Source of the DNA: Planctomycetota bacterium
Lineage (GTDB): Bacteria; Planctomycetota; UBA8742; UBA2392
Assembly: GCA_020425605.1 (NCBI GenBank)
Contig: JAGQRH010000001.1
Location: 92,650-156,649, forward strand
Length of the DNA stretch: 64,000 bases
Direction of reading: 5' to 3'
Position numbers and translations under genes: made by a program. The notes under the pieces are model-generated. The model did not search any database, was not told where the DNA came from, and was given only the letters and a program-made list of their open reading frames with translations. The number at the start of each line of letters is the position of its first letter. Within the stretch, counting starts at the first letter, position 1. Of this stretch, positions 1-64,000 are shown in pieces.

Positions 1-1
1 G

Positions 2-445
2 ATGATGGAGTCCGACCCGGGCCACGCCACCGGCTACAAGAGCCGCCTGGCCGCGCTGCGTGAGTCGCTGCAGGCCCTGCGCGCAGAGTATGAGCCCAAA
101 CTGAAACTGCTGACGAAGCGCCGCTTTGTTTCAAACCATGACGCCTTTCCATACTTCGCACGCGAATTCGGGCTAGAGCAGGTTGGCGTCATCCAGCGCA
201 CGCCCGGCAGCAATCCCACTATTGCCGAGCGACGCGAGATCGAGAATACACTCAAGGAAGGCAAAGCCGACGCGATCTTCATGGAGCCCGGCTTCGATGA
301 CGCAGCTTCGCGCGCGATTGCCGAAAGCAGCGGACTGCCCCTGGCCGTGCTGGACCCGTTCGGCGTCGGCAAGCCCGCACCTGACGCGCTGCAGGCAGTC
401 CTGCGCAAGAACCTGGAAACGGTGCTGAAGACCCTTGGCGACTGA
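2..445 (+). CDS. znuA: Metal (Zn/Mn) ABC transporter substrate-binding protein, C-terminal part (truncated by window start)
   Basis: HDAFPYFAREFGL, PT..E, IFMEP and LDPFG motifs of the ZnuA/TroA family; followed by ATPase and permease. Confidence 0.88.
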   Translation: MMESDPGHATGYKSRLAALRESLQALRAEYEPKLKLLTKRRFVSNHDAFPYFAREFGLEQVGVIQRTPGSNPTIAERREIENTLKEGKADAIFMEPGFDDAASRAIAESSGLPLAVLDPFGVGKPAPDALQAVLRKNLETVLKTLGD

Positions 446-1154
446 GCCCCTGTTGACGCTGGAACACGTATCCGTCAGCGCCGGCGGGCGCAAGCTCGTG
501 GACAACGTCAGCTTCGAGCTTCCGCGCGGCAAACTGATCGCGCTGATCGGGCCGAACGGCGCGGGCAAGACAACGCTGCTGCGCGCGATTCTCGGCCTGA
601 TGAAGCACGAGGGGCGCGTGCAGATCAACGGCCGAATCGGCTACGTACCGCAGCGTCTGCAATACGACCGCACGTTGCCGATGAACGTCATGGAGTTCAT
701 GGCGCTGACGTTGCAGAAGCGCCCGGTTGCGTTCGGCGTGGCGTCGCGGGTCAAACGTCGTGTACTGGAATTGCTGGACGCCGTCGGCGCGAAGAAGTTG
801 GCGCGCGCGCACCTTGGTGGGTTGTCGGGCGGCGAGTTGCAACGCGTGATGCTCGCGAGCGCGCTGCAGGATCAGCCGGAGCTGCTGTTGTTGGACGAGC
901 CCGCAGCCGGTGTCGACATCGAGGGCGAAGCGACATTCAACGACCTGATCACACAGCAGGTGCGCGAACACAACGCGACGGCCGTTCTCGTCAGTCACGA
1001 TTTGAGCGTGGTGTCCGACCTGACGGATCAGGTCGTGTGCTTGAACCAGTCGCTGAAATGCATCGGAGATGCGAAGGACCTTCTGACGGCCGAGCGAATC
1101 GCTGAGGTATTCGGCGGGCACAAGGCGGTCTACGGACATCATCATCACCACTAG
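435..1154 (+). CDS. znuC: Metal ABC transporter ATP-binding protein
   Basis: Walker A GPNGAGKT, IGYVPQ, signature LSGGE, Walker B LLLLDEP; C-terminal HHHHH. Confidence 0.93.
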   Translation: MATEPLLTLEHVSVSAGGRKLVDNVSFELPRGKLIALIGPNGAGKTTLLRAILGLMKHEGRVQINGRIGYVPQRLQYDRTLPMNVMEFMALTLQKRPVAFGVASRVKRRVLELLDAVGAKKLARAHLGGLSGGELQRVMLASALQDQPELLLLDEPAAGVDIEGEATFNDLITQQVREHNATAVLVSHDLSVVSDLTDQVVCLNQSLKCIGDAKDLLTAERIAEVFGGHKAVYGHHHHH

Positions 1155-1238
1155 GTGTTTGGTGTTGGTTGTTTGGAAACAACTGAGAGTCCAAACACCA
1201 AACACCAAACACCGAGCCCTAAGCACCAAACACCGACT
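1155..1238. repeat. Inverted heptamer tandem-repeat element (GGTGTTT arm / AAACACC arm), empty
   Basis: gtgtttggtgttggttgtttgg, 14-nt spacer, then ccaaacaccaaacaccaaacaccgagccctaagcaccaaacaccgact. Confidence 0.85.
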
Positions 1239-2072
1239 ATGTTCGACGTCATCGCAAACTACTTCACCAACGACTGGCAGCTGCCCATTCTGCTGAGCGT
1301 GGTTTGCGTATCGATTGCCTCAGGCGTGCTGAGCCCGATCGTGATCAGCAGCCGCATGGCGTTCTTCAGTGACGCGGTCGCGCACAGCACCCTGGCGGGT
1401 GTCGCGCTGGGGCTGCTGCTGGGGCTGGGCAACCCGGTGATCACCATGGTGCTGATGGGCGTGATGGTTGCGCTGATCATCGCATCGCTGCGGCAGTTCA
1501 CGACGCTGGCACTGGATACCCTGCTGGGCGTGGCGATGGCCGGCTCGCTGGCCGCGGGCTTTCTTCTTTACGAGTACCAGAAAGGCTACGCTGACCTGCA
1601 CAGCTATCTGTTCGGCCAGCCGAGCCTGTTGGGGTGGATGGATTTCTGGATGGTTGCGTTCAACGCCGCCATCTCGTTGCTGGTCATCATGCTGTTTTCC
1701 AACCGCTTCCTGTTGCTGGCCGTGTCGCGTCCGCTTGCCCAGGCGCGGCGGATTCCGGTGGCTCGCTACGAGTTTCTGCTGATCGTTCTGCTTGGCTTGG
1801 TGGTCAGCCTCAGTGTGCGTGCGGTGGGCCTGCTGATGGTCAACGCTCTGCTGATCGTGCCTGCCGCCGCCAGCCGCAATGTTGCACGCAGCGTGCGCGG
1901 CATGTTCATCGGCTCGATCGTTGTGGCAGTCGTTTCAGGCCTGACCGGGCTGTTTGCCGGCGACTTCCTGGGCCTGGCACCGGCGCCCGCCATTGTCGTG
2001 ACGGCCGTGATCTGCTTTATCGTCAGCCAGGTCCTGCGCCCGTTCGTCGGCCATCATGTAGCGGAAGCCTGA
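1239..2072 (+). CDS. znuB: Metal ABC transporter permease (start reassigned to ATG 1239)
   Basis: ABC-3 motifs AFFSDAVAHSTLAG, YLFG and VGLLMVNALLIVPAAAS; the N-terminal extension in the ORF track is translated repeat DNA. Confidence 0.92.
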   Translation: MFDVIANYFTNDWQLPILLSVVCVSIASGVLSPIVISSRMAFFSDAVAHSTLAGVALGLLLGLGNPVITMVLMGVMVALIIASLRQFTTLALDTLLGVAMAGSLAAGFLLYEYQKGYADLHSYLFGQPSLLGWMDFWMVAFNAAISLLVIMLFSNRFLLLAVSRPLAQARRIPVARYEFLLIVLLGLVVSLSVRAVGLLMVNALLIVPAAASRNVARSVRGMFIGSIVVAVVSGLTGLFAGDFLGLAPAPAIVVTAVICFIVSQVLRPFVGHHVAEA

Positions 2073-2093
2073 GCCGTGGCGTACACTTGAGCT

Positions 2094-2585
2094 ATGGCGG
2101 AAGAGACCAGGCGAGTTCCTGCCTTCCTATCCGGGCCGACCACGGCCACGGCCGTGCTGTTGCCGCTGCGTTTGTACGTCGGATACTGGTGGCTGAAGCT
2201 CGGGCTCAGCAAGCTGAGTGAAGGCTGGCTCAGTGCTGACCGGTATCCGCTGAATGACGTGGCCAAGACGCTCAACCCGCCGGACTGGTTCGCGGTCACA
2301 TTTATGGACGCGGCCAACGAGAACACACTTCTGTTTCAGTGGTTGATCGTGCTGGCGGAGCTACTGTTCGGCGCAATGATGCTTGCCGGTGCGGCCACTC
2401 GTGTGGCTGGCGCCGCGATCGCGCTGATGGCGCTGATTGGATTCATTGCGGCAGGCTACAACTTCGGATCATGGGAGATCCCAATGATCCTGATTTCGCT
2501 GACGCTGGCCGTTGCTGCGGCCGGGCGATATCTGGGGGCGGATGCCATCCTGCGCGCGCGTCTAGTGAAAGTTCCGCTGTTTTAG
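2094..2585 (+). CDS. DoxX/DoxD family membrane protein
   Basis: LRLYVGYWWLKLGLSKL, ELLFG..LAG and GRYLGADA motifs; 3-4 TM helices. Confidence 0.75.
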   Translation: MAEETRRVPAFLSGPTTATAVLLPLRLYVGYWWLKLGLSKLSEGWLSADRYPLNDVAKTLNPPDWFAVTFMDAANENTLLFQWLIVLAELLFGAMMLAGAATRVAGAAIALMALIGFIAAGYNFGSWEIPMILISLTLAVAAAGRYLGADAILRARLVKVPLF

Positions 2586-2600
2586 AGTCACGGGGGCGAG

Positions 2601-3059
2601 ATGGACCAGCTGTCGCCGAAAGCGCGATTCGACGCACTAGCCAGTGTCTTGCAGTTTCAGTCCGCACAGGTGGATTCGATTCGCCACAGCATCAATCACC
2701 TGCTCAAGGAAGTGAGTGAGCTGGTGCGGATGGTGAACGAGGCGATGAAGAGCGAGCATGCTGCCGCCGTGGTCGGCGATCTTGGCGGCGAAGCACGCGA
2801 GAAAATGCAGAGCCTGCTGGCAAGCTTCATCATGCGCACCATCAACTGCAACTATGACGAAGAGTTCTGCAACTATGCGGTCGAAGTCAGCCACGCCGAC
2901 GACGTGCCGCCGCGCCTGTTCAGCATGGGTTTGACCCTGGCGCTGGACTTCGTGGCGCAGACCCTGCCCGGGCAGGTTGAAGACCGCGAGCGCCTGACGG
3001 ACATGCTGAGCGCCTGGAATCGCCTGACTTCAATCCTGCGCGAGTTGACCCGCAAATGA
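2601..3059 (+). CDS. Stand-alone protoglobin/sensor-globin-like protein
   Basis: All-alpha; LQFQ..QV.SI, NYDEEF and H..DVPPRLF resemble the protoglobin pattern, but the FY motif is absent. Confidence 0.5.
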   Translation: MDQLSPKARFDALASVLQFQSAQVDSIRHSINHLLKEVSELVRMVNEAMKSEHAAAVVGDLGGEAREKMQSLLASFIMRTINCNYDEEFCNYAVEVSHADDVPPRLFSMGLTLALDFVAQTLPGQVEDRERLTDMLSAWNRLTSILRELTRK

Positions 3060-3766
3060 ACATCGAAGCACTCGCGGATGAAGTGATTCAGCGGCTGCGC
3101 AACTTCACCAACCGCGAACGGCAGGACGCGACACAGAACTACTTTCCCAGTAAACAGCAGAACCTTGGTGTGTACGCGGCAGATCTCAGGGGCGTTGTTC
3201 GCGATATCAAGAAACGTATCAATGGCGAAAGCAGCGCGGACGTTCTGAAGCTCGCGCTGGCCATCATCGCCCGCAACACACTCGAGGGGCGGCAGGCGGC
3301 CTACGAGATTCTCGAATCGCACAAGACTGCCGTCGCGGCGCTGAGGGCTCGAGACATTGAGGCGCTGGGTGAAGGCATCGACAACTGGGCCAGCGTGGAC
3401 GGCTTCGCCTGCGGCATCAGTGGCAAGGCCTGGCGCGAGGGACGGCTCAAAGATGCCGACATCAAGCGCTGGGCCCGCAGCAAGGACCCGTGGTGGCGCC
3501 GTGCTGCCGTCGTCAGCACCGTGCCGTTGAATCTGCAATCACGCGGCGGGACCGGCGACACGCCGCGCACCACCATGGTTTGTCAATTGGTTGTCGGCGA
3601 CGATCACGTGATGGTTCACAAGGCCCTGAGCTGGGCGCTGCGTGAGCTGTCAAGGCGCGACGCCAAGGCCGTGCGAGCATTCCTCAAGAAGCACGACGCA
3701 GAGCTTCCGGCGTTAGTGAAGCGAGAGGTGTTACGCAAGCTGACGACCGGGAAGAAGAATGGGTAG
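3056..3766 (+). CDS. DNA alkylation repair protein (AlkD-like HEAT repeat)
   Basis: IDNWASVD, WARSKDPWWRRAA and MVHKALSWALREL motifs. Confidence 0.85.
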   Translation: MNIEALADEVIQRLRNFTNRERQDATQNYFPSKQQNLGVYAADLRGVVRDIKKRINGESSADVLKLALAIIARNTLEGRQAAYEILESHKTAVAALRARDIEALGEGIDNWASVDGFACGISGKAWREGRLKDADIKRWARSKDPWWRRAAVVSTVPLNLQSRGGTGDTPRTTMVCQLVVGDDHVMVHKALSWALRELSRRDAKAVRAFLKKHDAELPALVKREVLRKLTTGKKNG

Positions 3767-3804
3767 CTGTTGGCACTTGGATGTTAGCCAGTGGCTAGCC
3801 GCTA
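3765..3804. repeat. Degenerate heptamer-period element between convergent genes
   Basis: AGCTGTT GGCACTT GGATGTT AGCCAGT GGCTAGC: RG every 7 nt, plus a TAGCC/GGCTA dyad. Confidence 0.4.
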
Positions 3805-4602
3805 CTTCCAGCCGTGGCTTTCGCGGCCGGGCAGCGAGGCGACAACTTCGGCCAGAATGGCCAGGGCGATCTCGGCCGGCGTTTGAGCGCCGATGCTCAT
3901 GCCGACCGGGCATTTGACGCGCGCCCATTGCTGTGGGCTGATGCCTCGTTGCGACGCTGTTTCACCCATCTTGGCAAACTTGGGCTTGCTGCCGATGGTG
4001 CCGAAGCGGACCCCTTCGCCCAGCTGCGTCAGCGCGGGAACCAGCCCGTCGAGGTCAAACTCCGCGTCGTAGCCCAGGCCGATCACGTGGGTGAACTTCG
4101 GCAGGTCTTCACGCGTCAAGTAGTCGCCGCCGCGTGCGCAGACAACATCCAGCGCGCTGGGGAAGTCAGTGGCTTTCGCGAAGTCTACGCGGTCGTCCAG
4201 CACCACGTACGGATACTCGAGCATGGCGCACAAGCCGGCGACCGCGCGCGCAACGTGGCCGCCGCCGAGCAGCAGCAGACAGGGCTTTTCCATGAAGACC
4301 TCGATGAACACCTCGTTTGCTCCGCCGCACAGGGACTGCACGAGATTCCCCGGGCGACTACTGAGTTCATAGGCGACACTTCGCCCACGGCCTTCGCGCA
4401 TGGCCTCGAGTGCCTGCGCGATCATCTGCCGTTCGGCGTCGCCGCCGCCGATTGTGCCCACGGTTTCGCCATTGTCCGTGACCAGCAGCTTAAAGCCGGA
4501 CTTGCCGGGGCTTGAGCCCTTGACCTTTACCAGGTGCACGAGCGCGAACCTCCGGTTGGACCGGATCAGTTCTGCCGCGCGTGCAAACACGTCGTGAAGC
4601 AT
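3802..4602 (-). CDS. xdhC: XdhC/CoxF family molybdoenzyme maturation factor
   Basis: KGSSPG, GTIGGG..E, CGG...VFIE, LGGGHVA, DDR and CPVGM.IGAQTPAEIA motifs. Confidence 0.9.
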   Translation of the reverse strand: MLHDVFARAAELIRSNRRFALVHLVKVKGSSPGKSGFKLLVTDNGETVGTIGGGDAERQMIAQALEAMREGRGRSVAYELSSRPGNLVQSLCGGANEVFIEVFMEKPCLLLLGGGHVARAVAGLCAMLEYPYVVLDDRVDFAKATDFPSALDVVCARGGDYLTREDLPKFTHVIGLGYDAEFDLDGLVPALTQLGEGVRFGTIGSKPKFAKMGETASQRGISPQQWARVKCPVGMSIGAQTPAEIALAILAEVVASLPGRESHGWK

Positions 4603-4611
4603 CTACAGATC

Positions 4612-4639
4612 AAACCGCCAAGGCGCCAGGACGCCAAGG
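4612..4639. repeat. 8-nt tandem repeat (CGCCAAGG/CGCCAGGA/CGCCAAGG), single arm
   Basis: aaaccgccaaggcgccaggacgccaagg in the mocA-xdhC spacer. Confidence 0.55.
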
Positions 4640-4662
4640 GGCTGTCCGAGCGATATGGCGGC

Positions 4663-5274
4663 TCAGGCCTGCTTGAGTGCCGCCTGGTATTCCTCGGGCG
4701 TGTCGATGTCGACCAGCACGCCGGGGTTGTCGCTGGGCACTTCCATCACCTGGGTGTGGTTGTCCTCGATCACCTTGCGGGCGGTCTCGCCTTGCTGCAG
4801 TTCCATGAAAGGCTGGCGGAAGCCGATGTCGACAAGCATGGGGTGACCGCGCTCGCCGTTGTGGGTCGGCATGAAAATGCGCATCAGGCTGGCGCGAGTT
4901 TCGGCGTAGCGATTGATCAGAGCAGCCACGTCGGCCGCCCTGATCAGCGGGCAATCTACAGGCCAGATCACGCAGCAGTCGGTACTGAAGTCGAGATTCT
5001 CCATGCCCAGCTGCGTGCTTGTGTACTGGCCGCGCTCCGGCGCCCTGTTGACCAGCACGGTCACGCCGTCGAGTCTTGCGCCGGCCCGGATTGCGTCGGC
5101 GTCCTTGCCCAGGATCACGAAGAACTTGCTGCATCCGCCTTCGCGCGCCGTGGCCAGCACGTGCTCAAGCAGCGGACGGCCGCGCCAGTCCAGTAGCGCC
5201 TTGGGTTGTCCCATGCGGGACGAGTCGCCCGCAGCCAGGATGATCGCGGCGGCAGTAATCGGTGGGTTCGCCAT
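4663..5274 (-). CDS. mocA: Molybdenum cofactor cytidylyltransferase-like NTP transferase
   Basis: LAAGDSSRMGQPKALL, VDCP, GERGHP and DIDTPEEY; adjacent to xdhC. Confidence 0.8.
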   Translation of the reverse strand: MANPPITAAAIILAAGDSSRMGQPKALLDWRGRPLLEHVLATAREGGCSKFFVILGKDADAIRAGARLDGVTVLVNRAPERGQYTSTQLGMENLDFSTDCCVIWPVDCPLIRAADVAALINRYAETRASLMRIFMPTHNGERGHPMLVDIGFRQPFMELQQGETARKVIEDNHTQVMEVPSDNPGVLVDIDTPEEYQAALKQA

Positions 5275-5313
5275 GCGCGCAGGATAGTCGCAACTGTGTC
5301 GCCTGTTGAGTGT

Positions 5314-5730
5314 TCACTCGGGCTTCTTGCTGGGCGGCATGAACAGCGGGGAAGAGCCGGACATGGTGACCTTCCACTTCTTGTTCTCCTGGATGCATAC
5401 CACCAGCTCGTCCTGCTCAACGATCTGCTCGTCTACTTCGCGCTTGGTGTGGATCGTGACCTTGGCGCGGTTGCCATCCAACACCGATTCGACGATCGTG
5501 AATTCATCGATGTTGCAGTAGTCCCAGCGGTTCCAGTCCATCCGCTCGTCGGACTTCTGGAAGCTCTCACCCTCGCGGCGGTGTACGGCCGCGTAGATGT
5601 CTTCCTGGTCGCCGGATTGCAGGGCTTCGATGAAACGGGTGACTGCTTCTTCGGGTGTATCCGCACCCTCATCACCGCCGCAGGCGGCAAGCAGCAGACA
5701 GAGTAGAAGCAGCGGCAACGTCTTTTTCAT
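5314..5730 (-). CDS. Lipoprotein, DUF4878/NTF2-like
   Basis: Lipobox LAAC; TPEEAVTRFIEAL..GD and terminal L..ENKKWKV pattern. Confidence 0.65.
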   Translation of the reverse strand: MKKTLPLLLLCLLLAACGGDEGADTPEEAVTRFIEALQSGDQEDIYAAVHRREGESFQKSDERMDWNRWDYCNIDEFTIVESVLDGNRAKVTIHTKREVDEQIVEQDELVVCIQENKKWKVTMSGSSPLFMPPSKKPE

Positions 5731-5776
5731 TCACCTAGTGTAAATCGGCCTGAACGATTGCGACCGGGCCGCAAAC

Positions 5777-5802
5777 GAAAAGCGGAGCCATTCGGCTCCG
5801 CT
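5777..5802 (-). terminator. Rho-independent terminator after fabL
   Basis: agcggagcc-attc-ggctccgct 9-bp stem; T-rich tail on the minus strand. Confidence 0.75.
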
Positions 5803-5827
5803 GAATTCGACTTTGCAGATTCGTGAA

Positions 5828-6607
5828 CTAGCCCGGCAGCATGATGGACAGACCGCCGTCGACGATGAACGTGTGGCCGTGAACCATGCTGGTGTAGTCG
5901 CTGCACATCAGCATGACCGCGTCCGCAACGTTTTCCGGCGTGACGAGCTTCTTGGCCGGCATCCACTGCAGGCTTTCCTCAATCATGGCTTCGCGATTCG
6001 GGAAGTGCTTCAGCGCGTCGGTATCAACAACGCTGGCACTGACCGCGTTGACGTTGATGCCCTGGCTGGCGTACTCGACGCACAGGTGACGCACGAGGCT
6101 CTCAAGCGCGGCCTTGCTGGCGCCGACAGCCGAGTAGTTCTGGAACGCGCGGATACTGCCGAGGCTGGAAACGGCGATTATCCGGCCGTTGCCCTTGCCA
6201 TCCGCACCCTTCATCATCGGGATCGCATGGCGCGAAAGCGGCAGCAGCGCGTAGGCGTTGATGTCGAGCGTCCAGGTCCAGTGATGGTGGGTGAGTTCAG
6301 CCGGCGGCTTCAGCACGCCTGAGGCGGCATTGCTGACGAGGAAGTTGAGCCCTCCCCACTTGTCGCCGATTTCGCCGAACATCTTTTCGATGTCTTCGTC
6401 CTTCGCGACGTTTCCCTTGAGCAGCAGTGGCTCTTTGCCGCCCGATGCGTCGAGAATCGCGCTTCTGGCTTCTTCGGCCGCGGCCTTGTTGCGCAGGTAG
6501 TTTACCGCGACGTCAGCGCCGGCCTTGGCCATCTTGATCGCAACGGAAAGGCCGATCCCGCGGGTTCCGCCAGTGACGAATACTTTTTTGCCGGCATAGT
6601 CGAACAT
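5828..6607 (-). CDS. fabL: Enoyl-ACP reductase FabL-type SDR
   Basis: TGGTRGIG, NAASGVLKP, SSLGSIR, NYSAVGASKAALESL and DTDALKHFPNRE match my recollection of B. subtilis FabL. Confidence 0.85.
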   Translation of the reverse strand: MFDYAGKKVFVTGGTRGIGLSVAIKMAKAGADVAVNYLRNKAAAEEARSAILDASGGKEPLLLKGNVAKDEDIEKMFGEIGDKWGGLNFLVSNAASGVLKPPAELTHHHWTWTLDINAYALLPLSRHAIPMMKGADGKGNGRIIAVSSLGSIRAFQNYSAVGASKAALESLVRHLCVEYASQGINVNAVSASVVDTDALKHFPNREAMIEESLQWMPAKKLVTPENVADAVMLMCSDYTSMVHGHTFIVDGGLSIMLPG

Positions 6608-6730
6608 AGCTGCTTCCAGACCCGCTTTCGCTCATTTACGCCGAGCGATATAACCAGAATGCCGGGATTTACAAAGTGCCGCGTGAGTCTACATAACCGG
6701 CGCGTGGGGATTGTAGGAAGGTTGTAACCC

Positions 6731-9199
6731 ATGGGCAAACGCGTACTAGTGAGTTTGTTGGCGTCGGCGCTGATTTTCTTGGTGGCCCGCAATGGCGGGG
6801 CCCAGGAGGTCCAGCCGACCCCTGAGCCGGCCCCGCAGTGGTCGTTTCAGCCGGGTGCGTTCCTGACCGCCGACGACTACGAGTACCTCGAGTCCGCTCT
6901 CGGCTGCGTCAACCTCAAGCCCTCAGACCTTAACTACGAGAAAAAGCACAGACCGGACGACAAGTTCCGCCTGAAGGTCTGCGACGACAGCCTGGATCAC
7001 CCGCTTGGCGTGCCCCGCACGGCCGAGCTTGCAGCGCAGGCGTTCAGCGCCGCCGGAGACCCGACGGGCCGGGCACGTCACGCGTCGGCCTTGCTGGATG
7101 CGGCGACGGACCGCTGGAGCGATGTTGAGGTAGCGCACGACGGTGAAACCCGCAAGGCGCTGCAGGACAAGGCTGAGGCGATTCAGAACGCCGGCGACCC
7201 TGCAAAGGCCCGTGCATTGCTCGACAAGGCATTTGAGCGTGCACTGTTCGGTGGCGAAGCAACCCAGGTGCAGGACCTGCCCGAGGCCCATGCAAAGGCC
7301 TGGCAGCCTGAGATGTACGCGCTGGGCCAGGAGTTGTTTGTGCCGCTTGCCGCACTGGCGAGAGCGGCCGATCCGGACGGGGAGTTGGTTCGCAGCGTCG
7401 GCCGGGCAGCGCCGAACCTGGTCGCCGAATCAGAGATATCGATCCCCGGCTGTGAGGATGCAAAAGAGCTGGCCGAGTGGTTCAACCAGGTTGATGTGGC
7501 CGCAGCGATGGGAACCTTCCGGGCCGCCGATCTGACGCTGGTGACACTCCGCGAGAAGTGGGTCGAGGGCTACACGAACATCATCGAGCACGAAGAAGGC
7601 GACGCGCCGTACGCCGGCCCCGCATCCACTGTTAAGGGTGTCACAGGTGGCGTTCTCGCGGCCTGGGAAGGTCCGTACGGGAAGCTGGTAATCGGCGGCG
7701 AAGGCCCGAACACATACGAGGGCGACGACTTTATCGGCATCATCGATCTCGGCGGTGACGACGTGTATCGCGGCCGCGTGGCCTGCGGCCTTGGGATTGC
7801 GGGGCATGCGCCGATCAGCTTCGTGCTGGATTGCGGCGGTAACGACCGCTACGAGGGCGGCGACTTCACGCAGGGCTTCGGCTTCTACGGCGTCGGCATT
7901 CTGCATGACCTCGGCGGCGGGGACGACTACTACAAGTCCCGCTTTTGCTCGCAGGGTTGCGGGCTTTGCGGCTACGGCGAAATCTACGACGACGGCGGTG
8001 ACGATGAATACCGCTGCGACAGCGCCTCGCAGGGTGCTGGCTGCTTCGGCTACGGCCAGTTGACCGACGCCTCGGGTAACGACAGCTATCGCGGCTGCCG
8101 CTTCGTGCAGGGCTTTGCGCAGGTGATGGGCGTTGGTGTGCTCACCGATGGCGCGGGCAACGATGACTACTACGCGGGCGGAAAGTACCTGCACCAGCCG
8201 CTCTGGAATGACCGCTATCAGTCGCTTTCCCAGGGCTTCTCAATCGGCAACCGCAACGACAGCGGCGTCGGTACCGGCGGCGGAGTGGCGCTGCTGCTTG
8301 ATGAGGGCGACGGCAACGACGTCTACACCACCGACATCTACGGCCAGGGCAGCAGCTACTGGTACTCGCTCGGAATGCTGGTCGACACGGGCGGCAACGA
8401 CACATTCACCTTGGGCCAGTACGGGCAAGGCGCGGGCATTCACCTTTCGGCGGCGATCCTGGTGGACCTGTCGGGCAACGACACCTATTCGATGGGAGTC
8501 GGGCTCGGCCAGGGCGCCGCGCATGACTGGGCCGTCGGCTGGCAGATCGACCGCGCCGGCAACGACTTCTACCAGGGCAACGGCCAGGGCATGGGGCTGA
8601 ACTTCTCGGTCGGCATCCTGCTGGATTGCGCGGGCGACGACAGCCACTGCACCAACAATGAAGGAAGCATCGGCAAGGGCTCGAACAACGACATCAGCCT
8701 GCTGCTGGATCTGGCGGGCACGGACAGCTACGGACCCAAGGAAGTCAATGACGGCCAGTTCACCCGCCGGGGCGATCACCAGCTGGTCTACGATGTGCCG
8801 ACCAACTGGTTCCCGGGCATTGACGAGTCAACACTACCGACTGTGCAGGACCCGGCGCCGACAAACGTTGTCGTGCAGCACATCCTGGTTGCCTGGGACG
8901 GCACTGGCGTGGACACGCAGAAGGCCAAGCGAACCAAAGAAGACGCCCAGACGCTGGCAAACAGGATATTGAAGCTCGCACGTACCGCCGGCGCAGACTG
9001 GAGCAGCCTGCAGGACGAGTACAATGAGGATTGCGGTCCCGACGGCAACGGCGGAACCTTTGCACACAACGAGTACCCGGTCTCATCCGACGCAGGGCTG
9101 GTAAAGCCGTTCAAGGACTTGTCTCTGAGCCTCGGCGCGGGGCAGATCGGCATCTGCGAATCCAAGTACGGCTTCCACATCATCAAGCGGATTGAGTAG
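6731..9199 (+). CDS. Exported Gly/Asp-repeat (DxxGxDxY) beta-solenoid protein with C-terminal parvulin PPIase domain
   Basis: Signal peptide; about 12 hhDxxG[DN]DxY repeats, most followed by QGxG; parvulin motifs VQHILV, KPF and YGFHII. Confidence 0.75.
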   Translation: MGKRVLVSLLASALIFLVARNGGAQEVQPTPEPAPQWSFQPGAFLTADDYEYLESALGCVNLKPSDLNYEKKHRPDDKFRLKVCDDSLDHPLGVPRTAELAAQAFSAAGDPTGRARHASALLDAATDRWSDVEVAHDGETRKALQDKAEAIQNAGDPAKARALLDKAFERALFGGEATQVQDLPEAHAKAWQPEMYALGQELFVPLAALARAADPDGELVRSVGRAAPNLVAESEISIPGCEDAKELAEWFNQVDVAAAMGTFRAADLTLVTLREKWVEGYTNIIEHEEGDAPYAGPASTVKGVTGGVLAAWEGPYGKLVIGGEGPNTYEGDDFIGIIDLGGDDVYRGRVACGLGIAGHAPISFVLDCGGNDRYEGGDFTQGFGFYGVGILHDLGGGDDYYKSRFCSQGCGLCGYGEIYDDGGDDEYRCDSASQGAGCFGYGQLTDASGNDSYRGCRFVQGFAQVMGVGVLTDGAGNDDYYAGGKYLHQPLWNDRYQSLSQGFSIGNRNDSGVGTGGGVALLLDEGDGNDVYTTDIYGQGSSYWYSLGMLVDTGGNDTFTLGQYGQGAGIHLSAAILVDLSGNDTYSMGVGLGQGAAHDWAVGWQIDRAGNDFYQGNGQGMGLNFSVGILLDCAGDDSHCTNNEGSIGKGSNNDISLLLDLAGTDSYGPKEVNDGQFTRRGDHQLVYDVPTNWFPGIDESTLPTVQDPAPTNVVVQHILVAWDGTGVDTQKAKRTKEDAQTLANRILKLARTAGADWSSLQDEYNEDCGPDGNGGTFAHNEYPVSSDAGLVKPFKDLSLSLGAGQIGICESKYGFHIIKRIE

Positions 9200-9247
9200 C
9201 GGCGCGTCCATTGCGCATGAGGCGGCGATCACCGATCATTGCCGCTG

Positions 9248-11425
9248 ATGTCGATTACCCGCGAATACAGCCATGCCCGCTGGCACAGCCGTGCCGGCTT
9301 CCTGCTGACCACCATGCTGGTGCTGTTGGCGATGGGTGGGCCGTTCATTGCCACGCGCGGGATCCTGACCCATGGGGCACTGTTTCTTCCGGCCGCCGCC
9401 GGGCTGGTGTTTCTGTTCGGTGGGCCGCTGGTTCGCCTTGCTCTGGCGAGCGGGCGACTGGACCATCGCTTCAGCGGGCGTGAGTCGCTGCAGAGCGTGC
9501 AGACGCTGATTCGCCTTGTGTTTGCCTGCGTGCTGCTTGTCCTTGGCGCGCGTGCATGCAGCTGGCTGTTCAGTGAGTCATTGTTCCCGTTGCCGCAGGG
9601 CGCGCTTGACTATCAGACGCGTGAGTTGACCACCGCCTCCACGGCCTGGCACACGGCGACGACGAACGCAGCATGGTGGGGGATGGGCACCGCGGCGTTC
9701 ATCACGCTCGTGCTGTTGCTGTTCGCGCGGCGCAAGCGTTTGGCCGGGCTCAGCTGGATTGCCGGCTGGCTGCTGGCGGTTGTGATTTCGCTGATGCTGC
9801 TGGGTCTGCTGGTCGGCTATTCCATGCAGGGCACGGGTGCGTTGGCTGCCCTGGCTGCACCTGTGCGGCTGGATGCGCTGCTCTCGCTGCGGTTCTGGGG
9901 AGATGCGGCCGCGGTTGCCATGCTCACGCTTGGTGCGCAGACCGGCATGCTGGTTGCCGCCGGTCGAGGGCTGCCCAAACGTGCGGCCGTCGGGCGCGAA
10001 GCGCGCATCCTCGTGGCTGGCGTAACGTTTCTACTGGTGCTTTCGGCGCTGGCGGGATTGCTGCTGCTTTCGGCCGTCTGCTATCGACAGGGCATTGTGC
10101 CTGAGCCCGCGCACGCGGCACCCGGCGTATTGATCCTCGACGTGATTCCCACGCTGGGCGTCGACCTGTTCCAGGGCTGGCCACTGGAGCTGCGTCCCAG
10201 CGCCCGACAGGTAACGCTGGCATGGTGTTTCATCGTCACGCTGGCGTGCAGCCTTGCGGCGGCGTCCATGCTGGGTGCATCGCGACTGCTGCCGCGCGAC
10301 TGGCGCAGCCGTTCCGCCAGGTTCGGCTACGCGGCTGCATTGGCCTGCTTTGCCACGCTGGTCGTCAGCCTCGCGCTTGGCACCAGCGACGCCTACCTTC
10401 CACTGCTCACCGTGATGCCCGCATTGCTGGCCGTAATCCGCGTGACGATGGCGCGTCGTGCCGGTGCGGGCATGCGTGTGGTCTCGGTGGCGTTCCACAG
10501 CTCTCGGCCGTGGCTTGAGCGCCTGTACCTCACCATGGCCTTCCGTGTTGCCCGCCCGATGCTGTTGCTGGCCGTGCTGGCGGTCGCGCTTTCCCGCCGA
10601 GAGTACAGCCTGATGCTGGCGGGGTTTGCCGTTGCGTTTGCGCTGATCTGGTTCGGGTCGCTGCGGCAGCGCTCACGCAGCCACGAAACCGGCATGTTGC
10701 GGGCAGTGGCGGTAGGTTTGCTGGTGCTGGCCCCGGCGATGCTTGCGGCGGATTCTCAGGCTGTGTCGCCGCTGGAAGCGGCATTCAATCAAGTGCTGGA
10801 TGCGCGCGACGCAACCGCACGTCGCCAGGCGCGCATCGACTTTGAAAACCTTGCCTCACGCCTCTCACTTGAAAACACGGAGGACGCAGCCGTCTTCGTG
10901 CCCGCGATGCGCCGCAAGGCGTTTGCGCTGATCGAGCCGTACGCCGGGCAACCAAGCCCCGATGTCGCCCGCGATGCATGCGCTTGCGTGTTCCTGCTCG
11001 ATCCCACGCACGAGGACTCCTTGCGGCTGGAGCGCCTGTTGCTTGAGCACGATGGCGTCTCGCCGTTTCCGCGTCTCGATGAAGCCTTCTCGGACTACGC
11101 CGCCGGCGAGCCTGCGCCGCTGCTGAACCAGCTCAACGTCATCCATCTGCACATCGGCGGCGAGCGGCTGACGCCACTCCTCGCGGATCCCGATGGTCGG
11201 CCGGGGGCCCAGTTCATGGTGGCGCTGGCCGCTGATCTTCGCGAAGCCTACGGCGCCAGCGGACCGCGCCTGCGTGACTTGCGCCGCTATCTGCTCCAGC
11301 GCGCTACCAGCGAGCGTTCCCTGCTGCGGCCCGATCCTGCGCCCGGCATTGTCTACCTGGTGTGCTTCCTGCTGTCGGCCGGCATGCTGGCGGTGTCGCT
11401 GATGCTCGGCGCCGGCAAGCGCTAG
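9248..11425 (+). CDS. Degenerate neurotransmitter:sodium symporter (NSS/LeuT)-like membrane protein with soluble C-terminal domain
   Basis: WHSRAGFLL (cf. WxSRxGFIL), GGPL..LALASGR (cf. GIPL..LELAxGR), FWGDAA...LTLG..TG; about 12 TM segments; alternative TTG start at 9239. Confidence 0.6.
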   Translation: MSITREYSHARWHSRAGFLLTTMLVLLAMGGPFIATRGILTHGALFLPAAAGLVFLFGGPLVRLALASGRLDHRFSGRESLQSVQTLIRLVFACVLLVLGARACSWLFSESLFPLPQGALDYQTRELTTASTAWHTATTNAAWWGMGTAAFITLVLLLFARRKRLAGLSWIAGWLLAVVISLMLLGLLVGYSMQGTGALAALAAPVRLDALLSLRFWGDAAAVAMLTLGAQTGMLVAAGRGLPKRAAVGREARILVAGVTFLLVLSALAGLLLLSAVCYRQGIVPEPAHAAPGVLILDVIPTLGVDLFQGWPLELRPSARQVTLAWCFIVTLACSLAAASMLGASRLLPRDWRSRSARFGYAAALACFATLVVSLALGTSDAYLPLLTVMPALLAVIRVTMARRAGAGMRVVSVAFHSSRPWLERLYLTMAFRVARPMLLLAVLAVALSRREYSLMLAGFAVAFALIWFGSLRQRSRSHETGMLRAVAVGLLVLAPAMLAADSQAVSPLEAAFNQVLDARDATARRQARIDFENLASRLSLENTEDAAVFVPAMRRKAFALIEPYAGQPSPDVARDACACVFLLDPTHEDSLRLERLLLEHDGVSPFPRLDEAFSDYAAGEPAPLLNQLNVIHLHIGGERLTPLLADPDGRPGAQFMVALAADLREAYGASGPRLRDLRRYLLQRATSERSLLRPDPAPGIVYLVCFLLSAGMLAVSLMLGAGKR

Positions 11426-11489
11426 GCCCGCCGGTTGAGACGGGCGGCAGGCGATATAAAAGGAAGCAACGCATAGCCGGAGGACGACC

Positions 11490-12647
11490 GTGGATTTCGA
11501 GCTGAACGAAGAATTGTCGATGCTGCGCCAGACCGCGCGCGAGTTTGCCGCAAGCGAACTGAAGGCCAAAGCACGCGAGATGGACAAGGCCGAGGAGTTC
11601 GACCGAAGCGTCTTCCAGAAGATGGCCGAGATCGGGCTTACAGCGCTGACGATTCCCGAGCAGTACGGCGGCTCCGGCTTCTATGAAGGCAAGATGGCCA
11701 ACCAGGCCGCAAGCATCACGCTGGAAGAGATCAATCGCTGGTGCGCGAGCACCGGCGTGACGCTCAGCGTCCACATGAGCCTGTTCAGCAGCCTTCTGAC
11801 CAAGTTCGGCAGCGATGAGCTGAAGGCGCGCGTGCTGCCCAAGGTCGCAAGCGGCGAGTGGCTCGGCGCGTACTGCCTGTCCGAAGCCGGCAGCGGCACG
11901 GACGCGGGAAGCCTGGTCTGCGAGGCAAAGAAGGACGGCGACGAGTACGTCCTGAACGGTAGCAAGCTCTGGATTACCAGTGCACCCTACGCGGACGTCT
12001 TCATCGTAATGGCCCGCACAAGCACCGAGCACAAGACCCGCGGCATCAGCAGCTTCCTCGTTGAGGCTGAGCGCAATGGCATCACCATCGGCAAGAAGGA
12101 AAAGAAGATGGGCATCCGCGGCAGCGCCACCAGCGAGGTGCTGTTTGAGGACTGCCGCATCCCCGCCGCCAACCGCATCGGCGATGAAGGCAAGGGCTTC
12201 GGCATCGCGCTCGATACGCTTGATGGCGGGCGGATTGGCATCGCCGCGCAGGCGATCGGCATTGGACGCGCCAGCATGGAAGATGCGACGGACTACTCCA
12301 AGACGCGCGAGCAGTTCGGCAAGCCGATCAGCAGTTTCCAGGCCGTGCAGTGGATGCTGGCCGAGATGGCCATGAACCTGGATGCAGCTCGGCTGCTGGT
12401 GCACCGCGCAGCCTGGCTGCGTGACAACGGCAAACCGTGTGCGTCAGCGGCCGCGATGGCCAAGCTGTTCGCGAGCGAGACGGCCAACAAGTGCGCGAAA
12501 GACGCCGTGCAGATCTTCGGCGGCAACGGCTATAGCAAGGAGTACGACGTAGAGCGCTACTTCCGCGACGCCAAGATTACCGAGATCTACGAAGGCACCA
12601 GCCAGGTCCAGCGCATCGTGATCGCACGTTCACTATTGGGCGATTGA
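11490..12647 (+). CDS. Acyl-CoA dehydrogenase (short-chain/butyryl-CoA type)
   Basis: LSEAGSGTD, NGSKLWIT, KMGIRGS, REQFGKPI, QIFGGNGY and IYEGTSQVQ motifs; RBS GGAGG before GTG. Confidence 0.95.
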   Translation: MDFELNEELSMLRQTAREFAASELKAKAREMDKAEEFDRSVFQKMAEIGLTALTIPEQYGGSGFYEGKMANQAASITLEEINRWCASTGVTLSVHMSLFSSLLTKFGSDELKARVLPKVASGEWLGAYCLSEAGSGTDAGSLVCEAKKDGDEYVLNGSKLWITSAPYADVFIVMARTSTEHKTRGISSFLVEAERNGITIGKKEKKMGIRGSATSEVLFEDCRIPAANRIGDEGKGFGIALDTLDGGRIGIAAQAIGIGRASMEDATDYSKTREQFGKPISSFQAVQWMLAEMAMNLDAARLLVHRAAWLRDNGKPCASAAAMAKLFASETANKCAKDAVQIFGGNGYSKEYDVERYFRDAKITEIYEGTSQVQRIVIARSLLGD

Positions 12648-12650
12648 CCG

Positions 12651-13127
12651 GGGTGTCAGGTTTCAGGTGACGGGTGTCGGGGCGCTGATGAGTGATCCGG
12701 ACGAGATACAGAGCTACCGCGACCTCCGAGTCTGGCAACGTGCGATGGATGCGGCCGAGCTTGTGATGGGGCTGATTGACGATGGCCCCCTGGCAAAGCG
12801 ATATCGCCTTGCGGCGCAGTTGGAGGCCTCTTCGGCTTCGATTCCCGCAAACATTTCTGAAGGCCACGAGCTTGCCACGCGCAAGCAGTACCTTGCGCAC
12901 CTGTACTATGCGCGCGGATCGCTCGCAGAAACGCTTACGTTCCTCGAGTTGTTCGAACGTCGAAAGTTGATTGACACCGATCGCGCGAGGGAGGCGTGGG
13001 GAGTGTTGATAGAAGTCAGAAAGATGCTGTACAAACTGACCTCACGGCTTGAGCAGGGAGCAGCAGTGGCCGAATCAGATCCCGATCCAAGCCCTGACAC
13101 CTTAAACCTGTAACCCGACACCCGACT
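12651..13127 (+). mobile_element. Putative cassette: four-helix-bundle gene flanked by inverted heptamer arms
   Basis: Left arm GGGTGTC AGGTTTC AGGTGAC GGGTGTC (12651-12678); right arm GACACCT TAAACCT GTAACCC GACACCC (13096-13123). Confidence 0.6.
12688..13113 (+). CDS. Four-helix-bundle protein (23S rRNA IVP / bAvd-like family)
   Basis: IQSYRDLRVWQRAM, QL..SSASIPANISEG and L.YARGSLAETLT motifs. Confidence 0.92.
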   Translation: MSDPDEIQSYRDLRVWQRAMDAAELVMGLIDDGPLAKRYRLAAQLEASSASIPANISEGHELATRKQYLAHLYYARGSLAETLTFLELFERRKLIDTDRAREAWGVLIEVRKMLYKLTSRLEQGAAVAESDPDPSPDTLNL

Positions 13128-13187
13128 TGGCCCGTAGCAGGATTGGCCCCGGCGCGGCATAATGAGGGTTCAGCCGCGGAAGAATGC

Positions 13188-14255
13188 ATGTCACAGCCAC
13201 AGCACGCCGATCCGATTATCGGCCAGACCTTCGGGAACGTCGTAGCCCAGCGAATCCTGGGCCGTGGCGGCATGGGTGCTGTGTATCTGGGCCATCACCC
13301 CGGTCTGGACATGATGGTGGCCATCAAGCTGCTGCCTGACCTGTTCGTCGGCAAGCGCGAGATGGTTGAGCGCTTCCTGCGCGAGGCGAGAGTTTCCGGC
13401 CGGTTGCTGCACCCGAACATCGTTCGCACGCTCGACGTCGGACGCGACCACGGCGTTTACTACCTTGTGATGGAGTACGTCGAGGGTGTCGATGCGCAGC
13501 GCCTGCTCGACCGCGAACAACGCTTCACGCCAATGCGCGCCGTGAACATCGCCGGCTTCGTCGCCCGTGCACTCGGTGAGGCGCACGAACAGCAGGTGAT
13601 TCACCGCGACATCAAGCCCGCGAACATCCTGATCGCGCGCGACGGCAAGGTGAAAGTAACCGACTTCGGCCTGGCGCGCAGTTTGACGAACACCGCGACC
13701 GCGCTGACGTTGAGCAACCAGGTCGTCGGCACCCCGAATTACATGGCGCCTGAGCAGATCAAGAGCATGGACGTCGACGTGCGCGTGGACATCTACGCGC
13801 TGGGCGTGACGCTGTGGCAGTTCTTGACAGGTCAACTGCCGTTCGAGGGCGCGACGCCGATGGCCGTGCTGCTGAACGTGGTCGGCGAGAACCTGTCCAT
13901 GCCGCGCGAAGTGTTTGACCCGCTGCCGAAGGAGCTGCGCGAGGCCGTAGTCGCCATGACCGCCAAGGACCCGCGCCGCCGCCTGCCGAACATCCCGGCC
14001 GTGTTGGCCGTGCTGAAGAAAGCCCGCGACGCGCTGCGGAGTGCGGGGCTGGACAGCACAGCGCCGATCACCGGGGCGCCGGTAAGGGCAAGCAGCCCGC
14101 AGATCCAGTCCATTAGCGACTCGGCCGCGCTGCGCAGCACGCATGCACAGCCGCTGCCCCGCAACGATCCGAAGAGCTTCACCAAGGCGCTCGGCAGCGA
14201 CGCCCAGCAGCGCCCACCCCAACGCGGCGCCCCACCCGGCCCCCGCCGGAAGTAA
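13188..14255 (+). CDS. Cytoplasmic Ser/Thr protein kinase (Hanks type)
   Basis: LGRGGMGAVY, VAIK, HRDIKPANIL, DFG, GTPNYMAPEQ; no TM segment. Confidence 0.95.
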   Translation: MSQPQHADPIIGQTFGNVVAQRILGRGGMGAVYLGHHPGLDMMVAIKLLPDLFVGKREMVERFLREARVSGRLLHPNIVRTLDVGRDHGVYYLVMEYVEGVDAQRLLDREQRFTPMRAVNIAGFVARALGEAHEQQVIHRDIKPANILIARDGKVKVTDFGLARSLTNTATALTLSNQVVGTPNYMAPEQIKSMDVDVRVDIYALGVTLWQFLTGQLPFEGATPMAVLLNVVGENLSMPREVFDPLPKELREAVVAMTAKDPRRRLPNIPAVLAVLKKARDALRSAGLDSTAPITGAPVRASSPQIQSISDSAALRSTHAQPLPRNDPKSFTKALGSDAQQRPPQRGAPPGPRRK

Positions 14256-14345
14256 GCCCGCAAAGCCACTGTCCGCATCGCGTATCCACAAACCGGAATG
14301 CAAGCGGCACCGGCAGGGGCTTTGTCCATGCGGTATGCTTGAGGA

Positions 14346-15062
14346 ATGGATGGCAAGCCCAACCTTCCATACCAGTATGAAAGCCCGCTGATGCAGGCAC
14401 CGCACAGTCCACTGGATCTGCCGCGACGCGCCCGGCATAGTGGCCGCGGCCCCGCTATGGCAGCGTTGCTCGCGCTCGTGTGCGCTGGGGTTGTAATCTG
14501 GCTGATCGACGCGACGTCGAAGCCGCGCGACCCTGAGGGATCGCCCTACTATCTCGAAATCAAACAGCAGGGCGACATCCAGGCCGCCCTGCAGGGTGGC
14601 GATGCTCAAGGCGATCTCGATCGGCTGATCGAAGCGCACCCTGACGTGCGCGGGCAGGAATTCTGGGCACTGTGCCTGCGCGAGCGCGCATTTGAGAGCG
14701 TGATTCTCAGGCGGTTTCGTTCATTCCGGTCGGAGAGCGATGAGACGCCCGATTGGGACAACTTTCTGGCTGGCAATGTGAATGAGCCTTGGTGTTCCTA
14801 CACCGGCCCGCGCGCCGATCAGGTCCGCGAGGTGATGGCCCGCAAAGGCAAGGAAAGGGTCATCCTGTTCTGCTTCAACTCGCGCAACTGGAACAATTAC
14901 CCTAACCACGGCGTGTTGGCCACTTGGTCCGACCGCGATTGCGCTACCTACCTCACTCTCGAAGACATGATCGAGACCTACGGCATCACCGCCGAGGAAT
15001 GGGCCGACCCGGCCGAGAAGCTGTTCGGCAAGAAGGCGCCGTTCCAGTTCACTTACGAGTAG
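14346..15062 (+). CDS. Hypothetical membrane-anchored protein
   Basis: Single hydrophobic helix ALLALVCAGVVIWLI followed by a soluble domain; typical codon bias. Confidence 0.6.
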   Translation: MDGKPNLPYQYESPLMQAPHSPLDLPRRARHSGRGPAMAALLALVCAGVVIWLIDATSKPRDPEGSPYYLEIKQQGDIQAALQGGDAQGDLDRLIEAHPDVRGQEFWALCLRERAFESVILRRFRSFRSESDETPDWDNFLAGNVNEPWCSYTGPRADQVREVMARKGKERVILFCFNSRNWNNYPNHGVLATWSDRDCATYLTLEDMIETYGITAEEWADPAEKLFGKKAPFQFTYE

Positions 15063-15068
15063 CCGTCA

Positions 15069-15098
15069 GCCCGGGATTCGAATCCCGGGCCTATTTTC
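15069..15098 (+). terminator. Probable terminator hairpin
   Basis: gcccgggatt-cg-aatcccgggc followed by ctattttc. Confidence 0.6.
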
Positions 15099-15201
15099 GG
15101 CAGCTGGTCCTTGAGCAATCCTCGGCTGCAGGCCCGGCACTGGCGTGCCGGGCTGACGCTTGGACTGGCGCTTCGACGCTCTGGGGCTATATTTCCGGCC
15201 C

Positions 15202-16233
15202 ATGGGCTACGACCTTGCTGCTATCTCCAATGCGCTGACTGACGGGCTGAAGGCCTTCGAGTCCGCAGCCGATGCCGACGCGCTGGAAAACGCGCGGCGT
15301 GAGTACCTTGGCAACAAGGGCCTCGCGAAGGCCATCCTGGGCGGCATCAAGGATGTCCCCAAGGAGCAGCGCGGCGAGTACGGCAAGGCCGCGAACGTTC
15401 TGAACGCGAAGCTCACCGAAGCCTTCAAGGCGGCGCAGGATCGCGTCGGCGCGGGCAAGCCTTCGGCGAAGCCCGGCATCGACCTGACGAAGCCCGGCAT
15501 GCGCCGCGAGATCGGCCACGCCCACCTGATCACCCAGACCATCGAAGAGATCGTCGAGATCTTCGGGCGCATCGGCTTCACACAGGTCGAAGGCCCCGAG
15601 GTCGAGGACGAGGCCCACAATTTCGACGCGCTGAACATCCCCAAGGGGCACCCCGCGCGAGAAGAGGCCGACAACTTCTACCTGCAGCTCAACGCGCCGG
15701 ACTGGGACGCCAAGCCGGTGCCGATGCTGCTGCGCAGCCAGACCAGCACCATCCAGATTCGCACGATGGAAAAGCAGCAGCCGCCCGTGCGCGTGATCGC
15801 CCCCGGCCGCGTGTATCGGCCGGACACGGTGGACGCGACGCACATGTACATGTTCCACCAGATCGAGGGGCTGGCGGTCGCCGAGGACCTGACGTTCGCC
15901 GACCTGAAGGCGGTGCTGGAACTGTTCGTGCGCGAGTACTTCGGCGCGGATACCAGGATGCGTTTCCGCCCGCACTACTTCCCGTTCACCGAGCCGAGCG
16001 CCGAGGTCGACATCGACTGCCAGATGTTCAAGCACCTGAAGAAACCCTGGCTGGAGATCCTCGGCTGCGGCATGGTGGACCCGAATGTGCTGAACGCCGT
16101 GGGCTACGACCCCGCAAAGTACACAGGCTTCGCCTTCGGCATGGGTGTTGAGCGCATCGCCATGCTGAAGCACCGCGTCGGGGATATCCGCCATTTCACC
16201 ACGAATGACATGAGGTTCCTCAGCCAGTTCTAG
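15202..16233 (+). CDS. pheS: Phenylalanine--tRNA ligase alpha subunit
   Basis: HNFDALNIP..HPAR, LLRSQTS, PGRVYR, HMYMFHQIEG, RFRPHYFPFTEPSAE and GFAFGMGVERIAM motifs. Confidence 0.98.
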   Translation: MGYDLAAISNALTDGLKAFESAADADALENARREYLGNKGLAKAILGGIKDVPKEQRGEYGKAANVLNAKLTEAFKAAQDRVGAGKPSAKPGIDLTKPGMRREIGHAHLITQTIEEIVEIFGRIGFTQVEGPEVEDEAHNFDALNIPKGHPAREEADNFYLQLNAPDWDAKPVPMLLRSQTSTIQIRTMEKQQPPVRVIAPGRVYRPDTVDATHMYMFHQIEGLAVAEDLTFADLKAVLELFVREYFGADTRMRFRPHYFPFTEPSAEVDIDCQMFKHLKKPWLEILGCGMVDPNVLNAVGYDPAKYTGFAFGMGVERIAMLKHRVGDIRHFTTNDMRFLSQF

Positions 16234-16236
16234 GGC

Positions 16237-16286
16237 GACAGGAGGCAGGAACTGCTTTCGTGCCACCTGCTTCCAGCCTCCTGACA
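16237..16286. repeat. Inverted heptamer element (GGCAGGA-type), empty
   Basis: GACAGGA GGCAGGA ... CCTGCTT CCAGCCT CCTGACA; 13-bp inverted repeat with one mismatch. Confidence 0.6.
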
Positions 16287-16312
16287 GGCAATGTTGTACC
16301 GCAGGAGTATCG

Positions 16313-16831
16313 ATGTACCGCATCCGCGTTGACAAGCAGTACTTCAACTTCTCATGCGCGCACTTCCTGCTGTTCAATGACGGCAGTCGCGAGCCGCTGC
16401 ATGGCCACAACTACTGGGCGTGGGTGGAAGTCGAGGGCGAGCTTGGGCCTGCCGGCTACGTGCTGGACTACATCACGTTCAAGCCCGTATTCCGCGCGCT
16501 GTGCGATGGGCTGGACCACAAGACGATCTTCCCGAAGCAGGCCGAAGTGCTGAAGATCGAGACAAAAGGCGAAAACATCGAGGTAACCCACGCGGACGGT
16601 AGCCGGTTCAGCAGCCCTGTGACCGACACACTTTTGCTGGATTTGCCCAATACTTCGACAGAACTACTCGCAAACTACCTTGCCAAAAGGTTATATGATG
16701 AGCTCGTGGAACGCGGAGAGTATCTGCACTTGCATGCCATCACGGTCGGGGTAGAAGAAGCCCCCGGCCAGCAAGGCATCTTCCGTTACGCTTTACCGCA
16801 CTGGGAGAAGGGGGCGAATCGTGGCAGCTAA
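16313..16831 (+). CDS. 6-pyruvoyl-tetrahydropterin synthase family protein, PTPS-III type
   Basis: FSCAHF, REPLHGHNYWAWV (Glu instead of the catalytic Cys), LDHK and NTSTELLA motifs. Confidence 0.85.
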   Translation: MYRIRVDKQYFNFSCAHFLLFNDGSREPLHGHNYWAWVEVEGELGPAGYVLDYITFKPVFRALCDGLDHKTIFPKQAEVLKIETKGENIEVTHADGSRFSSPVTDTLLLDLPNTSTELLANYLAKRLYDELVERGEYLHLHAITVGVEEAPGQQGIFRYALPHWEKGANRGS

Positions 16832-17150
16832 GGAATCGGTCTCGATCACCTACTATGTCGGCGTCATAAACGTCATTCTGGCCGCCATTTGGGCTGCGCT
16901 GTACGTATTCGGGATCATTGGCGACAGCTCCATTACTTCGCCGACGGCTACCCCGTTCTATGTAGGTACGCTGTTCGCTGTGGGCTTCGGCCTGGTTTTC
17001 CCATCGTTTGAGAAGACGATGGCGGGCAAGACCAAGATCAACACCGGTATCTTCATGTCTGTCGTGGCGCTAACAACCTACGCGGGCCTGGTGGCGATCT
17101 ACTTCCTGCGCAGCAGCCTTGTCATGTACGACATCACCCAGTTGTTCTAA
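16821..17150 (+). CDS. Hypothetical membrane protein (3 TM)
   Basis: Hydrophobic ORF overlapping the upstream gene and abutting the downstream gene. Confidence 0.65.
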   Translation: MAAKESVSITYYVGVINVILAAIWAALYVFGIIGDSSITSPTATPFYVGTLFAVGFGLVFPSFEKTMAGKTKINTGIFMSVVALTTYAGLVAIYFLRSSLVMYDITQLF

Positions 17151-18374
17151 GTGACGGTTGCATTCGATGTCATCGTAATCGGCGGCGGGCTCTCCGGGCT
17201 GATGGCCGGGCTGACGGCGGCCGAGCGCGGTCTGTCGACGCTCGTGCTGGATCGCAATCCTGGCGTTGGCGGCAAGTACTGCTACACCTCCATGGGCGCC
17301 GCCGCCCTTACCAACACTGGCATGGGTCTGGACCGCTTCCACGGGCGAGATATCCGGTTCGTTACGGACGCCTTGAGCGCATTTGACGCGCCCGTCTTGC
17401 GCGGCTGGTTCGAAGAGCACGGCGTCCAGCTCGCGGATGCGGAATACTACGGGCTCGTCTGCCCGCCATCCGGGGGCGACGCTGTTGGCGCGTTGGTGGA
17501 AGCGCTCGAGTCGACCGGAGCGGAGCTGCGCACGGAGTGCGTGGTCACTGGCGTTGAGCGGGTCGACGGGGGCTTCCGGGTGCAGGCGGGCGAGCCGCTT
17601 CAGGCAAAGTCTGTTGTGCTTGCAGCCGGCGGGGCGAATCTGCCGCAGCTCGGCGGCGGCGACGACGGCTACCGAATCGCTGTTTCTCTGGGTCACCAGT
17701 GCGAGCCCGCCTACGCTGCACATGCAGGAGTCACCGTGGCGGAAACCTGGCCGACAACGCTGCCGGGCTTATGGATGGATGTCGAGCTCAGCCTCACGGT
17801 CGGATGCAAGCCGCTGAGGGACGCACGCGCCATCGGCAGCATGTTGTTCACCCAGTCGGGGCTGACCGGAGAAGCCGTCTTCAACATCTCGCGATACATC
17901 GGGCCGAACCTGGACGGCGGCCCTGAGCTGCACGTGAACTTCCACCCCGGCATGGAATTCGACGACGTCGCCCAGTGGCTGCACCGCGTATTCGGTGAGC
18001 GTACACGCGAGCCATCGGACCGGGCGATCGACTTCATGCTTCCCGCATCGTTGGGAAGCATTCTCCTGGCCCATCAGAAGGTGAAGCCGGGCGCACGGGT
18101 CATGCAGCTGCATGAGCGGCAGCGGCAGGGCCTTTTGACCGAGATGGTCGATACACGCCTGCGCGCCACCGGCACCCTCGGCATGCGTGCCGCGGAGAGT
18201 TGCAGCGGTGGGGTGCAGGTGCGAGAGGTGGACCCCCGCACCATGCAGAGCAAGCTGGTGCCCGGGCTCTACGTGGTTGGCAGGCTGCTAGACATCTGCG
18301 CCGACTGGGGCGGGTTTGAGCAGCATTTCTCGCTCGCCAGCGGGCGCCTTGCCGGGCTTTCCGTTCTGCAATAA
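17151..18374 (+). CDS. HI0933/BaiN-like flavoprotein (divergent)
   Basis: GGGLSGL dinucleotide fold, LAAGG...PQLGGGDDGY, LFTQSGLTG and GGV...VDPRTMQSK..PGLY motifs. Confidence 0.85.
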   Translation: MTVAFDVIVIGGGLSGLMAGLTAAERGLSTLVLDRNPGVGGKYCYTSMGAAALTNTGMGLDRFHGRDIRFVTDALSAFDAPVLRGWFEEHGVQLADAEYYGLVCPPSGGDAVGALVEALESTGAELRTECVVTGVERVDGGFRVQAGEPLQAKSVVLAAGGANLPQLGGGDDGYRIAVSLGHQCEPAYAAHAGVTVAETWPTTLPGLWMDVELSLTVGCKPLRDARAIGSMLFTQSGLTGEAVFNISRYIGPNLDGGPELHVNFHPGMEFDDVAQWLHRVFGERTREPSDRAIDFMLPASLGSILLAHQKVKPGARVMQLHERQRQGLLTEMVDTRLRATGTLGMRAAESCSGGVQVREVDPRTMQSKLVPGLYVVGRLLDICADWGGFEQHFSLASGRLAGLSVLQ

Positions 18375-18437
18375 CGCTGGACCGACGCCCGCGGCGGCGC
18401 TAGTCTTGTGCCTCCCCCGCCAGACCAAGGCTGTCCC

Positions 18438-19256
18438 ATGCAGAAGCTGATTCCAGCGCTATTCGCCTGTCTGATGCTCGCCGGCTGCGTCGGTGACCAG
18501 AGCCGCGGCAACCCGAACCGAGACGTCCTGCGAGGCATCGACATCGAGCACGAAGTCGAGCTTCATGGCGACTCCGGGCAGGAGATTGCCACGCTTTTCA
18601 ACACCGGGCGCATTGCCGATGCGAGGGTAGATACAGCGGGCAACACGATGGGCCTTCAACTGAACCAGTTTTACACGATCGAGATTGCCGAAGACCCTCT
18701 GCGCCCGACGGTACTGACCGCGGTCGGCTACATCCGGCGACTTGAGGAAGACCGCGGCAACCTTTTCATTTACGAATTCTATGACGGCGGCTGGGCGCGC
18801 ATCGGCTACATGAACCCGGAAGGCGCCGTTTACCGCTACGAGCGGCAGCGCGAGGAATTCGTCGGTCGATATGACCTGGATGCGGCCGTCCGCGCCCTGT
18901 ACTGGGCGCCGAGCGGATATGGCTACGACTCAGTGCTGCAGGACAAATCGCTGGTCAATCTCAAGGACGGTGACGTCGCGTCGGCCGAGCCCCGCTATCG
19001 AGGCGTGTACCACCGCTCGCACAACTCTGCGCCGCCGGTTGTTTCATTCTCGCTCAAGCGCGCGGGTGAGGCCGGCCTCCTGGCGGAACGCTACGAGAAG
19101 GGCCGCGCGGACGAGACATTCGATGAGAAGCTGAATCGTCTTCGTGAAGATCGCACCGGCGGCTTTGGCGACGACGAGACCTACGGCGGGCTGCAATACA
19201 AGAACGGCAACCCGGTCGACGACAACGGCCGTCCGCTCAAGCCCGGCAGCAAGTAG
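18438..19256 (+). CDS. Hypothetical lipoprotein
   Basis: MQKLIPALFACLMLAGC lipobox; followed by a terminator. Confidence 0.75.
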   Translation: MQKLIPALFACLMLAGCVGDQSRGNPNRDVLRGIDIEHEVELHGDSGQEIATLFNTGRIADARVDTAGNTMGLQLNQFYTIEIAEDPLRPTVLTAVGYIRRLEEDRGNLFIYEFYDGGWARIGYMNPEGAVYRYERQREEFVGRYDLDAAVRALYWAPSGYGYDSVLQDKSLVNLKDGDVASAEPRYRGVYHRSHNSAPPVVSFSLKRAGEAGLLAERYEKGRADETFDEKLNRLREDRTGGFGDDETYGGLQYKNGNPVDDNGRPLKPGSK

Positions 19257-19275
19257 GGCAGGACTCGGAATTCAC

Positions 19276-19308
19276 CAGGGGCGCGGATCTCCGCGCCCCT
19301 GTTCTATT
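19276..19308 (+). terminator. Rho-independent terminator
   Basis: caggggcgcgg-atct-ccgcgcccctg then ttctatt; lies between convergent genes. Confidence 0.8.
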
Positions 19309-19453
19309 CCCGCTTACGTTTCTCGCCCGGTGCCACGACAAGCCAGGTGAAGAAGAGCAGACAGTGAAGCACCACGCCCAGAACCCAGAAGCCGTGAACG
19401 AAATAGAGGGCCGTGATTGCAAAGAATGTGGCCAACCAGATCAGACGGTACAT
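19304..19453 (-). CDS. Small (49 aa) two-helix membrane protein
   Basis: Strong RBS AAGGAGG before ATG; MYRLIWLATFFAITALYFVHGFWVLGVVLHCLLFFTWLVVAPGEKRKRE. Confidence 0.65.
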   Translation of the reverse strand: MYRLIWLATFFAITALYFVHGFWVLGVVLHCLLFFTWLVVAPGEKRKRE

Positions 19454-19601
19454 TTGGGCCTCCTTCCGAGACGGATGCTGCCTCCGGCTCTGCTCCTTTC
19501 GTTTCCGGGTTGCCGGTCCTATCACCGGGCCCCGAATTAAGCCTATCCCGCGGCGGCGAGCCGCACGATGGGAAACGCTGCGAGGCTTTGGAATTGGCCT
19601 G

Positions 19602-20537
19602 CTAGGGGCTTTTCAGCAGAATTTCAGCCATCACGGGGAAGTGGTCAGATGGCTTCCGCCCATCGATTTCGTCAGCCAGAATTCCGTGCTGCTGCACCAC
19701 TACGTTCTGCACGAAAATGTGGTCGATGCGTCGCCCGGTCCAGCGTGACTCGCGGAACCCCATGAAGCTGTTGGCAGGGCCGAAATGGCCGGTGAGGGAC
19801 AGCCCATATGCGTCGCGCAGGCGGGTCAGATCGGTGAGTGTCTTCAGCGGCGGGCTGTCGGGGATGGTGTTCAGGTCGCCCAGGAGAACCACGCGCGCGT
19901 CTGGCGGCAAGTGATTCACGCGCTCAGCCACCAGCTCGGCCGAATGCTCACGCGCGGTGCTGCCGCGATGGTCGAAGTGGGTGTTGAACACATGTAGCTC
20001 AAGCTTCGTCTCGCGCTCTCGGAGATGGGCATAGACGACCGTGCGCGGGAAGGCGGCATCCCAGCCGGTGCTCGGCTCTGATGGCGTCGGCGACAGCCAG
20101 AAGGTCTCGTGGTCCAGCAGCTCAAGCCGCGAGTCGCGCCAGAAGATCGGGTCTGTCGCACCTGAGTCGCCGCCGTTGCTGCCGACCCCGACCCAGCGGT
20201 AGCCTTCGAGGCGATCCTCAAGGTCGGCGATCATCTCATGGCTGGCTTCCTGCGCGCCGACGATGTCCGCCTGGTGAAACCGGATCATCGACGCCACGAG
20301 GTCACGGCGGTAGCGCCATGCGTTGTCGCCATCCGATGAGCTGTCGATCCGGATGTTGTAGGTCATCACGCGGAGGGCGTTCCCGCTCAGCGGCTGAACA
20401 GGCGGTGGGGGAGGCGCGTTGCGCTTCTCGACGTAGACTCCCGCGCCGAAGGCCAGTACCAGTGCAAGAGCGCCGACCAGCATCGAGAGTGCGCCGAAAC
20501 CACGGGTGCTCCGCTTGGTGGCCTTGGGTTGAATCAT
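19602..20537 (-). CDS. Endonuclease/exonuclease/phosphatase family protein, membrane-anchored
   Basis: MTYNIR, GAQEA, FNTHFDH, LGDLN, IDHIF and SDHFPV motifs; N-terminal TM helix. Confidence 0.92.
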   Translation of the reverse strand: MIQPKATKRSTRGFGALSMLVGALALVLAFGAGVYVEKRNAPPPPPVQPLSGNALRVMTYNIRIDSSSDGDNAWRYRRDLVASMIRFHQADIVGAQEASHEMIADLEDRLEGYRWVGVGSNGGDSGATDPIFWRDSRLELLDHETFWLSPTPSEPSTGWDAAFPRTVVYAHLRERETKLELHVFNTHFDHRGSTAREHSAELVAERVNHLPPDARVVLLGDLNTIPDSPPLKTLTDLTRLRDAYGLSLTGHFGPANSFMGFRESRWTGRRIDHIFVQNVVVQQHGILADEIDGRKPSDHFPVMAEILLKSP

Positions 20538-20592
20538 CGACCCTTTAACGGGTGTCGCCGGCTGCGCACTCCGCAAATCCGGCCGGTCGGGC

Positions 20593-21096
20593 TCAGACCG
20601 TCTTGAACAGCTGGTGGTAGCGGACTTCACCCTTGCGGCCGGCAATCGCACCTGGAGTCAGTTCGGCGACCATCAGTACATCATCAGGTGCCTTGAACTC
20701 GCAGGTAATGCCGAACACCGACATGCGTTTGAACCCAAAGCGCGGGTAGAACCCTGGATGTCCCAGCACAAATACTACGTCCTGCCACGCACCGCGGCAG
20801 GCATCCAGCCCGGCTTCTACCAACCTGGTGCCGATGCCGGAATTCTGCTTGCGTGGTAACACAGCCATCGGGCCAAGTGCGATTGCCTGCCATGGCTCCG
20901 CGCCTGCGACGTCGACGGGCGTGAACAGGATGTGCCCGACGACGCGCTCGTCGACTTCGGCCACCAGCGAAATGAACGGCGTCACCTGGCCACGCAGCTT
21001 GTCGACGAGGTCCGCCTCAGCGGGTGTCTCAAATGCTGCTGCATTGACCGCGCGAATGGTCGGTATGTCCTGCGGCGTTTCCGGACGAATCAGCAT
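20593..21096 (-). CDS. GNAT N-acetyltransferase (YhbS-like)
   Basis: IRPET..D, VVGHILFT, LGPMAVLP..QNSGIG and VLGHPGFYPRFGF motifs. Confidence 0.9.
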   Translation of the reverse strand: MLIRPETPQDIPTIRAVNAAAFETPAEADLVDKLRGQVTPFISLVAEVDERVVGHILFTPVDVAGAEPWQAIALGPMAVLPRKQNSGIGTRLVEAGLDACRGAWQDVVFVLGHPGFYPRFGFKRMSVFGITCEFKAPDDVLMVAELTPGAIAGRKGEVRYHQLFKTV

Positions 21097-21129
21097 GTGC
21101 CGAACGATAGCGCCCGCGCTTGCGCCTTT

Positions 21130-21423
21130 CTACGCAGGGCCGGCGATCGCGTTGCCGTCGGGGCCTATGCGCTCGCGCAGCTTCTCGACCGTCTGCCGCA
21201 GCTTGGCCTCGGCGGCACTGGTGTCCACGCCGCGCAGGCGCAATGACTGGATCAGCACACGCACCACGCTGATGCCGATACGCGCCGTGCCCGGCGAGAA
21301 CTCGGCGTCGAGTGCGTTCTCGACCTTGCCCAGCACCTTCATCAGGAAGCGGTCCAGCCGGTCCAGCGTGGAATCAGTTTCATGCAGCGTCGCGGCAGGG
21401 GTTCGGAACTTCTTGTTGGACAT
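21130..21423 (-). CDS. Hypothetical helical protein
   Basis: GGAG RBS before ATG; amphipathic helical 97 aa; high-GC3 codons. Confidence 0.6.
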   Translation of the reverse strand: MSNKKFRTPAATLHETDSTLDRLDRFLMKVLGKVENALDAEFSPGTARIGISVVRVLIQSLRLRGVDTSAAEAKLRQTVEKLRERIGPDGNAIAGPA

Positions 21424-21613
21424 CACAATACTCCATCAGGTTTTCACACAAGGAGTATACCCACCATTGCGACATTCCCCGGAACCCGCCGGAAATGCGC
21501 AAAGAGCGACAGTGGGGTCTGCGAGCTGCAAGTGCAACGAGCACCAGGACACAATCGAACATCAGGACCATGAGCGGTATGCGCATGGCCCTGTGTCTCT
21601 GGAACGGCCGGTC

Positions 21614-23407
21614 TCATGCCATAGGAATCTTGACAGGGTTGGTGGTCGTCCTGTTGTAGCGCTTGGCTTCGCTGTAGCCGGCGTCTACGTGGCGGGCGAT
21701 TCCCATGCCGGGGTCATTGGTTAACACGCGCTCGATGCGTTTGTCGGCGGCTTTGGTTCCGTCGCAAACGATGACCTGGCCGGCGTGGAGGCTGTAGCCC
21801 ATGCCCACGCCGCCGCCGTGGTGGAAGCTTACCCAGGTTGCGCCTGAGGCCGTGTTCACGAGCGCGTTCAGGATCGGCCAGTCGGCGACCGCGTCAGTGC
21901 CGTCCTTCATGGCTTCTGTTTCGCGGTTGGGGCTGGCGACGCTGCCGCAATCGAGGTGATCGCGGCCGATCACGATCGGCGCCTTTAGCTTGCCTTCGCG
22001 CACGAGCTTGTTGAAGAGCAGCCCGGCCTTGTGGCGCTCGCCGTAGCCGAGCCAGCAGATCCGCGCCGGCAATCCCTGGAATTCGAACGAGTCGCGGGCC
22101 TGCTCGAGCCAGTTGATCAGGTGCTTGTTTTTGGGGAACAGCCTCTTGAGGGCGGCGTCGGTTGTGTAGATGTCCTGCGGGTCTCCGCTCAGCGCTACCC
22201 AGCGGAACGGGCCTTTGCCTTCGCAGAACAACGGACGAATGTAGGCCGGTACGAAGCCGGGGAAGTCGAACGCATCTTTCACGCCGGCTTCCAGTGCGTG
22301 GCCGCGCAGATTGTTGCCGTAGTCGAAGGTGTTTGCGCCCTTGCGCATCAGCGTCAGCATCTGCCGGCAGTGCTTGGCCATCGTGCGGAACGCCTGCTTT
22401 TCGTACGTCCGCGGGTCGGACTTGCGTAGCTTCAGCGCGTCATTCAGCGTCATGCGGTCCGGCACGTAGCCGTTCAGCGGGTCGTGTGCGCTGGTCTGGT
22501 CGGTCAGCAAGTCGGGGATGATTTTGCGCTGGATCAGCCGCTCAAGCAACTCGGTCGCGTTGCAGCAGACGCCGATGCTGACGGCCTCGCCGGTCTCCTT
22601 GGCCTTCAGCGCGCGGTCGATGGCGGCATCGACGGTGTCGGCCTGCTCATCCAGATAACGATCGTGCAGGCGCTTGGCGATTCTTGACGGGTCAACATCG
22701 GCCGCCAGAAAGGCCGCGCCGCACATCTTGGCCGCCAGTGGCTGGGCGCCGCCCATGCCGCCGAGCCCGGCCGTGACTACCAGCTTGCCCTTAAGCGTTG
22801 CCTTGTTGCCCCAATGCTTGCGAGCGGCCGCGGCAAAGGTCTCGTAGGTGCCCTGCAGGATCCCCTGCGTGCCGATGTAGATCCATGAGCCTGCGGTCAT
22901 TTGCCCGAACATCATCAGGCCGCGGTCACGCAGCTCATTGAAATGCTCCCACGTTGCCCACTTGGGCACCAGGTTGCTGTTGGCGATCAGCACGCGCGGG
23001 GCGTCCTCGTGGGTGCGGAATACGGCGACCGGCTTGCCGCTCTGGATCATGAGGGTTTCATCGACCTTCAGTTCCTGCAGTGACTTCAGGATGGCGTCGA
23101 AGCATTTCCAGTTGCGTGCAGCCTGACCGATGCCGCCGTAGACTACCAGCTCTGTGGGGTTCTCGGCGTTGGCAGGGTCAAGGTTGTTCATCAGCATGCG
23201 CAGCGGCGCTTCGGCCAGCCACGACTTGCAGTGCAGCTTGGTGCCGCGGGGGGCGTAGATCGGGCGTCGGCCCTTGCCCTTAAGCGCCTTCTCACCAAGC
23301 AGGGCGGCGGCGTCCGCCTTCTTGCCGGCGGGCTTCTTCGATGTCTTCTTGGTGGGCTTCTTCGCAATCTGTTTCGAAGTCTTCTTCGTCTTCTTCGTCG
23401 CGGGCAT
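21614..23407 (-). CDS. hutU: Urocanate hydratase with Lys-rich N-terminal extension
   Basis: [43 protein letters not shown] and HHGGGVGMG motifs; RBS GGAGG before ATG 23407. Confidence 0.97.
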
Positions 23408-23467
23408 GTTCAACCTCCGCGCGCTTTTCTAGCAAGCGAAAGCGACAGCGGTAGGGGTGACGGATTG

Positions 23468-24796
23468 CTACTCGATGCGGGTGTAGTTGATGCGGCTGTT
23501 GTCTTTCCATGGCTCGAGGTAGCCGTTCTTGTCGGTGTCCTCGACATCGAGCCAGCCGATGGTCAACCCGTTCCTGCTGGCAACGAAGCCGCGCGCATTC
23601 AGGTCGAAGTCGGCGAGGCGATGGGTCTTCAGCGCGTGATCGAACAACAGGAGCTTTGAGCCCAGATTCCCCTGCTCAATCACCAGCAGCCCTCGGTCAA
23701 CGATCCAGCCGATGGAGTTGTAGTTATAGCGTGCACTGGGTGACCGCGAGTCATGGTGCTGTGCGTCGTCGACGATCAGTACCTCTGAGACCTGCCTGGC
23801 AACCGTTTCGGGGCCCCAGTAATTCCAGCGCTGGGTGCTGTCGTCCGGCTCGCTCGGCTCCTGGTGGCCGAAGAATGAGCCCTCTGCATTGACGACGATC
23901 CGCGAGCGGTGGCTTGCACCGTAAAGCGGAGCCTCCGAGCCGTCCTTCGGATCGAAGATAATGTGCACGGATGGGTCGAGCAGCGACGGCAGCGGCTCGT
24001 CGAGGTCTTCGTCGGGTACAACCATGCCCCAACGGTTCCAGCCCGGGGCCTTGGGTTTGTCATTTTCCGGTGGGTCCTGCCGCTCAATCAGGATCCGCCC
24101 GTCGTCGAGCACCATCTCCACATTGAAGCCACGCACGACCCTCGTGCGGTCACCGCGCACGAGGTTGATGCTGATGATCCAGCCGTTGGCGTCTTCTTCA
24201 CCGGCGCTTGCGACCAGCACTTCGCGGTCCTGATTCCAGACAGCGACGGGCGTGTCGCCGGGCTGCAGGCTTGCCACGTTGCGGAGATTGCCACCATCGC
24301 GGTTGCCCACCATCAGGGTCGCGTCATCCAGCTCGTCGATCGCGCCGTCTTCGTTCAAGTCGTAGCGCCGCGTAGTGAAAAGGATGCGTCCGTCTTCGAG
24401 GAACAGTGGCGGCGTAGAGTCGGCGCCGGTGTCGGCGACTTTGCTTTCGGCCTTGCTGGGTCCGACGGTGAACAGCGCGTAGGTGACGCTTGCGGGCTTG
24501 CCGTCCTTGCCGTCGGACTTGGCAACTTGCCTGTAATAGTAAAACCGTTCCCCGTCGGGGCTGATGACATGGTGCAGCAGTACACCAGGCTCGGTTGAAA
24601 GCGGCGTGGCGCGTGCGGCGCCCAATTTGGCCACCCACAGCTCAGTCTTGGGGTCGTCTTCCGGGCGTGGCTGCAGCGAGCCTTCTTTCTTCTTTGGCTC
24701 TTCTGGTGGCGGCTCGGGAAAGTCCTGGGCAAATGCCAGCACCACCAGCAGCGAGGCGCTGAGCGTTGCGGCAATCATCCATCGAAATCCGTTCAT
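23468..24796 (-). CDS. Exported TolB-like beta-propeller protein with Ca-binding (DxNxDG) loops
   Basis: Signal peptide; SPDGERFYY; DLNEDGAIDELD and DTDKNGYLE; start overlaps the kinase stop. Confidence 0.6.
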   Translation of the reverse strand: MNGFRWMIAATLSASLLVVLAFAQDFPEPPPEEPKKKEGSLQPRPEDDPKTELWVAKLGAARATPLSTEPGVLLHHVISPDGERFYYYRQVAKSDGKDGKPASVTYALFTVGPSKAESKVADTGADSTPPLFLEDGRILFTTRRYDLNEDGAIDELDDATLMVGNRDGGNLRNVASLQPGDTPVAVWNQDREVLVASAGEEDANGWIISINLVRGDRTRVVRGFNVEMVLDDGRILIERQDPPENDKPKAPGWNRWGMVVPDEDLDEPLPSLLDPSVHIIFDPKDGSEAPLYGASHRSRIVVNAEGSFFGHQEPSEPDDSTQRWNYWGPETVARQVSEVLIVDDAQHHDSRSPSARYNYNSIGWIVDRGLLVIEQGNLGSKLLLFDHALKTHRLADFDLNARGFVASRNGLTIGWLDVEDTDKNGYLEPWKDNSRINYTRIE

Positions 24797-26442
24797 GCCT
24801 TCGTGTCCTGCGCGACCACTTTGTTCTCACCGCTCGCCGTCTGGCTGAGTGACGCCCGTACAGACGTTGTGGTGGGGCGGCGAGTGGGCTGCTTTGCCCT
24901 CTTATACGGAATGTAGATTGTGAAGCGGCTGCCTTTTCCCCACATGGACTCGACCGTGATTCGGCCATCGTGGGCCTGCACGATTTCCTTGCAGATGGCG
25001 AGGCCGAGGCCCGTGCCATCGACCTTGCGGCTGAGCGCCTGGTCGACCCGGTAGAACTTCTCGAAGATACGCGCCTGGTCTTCGGGCGGGATGCCCACGC
25101 CGCGGTCAGCGATCTCGATGAACAGGTCGTTTCGGTCGATGCCGACCATCACCGTGACGAACTTGTCGTCGCCACTGTACTTGATGGCGTTGCTGAGCAG
25201 GTTTAGAACGACTTCGCGAATCGCGTCCTTGTCGAAGCTCGCTTCGTTCGGCACTCCCGGCAATATTTTCAGCCGGATCTCACCGTCCTGGCCGGTCATG
25301 GAAGCCCGGAACAGATTGATCGTGTCACGCACGATCTGCGGCAGGTTATGCAGCTGGAAGTTGTACTTCTTCACCTGGTTCTCGACCTTGCTGAAGCTGA
25401 GTACATGGTCGATCAACGCACCAAGCCGCTCCGTCTCGGTCATGATGGTGTCGAGGCAGGCGTTGACCTGCTCAGGGTTCTTTACACGGCCGAGCTTGAG
25501 CGTCTCGACGAACATGCGGATGCTGGTCAACGGCGTCTTGAGCTCGTGGGTGACGTTGCTGACGAAGTCGACTTTCTTGCGCGCTTCGCTGGATTCACGC
25601 AGGATCATGTGCACGACCATCAGCGTCGCGCTGGCCACGATCGGCACGCACAGCACGGCAATCACCACGAAGATCGAGCTGAGCAGTTTGCTGTCTTTGT
25701 AGAATTGCCGATCGGCATCAAGCTTTAGCACGACATAACGGGCCGGCAGCAACTCGGAGTGGACCGGAACGAACCCCAGCACTTCGTATCGATCACTCGG
25801 CTTCGTTCGCCAGTCGACGCTGGTTCGGTCGGTGCTCTCGAGCACCAGTGAGTCGTTGTCGAGCTCAACGCGTTCCAGATAGCCGTTGATGACGCGGTCA
25901 ATCTCGCTGGGGATCAGCTCCCAGGCGAGAAAGCCGCCGCTGCTGCCGTCGATGTAGACGATGTAAGGCGCGGGCTCACGGCGGGCGCCGTTGGTCCAGT
26001 TCAACGTGAAGGACTGCCGTGTCACTCCCTCAGGTGGGTGTTCAGACATGTTCGCCAGCATCTCGGGCAGTACTGGTGGCGGTTCCTGCTTGCTGGGGCC
26101 GGCCGTACCGACGATCTTGCCGCCGATGCCATAAAAACAACGGATGGCCACGGCGCGGTTGTAGTCGGCGAAGTACTTCTCGACATCGTCCTGCACGCGG
26201 CGGATGTCGGCCTGGCTCTTGGGGGGCTCTTTGCTCAGCTCGGCGACGCGCTCTTCGATGGTGAGGGTCAGGCCGGTCTGCACGTCGCGCAGCTCTTGCC
26301 TGTACTGAGAAGGGCGCAGCTCAATCTCACGCAGGGCGTACGCGCCGAACAGCCCCATGATGACGGTAGGGGCAATGATCGCGAAAATCGCGATCGGGTA
26401 TAGCAGGCGGCGTGAACTCCAGCGTTTGACGTTCAGAGCCAA
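24793..26442 (-). CDS. Sensor histidine kinase
   Basis: 2 TM helices, H-box VTHELKTPLT, N-box NLLSNAIKY, DRGVGI, F-box and GTGLGL. Confidence 0.95.
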   Translation of the reverse strand: MALNVKRWSSRRLLYPIAIFAIIAPTVIMGLFGAYALREIELRPSQYRQELRDVQTGLTLTIEERVAELSKEPPKSQADIRRVQDDVEKYFADYNRAVAIRCFYGIGGKIVGTAGPSKQEPPPVLPEMLANMSEHPPEGVTRQSFTLNWTNGARREPAPYIVYIDGSSGGFLAWELIPSEIDRVINGYLERVELDNDSLVLESTDRTSVDWRTKPSDRYEVLGFVPVHSELLPARYVVLKLDADRQFYKDSKLLSSIFVVIAVLCVPIVASATLMVVHMILRESSEARKKVDFVSNVTHELKTPLTSIRMFVETLKLGRVKNPEQVNACLDTIMTETERLGALIDHVLSFSKVENQVKKYNFQLHNLPQIVRDTINLFRASMTGQDGEIRLKILPGVPNEASFDKDAIREVVLNLLSNAIKYSGDDKFVTVMVGIDRNDLFIEIADRGVGIPPEDQARIFEKFYRVDQALSRKVDGTGLGLAICKEIVQAHDGRITVESMWGKGSRFTIYIPYKRAKQPTRRPTTTSVRASLSQTASGENKVVAQDTKA

Positions 26443-26452
26443 GTCGAGACCC

Positions 26453-26475
26453 TTTCGTTACAAATATTAACGAAA
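26453..26475. promoter_or_regulatory. Palindromic operator candidate
   Basis: TTTCGTTA-caaatat-TAACGAAA, a perfect 8-bp dyad in an AT-rich divergent intergenic region. Confidence 0.6.
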
Positions 26476-26646
26476 CCGGGAGATACAATCATTAGTAGGG
26501 TACCTGAATTCCTGGGGTATTCCGGTGCCGGGGGCGTATTAACGGCTATAGGGCCGCCAACACGTAACCGGAGCCGAAATATGCTAGCCGGCACTTCAGC
26601 AGCACGACGCCCCGAAAAGGTGTCCCGGACGAAGGCTTCGCCACGC

Positions 26647-27204
26647 ATGGAACGTTTTGAGCGCTTCCTTGAGCGGTATCGCGGCCCGATCTTCACGTAC
26701 GTGAATCGGCTGGTGCGCGATGAGGCCACGGCCGAGGATATTGCCCAGGAGACATTCGTACGGCTCTACCGCGAGCTGGACCGCATCCGAGACCAGACCG
26801 CCTCCGCCTGGCTGTACCGCGTGGCCCGCAACCTGGTTACCGACTACATCCGCAAGAAGCGCCCCGTTACGTTCACGGTTCTGCGCGGCAAGGCCGCCGA
26901 TGATGACGATGATTCGCCGGGCCTGCAGTTCGAGCATCCGGGAAGCGGTCCGGTCGGGATCACCACGAACAATGAGCTTCGCGAGCTGATCGACGAGACG
27001 CTCGCCGCCATGAGCCCGAAGTTCCGCGATGTGATTGAGCTGGTCGACGTGCAGAAGCTGACGCACGAGCAAGCATCCGAAGTGCTGGAGTGCAGCGTGA
27101 AGACCGTTTCGGCCCGTCTGGCGCGGGCGCGGGAGTTTTTCACAAACCGGATCGGGCGCTATCTGGAGTCTGATGATGACACCGGATCGGCTGCGGGAAG
27201 TTAG
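26647..27204 (+). CDS. ECF RNA polymerase sigma factor
   Basis: AEDIAQETFV, AWLYRVARNL and region 4 LT.EQASEVL.CSVKTVSARLARAR. Confidence 0.93.
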   Translation: MERFERFLERYRGPIFTYVNRLVRDEATAEDIAQETFVRLYRELDRIRDQTASAWLYRVARNLVTDYIRKKRPVTFTVLRGKAADDDDDSPGLQFEHPGSGPVGITTNNELRELIDETLAAMSPKFRDVIELVDVQKLTHEQASEVLECSVKTVSARLARAREFFTNRIGRYLESDDDTGSAAGS

Positions 27205-27233
27205 GCAGAATTTGTGGTGTGCGATCTGGGCTG

Positions 27234-27253
27234 GTTCGTAACAAGTTCGTAAC
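27234..27253. promoter_or_regulatory. 9-bp direct repeat with 11-bp period
   Basis: GTTCGTAAC-aa-GTTCGTAAC between the sigma and anti-sigma genes. Confidence 0.5.
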
Positions 27254-27296
27254 GCGGCGTGTGCGACGCCGCAGGCATTACCGGGGCCCCTGACTG

Positions 27297-28460
27297 ATGG
27301 AACCTTCAGACTACAAACCCTTTTCTTCAGACGTCCACGACTATGTCGGCGGGCGGATGAGCGCAGAGGCCGAGCGCGACTTTGAGCGCAAGCTGTCGAC
27401 CAATGCCGAGCTGAAAAGCCAGGTCGACCTGCTGCGCAAGTCGCTGGACCTGCTGCACACGCTGCCGATGCAGGAGCCGAAGGAAGGCTTCGACCAGCGC
27501 GTCATCGGGCGCATTCGCGAAGAAGAACTTGCCGACCGCGCGCGCAAGCAGATCGCCGCCGCACCCGCACCGATGTGGCAGCACATCGTGCAGGTAGGCC
27601 TTGGCGCCGCCGCGGCTGCGTTGGTGCTGGCCGTGATCGGTGTACCCGGCATGTTCAAGGATGATACGGACAGGATCGAGGGCACCGGTGGTGCTGCGCC
27701 CGTCGCCCGGGTATCTGCGACCGAAGATGACCTTCTGCCCGCGCTGGCCGACCACAACGCGCGCTTTGAATCCCTGCGCCGCAACGTGGCGCACACCAGC
27801 GTGAGTGACCCTGACCTGCAGCGCCAGTTCATCGCGATGGAGCTTCAGTATTCCGACCTGCAGCGTCGCAATCGCTGGCTTGCTGACCAGGTCACCGGCC
27901 TGCCGTCGGGTAAGCGCGCGCAATATGAGCGTTTCCTTGAGAAGCTTGATGCCGCGCTGGCTACGGTGAATGCAGAGGTCTCGGACAGTGGTGTGGACCG
28001 GCGCCCGGTTGACATGACGGCCGTGCTGGCCGCACTGGATCATGTGCAATCGCTCCAGGGTGAGGTAACGCAGTACACATTGAGTGCCAACGGCGGCTCG
28101 ATCGTACCGGATGGGTCCCTGCAGCAGACGGACACCGGCAGACTGGGTGAGGTCAGCCTGTATGCGCTGGTGCGTCGCGCCGACTATCGCCACGACCATG
28201 CTGCGGTCATAGATGCCGCCGGCATCTACATCTCGAAGTTTCCTCAGGGCTATTTTGCCGATGAGGCCAACGCAGCGTTGATCGCTGCGCACTTGCGGCT
28301 GGGGGAAGATGACGCGGCCGCGCAGCAGTTCAAGACGGCCTTCGGCGACTACGATGAAGACTTGAAAGAAGGCCAGCTTGAGATGGTCCGCGGGCTCCTG
28401 GGCTCGACTGAATTCGAGCGTCTGAACGCAGCCCGCAAAGCGCTTCGCAACCACGAATAG
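27297..28460 (+). CDS. Anti-sigma factor-like membrane protein with C-terminal TPR-like region
   Basis: DYVGGRMS.EAE.DFE N-terminal helix, one TM, YISKFPQGYFADEA; downstream of the ECF sigma. Confidence 0.75.
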   Translation: MEPSDYKPFSSDVHDYVGGRMSAEAERDFERKLSTNAELKSQVDLLRKSLDLLHTLPMQEPKEGFDQRVIGRIREEELADRARKQIAAAPAPMWQHIVQVGLGAAAAALVLAVIGVPGMFKDDTDRIEGTGGAAPVARVSATEDDLLPALADHNARFESLRRNVAHTSVSDPDLQRQFIAMELQYSDLQRRNRWLADQVTGLPSGKRAQYERFLEKLDAALATVNAEVSDSGVDRRPVDMTAVLAALDHVQSLQGEVTQYTLSANGGSIVPDGSLQQTDTGRLGEVSLYALVRRADYRHDHAAVIDAAGIYISKFPQGYFADEANAALIAAHLRLGEDDAAAQQFKTAFGDYDEDLKEGQLEMVRGLLGSTEFERLNAARKALRNHE

Positions 28461-28475
28461 TCATCAAAAACCTGA

Positions 28476-28507
28476 ACCCCCGGCGCCTGCCGGGGGTCTT
28501 TTCATTT
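28476..28507 (+). terminator. Rho-independent terminator
   Basis: acccccggc-gcct-gccgggggt followed by cttttcattt. Confidence 0.85.
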
Positions 28508-28609
28508 GGCGGAATGCTGCCGAAACCGGCGCGCGTTCTGCCATCGAGAGTATTTTCCAAAGTCGGTGCGTTAGTCGCATCGTGGGGTATACTGGTGTCG
28601 GGTGCTGCG

Positions 28610-29371
28610 ATGAGCCTTGAGATTCGCTGCAAATGCGGTTGGACCAGCCAGGTAAGTGACTTTTACCTGGGCGAGCGCATTACCTGCCCCGATTGCGCCG
28701 AGAAGCTGCAGGTGCACATCAACCGAAACGTTCCCTACGGCTACCCGCCCTATCAGGACTGGGCGAAGCGCACCGCGCCGGTCGTTCGTCCGCCAACGTA
28801 TCGCCCGGTCGCGCGGGACCTGATGGTCACGCCGCGCGACCCATTTGCCGGCGCCGCCCTTGGCCTCGGCGTCGCGTCCGTGATCGCTGTATTGACCATG
28901 TGCGGCTATGTGCCCGGCGTGATGATGGCTGTGTTTGGCCTGCATTCTGCCCATCGCAGCAAGCTCTGGAACCGGCATCAGCGCCGTCCAACGGACGCGC
29001 GCGCGCGGGCCGGCTTTGCGCTGTCTTGGCTTGCCCTGTTCTTTGGAGCGCTTGTGCTGGCCGGCGTGGTTCTTGGTGGACCTTCGGACAGCCACCAGCC
29101 GCCGAGCGTCACGCCGTACACCGCCCCGGTACAGCCGACGCAGACACCGGCGCCCACGCCGAAGCCGTTGCGGTACCCGGTAGCGCCGCCGGCGCTGCCA
29201 CCAGTGAACACGGTACCACAGCCAGGCATGCGCTATCCGTCCGTGCCGAGGCCGGAGCCCGTAAAGCCGCGCAACGAATTCGAGCGCAGGCAGCTCAAGT
29301 ACAGCGAAAAAGTGCGCGAACAGCGACAGGCGCCGGGTGCGCCCAAGCCGGGCTATCGCTACGGCAAGTGA
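28610..29371 (+). CDS. Zn-ribbon + DUF4190-like membrane protein with Pro-rich C-terminus
   Basis: CKCG...CPDC; A.AALGLG..S..and ARAGFALS hydrophobic segments. Confidence 0.65.
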   Translation: MSLEIRCKCGWTSQVSDFYLGERITCPDCAEKLQVHINRNVPYGYPPYQDWAKRTAPVVRPPTYRPVARDLMVTPRDPFAGAALGLGVASVIAVLTMCGYVPGVMMAVFGLHSAHRSKLWNRHQRRPTDARARAGFALSWLALFFGALVLAGVVLGGPSDSHQPPSVTPYTAPVQPTQTPAPTPKPLRYPVAPPALPPVNTVPQPGMRYPSVPRPEPVKPRNEFERRQLKYSEKVREQRQAPGAPKPGYRYGK

Positions 29372-29374
29372 TTC

Positions 29375-31726
29375 CTACAGCATGCTTACCGGGTCGACGT
29401 CGATGCTCATGCGCAGGCGTTCGCCGGTCTTGATCAGCGGCTTGATGGCCTCGACCACAGCGCGCACTTCGCGAAAGCCCTTGGCCTTGATGATCACTTG
29501 CCGGCGATGACGCCCGCGAAGCTTGGCGATCGGCGCGTCGAATGGGCCCTGCACGGCGTAGATCGTTCCCTTGAAGCGGTTGGCAAAGTCGTTGGCTGTT
29601 GCCGCGATCTTCTCGGATTCCTCGTCGGCCTTCTGCTCAAGCTTGCCCTCTACGGTCACCAGCACCATGCGTGAAAACGGCGGGTAATTGCTCTCGTCGC
29701 GGTGCTTCAACTCGTAGCCGACGAAGCCACGGAAGTCCTGGCGCGCCCCGGTCACGATGCTGACGTGCTCCGGCTGGAAGGTCTGCACGATCACGGTCCC
29801 CGGCTTGCTGCCGCGGCCTGCACGACCGGCGACTTGCGTCAGCAGCTGGAAGGTGCGCTCGTAGCTGCGGAAGTCGCCGAGGCCCATGCCGACGTCAGCG
29901 TTCACCACGCCGACCACTGTGACGTTCGGGAAGTCGAGCCCCTTGGCAATCATCTGCGTGCCGACAAGGATCTGCGTTTCGCCCGCCCGGAAGGCCTCCA
30001 GCGTGACTTCATAGTCTTCACGCGTCTTCATGACATCGCTGTCCATGCGTGCGATCGCACGGCCGGCGAAGATGATGTTCAGCTCTTCTTCAAGCCGCTC
30101 GGTGCCCATGCCCATCAGTTTGACCGGTCCGCCAAAGCAGTGGGGGCACTGTCGAGGGATCGGCTCGGTGTCGAGGCAGTAATGGCAGGCCATCTTCTTG
30201 AGCCCGCGGTGGAAGCTCATGGGGATGTCGCACTGCGGGCACATCATGGCCTGCCCGCAGTTGGCGCACGACAGCAGTGTGTGGTAGCCGCGTCGATTGA
30301 GGAAGACGATCACCTGCTCATTGCGTTCCAGCGCGGCCGAGCACGCCCCACGCATGCGCCGCGAGAAGAAGGTCAGCTTGTGCTGCTCACGGCATTCCTG
30401 CCCCATGTCGATGATCTCGACACTGGCCAGTCCGGCGTTCGGAGTCCGGCGAATGTCTTGCGTCTGCGGGCCGCGTACGCGCGAGTGCAGCTCTAACAAC
30501 TCATACTTGCCGCCTTGTGCGTTGTGCCAGGACTCCAGCGAAGGAGTGGCCGAGCCCAGCAATGCCACCGCACCCTCCAGTCGGCAGCGCATGATGGCCG
30601 TGTCGCGTGCGTGGTAGCGCGGGGTGTTGTCCTGCTTGTAGGTGCCCTCGTGTTCTTCATCGACGACGACCAACCCGAGGTCCTTTACCGGAGCAAACAG
30701 CGCACTTCGCGGGCCAATCACTACGCGCGACTTGCCCGCTGAGATTGCGCGCCAGGCATCACGGCGCTCGGCGTCGGTCATGCTGCTGTGCAGCACGCTG
30801 ACGTTTTCGAAGCGGCTCGCAAAGCGACGCACCGTCTGGGGCGTCAGGCTGATCTCCGGCACGAGAACGATGGCGGACTTGCCATGGTCCACGGCTCGCT
30901 GGATGGCGCGGATGTAGACCTCGGTCTTGCCGCTGCCGGTGACCCCGAACAACAGGAAGGTCTTGAACTCGTCCCGGTCCAGCGAGTTGGCCACGGCGTC
31001 GAGCGCCTTCTGCTGGTCGAAGGTCAGCGTCTCGGGGATCTTGTCGGGGGCACCGAGGATGCCGCCGCCGCCGACACGCTCCGGCTCGACTTTCTCGAAA
31101 CGCAGCCAGCCCTGCTTGGCCAGCGTGCGGATCGGCGACTCCGATACGCCCAGCTTCTCTGCAAGTGCGGAGGGCGTGAATACATCATCCACGAACGTCC
31201 CCATCGCGCGCAGCACGCGTGCGTAGCCCAGGTTGCGCTCGCCGCTGCCCTTGCCTGAGCGGGCCTTTTCCTCCAGTGCTGCCGCGTGGGCCAACAACTC
31301 CTCAGGCGGCTTTGCGCAACGCAGCACGTTCAGCATGCGACGCTTGCGCCCGGTGCGCACCACTGCCGGCAGCACGGCCTGCAACGCCTCGCCCCATGAG
31401 CAGGCGTAGTATTCGGCCATCCACCGGGTGAGTGCGAGCATGCCGGAGCCCAGTAACGGCTCGTCATCGGGTGCTTCCAGGATGTCCTTGACGGCATGGC
31501 GCATCACGTGGGATTCGTTCTTTTCGGCGACGACGAATCCCTGCAGGCTGCGTGATCCGAACGGCACGGTGACGCGGTGACCGACTTTGGCACGAGACTC
31601 AAGCGGGTCCGGCACGATGTAGTCGAACACGCGGTCCACCGGGGTGGGCAGCGCGACCTCAACAAACCGGCCCCGCACGACCGGTTTCAGGTCTTCTGCA
31701 TCAAACAGCTTGCCGCGCGCGTTCAT
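29375..31726 (-). CDS. priA: Primosomal protein N' (replication restart helicase)
   Basis: FDY, GVTGSGKTEVY, VPEISLTPQ, DEEHE..YKQ, RYHARD, four CxxC, GTQMIAKGLDF and DVDP motifs; start set at MNARG (ATG 31726). Confidence 0.97.
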   Translation of the reverse strand: MNARGKLFDAEDLKPVVRGRFVEVALPTPVDRVFDYIVPDPLESRAKVGHRVTVPFGSRSLQGFVVAEKNESHVMRHAVKDILEAPDDEPLLGSGMLALTRWMAEYYACSWGEALQAVLPAVVRTGRKRRMLNVLRCAKPPEELLAHAAALEEKARSGKGSGERNLGYARVLRAMGTFVDDVFTPSALAEKLGVSESPIRTLAKQGWLRFEKVEPERVGGGGILGAPDKIPETLTFDQQKALDAVANSLDRDEFKTFLLFGVTGSGKTEVYIRAIQRAVDHGKSAIVLVPEISLTPQTVRRFASRFENVSVLHSSMTDAERRDAWRAISAGKSRVVIGPRSALFAPVKDLGLVVVDEEHEGTYKQDNTPRYHARDTAIMRCRLEGAVALLGSATPSLESWHNAQGGKYELLELHSRVRGPQTQDIRRTPNAGLASVEIIDMGQECREQHKLTFFSRRMRGACSAALERNEQVIVFLNRRGYHTLLSCANCGQAMMCPQCDIPMSFHRGLKKMACHYCLDTEPIPRQCPHCFGGPVKLMGMGTERLEEELNIIFAGRAIARMDSDVMKTREDYEVTLEAFRAGETQILVGTQMIAKGLDFPNVTVVGVVNADVGMGLGDFRSYERTFQLLTQVAGRAGRGSKPGTVIVQTFQPEHVSIVTGARQDFRGFVGYELKHRDESNYPPFSRMVLVTVEGKLEQKADEESEKIAATANDFANRFKGTIYAVQGPFDAPIAKLRGRHRRQVIIKAKGFREVRAVVEAIKPLIKTGERLRMSIDVDPVSML

Positions 31727-31768
31727 GCAACGGACTATAACCGCCAACGCGACACAGGCCATTGATCC

Positions 31769-32128
31769 ATGCACCCGTACCTGACCGACAACAAGCTGCG
31801 CAAGGAAGAGAAGCTGCTCAACAAGGGGCAGTTTGACCTGGTATTCGAGAACGGAAGCAGTACCGGCAACAAGCGGATTGTAATCCATTGGGCAGACAAT
31901 GGCCTCGGGCACCCGCGGCTGGGTCTCGTGGTAAGCACACGCTACGGCAACGCTGTGCAGCGCAACCGCTTCAAGCGCCGCATCCGTGAGATCTTCCGCA
32001 CCCACAAGAATGAAATCGGCGCGCGCGACGTTGTAGTATTGCCGTCCAAGCGACCGGAGGCCCGGGACTCGACGTACGAAGAGTTGGCCGATAGCTTCCT
32101 GAAACTACTGACGCGCATCGAAGGCTGA
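31769..32128 (+). CDS. rnpA: Ribonuclease P protein component
   Basis: L.K..QF..VF, PRLGLVVS and GNAVQRNRFKRRIREIFR (RNR motif). Confidence 0.95.
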   Translation: MHPYLTDNKLRKEEKLLNKGQFDLVFENGSSTGNKRIVIHWADNGLGHPRLGLVVSTRYGNAVQRNRFKRRIREIFRTHKNEIGARDVVVLPSKRPEARDSTYEELADSFLKLLTRIEG

Positions 32129-32131
32129 GCC

Positions 32132-32347
32132 ATGCCCGTGTTCGACATCCAGTGCAGCCAGGTTGAAGAAGTCGTCGAGATTCACTTCGGCGGCGACCCG
32201 GAGCCGCGCGGCAACCCCGAATACCGGGGTTTTTCCTGCCAGGCCGAGGCGGAGTGCCGCAAGGCCGGCATTGCCTGCGAGCTCTTCACAGTCGCAGGAT
32301 ATCGGCCATTCAGCGTGGCGGACGCCTTCGAGCACTTCAACTCGTAG
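32132..32347 (+). CDS. Small hypothetical 4-Cys protein
   Basis: ATG 3 nt after the rnpA stop; Cys 8, 36, 42 and 49; high-GC3 codons. Confidence 0.6.
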   Translation: MPVFDIQCSQVEEVVEIHFGGDPEPRGNPEYRGFSCQAEAECRKAGIACELFTVAGYRPFSVADAFEHFNS

Positions 32348-32394
32348 CAAAAGCCTACCCACAGGCGCGGCCTGGCGCTAAATTCCCGCCCACC

Positions 32395-33426
32395 ATGTCG
32401 GCCGACTCTGATTCCAAAAGTGCAGTCTTCTCAGCGCTGATCGTCAACATCATCGTGACGGTGTTGAAGTTCTTTGCGTTTGCGGTGTCGGGCTCAGGCT
32501 CGATGTTCGCCGAGGCAATGCACACGTTGGCTGATTCAGGCAATCAGGCGCTGCTGTTTATCGGCATCAAGCGCTCTGAGCGCCCGGCGACCGAGATGTT
32601 CAGCTACGGCTTCGGGGGCGAGCGCTTCCTGTTTGCACTGCTGTCCGCCGTCGGCATCTTCGTGCTTGGTTGCGGCGTCACCGTCTATCACGGCATTGAA
32701 ACGCTGTTGCATCCACATCCACTGAAGATCGGCTGGCTGGACTTCGTGATCCTCGGTATCGGCTTCTGCCTCGACGGTTTTGTTCTGCTGAAAGCGATCA
32801 AGGCGATCAACTCGCGGCGGGGTGAATTGTCATTCATGAAGTTCCTGCGCACCACGGATGACCCGACCATCGCGGCGGTGCTGCTGGAAGATGGCGTTGC
32901 CTGCTTCGGCGTGATCATCGCGTTGATCGGAATCCTGCTGGCCTACTTCCTGCACATGCCGGTGTTTGATGCGCTCGGCTCGATTTTCATCGGCGGGCTG
33001 CTTGGCTTTATCGCCGTCTGGCTTGGCTACAAGAACCGCGGGCTGATGCTGGGGCGTGCCATCCCGCCAGAAATGCAGAAGCAGGCGCTGGAGTTCATCA
33101 ACTCACAGCCGAGTGTCGACCGCGTGCGGCATATCCAGAGCCGAGTGGTGGGTGCGGACACTTATACGCTGAAGGCCGAGATCGACTGGAACGGAAACTG
33201 GTTCGGCGAGCAGCAACTCGACTGGGTCCACAAGCATGAAGTGGATCTGTCTGATACGGGAGCGGCCAAGTCCTTCGCCGCGGAGTTCGGCGAGCGCATC
33301 ACGACGGCCATTGCGCGCGAAGTAGACCGGCTCGAGGTCGAGTTGCAGAAGTTGATTCCGGAGCTGAAGTTCCTCGACTTCGAGGGCGACACGCCCACCG
33401 GCCACACCCAGGTCATCCAGAAGTAG
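32395..33426 (+). CDS. Cation diffusion facilitator (ZnT9-like)
   Basis: SMFAEAMHTLADSGNQ, YGFGGERF, VLLEDG and FDALGSI motifs. Confidence 0.92.
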   Translation: MSADSDSKSAVFSALIVNIIVTVLKFFAFAVSGSGSMFAEAMHTLADSGNQALLFIGIKRSERPATEMFSYGFGGERFLFALLSAVGIFVLGCGVTVYHGIETLLHPHPLKIGWLDFVILGIGFCLDGFVLLKAIKAINSRRGELSFMKFLRTTDDPTIAAVLLEDGVACFGVIIALIGILLAYFLHMPVFDALGSIFIGGLLGFIAVWLGYKNRGLMLGRAIPPEMQKQALEFINSQPSVDRVRHIQSRVVGADTYTLKAEIDWNGNWFGEQQLDWVHKHEVDLSDTGAAKSFAAEFGERITTAIAREVDRLEVELQKLIPELKFLDFEGDTPTGHTQVIQK

Positions 33427-35220
33427 CTAGTGGTTCGTGCCGAATTCGGTCGTGCTGACGAGCGCGTAGAACAGATCCTCGAATCCCAGCTGCTCGGCCG
33501 TGCCGCTCTGCTTCAGGTCCTTTAAGTAATCCTGCGTGCGGTGCAACTCGGTCAGTGTAGGCCGACGCGACAGGATCGACAGATACATGGCCTCAATGCG
33601 ATCATCCAGCTCTTTGTAGTCGCGCATGATCGCGTACACGAGCGAGCCGTTGCGCGAATCGCTCAGGCGGCGGGTGACTTCGCCGTTCAGGATGCTGAGC
33701 GCCTGGTCGACGCTCAGTGCGAACGTGTCGCTCTGCATGCGCTCGTCGTCGCTGTTCAGCGCTGAGTACTGCGCAGCCAGCCCGCGCCGCAGTCTCCAGT
33801 CCGCACCCATCTTCTCGATCCAGCCTTCGTAGGTCTTCAGCAGTTCATCGTCGTAGACAGCCTGGTAGTCACCTTCCGGATTCTCTTTTTTCTGCATGTC
33901 CTGGAAGGTCTTGAACTGGCGCAGCCGCTCATAGGCCGTGACATTCTTGCGCGCGAACGACTTCAGCATCGAGTCTCCGTCACGCATGCTGAAGAGTGCG
34001 CCGAAGAACTGCTCCGGAGTGAGCTGGCGGGTGTGTGCGCTGGCGAAATGCCATTTCTCCGCGCCTGCCACCTCATCGCCGGAGAGCTGGTAGGCGCGCG
34101 TATTCAGGATTGCCCGGTACAGCTTCTTGACGCTGTAGCCGTGGCTGGCGAACCAGTCGCCCATACTTGCCAGCAGCTCTGGATGACTGGCTTCGTTCAG
34201 GCTGTTGAAGTCGTCAACCGGGTTCACGAAGCCCTGGCCGAACAGGAAGCTCCAGTAGCGGTTTACCAGATATTGCCGCGCCGTTTTGTTCTTGGGCGAA
34301 GTCAGCCACGTGGCGTAGATCTTGCGCCACAGAACGGTGTCTCGTGATTTGACGGGCGTATCGCCCAGCAGCTGGGGCTTGTCGTAAGTAAGCAGGTCAT
34401 CGATCCGGTTCAGTGCTTCGGGCGGCAGATCGGGTGACTTGGCGTAGGCCTCGATCAGGTTGCGCGGCAAGATCGGCTTGGTCTCAATGCGCGGGTCAAC
34501 CGGCTGGGTGTAGAAGTCAGCAGCGACCTCAATGCCCGTGAAGAAGCTTGCCAGGCCGACGAACGACTCCTGTGTCCAGGCCTCTTCATACGGGTGATCG
34601 TGGCACTCCGCGCACTGGATCTGGATGCCTGCGAAGTTCTTGCTGGTCAGCCCCGCCATGTTCGGTGAGCGCGCGGGCAGGCCCATCAGCGCATAGTACG
34701 CAGCGGCAGGGTTCTTCGAGATCGGCCCTTCGGCCAGCACCATCGCGTTGATGGTCTCATTGAAGCCGGCATCTTTGTTGAATTGCTCCGCCAGCCAGAC
34801 GGCCAGGACTTCGCCCGCCGACACGCCAAGATCGCCGAAGTCGTTTCCGCGTTCGCGCAGGATGGGCATCCACAAGTCGGCGAGATGCCGGCCGAAGCGT
34901 GGGTCATCCAGCAGCCGGTCGATCAGCCGGGCGCGCTTGTCGAGTCGCTTGTCATCGAGGAATTCGCGTGCTTCTTCGCGTGTCGGGGGCAGCCCGACGG
35001 TGTCGAGGTAGACGCGGCGCAGGAACACGTCGTCGAGCGCAAGTTTCGCAGGTTTGACTTCGTCGCGCTGCCAGACTTTCGCAAGCTCGGAATCGATGGT
35101 GTCACTGAGTGCCTGGACGGCGTCAGCCTTGTCGGCTGAGACCGTCGTCGGGGCATCACTGAAACCCAGCGCCGCGAACACGGCGGCAGCAGTCGCAAAT
35201 GCAAGGCAACGTGTGAGCAT
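33427..35220 (-). CDS. DUF1549/DUF1553 domain protein
   Basis: FLRRVYLDTVG.PPT, KRARLIDRLL, IQCAECHDHP, VNRYW..LFG.GFV.PVDD, SHPELL and LSRRPT motifs. Confidence 0.93.
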   Translation of the reverse strand: MLTRCLAFATAAAVFAALGFSDAPTTVSADKADAVQALSDTIDSELAKVWQRDEVKPAKLALDDVFLRRVYLDTVGLPPTREEAREFLDDKRLDKRARLIDRLLDDPRFGRHLADLWMPILRERGNDFGDLGVSAGEVLAVWLAEQFNKDAGFNETINAMVLAEGPISKNPAAAYYALMGLPARSPNMAGLTSKNFAGIQIQCAECHDHPYEEAWTQESFVGLASFFTGIEVAADFYTQPVDPRIETKPILPRNLIEAYAKSPDLPPEALNRIDDLLTYDKPQLLGDTPVKSRDTVLWRKIYATWLTSPKNKTARQYLVNRYWSFLFGQGFVNPVDDFNSLNEASHPELLASMGDWFASHGYSVKKLYRAILNTRAYQLSGDEVAGAEKWHFASAHTRQLTPEQFFGALFSMRDGDSMLKSFARKNVTAYERLRQFKTFQDMQKKENPEGDYQAVYDDELLKTYEGWIEKMGADWRLRRGLAAQYSALNSDDERMQSDTFALSVDQALSILNGEVTRRLSDSRNGSLVYAIMRDYKELDDRIEAMYLSILSRRPTLTELHRTQDYLKDLKQSGTAEQLGFEDLFYALVSTTEFGTNH

Positions 35221-35276
35221 GATGGCCCCGAGTTTAGCAGGATCTGGCCATTCTTGCCGAAAGTCGCGGACTGATT

Positions 35277-35861
35277 TCAGCTCTTCTGGCGCCCCTCGAT
35301 CGCGGCGAGCATCACGGCCGCAGCCACGCCCAGGCGGCGATCAAGCCAGCCCTCTGTGTCGCCGCTGAAATCGATATCGATCTTTGCGACGAACGGATTG
35401 AAGCGTTGCTTGAACACCATGACCGGGCGTCCCTGGATGTCGCCGTGGAACGTCTGCGGGATCAGGTTTGACAGGAAGCGGCGCAGCAGTGCCATGCCCA
35501 TGCTGTCTTCGAGGATCGTGCCGATCTGCTGGTCATTTACGTCGAGGATATGCCACTCATCGCGGAAGATGGACGCCATGCCCTTGCGGCGGAGCGCGCC
35601 TACTTTCTGCTGCGCGATCTGGTCATAGACGTCGTATGTCATGCCGAAGTCCAGTACGCCGCGCGCCTGAATCCAGAGCACTTCCTGCGTCATGGACTCA
35701 TCCTTGAACACGCGGATGTCTTCCTTGAGCTTGAAGGCTTTCTGTTTGGTGTAGAAGACGAGGTTTCCGGCCGGGTCATAGATGTGGAACTGTTGGCCCA
35801 GGAACGCAAAGACCTTCTTGCGGATCATCAGGTGATTGTGCTGGAAGCCCTCGTAGCTCAT
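35277..35861 (-). CDS. LURP-one/scramblase (Tubby-like) family protein
   Basis: RKKVFAFLG.QFHIYD, KQKAFKLKEDIRVF, S.FRDEW and RRLG.AAAV motifs. Confidence 0.8.
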   Translation of the reverse strand: MSYEGFQHNHLMIRKKVFAFLGQQFHIYDPAGNLVFYTKQKAFKLKEDIRVFKDESMTQEVLWIQARGVLDFGMTYDVYDQIAQQKVGALRRKGMASIFRDEWHILDVNDQQIGTILEDSMGMALLRRFLSNLIPQTFHGDIQGRPVMVFKQRFNPFVAKIDIDFSGDTEGWLDRRLGVAAAVMLAAIEGRQKS

Positions 35862-35928
35862 GTCGTTCCTTTCGTTGTTGCCACAGAGGTTAATCACTGA
35901 GCCAGCGGTGACCAGAGCGAACAAATTG

Positions 35929-35967
35929 CAACGCCGTAGAAAGCCGTTGCGGCCTTCTACGGCGTTG
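35929..35967. terminator. Hairpin after the selenoprotein gene
   Basis: caacgccgtagaa...ttctacggcgttg 13-bp stem; no clear U tract. Confidence 0.45.
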
Positions 35968-35977
35968 TAAGTGTGAG

Positions 35978-37228
35978 CTACCAGGGTCGTGCTTTGAGCT
36001 TGAAGCTGAACTCCAGCTTCTTGCCGTTGCGTAGCACCTTGATCGTGATGGTGTCGCCGGCGTCCTTGTTCAGCCGGATCCAGGTAGTCGGGTTGGTTGT
36101 GTATTCAATCGTCGTGAGGTCATCGACGGCATACACGACATCGCCCACCTGAACGCCCGCGGCCTGCGCGTTGGTCTTGACCCAGAACTTGGTGATCTCA
36201 AGCCCGAACTCATCTTCCTTGATGCCGAGCTTGCGCTTTTCCGACTTGTCCAGTTCTTTGCCCCAGAACTCGGGGAAGGGCTCAAGTGCGTGGGTACCGG
36301 CGCGGCGCGCGATGTCGGTGACGCGCCACCACTTGTCGAGCGGCAACTCAAGGTCGACTTCTTCATCCTTGCGCTGGACGGTCAGCTTGAGCGTCTTTGA
36401 TTCCATCGGGTGCATATTCAGGGCGTACTGAAGGTCGCCAAACGTCAGGACTCTCTGACCCTCCAGTTTGATGATCTCGTCCTTCTTCTTGAGCCCGGCG
36501 TCCTTGGCTACTCCCTCCACGCCGTCAATCTCCAGCCCCTTTTTCGGGTCGATCTGCACGCCAAGGCGCTTGATGTCCGGGTAGATCCACATGTCCTTCA
36601 GTCGGTCGAGCTTGCCCTGGCCCTGGAGCATCTTTGTCTTTGCCTGCCCGAGGTGATGGCAGTGGACACACTTGCCCTTGGCAATCTCGTCGTTCTTGAT
36701 GTCCGGGTAGTCGCGCGGGAAGAACGGGTCCGGCCGTTTCGGCTTGGGCGCGTCGGCGGCCTTCTGTTTCTCGTGCTGCTCAAGGCCACGTTCCAGTGCG
36801 GTTTCAAGAGACTCTGCGTTCAGGAACGTCTCAGCGCTCTCGTCGTCTCGTCCGCCGAAGCGCATATAGATCTGCTCGTCGGCATTGAGGATGAAGCAGT
36901 AGAGCGTCGAGTCCGGATCGAATTCGAACAGGCCGATGTCCACGCCGGTCAGGTCCGCGATTCGGATGCAGACATAGTCGCGCAGTAGCTTGGCAATCTT
37001 ACCCCGTGGGTTGACCAACTGGTCATGGAAGGCTCGGCAAGGCACTCACGGGACGCATCGGAACTCAAGGAAGATCGGCTTGTCTTCCGCGCGTGCCTTC
37101 TCGAGCCCGGCCTTGTAGTCGGTGATCCATTCAAAGCCACCCGCATCAACAGTTTCGGGCGGCGTGCTTGCCCACCACGCGCCGATCATGGCGAGCGTGA
37201 GCAGCAGGCTGACAGCCATGCGCTTCAT
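35978..37228 (-). CDS. Exported thioredoxin-like (CxxUxxC) / CxxCH / double-PDZ selenoprotein, read through UGA at 37046-37048
   Basis: Signal peptide; W.TDY.AGL..A....KPIFLEFRCVP-UGA-VPCRAF in frame; CVHCH; two PDZ-like regions; joins ORFs 37046..37384 and 35978..37045. Confidence 0.82.
36993..37045 (-). promoter_or_regulatory. Candidate bacterial SECIS element
   Basis: UGACC-AGUU-GGUCA apical hairpin, loop 25 nt after the UGA with G at loop position 2; lower CUUGCC/GGUAAG pairing. Confidence 0.6.
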
Positions 37229-37304
37229 TGGTTTCTCCATGTGCCTCAACCCCCTTTCGGGGGTCCTCGAACATTTGAATGTAGCTTTGAGGGCAACCGG
37301 GCCA

Positions 37305-37342
37305 GAAAAAACGCAAATCGCCCCGCACTGCGGGGCGATTGC
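37305..37342 (-). terminator. Rho-independent terminator
   Basis: aatcgccccgc-agt-gcggggcgatt then tgcgttttttc on the minus strand. Confidence 0.8.
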
Positions 37343-37385
37343 ATGGGCGCCTACTTGCCGTTGTGGGCGGGGCCACCATCCCACA

Positions 37386-39053
37386 CTAGCCCTGCGGGTG
37401 AACGAGCAACTTCGATTTCAACTCGGCCGGGTTGCGAGCGTCGATGTACAGCGCGTGAGTCAGTTTTCCGTTGCGCTGGTCACTTTTGACGCCGTGATTG
37501 TATTCGCCGACGGCGAGCAGGAAGCGTCCCGGGAAGGGCAACACAACATCGAAGCGACCTTCGCTTTCGTCGTAATTCCAGCGTCCGTAGTACCAGCGTG
37601 CGTACTCTGGCCAGTGCTCAGTCGGCTCTTGCCCAATGGCTTCAGCAAGCTTGCACGCGCCTTGGTCTCCAAACGTATGTCCGGGCTCGAAGGGACCGGT
37701 ACCGCGCGTCTGGTAGGAGTTGAAAAAGTCATCCAGATGGATATCACCTTTTGCCAAACGCCGGTCGTACATTGCTGGCTGAAAGCCGTAGATCAGTGCC
37801 TTGTGGACGTCACTCCAGTCGTTGAAATCCGGCCATTCCTCGGGCACGGGGATAAGATCGAAGCCTGCATCAAGAATAACGGATTCCCGACGTTCATTCG
37901 CGCCCAGTTTCAAGACTTCCGGGTGCGGTAGGGTTTCCCAGACAGAAACAAGCAGCTCGCGCGCCTTGAGCGTCACCTCTATCGGATTTGTTGTATCCTC
38001 TAGTGCCGAGCGTTCGAGCAAGACGGGCACATACCCTGGCGCGGACACGACGAAGAACTTCTCTTGAATCTTGTCATGCTCACCAACGTCGACCAGTTCG
38101 CTGGGCCACGGGTAGCGCAAGACTCCGATGTCACTGGAACGCCCCAAGATCTGAACCCCATCGCAGGTCAGCATTGCGCCCGAGACGGGCCGGCCCGCCA
38201 CATTCCTCACGAGGATTTGATGAACATCGGCATAGTCGACTGGGAAGACACGAAGGCGAGGCCGCGCCTCGCCCGTCACCAGAATCTGGTGGCGCAGACT
38301 GTTAAGACCGCCGTGGGTACGCACACAGCCCGCCTGTCCAATCACGGCCTCAACGGGCAGCATATTGGGGCCAGTGATGCGCAGACCAATAATGTCGGAA
38401 CGACGGTAGGAGTATGGAATAACGAAGGCGACTTCATCCTTGCGTGCGTCACTGGTGTAGACCAACGCGCCATCGTGGGAGGTTGCCTCGGCGATACTTC
38501 CCTTCCTCCATCCCATTGATTGGTCGTGATCCACCCACCGAGGCCGGATCGCCAGCATTCCGTCCGGCTGCATTGGGTCGAAGAAATCGCCCATGCCGAA
38601 GCTCTTCGGGGTCTGTCGATAGGCCCAAACGTCCAGAAAAACCGGAGTGCCAAGGTACTCATTTTGCGGTTTAGGTCTGGCAGCATCTAAACGAGCCCGA
38701 GGCGACCGCCACGCGAGCCGCGTATTCGTGAAATCGTCTGGGTTCCAAGCGATAACTTCCGGTGGGTCTGAAAGCCATCGCTCTTCATCGTTTTCCGCAG
38801 GCTTCCCAGTGCCACTGTCCTTGCCAACACTGCCCGATCCACTTGAATTGGTGGAACTGGCGTTTAGCGGCGCCGGTTGATTCGAGTCCGTGCTGTCGGA
38901 GCCATTAGCCAAGCGGGACCTTGTGCTACCGCACGCCGTGCCCGACTGAAAAACAGGCGTGTTGCCGTCCGCCGACAAAATCAACCACACGGCAGCCAAG
39001 GCCAGCAGGACCAAAACGGCAATAGCCGGGAACCATTTTTGGCGCACTTTCAT
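37386..39053 (-). CDS. Membrane-anchored beta-rich hypothetical protein (carboxypeptidase-regulatory-like folds)
   Basis: N-terminal TM, Ser/Asn/Gly linker, GRPVSGA.L...G and V.APGYVP patterns; TAATG overlap with the RTX gene. Confidence 0.65.
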   Translation of the reverse strand: MKVRQKWFPAIAVLVLLALAAVWLILSADGNTPVFQSGTACGSTRSRLANGSDSTDSNQPAPLNASSTNSSGSGSVGKDSGTGKPAENDEERWLSDPPEVIAWNPDDFTNTRLAWRSPRARLDAARPKPQNEYLGTPVFLDVWAYRQTPKSFGMGDFFDPMQPDGMLAIRPRWVDHDQSMGWRKGSIAEATSHDGALVYTSDARKDEVAFVIPYSYRRSDIIGLRITGPNMLPVEAVIGQAGCVRTHGGLNSLRHQILVTGEARPRLRVFPVDYADVHQILVRNVAGRPVSGAMLTCDGVQILGRSSDIGVLRYPWPSELVDVGEHDKIQEKFFVVSAPGYVPVLLERSALEDTTNPIEVTLKARELLVSVWETLPHPEVLKLGANERRESVILDAGFDLIPVPEEWPDFNDWSDVHKALIYGFQPAMYDRRLAKGDIHLDDFFNSYQTRGTGPFEPGHTFGDQGACKLAEAIGQEPTEHWPEYARWYYGRWNYDESEGRFDVVLPFPGRFLLAVGEYNHGVKSDQRNGKLTHALYIDARNPAELKSKLLVHPQG

Positions 39054-40972
39054 TACGCACTCGGGGGCTTGTTGGCCGTGCTCAGGTTCAAGCCAGATCC
39101 CTGAACATCAAGGGGCTCGGGCGGATCCGCCCAATCGGGAGTGAGGTCGTTGTCGTCCACATAGAACGTGTCATTATCACCCCCGCCTTCTGCCGAATCG
39201 AAGTTTGTGGAGGGATTGTCGTAGCAGTCCAGCGTGTCCTCTCCGGCACCGCCATTGAGCGTGTCCACATAGCCACCGCTGCGGTCGATCAAAATGTCGT
39301 CGCCGTTTTCGCCATACAACTCATCCTGCCCATCGCCGCCGTCGATTTGGTCGTCGCCGTTCGTGTCGCCTTGGCTCGTGCCGTCACCACCGTAGAGGTG
39401 ATCGTTGCCGTCATCACCCCAGATCAGATCGCTGCCGTCATTGCCGTAAACATAGTCCGCACCACCCCATCCGGCGAGGAAATCGTCTCCGCCTCCGCCA
39501 TAGATGTGATCGCCGTCGTCGCCGCCGCTGATCACATCCGCGCCCTCCTGGACGTACAGGGGCGAACCGCTCCAGTCGCCGTAGAGATAGTCTGCGCCAG
39601 CCATTCCAAAGAGTAAGTCGGCGCCTCCTTCACCGTAAAGAAAGTCGTTGTCGGCGTCGCCGTACATTTGATCGTTTCCGCCGGACTCGCCGCCGCCGAA
39701 GTTTATGGCCAACCCAGTTTCACCGTACATCGTGTCATCGCCGTCTCCGCCGTACATGTTGTCGTCGCCGAGACCTCCATAAAGAATGTCGTTTCCATCC
39801 TCCCCGGTAATCCACTTCCCGCTGCCACTTTCATCCCCGTCGTTGCCGTAGCAGACATCGGCCCCCGGGCTGGAACCACCGGTAGCGCCACCGTCCCCCT
39901 CAATAAGGTCGTCCCCTTCGCCACCATCAAGGGTGTCGCTTCCGCCGCATCCACTTATCACATCGTTGCTCTTGCCACCGTAGAAAACCTGATCGTTCCC
40001 CATACCGCAGTTGATGTCGAACGAACCGTTGCTGTCGTAGATGTAAATCCAGTCATTGTGGGCGTTCGTCGACTCGTCCAATTGCCACTCGCCATACACG
40101 ACACCGTTGTTCTGCTCCAAGTGGATTTTGTCCGCACCGCCTCCGCCGTAGATTTTGACTTCGCCGACGGCAGAGGCGACATAGATGTCATCCGCGTCCG
40201 GGCCTGCGTGGACAGTATCATCGCCGCCACCAGTCCAAATATCGTCCTCTCCGCCGTCGGTATGGTCGCCGGCGGTATACTGGTCGCCGAAGATCGTATC
40301 GTGGTCCGGACCTCCATATATCTTGTCGAAGCTCGTATCTCCGCTACCGGAGCTTGTCCCACCTACGGCCACTTGGCCCGTGCCATTGCCGAGAATGATC
40401 CAATCGCCACCTTTGCCGCCGTATATCTCGTCCGCGTCGTCTTCGCCCCAAATGCGGTCGTCGTTGTCTTGGCCATCCGCTTGATCAACACCCGCGCCGC
40501 AAAGGACGATGTCGTTGCCTGCGCCGCCCAGGATCGTGTCTCCATCGTCCATGCCAAACAGGAAGTCTGCGCCTGGCCCGCCCACTATTTCATCGGCGCC
40601 GCCAAAGCCAAAGATGACCGCCCGTTCCTCGGAACCCAGTCCGGTTGCATCCAGATAGTCGGCCCCACTGGTACCGAACCATATGCGATATGGGCTGGCC
40701 TCAAGGGGACCGATTGTTTCACTGCCGGCTTCGCCGTCATCAATGGTCTCTTCTCCGACGACGACTTCGTATGCGTACGGCGGAGATCCCGACAGTCCCT
40801 GAATCGTGATTACGTAGTCTTCAATTGTTACCGTGAGCGTACCGCTGTCATAGCTCCAGAATCCGGAGCCTACGACATCGTCGGGCGTCGGCGGAGATTG
40901 TGTAACTATGGACGGTCTGTCTGCCGTTCCGGAAAGTATGACGGCGCGTTTGCCGCAAATAACGCACTGCAT
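39053..40972 (-). CDS. RTX/hemolysin-type Ca-binding repeat protein
   Basis: Roughly 40 GGxGxDxLxG-like nonapeptide repeats by eye; the upstream 366 codons of the listed ORF are antisense to the ABC1 gene and not credible. Confidence 0.88.
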   Translation of the reverse strand: MQCVICGKRAVILSGTADRPSIVTQSPPTPDDVVGSGFWSYDSGTLTVTIEDYVITIQGLSGSPPYAYEVVVGEETIDDGEAGSETIGPLEASPYRIWFGTSGADYLDATGLGSEERAVIFGFGGADEIVGGPGADFLFGMDDGDTILGGAGNDIVLCGAGVDQADGQDNDDRIWGEDDADEIYGGKGGDWIILGNGTGQVAVGGTSSGSGDTSFDKIYGGPDHDTIFGDQYTAGDHTDGGEDDIWTGGGDDTVHAGPDADDIYVASAVGEVKIYGGGGADKIHLEQNNGVVYGEWQLDESTNAHNDWIYIYDSNGSFDINCGMGNDQVFYGGKSNDVISGCGGSDTLDGGEGDDLIEGDGGATGGSSPGADVCYGNDGDESGSGKWITGEDGNDILYGGLGDDNMYGGDGDDTMYGETGLAINFGGGESGGNDQMYGDADNDFLYGEGGADLLFGMAGADYLYGDWSGSPLYVQEGADVISGGDDGDHIYGGGGDDFLAGWGGADYVYGNDGSDLIWGDDGNDHLYGGDGTSQGDTNGDDQIDGGDGQDELYGENGDDILIDRSGGYVDTLNGGAGEDTLDCYDNPSTNFDSAEGGGDNDTFYVDDNDLTPDWADPPEPLDVQGSGLNLSTANKPPSA

Positions 40973-41016
40973 GAAAGCGCGAGCGATATCAATCCTGTCG
41001 TCATGATGGAGCGCAT
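40906..41016 (-). other. 36-aa signal-peptide ORF, out of frame with the RTX body (probable frameshifted 5' end)
   Basis: GAGGGG RBS then MRSIMTTGLISLALSCSALFAANAPSYFPERQTDRP*. Confidence 0.6.
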
Positions 41017-41209
41017 GGAAGGTCCCCTCTCTAAGCGTCAAGAGAGCATCATTGCCGCAGATGAGTGTACTTGCTGGGGGCCCAGCGGGTTGGATAATTC
41101 TGCTAAGATATCTCCAGAGTGCTGCAAATTGTATGCAAAGTGTGCGGGCTGTTCGTCCTTGGGGCAGCACACTGGCCACGCCGTGTAACGGGCCTGTAAA
41201 CTGTCGCTT

Positions 41210-42874
41210 ATGAAGATCTCCCTGAAGCCGCAGCACCTGAAACGCTATCGCCAGATTGCGTCGATGATGCTGCGTTTCGGATTCTCCGAGCTGGTGCGTT
41301 CCAGCGGCCTCGAGGAGCTGCTGGGCGAAGACCTCGGACGCGTGACACAGCGCGCCCACCCCAAGCCTGAAGAGTTCGCCCGCGAACTTGAGTCGATGGG
41401 CCCTACGTTTGTGAAACTGGGACAAGTGTTGTCGACTCGCGGCGACTTGATACCCGTCGAGTACATCAAGGCGCTCACCAGCCTGCAGGACGACGTTGAG
41501 GCCGTGCCGTTCGACCAGATCGAACAAGTCGTGCTGGAGGAGTTCGGGCAGGGGGTCGCAAAGACGTTCCTTACATTCGACCCCACACCGGTCGCCGCAG
41601 CGAGCCTGGGCCAGGTGCACAAGGCAACGTTTGCGGATGGGCGGGAAGTGGCAGTGAAGGTCCAGCGGCCGGGCGTGCGCGCAAAGCTTGCGGACGACCT
41701 CGACGTACTGGATGAAGTGGCGAGCACGCTGGAGACACTGACACAGTTCGCCGAGCGCTACCGCTTCAAGAGCATCGTGGACGAGTTCCGCCGCACGCTG
41801 ATGCGTGAGCTGGACTACCGCACGGAAGCCGACAACCTGACGACGCTTGCCCGCAACCTGGCAGATTTTCCCGAATTGCTGGTGCCTCAGCCCGTGGCCG
41901 ACTTCACGACCGCCCGCGTGCTGACCATGGATTTCGTCAACGGGCGGAAGATCACCGAGCTGACCGACGAAGACCGCGCCGGTATTGACGGCAAGCACCT
42001 CGCAGAGCAGCTGCAGAACGCCTACATGAAGCAGTTTTGTATCGACGGGTTTTTCCACGCGGACCCGCATCCGGGCAACGTGATGCTGACGGGCGATGGA
42101 CGCATCGCACTACTGGACCTTGGCATGGTCGGCCGAGTCAGTGTCGAGATGCGTGAGCGACTGCTACGTCTGCTGATCGCCCTCGGTGAAGGACGCCCGG
42201 AGCAGGCCGCTGACCTGGCCGTCAAGATCGGCCACCCCGGCAGCGACTTCAAGGAGCGCGAGTTCCGCGATCGTATCAAGACAATCGTGAACGCTTACCA
42301 GGGCGCTCTGCTGGAGGGTGTTGAGCTGGGGCGCGTGGTGATGGACCTTGCCCGCTCAGCCGGCGATACGGGCATGCGCCCGCCGAGCGAACTGACCATG
42401 ATCGGCAAGGCTCTGATGAACCTGGACGAGCTAGGCCGGTCGCTGGCGCCGGACTTTGACCCGTACCAGGCGATTCGCCGCAGTGCGATTCCGCTGGTGT
42501 TGAAGATGTTGCGGCAGTCGACATCGCCCGCGTCACTGCTTGGTCGCGTGCTCGAGGTGAACGAATTCGCCAATCAGCTGCCCGGCCGGGTAAACAAGAT
42601 TCTCGATCGAGTGGCTGAGAACCGGCTTGAATTCAAGGTCCAGACGATCGACGAGAAGGAGCTGATCCAGGGTTTCCAGAAAGTCGCGAACCGGATTGCG
42701 CACGGACTGGTACTTGGCTCGATGATCGTGGGCGCCGCGATGCTGATGGGCATCAAAACCGAGTTCACGATATTCGGCTATCCGGGGTTCGCGATCCTGT
42801 TGTTCATTGCCGCGTTGGGTGGAGGTGTCGCTCTAGTGTGGGACATCTTGCGCCATGACCGTCGCACCAAGTGA
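41210..42874 (+). CDS. ABC1/AarF/UbiB family atypical kinase
   Basis: LGPTFVKLGQ.LS.R.D (here MGPT), AAASLGQVH, VAVKVQRP, GFFHADPHPGN and LLDLGMVG motifs; C-terminal TMs. Confidence 0.95.
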   Translation: MKISLKPQHLKRYRQIASMMLRFGFSELVRSSGLEELLGEDLGRVTQRAHPKPEEFARELESMGPTFVKLGQVLSTRGDLIPVEYIKALTSLQDDVEAVPFDQIEQVVLEEFGQGVAKTFLTFDPTPVAAASLGQVHKATFADGREVAVKVQRPGVRAKLADDLDVLDEVASTLETLTQFAERYRFKSIVDEFRRTLMRELDYRTEADNLTTLARNLADFPELLVPQPVADFTTARVLTMDFVNGRKITELTDEDRAGIDGKHLAEQLQNAYMKQFCIDGFFHADPHPGNVMLTGDGRIALLDLGMVGRVSVEMRERLLRLLIALGEGRPEQAADLAVKIGHPGSDFKEREFRDRIKTIVNAYQGALLEGVELGRVVMDLARSAGDTGMRPPSELTMIGKALMNLDELGRSLAPDFDPYQAIRRSAIPLVLKMLRQSTSPASLLGRVLEVNEFANQLPGRVNKILDRVAENRLEFKVQTIDEKELIQGFQKVANRIAHGLVLGSMIVGAAMLMGIKTEFTIFGYPGFAILLFIAALGGGVALVWDILRHDRRTK

Positions 42875-42936
42875 CGCGGGCGGATTGTTTTTCGGTATCG
42901 GCTGTCAGCGAGCGTCGTCCGGCGGAACCTACATAG

Positions 42937-43800
42937 ATGGCCGATCCCTCTGAGATCTTTGATGCGAAGTTCCTGCGCCAGCTTGAGGCGCTGGATGCCG
43001 CGCTGTTGCGCCTGCGCGGCAGCCTGGGCGAAGGCACACGGGGGCACGGGCGAACCCAGGGACAGAGTGAGTTTCGCGGGCATCGGCCATACTCTCCAGG
43101 CGACGACCTTCGGCGTCTCGACTGGAATGCCTACGGGCGTCTCGGCAAGTTCTTCATGCGCGAGTATGAGCGCGAGCGCGCCGAGCACATCACGATCCTG
43201 CTGGACTGCTCACGCTCCATGGCGGCAGGCACGCCGCCCAAATACGTGCTGGCTCGGCGTGCGGCGGCGGCCTTCGGCTACCTGGCGCTCAAGCGCGGCG
43301 GCAGCGCGACTCTGGTCGGCCAGCCGGTGGTCGAGGGCGTTGCGCGCTTCAGCCGATTGCTGGAGCAGCTGACGGATGCTGTGCCGACGAGTGACACCGG
43401 GCTTTCAACCCATGCGAAGGCACTGGCGGCGCGCGGGAAAGCACCAAGCGACCTTGTGGTGATCAGCGACGGCCTGGAGCCGTTGGACTCGTTGCAGCCG
43501 CTGCAGTCACTGAGCGAGCGGCGAACGGCCGTGACGATCGTGCAGGTGTTGGCGCCCGAGGAGCTGGAGCCTCCGCCAGGCGGAATGCTTGAGCTGCGGG
43601 GTTTGGAAGAAGGCGAGACGATCGAGCTGGAACTTGATGCATCAACCATCGCCGCGTACCAGGCCGAGCTGGAGAAACACCTCGAAGGGCTCGAATCGAT
43701 CACCATGCGCCACGCCTGGACGATGGCGCTGACAGACAGCGCGGCCGATCTGCAGCAACTGTTCATCGGCAAGCTGCTTCCTGCGGGGGCGAGCCTATGA
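42937..43800 (+). CDS. DUF58 (MoxR-associated vWA) protein
   Basis: EFRGHRPYSPGDDLRRLDW; MIDAS LDCSRSM and ISDG. Confidence 0.9.
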   Translation: MADPSEIFDAKFLRQLEALDAALLRLRGSLGEGTRGHGRTQGQSEFRGHRPYSPGDDLRRLDWNAYGRLGKFFMREYERERAEHITILLDCSRSMAAGTPPKYVLARRAAAAFGYLALKRGGSATLVGQPVVEGVARFSRLLEQLTDAVPTSDTGLSTHAKALAARGKAPSDLVVISDGLEPLDSLQPLQSLSERRTAVTIVQVLAPEELEPPPGGMLELRGLEEGETIELELDASTIAAYQAELEKHLEGLESITMRHAWTMALTDSAADLQQLFIGKLLPAGASL

Positions 43801-45275
43801 CCCTGCTGGCCTGGCCGGCAATGCTGCTCTTGTCTGCCGCTGCAATCCTGATTGCGCTGGCGGCGTGGCGGCAGGGCCCGAAGCATCGCGAAGTCGGCAC
43901 GTTGCTGATATGGCGTCGCGTCGCGGACCAGCACGTCGCGCGCCAAGAGCGCCGCCGCAGCTTTGACCTTTTGCTTTGGACTCTGCTGGCAGGCGTGATC
44001 GTCGGCGGAATTGCGGCGACGCGACCGGCGTGGATGGTGCATGCGGGCGTAATGCGCGTGGCGGTTTATGTCGAGCCCACTGGTCCGGGGAACCAGCAGC
44101 TGGACATGGACGAGGTCAGGCAGCGGGCCGAGGACTTCGCGTTGAGTTCGGTGGCTCGCGGCAGCGGTGAGTTGGACGCTGACATTGAGCTGACATTTTT
44201 CCTGCCGAGTGACGGCCTCGCCCAACAAGCCGACGTGCGCCGATTGCAACCCGGACCGTTGCGTGCCGAGCTGGCTCAATTCGATGTAGCCACGGCCAAG
44301 TTTGACGGGCGAATCCTGTTCCTGAATGCCCGCCTGTCGCCTGTGGGTCTTGAAGATCTGCTGCTCCCACGGGTTCTTCAGCGCCGTCACGGAGTCCTGC
44401 TCAGCGTGTCCGGAGGACGCGAAAGTGTGACCGTGAAGTCTCTGGGCGAGCCGGCTCCCTGGGTAAGCGGTGCAACTCTGATCTCCACGACAAGCGTCGC
44501 TGGCCCGCTGACATCGGCCTACAGACCCAATTCAGCGCAATTCGAAGTGAGAGACGTTTCCGGCACTCGCGCATTCAGGCGCCGGCCGTTGCTGATTGGT
44601 ACCGGCGGTGGCTGGAGCGGTGACGCGCACGTGGCGCTTCTGGACGCGCTCCAACCGGATTCCGCAGATGGACGGCCGCCGGATGTCTGGCTTGGCAGTG
44701 ACGAGCAAATGCCTGCTGTGCGAGTGAGCGCCGGCGACTCCGCAGACCTGTCCAAGGCCGAACTGGCATTCGATCCGCAGCACCCACTGTTCCGCGACCT
44801 TCCACTGGCCGACTTTCAGTGGCTGGCCGAAGGCAAGCTGATGGCCCCTGCTGACAACGTCCAGTCGCTGTTGACGGCCGTTGTGGATGGGGAGCCGGTG
44901 GGGGACCTCGTGCGGCTGCGCGACGGTGGCAAGGTGCTGGAGTTCGCGGGCGACCCATTCACGCGCGCGCCGGTGGCATCGGCGGCGCTGTTGCTCGACA
45001 ACGCGATAGGGGTTGTCAGTGGCGTGCGCCCCAGTGAATGGCAGGGTTTCGAGCAAGTCGAAGGCCCCGGCTTGCTCACTGAGCGGCAGGCCCAAGCCGA
45101 CTACTTTGATCCGCGGGGCAGTCTTGACATGGCAAGCCGAAGCTCCGAGCCGCTTGAGTTCTCGACGTGGCTGTGCGTTGCAGCGGGACTGCTTCTGTTG
45201 GTTGCGGCGGCGATTGCTGCGCAAAGCAAAAACCCCCGGCCGAAGCCGGGGGCTGTTGTGAGATCGATTGGCTAG
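43797..45275 (+). CDS. BatA N-terminal domain protein with C-terminal TM
   Basis: L.WP..LL....ILI...REVGTLLIW..., RSFDLLLW..ATRP; no intact DxSxS motif. Confidence 0.7.
   Translation: MTLLAWPAMLLLSAAAILIALAAWRQGPKHREVGTLLIWRRVADQHVARQERRRSFDLLLWTLLAGVIVGGIAATRPAWMVHAGVMRVAVYVEPTGPGNQQLDMDEVRQRAEDFALSSVARGSGELDADIELTFFLPSDGLAQQADVRRLQPGPLRAELAQFDVATAKFDGRILFLNARLSPVGLEDLLLPRVLQRRHGVLLSVSGGRESVTVKSLGEPAPWVSGATLISTTSVAGPLTSAYRPNSAQFEVRDVSGTRAFRRRPLLIGTGGGWSGDAHVALLDALQPDSADGRPPDVWLGSDEQMPAVRVSAGDSADLSKAELAFDPQHPLFRDLPLADFQWLAEGKLMAPADNVQSLLTAVVDGEPVGDLVRLRDGGKVLEFAGDPFTRAPVASAALLLDNAIGVVSGVRPSEWQGFEQVEGPGLLTERQAQADYFDPRGSLDMASRSSEPLEFSTWLCVAAGLLLLVAAAIAAQSKNPRPKPGAVVRSIG
45228..45252 (-). terminator. 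Rho-independent terminator overlapping the 3' end of the convergent batA-like gene
   Basis: cccccggc-ttcg-gccggggg-ttttt on the minus strand. Confidence 0.8.
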
Positions 45276-46051
45276 CGGAAGCGGTCTTCGTCGACCTTGA
45301 TGATGCCGAGGAATTCGCGGACCTTGCGCTCGAGCTTGTTGACTCGGAACACGTTGTCGACGACCAGAGACTTGTGCTGGTCCGACGCGCCGGGCTTGAA
45401 AATCAGGCGGCCGCTGCCGAACAGCATGAACTCGAAGATGTCCGGGATTTCCTTTTCTACCTGCATGTTGATGGTCGCGTAGTGGCGCTCGTCGCCGAGG
45501 ATGCCGTGCTTGTGCGTGAGGCGGTTGGGCGCCAGCACCCAGTAATTGAACCGCGTCGAGACGAACGCCATCAGCATCAGGATCGCCAGCACGGCCGCGA
45601 TCATGGCGTAGAAGTTCGGGTGCATGGCGAGGCGCTGCGCCCGGAAAAAGTCGTAGATTCCGCCATACACCGCGATGTCGGACTGCAGGTCCCACACCCA
45701 AAGCCCAAGCAGACCCGCGCCGATGACAGCGATGGTTGCGATGAAGTTGTTGCGGCCGAAGTCGAACGTGTGCACCAGAAGGTTAAAGAAGAAGACGAGG
45801 ATCCACCACCAGCCCAGTGCCGAAGGATCGACCATGGAGCTGGCAGGGCTGCCGGAAGCGTCCATTTCACTCAAGCCACCACCCAGGAAATAGAACAGCA
45901 GTGAAACCACCATCACCGGCCACAACAGCACGACCTTTGGGAACGGGTGGATGACGATGCGGTCAAGTGCCTCGCGCTCCTGGACTTTCTTCTTCGCCTC
46001 GGCCACCGAGACTTCCGCGGGTTCCGCTTTGGGTTGTTCGTTCTCGGCCAT
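45272..46051 (-). CDS. Membrane protein with C-terminal bacterial PH-like domain
   Basis: 4 TM helices; YWVLAPNRL.HKHGILG..and FMLFGSGRLIF; RBS GGAG before ATG 46051. Confidence 0.65.
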   Translation of the reverse strand: MAENEQPKAEPAEVSVAEAKKKVQEREALDRIVIHPFPKVVLLWPVMVVSLLFYFLGGGLSEMDASGSPASSMVDPSALGWWWILVFFFNLLVHTFDFGRNNFIATIAVIGAGLLGLWVWDLQSDIAVYGGIYDFFRAQRLAMHPNFYAMIAAVLAILMLMAFVSTRFNYWVLAPNRLTHKHGILGDERHYATINMQVEKEIPDIFEFMLFGSGRLIFKPGASDQHKSLVVDNVFRVNKLERKVREFLGIIKVDEDRFR

Positions 46052-46112
46052 TTCGATCTCCGTCTTTGTGGCGGCAGCATAGTAGCTGTCGCACGTCGCA
46101 GGAACAGTCGAG

Positions 46113-47399
46113 CTACTCGCCCTTGACGACCTGCGGCAACGCAATCTGACGTATCGCCGCGATCTTCTTCTTGGCCTCCGGCGTGGCTGCGTAGCTGTCC
46201 CGCAGTGCCTTCATGAAGTTCAACTGGGCCCGCCCGGCGTGCAGGATGTCCCAGGTCGGGACCAGCGATGCATCAATCTCCGCCTTGGGTGCAAGCTGCG
46301 CTGACAGTGCGTTCACCCAGTCGTCGAACAGGTAGTCGGCCGCATCGAGAGTCTCGGCCGCGAGCGCCGTTTGCCCTGCAATCCACTCGCGCAGCTGCGG
46401 CTTTACCTGGGCCAGCTCATTTACCGTGACCGGGTGTATGTAGCCCATCTGCAGCACGATTCCGGTCGAGTAGAAGTCTATGCCCGCGATGCCCTCGATC
46501 TCGGGTGCGATCGCCACGGCCTTTTGCTGCGACGTGCAGACCTTGAACATCTCGTCGTGGAACCATTCCTTGAGTTCGCACTCATCCACGACCTTTTCGA
46601 GGTCCCAGGTGGCGTCGGTGTAGCCTTTCTGCAGCGCATCCCAGCGCTCGTCGTATTCTTCGCCGAGCTTCTTCAGCTGCTCGATCTGGTCATCACTCAG
46701 TGGAACGCCGGCGGCTGCCAGCTGGCCGGCCAGTGTGTTGACGGTGTTCGCCGGATGGGTGAACTGTCCGTTGGGGCCGGAGTTGCTCGGCAGCTTGTTG
46801 AAGAAGCTGACCAGGTGGTTTTGTAGCTTCACGTTGAGCGCCGCGATCTGCTTCGGCCCTTCGGGATCCGGTTGGCGGCCCTCGCGGAGAGCGGTGACAC
46901 GCTCCTTCAATATTGCGTCGAGCTTTGTGTAGACATCGCCGATTTCTTTCCAGTTGGCGTTGCGCAGTCCCTCGACTTCACCCCATTTGCCGAAGCTTAC
47001 TGGAAGCTCGCCGGTCTTGCCTTCCGGTTGGGCGGCGGCCTCGAGCGCAGTGTTCAGCTCGTCGATCTTGCCCTCGAGCTTTGCCTTCTCGGCTTCCAAC
47101 TCGGCCTTGGACTGGCGCAGGTCGCGGTTTTCTGTTTCCAGCTCGGCCACGCGGTTCTTGCTGGTGGCCAGCAGCGCCTGCAAGTCGCCATCCAAGGATG
47201 CCGTGCCGTCAGCGGACCCGGCTTCGTTGGCCGTCAGCGGCTCCCCACCGCAAAGTGATTGGTTTCCGTTGCTTGCGACGGCCGTGTAGTTTGACGCGGG
47301 TGTCGGTGTGTCTTTCGTGCCCACTGCAAACCAGGTCGCTACGGCGCCCAATAGAAGCGCGATCATGCCGACTGCGACCATTGGAAATACGTCCTTCAT
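46113..47399 (-). CDS. Hypothetical membrane-anchored coiled-coil protein
   Basis: N-terminal TM; heptad region VAELETENRDLRQSKAELEAEKAKLEGKIDEL. Confidence 0.65.
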   Translation of the reverse strand: MKDVFPMVAVGMIALLLGAVATWFAVGTKDTPTPASNYTAVASNGNQSLCGGEPLTANEAGSADGTASLDGDLQALLATSKNRVAELETENRDLRQSKAELEAEKAKLEGKIDELNTALEAAAQPEGKTGELPVSFGKWGEVEGLRNANWKEIGDVYTKLDAILKERVTALREGRQPDPEGPKQIAALNVKLQNHLVSFFNKLPSNSGPNGQFTHPANTVNTLAGQLAAAGVPLSDDQIEQLKKLGEEYDERWDALQKGYTDATWDLEKVVDECELKEWFHDEMFKVCTSQQKAVAIAPEIEGIAGIDFYSTGIVLQMGYIHPVTVNELAQVKPQLREWIAGQTALAAETLDAADYLFDDWVNALSAQLAPKAEIDASLVPTWDILHAGRAQLNFMKALRDSYAATPEAKKKIAAIRQIALPQVVKGE

Positions 47400-47402
47400 G
47401 TC

Positions 47403-48401
47403 CTAGCCCTCCGATTCAGCGTTGCGTGCGTCCTCAATTGCCTTTTGCTCGTCCAGCAGGCCCTGGTTGCGCGGCGCATGGTCGAGCCCGGCCTGTACCT
47501 TGGCGGCTGCTTCGTCCAGTTTGTTCTGCTTGCGGTACCAAAGGCCGTAGGCGGCGTAGATGTCTGCGAAGCGATCTTCCCAGGTCATCTTGGCCTGCAT
47601 GTCGAGTGCTTTGTCGAGGTCCTTGTCAGCGCCCGTGAACTCGGGCAGGAAAGTCGGGTAGTTGACCTTCAGGATCGCCAGGAAGTGCTGCGCCTCGTAG
47701 TAGTCCGGGTCGATCTCGAGTGCCTTTTCCGTTTCCTTCTTGATGTCAGTTGCCAGCGCACCCTGTTGAAGCGGGTTCTTGATGTCCTGGAAGCGCGTGG
47801 TCAGCACGCGGGCCAGCGCCATTCGGGCGTGCTTGTTCTCGGGCTCGTCTTTGACCCATTGCTGGATGCTGGCGATGAACTCGTCGCGTGTCTGCTTGTC
47901 GGCCGTGTTGATCAGGCCGACGGCCTCGCGGAGCGACGTCATGTCCGTCTCGCCCTTTACCAGCCGCAGCAGGTCCTGGAGCTTGTGCTTCACTTCCGGG
48001 TCGGGCGTCGGCTCGGCCGGGGTTTCCTCGGGCTTGGTCGGCTCAGTTGTTTCCTTCGGCGGCTCAGTGACGGGCGGTGCCGCCTTGAGCGTGTCGATTT
48101 CAAGCTGCAATTCGCCGATGCGTTTCTGGAGTCGAGCGACCTGTTCCGGGTCACTATCCTTGTTCGCCCGTTCCAGCTTCACGCGGAGGTCGTCGGCTTC
48201 GCCCTGCGCGTCGCGCAGCTTGCCGTCCAGGTCCGTGACTTGCTCCTGCAGCGTGTCATTTCGCTGATTGCTCTGCTTGACGCTGGCCTCCAACGTCTTG
48301 ACCTGTCCTTGCAGGCTGGCGATTTGTTCGTCTTTCTTTCCACTACTGCAACCGGCCAGCAGGGCCGCGCAGGTGGCCATCGCGATGAGTGTCTTCTTCA
48401 A
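47403..48401 (-). CDS. Coiled-coil + TPR lipoprotein
   Basis: Lipobox LAGC; long coiled coil; KALEIDPDYYEA TPR motif. Confidence 0.75.
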   Translation of the reverse strand: MKKTLIAMATCAALLAGCSSGKKDEQIASLQGQVKTLEASVKQSNQRNDTLQEQVTDLDGKLRDAQGEADDLRVKLERANKDSDPEQVARLQKRIGELQLEIDTLKAAPPVTEPPKETTEPTKPEETPAEPTPDPEVKHKLQDLLRLVKGETDMTSLREAVGLINTADKQTRDEFIASIQQWVKDEPENKHARMALARVLTTRFQDIKNPLQQGALATDIKKETEKALEIDPDYYEAQHFLAILKVNYPTFLPEFTGADKDLDKALDMQAKMTWEDRFADIYAAYGLWYRKQNKLDEAAAKVQAGLDHAPRNQGLLDEQKAIEDARNAESEG

Positions 48402-48564
48402 AAGTCATCTCCCGTGAGTCGTCACTGAAACCCAGCCTATCTATCTGTCGTCGCAACACCTTTGCAAAGCGTTCGAGCCTTTATAACCGTCTTCCGCCTC
48501 ATGTTACGCGGGCTATCATGCGCGCGCGTCCGCGCATTTTGGCGTGCAGGCGCGAAGGGCGACG

Positions 48565-50874
48565 ATGGACGGCAAAACCCAGCGGTACTTCATATTCGGC
48601 CTGTTGATCTTGCTGTTGGCAGTGCTTGCGGTTGATCCGCGTGTTCCGGCATATCGCTCAACCTACGATCAGCGCGCGACCGAGCGCGAGATCGCCCAGT
48701 GGAAGCAGGACATCAAGCGCTGGAGACGCTCGCCGACGTGGCAGCGATTCGGCGAGAAGCCGCCCGGGGACCCGCTGGGCAAGCCCGAATTCAGCGCCAG
48801 CTATATTTTCGGCAAGTACGACTACCGCGTCGACCTGCAGATTCGCGGAGACACGCTGCACTTCATTTCATGGGGCAGCGACGACCAGGACAATGGCGGG
48901 GCGTGGTATGCAGTCGGCGAAGGGCACCAGCTGGAGAATGGTGAGTGGTTCAGCGTCTGGTCGTGCCTCGACATCAGCCGTGCGGTCAGCAACGGTGGCG
49001 GCGCTTGGTTCAGGTTCAGCGGCAACCGCGACCGCATCGATGTTCGCTACTATCACGACACGTTGCCATTCGGCGAGAACCCCATTGAGCTTGGTGAGGC
49101 TGTGCGCGTGAATCTCAAGCCGCTTGAGGACATGCCGGCCGATCGGGCGTCTGTTATCGCGAACTCCGACTGGGCCGACTACCCGCTTGAAGGACGCATC
49201 CGCACGAACACGCCTACCGTCAGCGCGCCCGAAGATTCTCGATTCGTGATCTGGGGTCGTGTTGTCGACGATGCCGGCGAGCCGGTGGACGGCGCGGCCG
49301 TGAAGCGTCGGGCGGCCGGAAGAGTCGAGGCCGTGACGGATGCGCGCGGTTTCTTCAGGCTCGAACTCGAAAAGATTGAGGCGCTGACCCTGCTTTGCGC
49401 AGGCAAGCTGGGCTACACCAACGGGATCGTGACGCTTGAGCAGGATACTGCGTTCAGCGCCATTGGGCCCGAACGCAATCGAGATCGCATTGCTCTGGCG
49501 ACGATAAAGCTGCGGCCGATCGATCGCACGGACTATGCCGGCTACGAGTGGGTCAGCCCGGCTTACCTGCCGCGCTCGAAGTACGACCCGGCCGAGCACC
49601 TGAATTGCGGCAATTGCCACCGCCGCGAATTCGACGCCTGGAAGACCTCGCGCCACGCGACGATGGCAAAGAATGTCTGGACTCGCGCAGCCTTTGAACG
49701 TGACGCGCGGCCTCACGCCCAGGCCGAGGGAAGCAATACGGACGCGTGCACGCCGTGTCATTCGCCCAGTCTTGCGGCGAAGCTGGACAAGTTCCATCTC
49801 GACGGTACGACCCTGCTCAATGCAGCGGGTGTTGATCTCGACGGCAACCACTGCGATTTCTGCCACAAGATCGAGGCTGTCACCAACCCGGAGGCGCCGG
49901 GCATGGCGGGGGCAATCCGGTTGCTGCGTCCAAACCCGGCAGACGACACATTTCCGGGACGAATCAAGCGCGTGTTCGGTCCGTTGCCGGACGTCAGCTA
50001 CCTTTACATGGGCGCGAGCTACAATCCGCTGTTTGAGATGGGGACGCTCTGTGCCAGCTGCCACGAGCACGATACTGGCAAGGGTTTTCGGGGTGAGGGA
50101 ACGTACAGCGAGTGGCGCGCCAGCAAGTACGCGCAGCCGGGACCGGACTACAAAGAGTGCCAGTCCTGCCATATGCCACAGTACACGGCGGGCAAGACCG
50201 GGATGGTGACAGGCCCCGATGGAAAGCCGATCTCCGTTCGAATGAGCGGAGACATGTCTTCGGACGAGATCAAGAACAACGGCGTGGCGATCGCGCGCTT
50301 CGCAACGCGCTACCGGCCGTTGAACGAGGCCCACAAGCACAGCTTTGTCGGCACCGAGGACAACGACTTCCTGCGCGACGCGATCACCATGGTCGTCGCG
50401 CAGAAGCCCCTGCGCGATGGACTGCGCGTGACAGTGAGCCTTACCAATGTCGGCGCGGGGCACGCTGCGCCAACGGGGCACGGGCTCAAGCGATATCTGT
50501 TGGCCGTGACCGGTCTAACCGGAGGCGTGCCCCTGGCTGGAGGAACCGGCTTCCCGGTTGGTGAGCGCACCGGTGCGGCCGCCGGCGCGTCGTACGGCGA
50601 AGTGATCGGGCTACAGTTCGCCGACAACACCGGCGCGGACTGGTCTTTGCCGTGGTGGCGCGCGGAGGCAATTGGGCGTGATACGCGCCTTTGGCCGGAC
50701 GAGCCGCGCGTCTTTACGTTCGATATTGCGGGTGCAGATGGAGCCGAGATCAAACTCATACTGCGACGCGGGCCGCCGCCGCTGATTCAATCCCATGGCT
50801 TCGACCCGAGCGGGGGCAAGGTGGGAGACGCGCCGATCGAAGTGGTGGTGCAGCAGCAGAAAGTCGGCCCGTGA
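48565..50874 (+). CDS. Multiheme (5x CxxCH) c-type cytochrome, c554-like, with N-terminal beta domains
   Basis: CGNCH, CTPCH, CDFCH, CASCH and CQSCH; W..SRHA motif; N-terminal anchor; GRVVDDAGEPV.GA.V carboxypeptidase-regulatory-like domain. Confidence 0.88.
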   Translation: MDGKTQRYFIFGLLILLLAVLAVDPRVPAYRSTYDQRATEREIAQWKQDIKRWRRSPTWQRFGEKPPGDPLGKPEFSASYIFGKYDYRVDLQIRGDTLHFISWGSDDQDNGGAWYAVGEGHQLENGEWFSVWSCLDISRAVSNGGGAWFRFSGNRDRIDVRYYHDTLPFGENPIELGEAVRVNLKPLEDMPADRASVIANSDWADYPLEGRIRTNTPTVSAPEDSRFVIWGRVVDDAGEPVDGAAVKRRAAGRVEAVTDARGFFRLELEKIEALTLLCAGKLGYTNGIVTLEQDTAFSAIGPERNRDRIALATIKLRPIDRTDYAGYEWVSPAYLPRSKYDPAEHLNCGNCHRREFDAWKTSRHATMAKNVWTRAAFERDARPHAQAEGSNTDACTPCHSPSLAAKLDKFHLDGTTLLNAAGVDLDGNHCDFCHKIEAVTNPEAPGMAGAIRLLRPNPADDTFPGRIKRVFGPLPDVSYLYMGASYNPLFEMGTLCASCHEHDTGKGFRGEGTYSEWRASKYAQPGPDYKECQSCHMPQYTAGKTGMVTGPDGKPISVRMSGDMSSDEIKNNGVAIARFATRYRPLNEAHKHSFVGTEDNDFLRDAITMVVAQKPLRDGLRVTVSLTNVGAGHAAPTGHGLKRYLLAVTGLTGGVPLAGGTGFPVGERTGAAAGASYGEVIGLQFADNTGADWSLPWWRAEAIGRDTRLWPDEPRVFTFDIAGADGAEIKLILRRGPPPLIQSHGFDPSGGKVGDAPIEVVVQQQKVGP

Positions 50875-50945
50875 AATCAGCCCGCTTGACCACCCGGGTG
50901 ACGCGCCTAGACTCCGGCCCTTTCAAGGGCGCGGGCAGAGGCCGC

Positions 50946-51878
50946 ATGCGACTTGGCTGGTGTATCCTGTTGGCGGTATCGGCGATCAGCTTGCTGCCGA
51001 GCCTCCACGCCCAGTCCGATGACGCCAAGCCCGAAGACATGAAGTTCGACATGAAGCGCCAGCCCTATGAGCGGACGCTTCACCCCAACGAAACGGAACG
51101 CTTCCACGAGGTCGGAGTCGGCGAATTCGGCCTGGCCTGGAACGTGTTCTACACGCTGCGGTCCTACAACATTTCAGACATCCGTGGCGTGGACAACTCG
51201 CTTGCGTCGAATTGGCTGTACGCATTCGACCCTTGGGGACTGGGTGTCCGCGCACATATCGAATACCGCGTCAGCAACGAATGGCGCCTGTCATTCATGC
51301 CGCGAGTGGATGCGGCATTTGGCATCCTGAACACGCAGTACCCGAACACGCATGAGATCGAAGGTGTACCGTTCCGTCGCAACTACCGTGGCGCGAATGA
51401 CGCCCAGAAGTTGAGCCTGAACCTGGAATTCGAGTTCTCAGTTCGCTGGCGGTTCCTGTGGTTCGTGCAGAAGTTCGATGCCTGGATGGTGTTTCGCCGC
51501 CGCGAGATCAGGGCGTTCGACACACTGTACCGGGACCCGCAACTGGGGGCGCTGGGGCGTATCAAAGACCGCGAGCGCGTTGACTGGGAGCAGGCCTACG
51601 TGGTCGGGACGGCAACAGGCGTAGGCTTCGAATTCTTCTTCTTGCCCGAGGCCACGCGATTCACGCTGTTTGCGCTGTGGCGCCCGTTCAACAACGTCAG
51701 CTTCCGTGAAAAGGGTGGACTGACGAACGGTCTGGAAATCGTCGTGCGGTCGTCAGACTTCGAGCTGACGAACCAGTTCGGGATCTTCTTCGAAGCGTCC
51801 GTTCAGATGTACCTGCCGACGGACGAGTTCAACGACGTCTATTACTCTCAGTTCAGCATCGGCGTGAAGTTCAGGTAA
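50946..51878 (+). CDS. Putative outer-membrane beta-barrel protein
   Basis: Signal peptide; about 10-12 amphipathic aromatic-rich strands; C-terminal YSQFSIGVKFR. Confidence 0.65.
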   Translation: MRLGWCILLAVSAISLLPSLHAQSDDAKPEDMKFDMKRQPYERTLHPNETERFHEVGVGEFGLAWNVFYTLRSYNISDIRGVDNSLASNWLYAFDPWGLGVRAHIEYRVSNEWRLSFMPRVDAAFGILNTQYPNTHEIEGVPFRRNYRGANDAQKLSLNLEFEFSVRWRFLWFVQKFDAWMVFRRREIRAFDTLYRDPQLGALGRIKDRERVDWEQAYVVGTATGVGFEFFFLPEATRFTLFALWRPFNNVSFREKGGLTNGLEIVVRSSDFELTNQFGIFFEASVQMYLPTDEFNDVYYSQFSIGVKFR

Positions 51879-51884
51879 GTCGCC

Positions 51885-52178
51885 CTACTCAACCACGATC
51901 TGCTGGTCCTGCTGCGGTTGAGGCGGCTCCTTGGGCAACAGCCCGAGTGGGCCAAGGGCGTGAAACGTCAGGAAGCCGCACTGGTTACAGGCTACGCAGA
52001 CGCTGGGAATCAGGTTTCGCACGCCTTCGTCTTCCAGCTTGTCCACCATGCCGAAGACGGCGAACCCATCGACCAGGCTGAACTTGTCACTGCCGCACCT
52101 CGGGCAGGGGCGATTCACACCCTTGTCGTGCAGGCGTTTGACGATGTCTTCGCGTTTTTCCTGGGTCCACTCGCTCAT
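51885..52178 (-). CDS. Small Zn-ribbon protein
   Basis: CPRCG...CNQCG; GGAGG RBS. Confidence 0.7.
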   Translation of the reverse strand: MSEWTQEKREDIVKRLHDKGVNRPCPRCGSDKFSLVDGFAVFGMVDKLEDEGVRNLIPSVCVACNQCGFLTFHALGPLGLLPKEPPQPQQDQQIVVE

Positions 52179-52228
52179 GGCTGCCTCCGTGAGTTACACT
52201 AGATTTGCGACGCGGCCGGACAAGCCTC

Positions 52229-52393
52229 ATGCAACGCTGCCCATATTGCGGATACCAGGGTGAACTCGTGTGGGTGCACGGCCACGGGCAGTGCGGCCGT
52301 TGCGGCATCAACGTGGATCCCTGCTGTGATGGTGGTGAGTGTGCGCCCGTGAAGCAGCCTAGTCCTGAGACGCAGCAGCCGGATTCTCGATGA
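52229..52393 (+). CDS. Small Cys-rich protein (54 aa)
   Basis: CPYCG...VHGHGQCGRC..N..PCC.G..C; 7 Cys. Confidence 0.6.
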   Translation: MQRCPYCGYQGELVWVHGHGQCGRCGINVDPCCDGGECAPVKQPSPETQQPDSR

Positions 52394-53789
52394 TCACCGA
52401 CACGCCACCGACGGACACCGGGCCCTTTGGATAGTTGTTGTGCGGCTGCGGGTTGTTCTTGCTGCCGGCTTCCTGGCGCGCGAGTACGTTGTAGATCGGT
52501 GTGCGCTTGCGCGAGCGGACTTCTTCAAGCCCGCGCTCCGTGAACAGGTCGCGGCTTATGCGACGCTGCAGCGCGACCTTGCCCTCGGCGTTGCGAAGGA
52601 AGGTCAGCTGGCGCAAGTCGTCCTGTGATGCCCCGACAAAGTCGGATTCGAAGATGCGCAAGTAGGACGCAAGGCTGTTGTTCGTCGGCCCGAACCCCTG
52701 CGCGTACAGGTAGCGCTTCTCCAACTCCATCAGGATTTCGATCATGCGTTGGAAGCGCTTGTTCACGTCGTACTCGAGCATCTTCATCACGATGCGGGAC
52801 AGTCGCTCCGGGATGTCGGTGCAGATTTCATGTGGGGGAATGATCGGCCGCGACTGCGCCGACTTTACCCAGCGCACGTTTTCGTCCCAGCTTCCGCGGC
52901 TGAGCGGCTTGAACAGGTTGATGCCAGTCAGCAGCTCATAGGCCACTACGCCGAGACTGAAGATGTCGGCGCGTCCGTCCACCTTCTCACGCGCTAGCTG
53001 CTCAGGTGCCATATAGTGGACCTTGCCGGCAAACTCCTCGCCTGCGGCGCTCAGCGGTGCGGCAATGCCGAAATCTGTCAGCTTGGGCACACCCTCTGAG
53101 TTGATCAGTATGTTGCCGGGGGTGACGTCCTTGTGGACGATCCACTGATGGCCGTAATCCAGCGCGCGCGCAATGCGACTGACAATGAACATGCTGATGG
53201 GCATCGGCATCAGCAGGTGCAGCTTGAAGTGGTGGCGCGCGAGCATCGACATGTCGACACCGTCGACGTAGTCCATCGCCATGAACAAAACGCGCGGGCT
53301 GGTATCGACGGTCTTGGTTGCCTTCGGGTTCGGCATGCGCGCGGGTGCGAAGCCGGGCGTGCGGGACTTGCCGCCCTTGCGCGGGTCCGCAATGCGACGC
53401 AAGTGGAACGTCGGCAGCTGCAGGTCGCTGGTGGCCTTGGGCAGGCTGTTGACGTTGAGGTTCTTGCGGAACTCTTCGGGCATGTCGCTGAGCTTGCAGC
53501 TTTCGAGCCCGTAGGTTTTCACAATGTTCTCGTGGCGCAGGAACGTGGCGATGTTCGCCTCGTTACGCAGGCGCGCTTCCTGCTCGTCATCAAGTGTTTT
53601 GAAGGACTTGAAGACAACGTAGTCGAGCACACCGCCGCAGTTCTTCTCGACCAGGTAAACGACACCCATTCCGCCACGGCCAAGTTCTTCAACTATGGTG
53701 TAGCTGGACGAGCTTGCGAAGCTGAATCCTCGGAGTGCAAAATCGTCCACAGGGGTGCTCCGGTCGAGCGGGCAGGGAAATACCTGCAA
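52359..53789 (-). CDS. Ser/Thr protein kinase, non-RD (HKD), with large N-lobe insertion
   Basis: LGRGGMGVVY, HKDVTPGNIL, DFG and GKVHYMAPEQ; TTG start uncertain. Confidence 0.9.
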   Translation of the reverse strand: MQVFPCPLDRSTPVDDFALRGFSFASSSSYTIVEELGRGGMGVVYLVEKNCGGVLDYVVFKSFKTLDDEQEARLRNEANIATFLRHENIVKTYGLESCKLSDMPEEFRKNLNVNSLPKATSDLQLPTFHLRRIADPRKGGKSRTPGFAPARMPNPKATKTVDTSPRVLFMAMDYVDGVDMSMLARHHFKLHLLMPMPISMFIVSRIARALDYGHQWIVHKDVTPGNILINSEGVPKLTDFGIAAPLSAAGEEFAGKVHYMAPEQLAREKVDGRADIFSLGVVAYELLTGINLFKPLSRGSWDENVRWVKSAQSRPIIPPHEICTDIPERLSRIVMKMLEYDVNKRFQRMIEILMELEKRYLYAQGFGPTNNSLASYLRIFESDFVGASQDDLRQLTFLRNAEGKVALQRRISRDLFTERGLEEVRSRKRTPIYNVLARQEAGSKNNPQPHNNYPKGPVSVGGVSVIIENPAAASQD

Positions 53790-53959
53790 CTATAAAGTAT
53801 CCCATAAACCCCGATTTGGCCAGTAGTTCGGGCGACTATCGTGCATAAACTGCACACCTGAGTGCACTACCTGAACATGACGTTCGGATGAAACCTGACA
53901 CACGACGTGCGGCTATACTCCCGCCGTCACCCCGATCGCCCCGCATCTTGAACTTGCTT

Positions 53960-54148
53960 ATGAACCGCTTCATCTGGGCCTTTGCAGCCCTTGCGCTTGT
54001 AATTGTAGCCGTCGTCGGCTTTCTTTTGCTGCAACCCACGGCCGAGCGTGCCAATAACCCGCGTCCCGCACATGCACCGGGCGACGCGCGTGATCACTCC
54101 TCACAACTGCCTTCAGAAGCTGCAGTTGAGGCCAAGACGCGCCGATAG
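53960..54148 (+). CDS. Short membrane-anchored hypothetical ORF (possibly a remnant)
   Basis: MNRFIWAFAALALVIVAVVGFLLLQP then stop after 62 aa. Confidence 0.35.
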   Translation: MNRFIWAFAALALVIVAVVGFLLLQPTAERANNPRPAHAPGDARDHSSQLPSEAAVEAKTRR

Positions 54149-54199
54149 TCATCGAACCCAGCGACAAATGTCCCGGATGCAGGGCTGTCGCATGGGCGC

Positions 54200-54463
54200 C
54201 TAAAAGACGTCGCCATTCTGGTCGATCTTGCTGTCTTCGTATGGCGCTGCGACGCGGCGGTACAGTTCCAGCTTTGCACACTCAAGTGCGCCAACGATTT
54301 CATTTACGCGCGCGTAGCTCAGCTTCTTTCGCAGCAGGTGCGACGATAGCTTTGAGATTGCGTAGTTGAGTTGGCCGGCGAACTGCTCATTGGGGAGTGC
54401 GTCTGCCAGCTTTTCGATCAGTGGATCCAGCGGCATGCGCTGGCCGGGTTCAATGTAGGGCAT
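54200..54463 (-). CDS. DUF6899-like protein
   Basis: MPYI..., GQLNY, GALECAKLELYRRVAAPYED.KI.QNGDV pattern. Confidence 0.8.
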   Translation of the reverse strand: MPYIEPGQRMPLDPLIEKLADALPNEQFAGQLNYAISKLSSHLLRKKLSYARVNEIVGALECAKLELYRRVAAPYEDSKIDQNGDVF

Positions 54464-54478
54464 GTGATTGAATCGATC

Positions 54479-54556
54479 GTTGGAAGTTGATGGTTGATGG
54501 AAACTGCCGTTGAGCCGCAGCTTTGCCGATCAACTTCCAACCATCAACCACCAACT
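54479..54556. repeat. Inverted heptamer element (GGTTGAT/ATCAACC), empty
   Basis: gttggaagttgatggttgatgg ... atcaacttccaaccatcaaccaccaact. Confidence 0.85.
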
Positions 54557-54561
54557 GAAAA

Positions 54562-55989
<1,428 letters not shown>

Positions 55990-56031
55990 TCAGTTCCACC
56001 AATGCGCTTGCGTTGGGTAAGCTTCCGCCTC

Positions 56032-56856
56032 ATGGCTGAATTCTCACTCATCATTGTTGCGGGCGGCACAGGCTCGCGCATGAAGGCGGATCGCAAGAAG
56101 GCCTTCATCCAACTGGCAGATGAGCCACTGCTGCTCCACACTGCGCGCGCGTTCCAGGGCGTACCTGACATCGGCGAAGTGATCATCGTGATGCCCGCGG
56201 TGGAACTGGCCGAGCTTACCGGCGGCAATGACGCGAACATCAGTCTCGCAAAGCTGCCCGCCAAGGCCGATGTCCTGTTGCTGCAGTTGGCCGACGCGGG
56301 TGTGACGCGGGTTGTGGTTGGCGGCCCGCGCAGGCAGGACAGTGTGCTCAACGGCTTGTGGGCGGTGGGGGATGCGTTCGAATACGTGATGATCCATGAC
56401 GCCGCACGGCCATTTGTTTCTCACGAGGACTTGAAGACCCTCGCCCAGCGCACACGCGAAACCGGCGCAGCGATCCTGGCCCATCCGGTGCGCGACACCC
56501 TGAAGCGCGTGCAGGCCGACAAGCAGATCAGCGAAACAGTCAGCCGCGGTGCGCTATGGGGCGCGCAGACCCCGCAGGCCTTCCGGCGCAAGCTGCTGAT
56601 GGATGCGTTCAACAAACACAACAAGGCTGACGTCACCGACGATGCCGAGATGTACGCGCTGAATGGCGGAAAGTGCGCCGTGGTTCAGGGCAGCTCACTC
56701 AACTTCAAGATCACCACGCCCGAGGACCTGGAGCTTGCCGAGGCGCTGATCGCACTGCGTGCGGCCAAAGCAGGAGACATCCGCCCGGCCAGTGCGATCT
56801 TCCGCAAGCTGCCCGGCGGCAACACGATCTTTGATCTTGAACGCCCGTCGTCCTGA
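56032..56856 (+). CDS. ispD: 2-C-methyl-D-erythritol 4-phosphate cytidylyltransferase
   Basis: AGGTGSRM, GG.RRQDSV, IHDAARPF, AQTPQAF, TDDAE and NFKITTPEDL motifs. Confidence 0.95.
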   Translation: MAEFSLIIVAGGTGSRMKADRKKAFIQLADEPLLLHTARAFQGVPDIGEVIIVMPAVELAELTGGNDANISLAKLPAKADVLLLQLADAGVTRVVVGGPRRQDSVLNGLWAVGDAFEYVMIHDAARPFVSHEDLKTLAQRTRETGAAILAHPVRDTLKRVQADKQISETVSRGALWGAQTPQAFRRKLLMDAFNKHNKADVTDDAEMYALNGGKCAVVQGSSLNFKITTPEDLELAEALIALRAAKAGDIRPASAIFRKLPGGNTIFDLERPSS

Positions 56857-56876
56857 CAGGTTGTCCACACCCCCCG

Positions 56877-56904
56877 TTGACAGGCAAGTGGCCCCTGTTA
56901 CCCT
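56877..56904 (+). promoter_or_regulatory. Sigma70-type promoter of rpsO-pnp
   Basis: TTGACA, 16 nt, TACCCT with an extended -10 TG. Confidence 0.6.
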
Positions 56905-56969
56905 TCCCGCCAACTTTAGCGCGTCATTTGCAGCTACGGCTGCGTTTGGCGTAAGTGCAGGAGAAGAAG

Positions 56970-57236
56970 ATGATCACGAAGGAACGGCGAGTTGCGCTCG
57001 CCAAGGAATTCGGCAGCAATGAGAAGGACACCGGCTCAGTTGAAGTCCAGGTGGCCCTCCTGACCGAAGAGATCAACAACCTGACCGTCCACCTCAAGAT
57101 TCACAAGAAAGACCACAACAGCCGTCGCGGTTTGTTGCGGATGGTGGGCAAACGGAATGGTCTGCTCAAGTACCTTGGCAACAACGATGAGCAGCGTTAC
57201 CGCGACCTGATCGGCAAGCTCGGCATCCGCAAGTAA
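56970..57236 (+). CDS. rpsO: 30S ribosomal protein S15
   Basis: [13 protein letters not shown] and [21 protein letters not shown]; RBS CAGGAG. Confidence 0.98.
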
Positions 57237-57457
57237 GCGGGTGCCGTTTTCATTCCGGGCCAGGTGGCCCGGTTCGTGTGAAGGGCCCGGGATCCTGTCC
57301 CTGGACCTTGGCGGACACAGAGGCGTGAGTTGTCACCGACAGCTCTGGCTACTCTGCCCGCCTGGGTGGTCGCCCGGCCCTTTACATACTTTGAGTAATC
57401 GTCCCGCCGCTGACAGGGCGCGGGCCGTAATGCGTTTCTGACGCAGAGAGTGTGTAC

Positions 57458-59728
57458 ATGGCTATCGAGAATCTGAAGCCAACCAAGCATGAAGTGTCCG
57501 TCGAAGTAGGCGGCCGGACCATTACGTTCGAGACTGGCTGGCTCGCCAAGCAGGCGGCCGGAAGCGTGCTCGTTCGTGAAGAAAACAGCGCGGTGTTCGT
57601 CGCGGTCACAACGGCAGACCCGCGTCCGGGCATCGATTTCTTCCCGCTGACGGTCGAGTACCGTGAGAAGACCAGCGCCGCGGGCAAGTTCCCCGGTGGC
57701 TTCTTCAAGCGCGAGGCACGACCCAGCAGCAAGGAAATCCTGACCATGCGCATGACGGACCGTCCGCTGCGCCCGATGTTCGCTGAGGGCTACAAGGACG
57801 AAGTCCAGGTCAACGGCATGGCCATGAGCGCTGACCCGAACCTGGACCCGGACATGCTCATGATCAACGGCGGCAGCACGGCGGCGATGCTGGCCGGCCT
57901 GCCGTTCGACGGCCCGGTCGGCGCAGTCCGCATGGGCCGCGCAGGCGGCGAATTCATCGTCAACCCGACCTACGACCAGGTGGATGAAGGCGACCTGAAC
58001 ATGGTCGTCGCCGGCACCCTCGACGGCATCAGCATGGTTGAGGCAGGCGCGGTCGAGTTGACCGAAGACGAGATCATCGAGGCGCTTCAGATCGCCCACA
58101 AGGCGATCGTCAAGATCTGCAAGGCGCAGCAGGAGCTGGTCAAGAAGGCCGGCGTCAAGCGCAAGGAATTCACCCCGCCCGAAGGTCCGCCCGCGGACCT
58201 GGTCAAGGAACTGCACAAGAAGTACTTCCCGAAGTTCCTCGAAGGCGTGAAGGTCAAGGGCAAGTTCGAGCGCAGCGCAGCCCTGCACGACATCAAGAAG
58301 TCCGCAGTCGCGGAGTACGCGACCGTTGCCGACACCGCCAGCGCAGAGGAAAAGGCCGCAGCCAACGCCAAGGGCAAACAGGTCGCCGGTGTCGTCGGTG
58401 GCTTCAAGTACGAGGCCCTGCGCCACGTGATCCTGAACGAGAACAAGCGCATCGACGGCCGTGAACTGAACGAAGTCCGCGACATCCTGATCGAGATGCA
58501 ACCGTTCCCGCGCAACCACGGTAGCGTCACTTTCACCCGCGGCGAAACCCAGGCGTTCGTCACCTGCACGCTGGGCACGGCCCAGGATACGCAGCTGATC
58601 GACGGGCTTCGCGAAAGCCGCGAGGAAAGCTTTCTGCTGCATTACAACTTCCCGCCCTTCTGCACCGGCGAGGCCAAGATGATCCGTGGCGTCAGCCGCC
58701 GCGAGATCGGCCACGGCGCACTGGCAGAGCGTGCCATCCGCGCGATGCTTCCGGCGGAAGACGAGTTCCCGTACACCATCCGCGTAGTCAGCGACATCCT
58801 GGAGAGCAACGGCAGCTCCAGCATGGCGACCGTCTGCGGAGCGACACTCAGCTGCTTTGACGCGGGCGTTCCGCTGCGCAAGGCCGTTGCGGGCGTGGCC
58901 ATGGGCCTCGTCAGCGAAGGCGACAAGTTCCAGGTGTTGACGGACATCCTCGGCGACGAGGACCACGCCGGCGACATGGATTTCAAAGTCTGCGGAACGG
59001 AAGACGGAATTACCGCCCTGCAGATGGACATCAAGGTAAAGAACCTCAGCGCTGAGCTGATGCACAAGGCGCTTGGCCAGGCTCGCGATGCACGCCTGCA
59101 TATCCTCGGCAAGATGAAGGAAGCGCTGGCCGGCCCGCGCGAGGAAATCAGCAAGTGGGCGCCGCGCTACGAAGTCGTCAAGATTGACACCGAGCAGATC
59201 GGCATGGTGATCGGCCCGGGCGGCAAGGTCATCCGCGGCATGCAGGAAGAGTTCGGCACCACCATCAGCGTCGAAGAAGACGGCACGATCAAGATCTTCG
59301 GCGAAGACGGCGAAGCAGCCAAGGCTTGCGCAGCGCGCATTTCCGCCATGACGAAGAAGCCGGTCGTCGGCGAGCGCGTAACCGGCACCGTCGGCAGCAT
59401 CCGTGAATTCGGCGCGTTCGTCTCGTTCAACGGCGGCGCGACCGAGGCGCTGATTCACGTCTCCGAGCTCAGCGACACGTTCGTTGAGAACCCGGAAGAC
59501 GCGGTGAAGGTCGGCGATGAATTCGAATTCGAGATCATCGGCGTCGACCCGACCGGCAAGGTCAAGGGCAGCCGCAAGGCCGTGATCCTGAAGGACCGTG
59601 GCGAAGAGTACAAGCCACCCGCCCCGCGCGAGCGCAGCGGCGGCGGCCGGGGCGGTGACCGCGGAGGAAGAGGCGGCCGGGGCGGCGGCGGCGGCCGTGG
59701 TCGCGAACGCAGTCGCAGCCGCGACTAG
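57458..59728 (+). CDS. pnp: Polyribonucleotide nucleotidyltransferase
   Basis: FFPLTVEYRE, PGGFFKRE, FTRGETQ, SRREIGHG, ESNGSSSMA and GDMDFKV; KH and S1 domains; RGG/RS tail. Confidence 0.99.
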   Translation: MAIENLKPTKHEVSVEVGGRTITFETGWLAKQAAGSVLVREENSAVFVAVTTADPRPGIDFFPLTVEYREKTSAAGKFPGGFFKREARPSSKEILTMRMTDRPLRPMFAEGYKDEVQVNGMAMSADPNLDPDMLMINGGSTAAMLAGLPFDGPVGAVRMGRAGGEFIVNPTYDQVDEGDLNMVVAGTLDGISMVEAGAVELTEDEIIEALQIAHKAIVKICKAQQELVKKAGVKRKEFTPPEGPPADLVKELHKKYFPKFLEGVKVKGKFERSAALHDIKKSAVAEYATVADTASAEEKAAANAKGKQVAGVVGGFKYEALRHVILNENKRIDGRELNEVRDILIEMQPFPRNHGSVTFTRGETQAFVTCTLGTAQDTQLIDGLRESREESFLLHYNFPPFCTGEAKMIRGVSRREIGHGALAERAIRAMLPAEDEFPYTIRVVSDILESNGSSSMATVCGATLSCFDAGVPLRKAVAGVAMGLVSEGDKFQVLTDILGDEDHAGDMDFKVCGTEDGITALQMDIKVKNLSAELMHKALGQARDARLHILGKMKEALAGPREEISKWAPRYEVVKIDTEQIGMVIGPGGKVIRGMQEEFGTTISVEEDGTIKIFGEDGEAAKACAARISAMTKKPVVGERVTGTVGSIREFGAFVSFNGGATEALIHVSELSDTFVENPEDAVKVGDEFEFEIIGVDPTGKVKGSRKAVILKDRGEEYKPPAPRERSGGGRGGDRGGRGGRGGGGGRGRERSRSRD

Positions 59729-59739
59729 GCAAAGAGCGC

Positions 59740-59769
59740 AAGGCCCATCGTGGGAACGATGGGCCTTTT
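59740..59769 (+). terminator. Rho-independent terminator after pnp
   Basis: aaggcccatcgt-ggga-acgatgggcctt-tt. Confidence 0.85.
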
Positions 59770-59832
59770 ACCTTCGGGAAGTGGTGCGGTTCGTTGTTGG
59801 CGGGACTCGCTGACTGATGCTGGGATGAGGCG

Positions 59833-60327
59833 ATGGCTCAGAGTCTCACACATGGTCTGATTGGCCTTAAGCCCAATCGCGCGGTGCGGACGCTGTACGT
59901 GTCGCAGGTTGGGATCACTTTGTTCACCGCAGCGGCCCTTGTTTTCTGCGCGCTTGCGATAGGCATTGGCCAAGGGGGTTCGAGCATCGCCGCTTTGCTA
60001 GCGGTTGTTGGCATACCCCTTCAGCTTATGGCTGCGGGTGCAGCAGTGTGGGCGTTCTTCAAGTACGCTGACATCATTCTGCTTAGCGACGGGCTGGACA
60101 TTTCAGGGCGGTTTGTTCCCTACGTTGACGTCAAATCGATTCGCATGCTCGGCAGGAAGCGTATGGAGGTCGAGTACCACTACCACGGAGCGACGTTACG
60201 CACGTTCATCGGCGTTCCAAACCTAATCGGCACCTTGGACGTCCCCAATCTCGCACGACAGCTCCAGCATGCCTGCGACCTGCCGACTGCCGATGTCTCG
60301 CTCCCAACGGCGGTGCCCACTTCCTGA
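59833..60327 (+). CDS. Hypothetical membrane protein (2 TM + PH-like domain)
   Basis: Two hydrophobic helices then a beta-rich region; visibly less GC-biased codons. Confidence 0.5.
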   Translation: MAQSLTHGLIGLKPNRAVRTLYVSQVGITLFTAAALVFCALAIGIGQGGSSIAALLAVVGIPLQLMAAGAAVWAFFKYADIILLSDGLDISGRFVPYVDVKSIRMLGRKRMEVEYHYHGATLRTFIGVPNLIGTLDVPNLARQLQHACDLPTADVSLPTAVPTS

Positions 60328-60397
60328 TGCGCCGCCCAGGCACGCGCTGGAAGATTGGCGCGCACTAAGTAGGCTTGGGCCGACGGAAGGAGAGCCT

Positions 60398-61390
60398 ATG
60401 AGCGGAGTTGATCGCCTGAACGTACCTGAATTCGAGCGCCCGATCGTCGAGCTGGAAATGAAGATCGAGGGCCGGCGCATGGACCTCGCCAACGCGGACA
60501 AGGAAGACGACCGCAAGTCCATCCAGGAAGAGATCGACGAGCTGTCCAAGGACCTGAAGAAGCTCACGGACACGGTCTTTGCCAACCTCGACCCGTGGGA
60601 CCGCGTGCAGCTTTCCCGGCACCCGAACCGCCCGCTGACTGACGACTACGTAAACACGCTGTTCGACGACGTGCAGGAACTGAAGGGCGACGGCAACTTC
60701 AAGGACGACCCCGCGATCATCACGGCATTCGCCACCTTCGACGGCATCAAATGCATGGTGATGGGCCACCGTAAGGGCAAGACCCTGCAGGAGCGCCTGC
60801 AGTGCAACTTCGGCTGCGCACACCCGGAAGGCTATCGCAAGGCGTTGCGCAAGATGCGTATGGCCGAGAAGTTCAAGCTGCCGATCATCAGCTTCATCAA
60901 CACACCAGGCGCCTATCCCGGCATCGAGGCGGAAGAGCGCGGCCAGTCACAGGCGATCGCGGAGAACATCCGCGAGATGTCCGGGCTGAAGGTGCCGATT
61001 ATTACGCTCACGATCGGTGAAGGGGGCAGCGGCGGCGCGCTGGGGATCGGCGTCGGCGACCGCTACCTGATCATGGAGAACTCGTACTACAGCGTAATCA
61101 GCCCCGAAGGCTGCGCGGCGATCCTGTGGCACGACGCCAAGAAGGCCAGCGACGCGGCGCGTGTGCTGCGGCTGACACCCAACGACCTGCTTGAGCTTGG
61201 CATCATGGACGAGATCATCCCCGAGCCCTACGGCGGCGCCCACCGCGACCCGCGCAAGACGTTTGACATCGTGAAGAGCCATCTGATGCGGCACTTGAAG
61301 GAACTGATGGCGCTCGAAACCGAGGACCTGCTCGAGCAGCGCTACCAGAAGCTGCGCGGCATGGGCAAGTACATCGAGGTCGCAGCCTAG
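60398..61390 (+). CDS. accA: Acetyl-CoA carboxylase carboxyltransferase alpha subunit
   Basis: RHPNRP, PEGYRKALR.M.MAEKF, TPGAYPG, GEGGSGGA and YSVISPEGCAAILW motifs. Confidence 0.98.
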   Translation: MSGVDRLNVPEFERPIVELEMKIEGRRMDLANADKEDDRKSIQEEIDELSKDLKKLTDTVFANLDPWDRVQLSRHPNRPLTDDYVNTLFDDVQELKGDGNFKDDPAIITAFATFDGIKCMVMGHRKGKTLQERLQCNFGCAHPEGYRKALRKMRMAEKFKLPIISFINTPGAYPGIEAEERGQSQAIAENIREMSGLKVPIITLTIGEGGSGGALGIGVGDRYLIMENSYYSVISPEGCAAILWHDAKKASDAARVLRLTPNDLLELGIMDEIIPEPYGGAHRDPRKTFDIVKSHLMRHLKELMALETEDLLEQRYQKLRGMGKYIEVAA

Positions 61391-61887
61391 CGCCAGCGGC
61401 TGGCGGATTCACGGGCAAGACGTGCGCGCCCGTGAAAGTACAGCGCCATGTATGCGATCAGGGGCAGCGAGAGGAAAGCCGCAAGGAATGCGAGGGCGGA
61501 TGCCTCGACGTTTTCTTTCGGCCCGTGTGCCACAAACTCTGCTCCGAAGATTCCGGTGAACGCCGCGATCAACAGCAGAATCATCGAGCCGAAGAACAGT
61601 CCACCCCAGAAGCGCTGCTTGCGTGCGGCGTCGGCGAGTACGATTCCGCGCCGGAAGTCCAGCAGCTCACGCCCGTCGAAATGACCGTGGATGGTACGCC
61701 CGCGCTGCGCGGGGTCCGAATAGGGGACGATGCCGCTCACGTCCGGCAGATAGGCCAGCCCGCGGACACCGCCTTCGCTGATGAACACCAGCTCGGCGTC
61801 GCAGTTGTTGCAGCGCATCACATGAAGTTGGGGCGGAACGCGCAGGTGCGCGGCGCAGCAGGGGCAAAGCTGGAGCTCAGGCATCAT
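61387..61887 (-). CDS. Zn-ribbon + 2-TM hypothetical protein
   Basis: CPCCAA...CNNC; two C-terminal TM helices; TATAAT at 61904-61909 and GGAG RBS upstream. Confidence 0.65.
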   Translation of the reverse strand: MMPELQLCPCCAAHLRVPPQLHVMRCNNCDAELVFISEGGVRGLAYLPDVSGIVPYSDPAQRGRTIHGHFDGRELLDFRRGIVLADAARKQRFWGGLFFGSMILLLIAAFTGIFGAEFVAHGPKENVEASALAFLAAFLSLPLIAYMALYFHGRARLARESASRWR

Positions 61888-61946
61888 GGGCGCTCCCTTC
61901 ACGATTATAGCCGCGAATCCGCCGCTGCGAATTCGACTTCAAACGT

Positions 61947-64000: not shown

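Follow-up and report, generated by a model that had tools for sequence, protein, structure and literature searches.

We found that positions 12651–13127 of the window are best explained as a hairpin cassette of the intervening-sequence type, but one that lies outside rRNA. In this cassette, the gene for a four-helix-bundle (4HB) protein is enclosed by two inverted arms of tandem heptamers. Heptamer-array hairpins form a lineage-specific family, of which the cassette is best regarded as the member that bears a gene. Comparison with the genome sequences of relatives points to an undescribed protein-plus-repeat element. The window is the whole stretch of 64,000 nt that was analysed (C76:92650–156649), and its source is a 4.24-Mb metagenome-assembled genome (MAG; G000) with 62% G+C that is 86% complete. 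The family set comprised 23 genomes and the genus eight (G000–G007), all of them MAGs that are 76–94% complete. The parts of the locus are as follows.

11490–12647, forward strand: acyl-CoA dehydrogenase (ACAD) gene, the upstream host gene (Pfam Acyl-CoA_dh_N/M/1)
12651–12682, forward strand: 5′ arm, G-rich, GGGTGTC AGGTTTC AGGTGAC GGGTGTC plus GGGG (sequence and fold)
12688–13113, forward strand: cargo gene for a 4HB protein of 141 aa (PF05635, TIGR02436)
13092–13127, forward strand: 3′ arm, the C-rich mirror, CCCTGACACCT TAAACCT GTAACCC GACACCC (GACT) (sequence and fold)
13160–13167, forward strand: GGCATAAT, a −10-like box preceding the kinase gene (conserved in all genera; 20 orthologous junctions compared)
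13188–14255, forward strand: Ser/Thr protein kinase gene, the downstream host gene (Pfam Pkinase, E = 4e-55)

The ACAD gene ends with TGA at 12645–12647, followed by CCG, and the 5′ arm begins 3 nt on from the stop codon. The cargo gene starts with ATG at 12688 and ends with TAA at 13111–13113, inside the 3′ arm. The order of G-rich arm, gene and C-rich arm with an embedded TAA, which had been described in an earlier note on this DNA, was confirmed by sequence and fold. The cassette fills the slot from the stop codon of one host gene to the start region of the next. In the 20 orthologous junctions, GGCATAAT marks the far border of the slot taken up by the cassette, and this −10-like box is probably a promoter. 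At its inner end the 5′ arm carries GGGG or GGGA just 5′ of the cargo ATG in the cassettes compared, and the GGGG found here is a possible Shine–Dalgarno sequence for the cargo gene. A scan found no promoter pattern on the strand of the cargo gene.

Each arm is 32 nt long with four heptamers, and the stem encloses the ORF, as is required of an intervening sequence. When the 501-nt region was subjected as a whole to RNA folding prediction, the two arms paired with each other in the minimum-energy structure. The arm duplex had an energy of −54.2 kcal/mol compared with −27.9 ± 4.1 for shuffled sequences (z = −6.4, 0 of 500 shuffles as stable), and the fold test showed no self-folding of either arm alone. 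Units facing each other across the stem were 81% identical compared with 61% for non-mirror units (37 of 40 cassettes). Thus, the arms are true mirror copies, and this difference ruled out that they are independent arrays. G exceeded C in the 5′ arm of 128 of 129 4HB cassettes, so the arrangement with the C-rich arm first is practically absent. The earlier note had taken the G-rich arm to come first in the direction of transcription. However, the reverse complement of such an inverted repeat also reads G-arm first. The statement is therefore true on both strands, and the polarity is uninformative about transcription.

Some further sequence features were considered and set aside. Stop codons in all three frames were rejected as the reason for a period of 7, because only the classes containing TAG or TGA fit, not the AGGTTTC class found here. 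A GTAG/TAGTT motif at the boundary ahead of the 3′ arm was shared by 15 of 57 cassettes in the family and by 3 of 76 across phyla, with about 3% in controls, and is not general. Targeting of TAG was also rejected, since TAG makes up 29 of 53 upstream stops and accounts for 53% of the genome background.

Profile searches place the cargo clearly in PF05635/TIGR02436, the protein family of 23S rRNA intervening sequences. PF05635 matched residues 11–115 of 141 with E = 1e-25 (90.4 bits; cut-off 33.8) and TIGR02436 matched with E = 5e-25 (87.7 bits; cut-off 24), which upholds the earlier assignment of the gene to this family. A profile of 21 family members matched 2GSC (E = 1e-38) and 2RLD (E = 5e-16), which are PDB entries for pentameric four-helix-bundle proteins. 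In the family alignment, W16, Q44, S51, N55, E58, G59, S78 and E81 are invariant, and the N-I-x-E-G motif is present. Between the cargo and its orthologue in G006 we calculated pN = 0.11 and pS = 0.87, and dN/dS of 4HB proteins was 0.04–0.17 where measurable. The 4HB protein is thus under purifying selection. No homologue of the cargo was found in the phage records searched. To our knowledge, the proteins of 23S rRNA intervening sequences have been without a function since their discovery in the 1990s. We know of no activity of a PF05635 protein on heptamer DNA or RNA, and the literature searched describes none.

Avd of diversity-generating retroelements (DGRs) is a pentamer that binds nucleic acid and reverse transcriptase, and it has a distantly related four-helix-bundle fold. 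Unlike Avd, the cargo scored only 19.5 bits (E = 9e-4) against NF033474, for which the cut-off is 80, and its neighbours are the ACAD and kinase genes, with no adjacent reverse transcriptase. It was therefore rejected as a DGR Avd. The RVT_1 matches of G000 sit on contigs C129, C131, C122 and C125, and none sits on C76. In the genomes compared, RVT_1 matches numbered 0–4 per genome. One genome of the genus, G005, carries five PF05635 genes, of which at least four are armed, and many arrays, yet it has zero RVT_1 matches.

We investigated the association between gene and arms in the wider set of genomes. Both PF05635 genes of G000 are armed, and 57 of the 64 PF05635 genes in the 23-genome family have clear inverted arms of period 7. 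The cross-phylum sample consisted of 80 loci found with a 6-sequence alignment and covered Proteobacteria, Gemmatimonadota, Acidobacteriota, Planctomycetota, Bacteroidota, Patescibacteria, Cyanobacteria, Firmicutes and others. Arms were present at 76 of these 80 loci compared with 9 of 142 shifted control windows, and period 7 was dominant in 60 loci. The link between arms and cargo, on which the earlier note depended, is thus supported. The only other PF05635 gene of G000 (C33:40501–40818) has the same layout with the heptamers GTTGGTG GTTGGTA, and its arm likewise starts at the upstream stop codon. In 53 of the 57 family cassettes, the arm starts no more than 25 nt away from the end of a co-directional upstream gene (median 0 nt), and in 50 a co-directional gene starts beyond the 3′ arm (median 15 nt). 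Many of these junctions are internal to operons, for example gcvPA|gcvPB, sucB|lpdA and trkH|trkA.

ORF-bearing intervening sequences of 23S rRNA are known from Coxiella burnetii, Leptospira, Xanthomonas and Brucella (PMC4990558). The one in helix 45 of C. burnetii contains the S23p ORF and a 28-bp stem with tandem GACAGAT heptamers, and it is cleaved by RNase III; its authors regarded it as a selfish element, possibly of mobile-element origin, with no transposase (PMC4990558). The present cassette resembles these sequences in having an S23p/PF05635 gene in the loop, inverted repeats that form a stem of about 28 bp, and tandem heptamers that occupy the 5′ portion of the stem, immediately ahead of the start codon (PMC4990558). 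It differs from them in its host, which is a junction of protein-coding genes and not an rRNA helix. An insertion in 23S rRNA helix 25 or 45 was accordingly rejected for this locus, where the cassette lies between two protein-coding genes, and no Rfam family, rRNA included, was found anywhere in the 64-kb window. It also differs in the many gene-less copies of the same class elsewhere in the genome and in the filled, empty and absent alleles among congeners, whereas for Coxiella RNase III excision is known. In the literature searched there was no paper tying PF05635 genes to heptamer hairpins outside rRNA.

The earlier note proposed that filled and empty sites mark gain and loss. We explored this issue at orthologous junctions and found filled, empty and absent alleles together with scars in G001 and G000 and at least one gain, in G003, in support of that proposal. 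The ACAD–kinase junction has the following alleles.

G000: filled
G006: filled, in the same slot and with the same heptamer class; protein 82% identical
G002–G005: empty AGGTTTC-class hairpin straight after the stop codon, then the same flank
G007: empty hairpin built of different heptamers (GGAGGTC)
G001 (the sister genome, ACAD 96% identical): deletion scar consisting of the last 1.5 right-arm units and the flank

No heptamer hairpin was found at this junction in other genera among the 20 orthologous junctions compared. A tree of the flanking genes left the deep branches of the genus unordered, and at this junction either state, empty or filled, may be the older one. A loss was seen where five congeners have an AGGCGGC-armed cassette and G000 carries the short scar TCAGGCGGAT. 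For most of the junctions filled in relatives, G000 has a tight, clean join such as TAG|ATG. A gain was seen at trkH|trkA, where only G003 has a cassette, which is 75–82% identical to the ACAD–kinase cassette and of the same heptamer class. At this junction G002, G004 and G005 share an ordinary spacer of 60–70 nt (G004 and G005 are the sisters of G003), G001 and G007 each carry an empty hairpin that belongs to a third class, and the genes are separated by 5 nt in G000 and by 11 nt in G006.

In the filled/empty comparisons, the whole spacer from the stop codon to the next start codon differs, and no target-site duplication was seen at the orthologous junctions compared. Gains apparently take the form of whole-spacer replacement, and homologous exchange of alleles between strains could be an alternative source. 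The lack of target-site duplications and of a linked transposase led us to reject a transposon with terminal inverted repeats or a MITE. At sucB|lpdA, the slot holds a GGTTGTA-class hairpin in G003–G005, a GTTGRTR-class hairpin in G000, G001 and G006, and a GC-rich repeat in G007; the hairpin class here follows the resident class of the genome. In gene-less GGTTGTA hairpins the four units follow one another as in the filled cassette, and the ends are CAGG...CCTG. The loops of these hairpins bear no relation to the interior of the cassette, which led us to reject empty hairpins as internal-deletion derivatives keeping the gene ends, and no remnant of a 4HB gene was present in the loops of the empty GGTTGTA-class hairpins examined. 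The genome comparisons show that deletion often removes a cassette and leaves an empty hairpin or part of an arm as a scar, and that the hairpins which re-occupy junctions belong to whichever class is resident in the genome. Cassettes and gene-less copies thus appear to be gained, lost and swapped rapidly among relatives, where movement is read from the comparison of genomes rather than from direct observation of an event.

The correlation between the arms and the protein was analyzed for cassettes at different junctions. Arm similarity rose with protein identity (ρ = 0.23, 0 of 500 permutations), from 0.19 at <50% protein identity to 0.74 at >70%. Across phyla the correlation was weak and was carried by pairs above about 60% identity. 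These comparisons show that the gene and its arms form one inherited unit, which is occasionally copied jointly to new junctions. Two cassettes at different junctions, L052 in G003 and L039 in G005, had a pS of 0.82 (saturated), and their arms were identical at 33/33 and 31/33 positions. Because the arms match this closely despite saturated synonymous sites, the heptamer sequence, beyond its pairing, must be constrained or kept uniform, and its conservation goes far beyond neutral expectation.

Heptamer hairpins also occur without a gene. In a scan of the G000 genome, tandem runs of period 7 numbered 45, compared with 1, 4, 20 and 2 for periods 5, 8, 10 and 11, so that period 7 is enriched over other non-multiples of 3. 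About 19 clear gene-less hairpins of period 7 were counted in G000, and nearly all are intergenic and a few bases from gene ends. The AGGTTTC/GGTGTC class, to which the present cassette belongs, has about 9–10 further loci in G000, which are gene-less and lie at gene junctions. In the window itself the following hairpins were found, with no strand assigned.

1154–1213: gene-less heptamer hairpin with GGTGTTT units that fills a znuC–znuB-like junction (fold z = −5.1)
16237–16286: short, weak hairpin that follows pheS and has two units of the CAGGAGG type, a doubtful member (fold z = −1.35)
54475–54545: gene-less heptamer hairpin of the GTTGRTR class, the class of the second 4HB cassette (fold z = −4.2)

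The four cargo-free sites listed in the earlier note therefore fared differently: those at 1155 and 54479 are strong, the one at 16237 is weak, and the one at 3765 folded no better than shuffled sequences (z = −0.24).

To count arrays of each class, exact matches to two-unit patterns were used in all 23 genomes; the arms of a cassette themselves add 2–4 matches. The counts in genomes with and without a cassette of the class are as follows.

AGGCGGC class: 11, 28, 52, 20 and 14 with a cassette; 0, 0 and 7 without; reversed control 0 everywhere
GGTTGTA/GGGATTA class: 32, 48 and 37 with a cassette (one clade); 0–1 without (five genomes)
AGGTTTC/GGTGTC class (A1): 12 (G000), 56 (G003), 30 (G004) and 2 (G006) with a cassette; 1 (G001), 1 (G007), 38 (G002) and 13 (G005) without
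GTTGRTR class: 6–24 with a cassette (five genomes); 30 (G003), 0 (G004) and 11 (G007) without

Over 32 genome-by-class cells, which are not phylogenetically independent, the median was 20 with a cassette and 1 without (p = 5e-4). The sister pair is reciprocal: the AGGTTTC/GGTGTC class has 12 matches in G000 and 1 in G001, and the AGGCGGC class has 0 in G000 and 11 in G001. Gene-less arrays of a heptamer class are thus mostly found in genomes with a 4HB gene bearing that arm class. Exceptions in the A1 class are G002 and G005, which have arrays and no detected A1 cassette, and G006, which has a cassette and no further A1 arrays. The GTTGRTR class is nearly confined to the genus, and outside it only G009 (3 matches) and G022 (2 matches) contain it.

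Several explanations may be considered for these results. It is rather unlikely, in our judgement, that the element acts chiefly as RNA, with the arms pairing in the polycistronic mRNA to loop the cargo out and the spread of arrays as a separate matter. In one variant, the upstream stop and the downstream start would be brought together; in another, an RNase III site would separate the cistrons and control 4HB translation, with the Shine–Dalgarno sequence buried in the stem. The strongly predicted stem agrees with this explanation, and so do the co-oriented stops and starts close to the arms, the many operon-internal junctions, the GGGG or GGGA before the cargo ATG, and the precedent of the Coxiella heptamer stem that is cut by RNase III (PMC4990558). 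As placed, the stem could be processed by RNase III, since the upstream stop would lie at its base, the GGGG of the cargo in its inner end and the next start just beyond; the same geometry would also fit the holding of two host cistrons close together. However, among the mismatches of 57 arm pairs, 98 were of the G·U type in the sense RNA and 98 of the A·C type. A wobble bias in the sense RNA was therefore rejected, and no RNA-level selection on the sense strand is seen. Pairing of the arms in the mRNA, as the earlier note proposed, is thus strongly predicted from thermodynamics, but the wobble bias that would accompany it on the sense strand is absent. In addition, the conservation of the arm sequence itself, besides pairing, argues against an element that acts mainly in RNA, and an RNA stem does not explain the universal G-first arrangement and the co-occurrence of class and genome.

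G-rich heptamer repeats at gene ends have been studied in Xanthomonas and Nostoc, where they form G-quadruplexes (G4) in vitro and were read as quadruplex-forming; Xanthomonas has 70–75 convergent inverted heptamer-repeat pairs per genome (PMC4692102). Geobacter has four-heptamer elements (PMC2700814). These repeats resemble the present arrays in their 7-nt units, of which about four are preferred, and in their intergenic location less than 50 bp from stop codons between co-directional genes (PMC4692102, PMC2700814). They were described without a named gene family and read as G-quadruplex or regulatory repeats (PMC4692102, PMC2700814), whereas the arrays here bracket and co-occur with PF05635 genes, and several classes cannot form G4.

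The hairpins could be ordinary terminators, insulators or G-quadruplex repeats with a gene between them by chance. Their position just after stop codons fits this explanation, as do the G4-forming heptamer repeats at like positions in Xanthomonas and Nostoc (PMC4692102). However, positions 12300–13400 contain no terminator-like site and no U tract, and many hairpins are operon-internal. These two observations put down the terminator-only alternative that the earlier note had kept in view, and the location of hairpins inside operons means that annotating them as terminators is wrong. The 5′ arm has three G tracts, fewer than the four or more tracts of at least three G that define a G-quadruplex, and the GTTGRTR class is without G runs. 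A link to a single gene family that far exceeds the rate in controls also speaks against this explanation, which we consider very improbable and close to refuted.

REP/RAYT systems have hairpin repeats at gene ends. The present element shares with REP/REPIN–RAYT systems a single-copy protein gene flanked by the repeat on which it presumably acts, and many gene-less hairpin copies at gene ends that form lineage-specific families. It differs in that the 4HB protein is without a known nuclease fold and in that the repeats are tandem heptamer arrays, not a single palindrome. REPs are listed as a repeat class beside heptamer repeats (PMC4692102).

It may be asked whether the heptamer hairpins are REP/REPIN-like repeats moved by Y1 (HUH, RAYT-like) transposases, with the 4HB gene as a passenger or accessory. 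G000 has 11 Y1 transposase genes and the genomes of the genus have 9–28 each, with most in G003 and G004, which are also the richest in arrays; the use of gene-end hairpin repeats by REP/RAYT systems is generally known. However, the seven Y1_Tnp genes inspected in G000 are flanked by GC-rich REP-type hairpins or by none, and not by heptamer arrays, on which ground membership in the REP/REPIN–RAYT systems was rejected. The arrays track the 4HB classes, and the layout of 4HB gene plus arms recurs at 76 of 80 loci across phyla. Movement by Y1 transposases is therefore improbable, although these enzymes could still act in trans. The earlier note spoke of a mechanism with no transposase. None is present in or adjoining the cassette, and this part agrees; absence from the genome does not follow, with 9–28 Y1 genes per genome, although these have other flanking repeats.

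We lean slightly towards a two-part element that consists of the 4HB protein and its cognate heptamer hairpins, of which the 23S rRNA intervening sequences would be a special case. In this element, the 4HB protein, as a pentameric, Avd-like nucleic-acid binder, would recognise its own heptamer arrays and would be needed for their spread or retention. The palindrome would act at the DNA level, or in both DNA and RNA, and would be more than a sense-RNA stem. The enzyme for cutting and joining may be a host function or some other candidate function. A more specific form of the two-part element, which we put forward tentatively as a possibility somewhat short of even, is that PF05635 proteins read tandem heptamer arrays in a sequence-specific manner. 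Each paralogue with its cognate hairpins would then be a transposase-less element of two parts, in which the protein drives or protects the copying of arrays into gene junctions and rRNA helices.

If the proteins are such readers, this would give a function to the long-unexplained protein family of 23S intervening sequences, and it would account for the excess of heptameric repeats already described for bacterial genomes. With its relatives, the locus ties these two things together, namely the function-less intervening-sequence proteins and the heptamer excess near gene ends, which has so far been read as quadruplex-forming or regulatory. The tie consists of the PF05635 stem-and-heptamer layout at ordinary gene junctions, its fast turnover among congeners, and its co-occurrence with gene-less arrays of its own class. 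A comparable combination is Ssn/NTS, in which a small protein gene goes with a short cognate repeat that has many copies near genes (PMC11893778). Ssn differs in being a demonstrated GIY-YIG ssDNA nuclease, and the repeat architecture also differs (PMC11893778). Recognition of its own arrays by the 4HB protein is a testable hypothesis, for which the reciprocal sisters G000 and G001 are one natural contrast.

A second type of cassette was observed in the same genomes, in which PF13366 genes are located between arms of period 9–10 with the C/A-rich arm first. Such arms were found for four of the six PF13366 genes in G000. Because the PF13366 cassettes are reversed in arm order, the arrangement goes with the cargo family. 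Hairpins of the C/A-first type also occupy the ACAD–kinase slot in genus g4 (G017, G020 and G022 inspected). In one further slot, G001 has a heptamer hairpin and G000 has a C/A-first hairpin at exactly the same place.

The motif GCATAAT lies 20–30 nt upstream of the kinase start, at 13160–13167 in the window and in the orthologous ACAD-kinase junctions (L002–L020), and is conserved in all genera of the family. It is probably the kinase gene's own −10 box, which would place the window cassette between the end of a gene and a promoter rather than inside an operon. A partial second ACAD gene was found on a short contig of the source genome (G000:C4:1119-1835), with 89% identity across residues 1–239. 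This copy probably belongs to a related strain that was co-assembled; the contamination estimate for the genome is 2.5%.

At the sucB|lpdA junction, the sucB-like gene of the congener G003 (L210, G003:C3:123204-123594) is missing its own stop codon, compared with the corresponding loci L209 and L211. Its reading frame continues as far as a TAG that a GGTTGTAG unit of the heptamer arm provides, so the arms can donate stop codons. TAG is the commonest stop codon over the whole source genome (53%; TGA, 32%; TAA, 15%; about 3150 called genes), which is unusual given its G+C content of 62%.

The loop of a GGTTGTA hairpin in G004 (L207, G004:C13:61850-62350) holds about 16 CCTGCCT/CCTGCTT units, which are of a different class, whereas its ortholog in G005 (L199, G005:C18:158250-158640) holds none. 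Arrays can thus grow or insert inside existing hairpins. A mosaic element of G004 (L208, G004:C50:2400-2900) has at least six heptamer classes strung along its 5' side, and nine CCCCAAG units and five CCTACAA units on its 3' side; its arms are not complementary, but the G-first, C-second order is retained. In G003, about 14 GTTGGTG units stand in one orientation without an inverted partner (G003:C1:1472290-1472391), and no GTTGRTR-armed 4HB gene was found in that genome.

The source genome also carries a second cassette type, in which a PF13366 gene (PD-(D/E)xK-like, 'GxxExxY') lies between inverted arms with a period of 9–10:

G000:C94:10202-10546, PF13366 cassette gene
G000:C76:87126-87473, PF13366 cassette gene, 5.5 kb ahead of the window
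G000:C93:629-976, PF13366 cassette gene
G000:C44:9857-10204, PF13366 cassette gene
G000:C153:110532-110659, gene-less copy between gcvPB and the next gene

Their arm units are CACAGAG, CGCGAAG and CGCCAAG, and the C/A-rich arm comes first, the reverse of the arrangement in 4HB cassettes. Arms of this type without a gene are common in the genome.

Y1_Tnp (HUH) genes number 9–28 per genome across the genus and 11 in the source genome, namely the following three and eight more:

G000:C120:84481-84822, Y1_Tnp gene
G000:C98:22319-22663, Y1_Tnp gene
G000:C75:9202-9546, Y1_Tnp gene

GC-rich REP-type hairpins (GCCCCGAAGGGGCG, CCCACGGCTGAAGCCGTGGG) flank most of the seven Y1_Tnp genes inspected there, and the genes and hairpins together look like a REP/RAYT system that exists in parallel with the heptamer hairpins.

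Follow-up and report, generated by a model that had tools for sequence, protein, structure and literature searches.

Selenoproteins that combine a thioredoxin-type domain with PDZ domains have been described before. One selenoproteome review includes the Trx7/PDZ family with a CxxU motif and one selenocysteine (Sec) (PMC13188914), and another contains the entry "PDZ domain-containing protein, pfam13899, CxxU", likewise with one Sec (PMC9312934). The term 'PDZ' does not occur in the main text of the paper that a review cites for the family (Zhang & Gladyshev 2008; PMC2398784). NCBIfam represents the family by model NF041199, named "Trx7/PDZ domain-containing (seleno)protein", which has a curated equivalog cut-off of 300 bits. 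Members occur in Planctomycetota, Acidobacteriota, and Verrucomicrobiota and are widespread in the first two phyla. The joint use of c-type heme and selenocysteine in a periplasmic enzyme is known from the multiheme cytochrome c selenoprotein MccSep, which carries five hemes, with Sec beside a Cys-ligated heme (PMC13510729).

The gene analyzed here lies in a 64,000-nucleotide stretch of DNA from a member of the Planctomycetota (contig JAGQRH010000001.1, positions 92,650 to 156,649 of the forward strand; hereafter the window), and its product is a member of this already catalogued family. Read as a single frame, the protein matches NF041199 with 447.6 bits (E 3.5e-134) across model positions 2-390 of 390. 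It is an expected member of a known, published selenoprotein family and is not novel as a family. We are highly confident that the locus specifies one exported Trx7/PDZ selenoprotein of 416 amino acids, whose UGA codon is read as Sec via a small downstream hairpin and which would operate by a redox mechanism of the kind outlined below.

On the minus strand, ATG 37228 and the TAG at 35980-35978 belong to one frame, whose sole interruption is the TGA at 37048-37046 (...TTC CGA TGC GTC CCG TGA GTG CCT TGC CGA..., yielding FRCVP-U-VPCR); the translation of 37240-35978 contains this one TGA and zero further stops. The listed open reading frames 37046..37384 and 35978..37045 share that frame, and translation confirms the proposal of an earlier note, made from the sequence alone, that they form one gene split only by TGA, with Sec at residue 61 of a 416-residue protein. 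ATG 37228 is the likely translation start, matching the homologs L013 and L014, which begin at the equivalent MKR; an alternative start at ATG 37240 would lengthen the protein by four residues (420-aa form). The terminator-like hairpins on either side of the gene suggest that it has its own transcription unit (Table 1). Further upstream on the same strand are a 555-aa open reading frame with zero Pfam matches (37386-39053) and a 1005-aa RTX calcium-binding repeat protein (39053-42070; PF00353, 145 bits).

The locus illustrates cleanly how Prodigal-style gene callers split a selenoprotein; once the frames are joined, the protein regains its signal peptide and its active site. The expectation that standard annotation would miss such a gene is correct in that Prodigal-type calls truncate it, but it overlooks the dedicated NCBI model. 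The nearest GenBank homolog, P0003 (93% identity), is likewise entered in truncated form, as a 'PDZ domain-containing protein' of 324 aa.

Table 1. Features of the Trx7/PDZ selenoprotein locus and its surroundings (positions in the window; residues counted from ATG 37228)
Feature	Position	Strand	Residues	Basis or remark
Terminator-like hairpin with T-run	37316..37340	-		Belongs to the upstream gene; just upstream of the promoter region
Shine-Dalgarno-like GGAGA	37234..37238	-		Read directly; 5-nt spacer to ATG 37228
Complete selenoprotein gene, 416 codons + TAG	35978..37228	-		Sequence; NF041199 score; starts of L013/L014
Putative Sec-type signal peptide	37166..37228	-	~21 residues	By eye: MKR, hydrophobic core, AWWA↓S
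Disordered N-terminus / signal peptide			1-22	AlphaFold2, pLDDT <50
Thioredoxin-fold domain	36758..37153	-	26-157	Pfam, AlphaFold2, PDB sequence search
Redox motif C58-V-P-U61-V-P-C64	37037..37057	-	58-64	C58 and the U column invariant in 68 sequences
In-frame TGA, selenocysteine 61	37046..37048	-	61	TGA at this column in 73/74 loci; TGC in L020
SECIS-like hairpin UGACC-AGUU-GGUCA	37012..37025	-		5-bp stem; compensatory changes within the clade
His152, candidate distal heme ligand (speculative)	36773..36775	-	152	Conserved in 66/68
Helical linker			158-222	AlphaFold2
c-type heme attachment-type motif C187-V-H-C190-H191	36656..36670	-	187-191	In the helical linker; invariant in 68/68
PDZ domain 1	36341..36559	-	224-296	Pfam, AlphaFold2, PDB sequence and fold matches
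PDZ domain 2	35999..36265	-	322-410	Pfam, AlphaFold2, fold match
Terminator-like hairpin, 18 pairs	35929..35967	-		Directly 3' of the stop codon
LURP-one-related-like open reading frame, ~194 aa	35277-35861	-		Between the selenoprotein and PSCyt2/PSD1 genes
PSCyt2/PSD1 (DUF1549/DUF1553) protein	33427-35220	-		Downstream

The domain layout of the joined protein is well resolved. An AlphaFold2 model computed from a 68-sequence family alignment (pLDDT 87.9, pTM 0.85) has clear domain boundaries. Pfam identifies Thioredoxin_7 (PF13899, 36.9 bits) at residues 33-95 (37-99 in the 420-aa form) and PDZ (PF13180, 61.5 bits) in two stretches. Among structures in the PDB, those of DegQ, DegP, and RseP match the PDZ tandem both by profile (E about 1e-12) and by Foldseek (E 5e-9); Foldseek of the full model returns PDZ tandems only, and weaker sequence matches include the PDZ domain of MamP (4jj0) and Thioredoxin_7-type proteins such as 3f9u (E 4e-5). 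The Trx7, CxxCH, and PDZ-PDZ architecture described in the earlier note is reproduced by Pfam, NCBIfam, and AlphaFold2, and its signal peptide agrees with our own reading of the N-terminus, from which we infer export by the Sec pathway.

The linker preceding the PDZ tandem carries the motif CVHCH, which opens helix 190-203 in the AlphaFold2 model and whose residues C187, V188, C190, and H191 do not vary among the aligned family members. Its conservation extends to distant relatives. A search of 1.8 billion proteins followed by clustering at 50% identity produced 147 representatives, of which 132 cover the CxxCH site and 30 the thioredoxin site; C-x-x-C-H is kept in 128 of the former. The second Cys of the thioredoxin motif is lost in seven of the 30 (e.g., RCVPGKVG, RCVKT), and each of these Cys-type members with a decayed CxxC (P0145, P0151, P0182, P0196, P0197, P0202, and P0209) retains CxxCH, which indicates that CxxCH is more strongly constrained than the thioredoxin CxxC. 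Judged from these alignments, no functional element of the wider family is better conserved than CxxCH; neither selenoproteome review mentions that it is invariant in Trx7/PDZ proteins (PMC13188914, PMC9312934).

The CxxCH motif probably binds one covalent c-type heme. This is the best reading because the His is conserved like both Cys residues, the protein is apparently exported, and a cytochrome c assembly gene occurs in the genome (PF01578 scores 102.4 bits for an open reading frame of 1112 aa and 66.6 bits for one of 311 aa). His152 is the only conserved candidate for a distal ligand in the 68-sequence alignment. Column 200, which is Met in the window and His in the consensus, was rejected as a distal ligand; it is variable (H39/Q13/L5/E3/M2).

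It is possible, if rather unlikely, that CxxCH is instead a second redox disulfide feeding CxxU, or a structural or catalytic site for Zn, Fe, or Cu, which would make the protein a pure thiol/selenol oxidoreductase. Such an interpretation would fit the linker, for which Pfam and NCBIfam searches of the joined protein returned no match to a cytochrome family and which AlphaFold2 folds confidently without a cofactor; a separate model of its 93 residues (134-226; pLDDT 84) gave zero Foldseek matches with E<1 against the PDB and so has no structural relative there. It would also fit the lack, His152 aside, of a strictly invariant distal His or Met. However, a CxxC disulfide needs no His after its second Cys, and this His is conserved to the same degree as the Cys residues (128/132). 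Moreover, the protein is apparently exported and a cytochrome c maturation gene occurs in its genome, and the persistence of the motif in members without a thioredoxin CxxC argues that it is more than a relay partner of that site.

A broader proposal, on which our confidence is evenly divided, extends the mono-heme reading to all Trx7/PDZ proteins. Their core would then be the CxxCH module rather than the thioredoxin CxxC/U, as suggested by the survival of CxxCH where CxxC decays, and in the Sec forms a one-electron heme would be linked with a selenylsulfide (CxxU/CxxUxxC) or a diselenide (UxxU) on a PDZ-guided scaffold. If true, the family would represent an uncharacterized kind of periplasmic heme-selenol oxidoreductase.

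Decoding of the in-frame UGA as Sec is supported most directly by comparison across species. Scanning a single genome for each species identified 74 homologous loci. They belong to Planctomycetota, to Acidobacteriota of the Bryobacteraceae and Solibacter types, to Nitrospirales, and to others, and their protein sequence is well conserved both before and after the in-frame stop. The CxxC/U site reads TGC/TGT-x-x-TGA in 68 loci, TGA-x-x-TGA in five, and TGC-x-x-TGC in one (L020, from Nitrospirales); the recurrence of TGA at one column in nearly all loci, across several phyla, shows that the codon is not there by chance. Cys occupies the same column in 23 of the 30 Cys-type representatives spanning the thioredoxin site. 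Relatives in a large protein database mostly have lengths of 324-356 aa and cover 77-85% of the query, which is consistent with truncation at the equivalent stop, and the few full-length relatives (P0047, P0051, P0115, and P0117) read RCAPC.

If the TGA were a genuine stop, the locus would be a pseudogene or would encode an exported peptide of ~60 aa and, from GTG 37045, a PDZ protein of 355 aa. Although gene callers annotate it in this way in most databases and searches of the assembly did not recover selB, this is very improbable: 73 loci from Planctomycetota, Acidobacteriota, and other groups share the TGA at this column, which corresponds to Cys in the Cys forms, the residues upstream of it are strongly conserved, the downstream product would be without a signal peptide and without half of the thioredoxin fold, and the synonymous sites of the adjoining hairpin are frozen. 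That the TGA is a misassembled or misread TGC is extremely unlikely, since an independent metagenome-assembled genome (MAG; L011) encoding a protein with 94% identity, as well as 72 further loci, has TGA at that position.

Constraint at the RNA level points in the same direction as the protein alignment, namely to Sec. The hairpin lies ~20 nt past the UGA (37025-37012), with its loop starting 25 nt after the UGA and a G at loop position 2. Among close relatives, the stem is kept through paired changes (UAGCC/GGCUA, GGCC/GGCC, CGCCA/UGGUG). Taken alone, this 5-bp hairpin is weak, and folding of the single sequence is uninformative, because the minimum free energy of the 86 nt around the UGA is no lower than that of shuffled sequences (z = -0.04); the argument for the hairpin is carried by the comparative signal. 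In 60 distinct sequences of the acidobacterial type, third-base identity is 0.98-1.0 at codons +7 to +12 counted from the UGA (GAC GCA CAG GTT GTG CTG) and 0.35-0.8 at most other codons, including those of invariant residues. These six codons can form the hairpin GACGCACA-GGU-UGUGC(U)GUC. There is strong comparative support that a hairpin downstream of the UGA, with frozen synonymous sites, has been kept between the clades.

Most of the machinery for Sec incorporation is encoded in the source genome, a MAG of 164 contigs and 86% completeness. Contig C73 carries selA (472.8 bits) and, ~750 nt from it, a tRNA-SeC(tca); selD (398.3 bits; C82:20349-21272) has one in-frame TGA of its own. By contrast, selB is missing from the assembly: the TIGR00475 profile retrieved only IF2, LepA, and similar GTPases, the SelB wing domain (PF09107) had zero matches, and three SelB proteins of the same genus, used as tblastn queries, matched GTPase domains only. 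A match of EF-Tu size, found in the relatives, is absent from the assembly. Because selB scores above the cut-off in all 12 of the nearest genomes (7/7 of the same genus and 5/5 of the same family) and the MAG is incomplete, its absence most likely reflects an assembly gap rather than loss of the trait. The selenoprotein reading of the earlier note is upheld by the NF041199 match, the TGA column, the conservation of the hairpin, and the presence of selA, selD, and tRNA-Sec, and the data support decoding of UGA 37048-37046 by SelA, SelB, SelD, and tRNA-Sec. Most of the conditions under which the note would have been refuted turned out in its favor.

The redox motif itself varies within the family. 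In the AlphaFold2 model, C58-V-P-U61 sits where the active-site helix (62-72) begins, and Cys64 follows one helical turn further. The planctomycete clade of the window and L020 have this third Cys (U-x-x-C), and the acidobacterial clade, which reads CEPU-TNG, is without it. C-V-P-C-x-x-C occurs in 16 of the 30 Cys-type representatives covering the site, in line with the 'RCVPC..C' that the earlier note gave for homologs, and by its sequence the CVPUVPC of the window is the Sec version of this widespread CxxCxxC variant. Five Planctomycetota MAGs (L016 at ~934-945, L017, L018, L080, and L082) have TGA-x-x-TGA in the context R-U-V/D-P/T-U-x-x-C. These loci encode a putative UxxU diselenide motif that is apparently served by a single downstream hairpin. 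UxxU forms go unmentioned in the two selenoproteome reviews, where the family is given as CxxU with one Sec (PMC13188914, PMC9312934).

In 52 of the 74 loci, a gene in the same orientation comes next and encodes a small exported protein (e.g., L045:4672-5466) with weak similarity to DsbD_N (PF11412, 16.5 bits, below the cut-off) and a CxxxxC pair. In two verrucomicrobial proteins of 616 aa (P0115 and P0117), a look-alike of this partner, recognized by eye, forms a C-terminal extension (residues ~430-616). The pairing hints at electron supply of the DsbD type. In the clade of the window, no such partner adjoins the gene; the ORF of 194 aa downstream of it was considered and rejected, being LURP-one-related-like instead, and a tblastn search of the source genome for the partner gave one weak match (E 2.7e-4, C109). 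A homolog of the PSCyt2/PSD1 protein is a downstream neighbor in 21 loci from two phyla.

Taken in sequence, the proposed mechanism would begin with decoding of UGA 37048-37046 as Sec, guided by the small hairpin ~20 nt downstream. Cleavage of the signal peptide would release a thioredoxin-fold domain joined by a ~65-residue helical linker with CxxCH to a PDZ tandem resembling those of DegP and RseP. The mature protein may act in the periplasm as a thiol/selenol-disulfide oxidoreductase whose redox cycle includes a selenylsulfide between C58 and U61; C64 may serve as a third relay, and the PDZ tandem may recruit peptides or the C-termini of substrates. The CxxCH of the linker would carry one c-type heme and serve as an electron conduit to or from the redox centre. 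The analysis demonstrates the single frame, the family membership, the conservation of the TGA/Cys column, the constraint on the RNA, and the domain layout; export, heme binding, the direction of electron flow, and the substrates are predictions. The role as a "sensor" suggested in the earlier note finds no support.

The conservation of CxxCH beyond that of the thioredoxin site, the UxxU forms in five MAGs, and the frequent pairing or fusion with a DsbD_N-like protein together suggest the hypothesis of a redox enzyme that acts on selenols or thiols, is linked to heme, and is supplied by a pathway of the DsbD type. The literature searched contained none of these three features, that is, the invariant CxxCH, the UxxU variants of the five Planctomycetota MAGs, and the DsbD_N-like pairing or fusion.

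Compared with the other members of the NF041199 family, the protein of the window shows no essential difference in its Trx7 and PDZ-PDZ layout, the position of Sec in CxxU, or its phylum. Its clade differs in the extra third Cys (CVPUVPC) and in lacking the DsbD_N-like downstream partner of the 52 loci. With DegP/DegQ and RseP, which are likewise periplasmic, it shares a PDZ tandem that is alike in sequence profile and fold; unlike them, it has no protease domain and carries the tandem on a thioredoxin-fold redox domain instead. Accordingly, the HtrA/DegP protease profile TIGR02037 matches the PDZ part only, with 51 bits against a cut-off of 416.

The magnetochrome-PDZ proteins MamP and MamE are likewise exported and combine PDZ domains with a minimal CxxCH heme module, and the Mam profile NF040965 gives a weak match to the PDZ region only (E 3e-7). 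However, CxxCH precedes the PDZ domains in the protein of the window and follows them in the Mam proteins, which have neither a thioredoxin domain nor Sec; a link to magnetosomes, as in MamP/MamE, is absent. MccSep has a different fold, and homology to it was not detected. The redox domain has its nearest counterparts in Thioredoxin_7 proteins of the DsbD C-terminal type, such as the 'exported cytochrome c biogenesis-related protein' of PDB 3f9u, which have in common with it the thioredoxin fold and a motif at the N-terminus of the active-site helix, and in CxxU selenoproteins of the Rdx/SelW type, where Sec also replaces the second Cys. Sequence similarity to these proteins is weak (E 4e-5), and to their shared redox site the protein of the window adds a CxxCH linker and a PDZ tandem.
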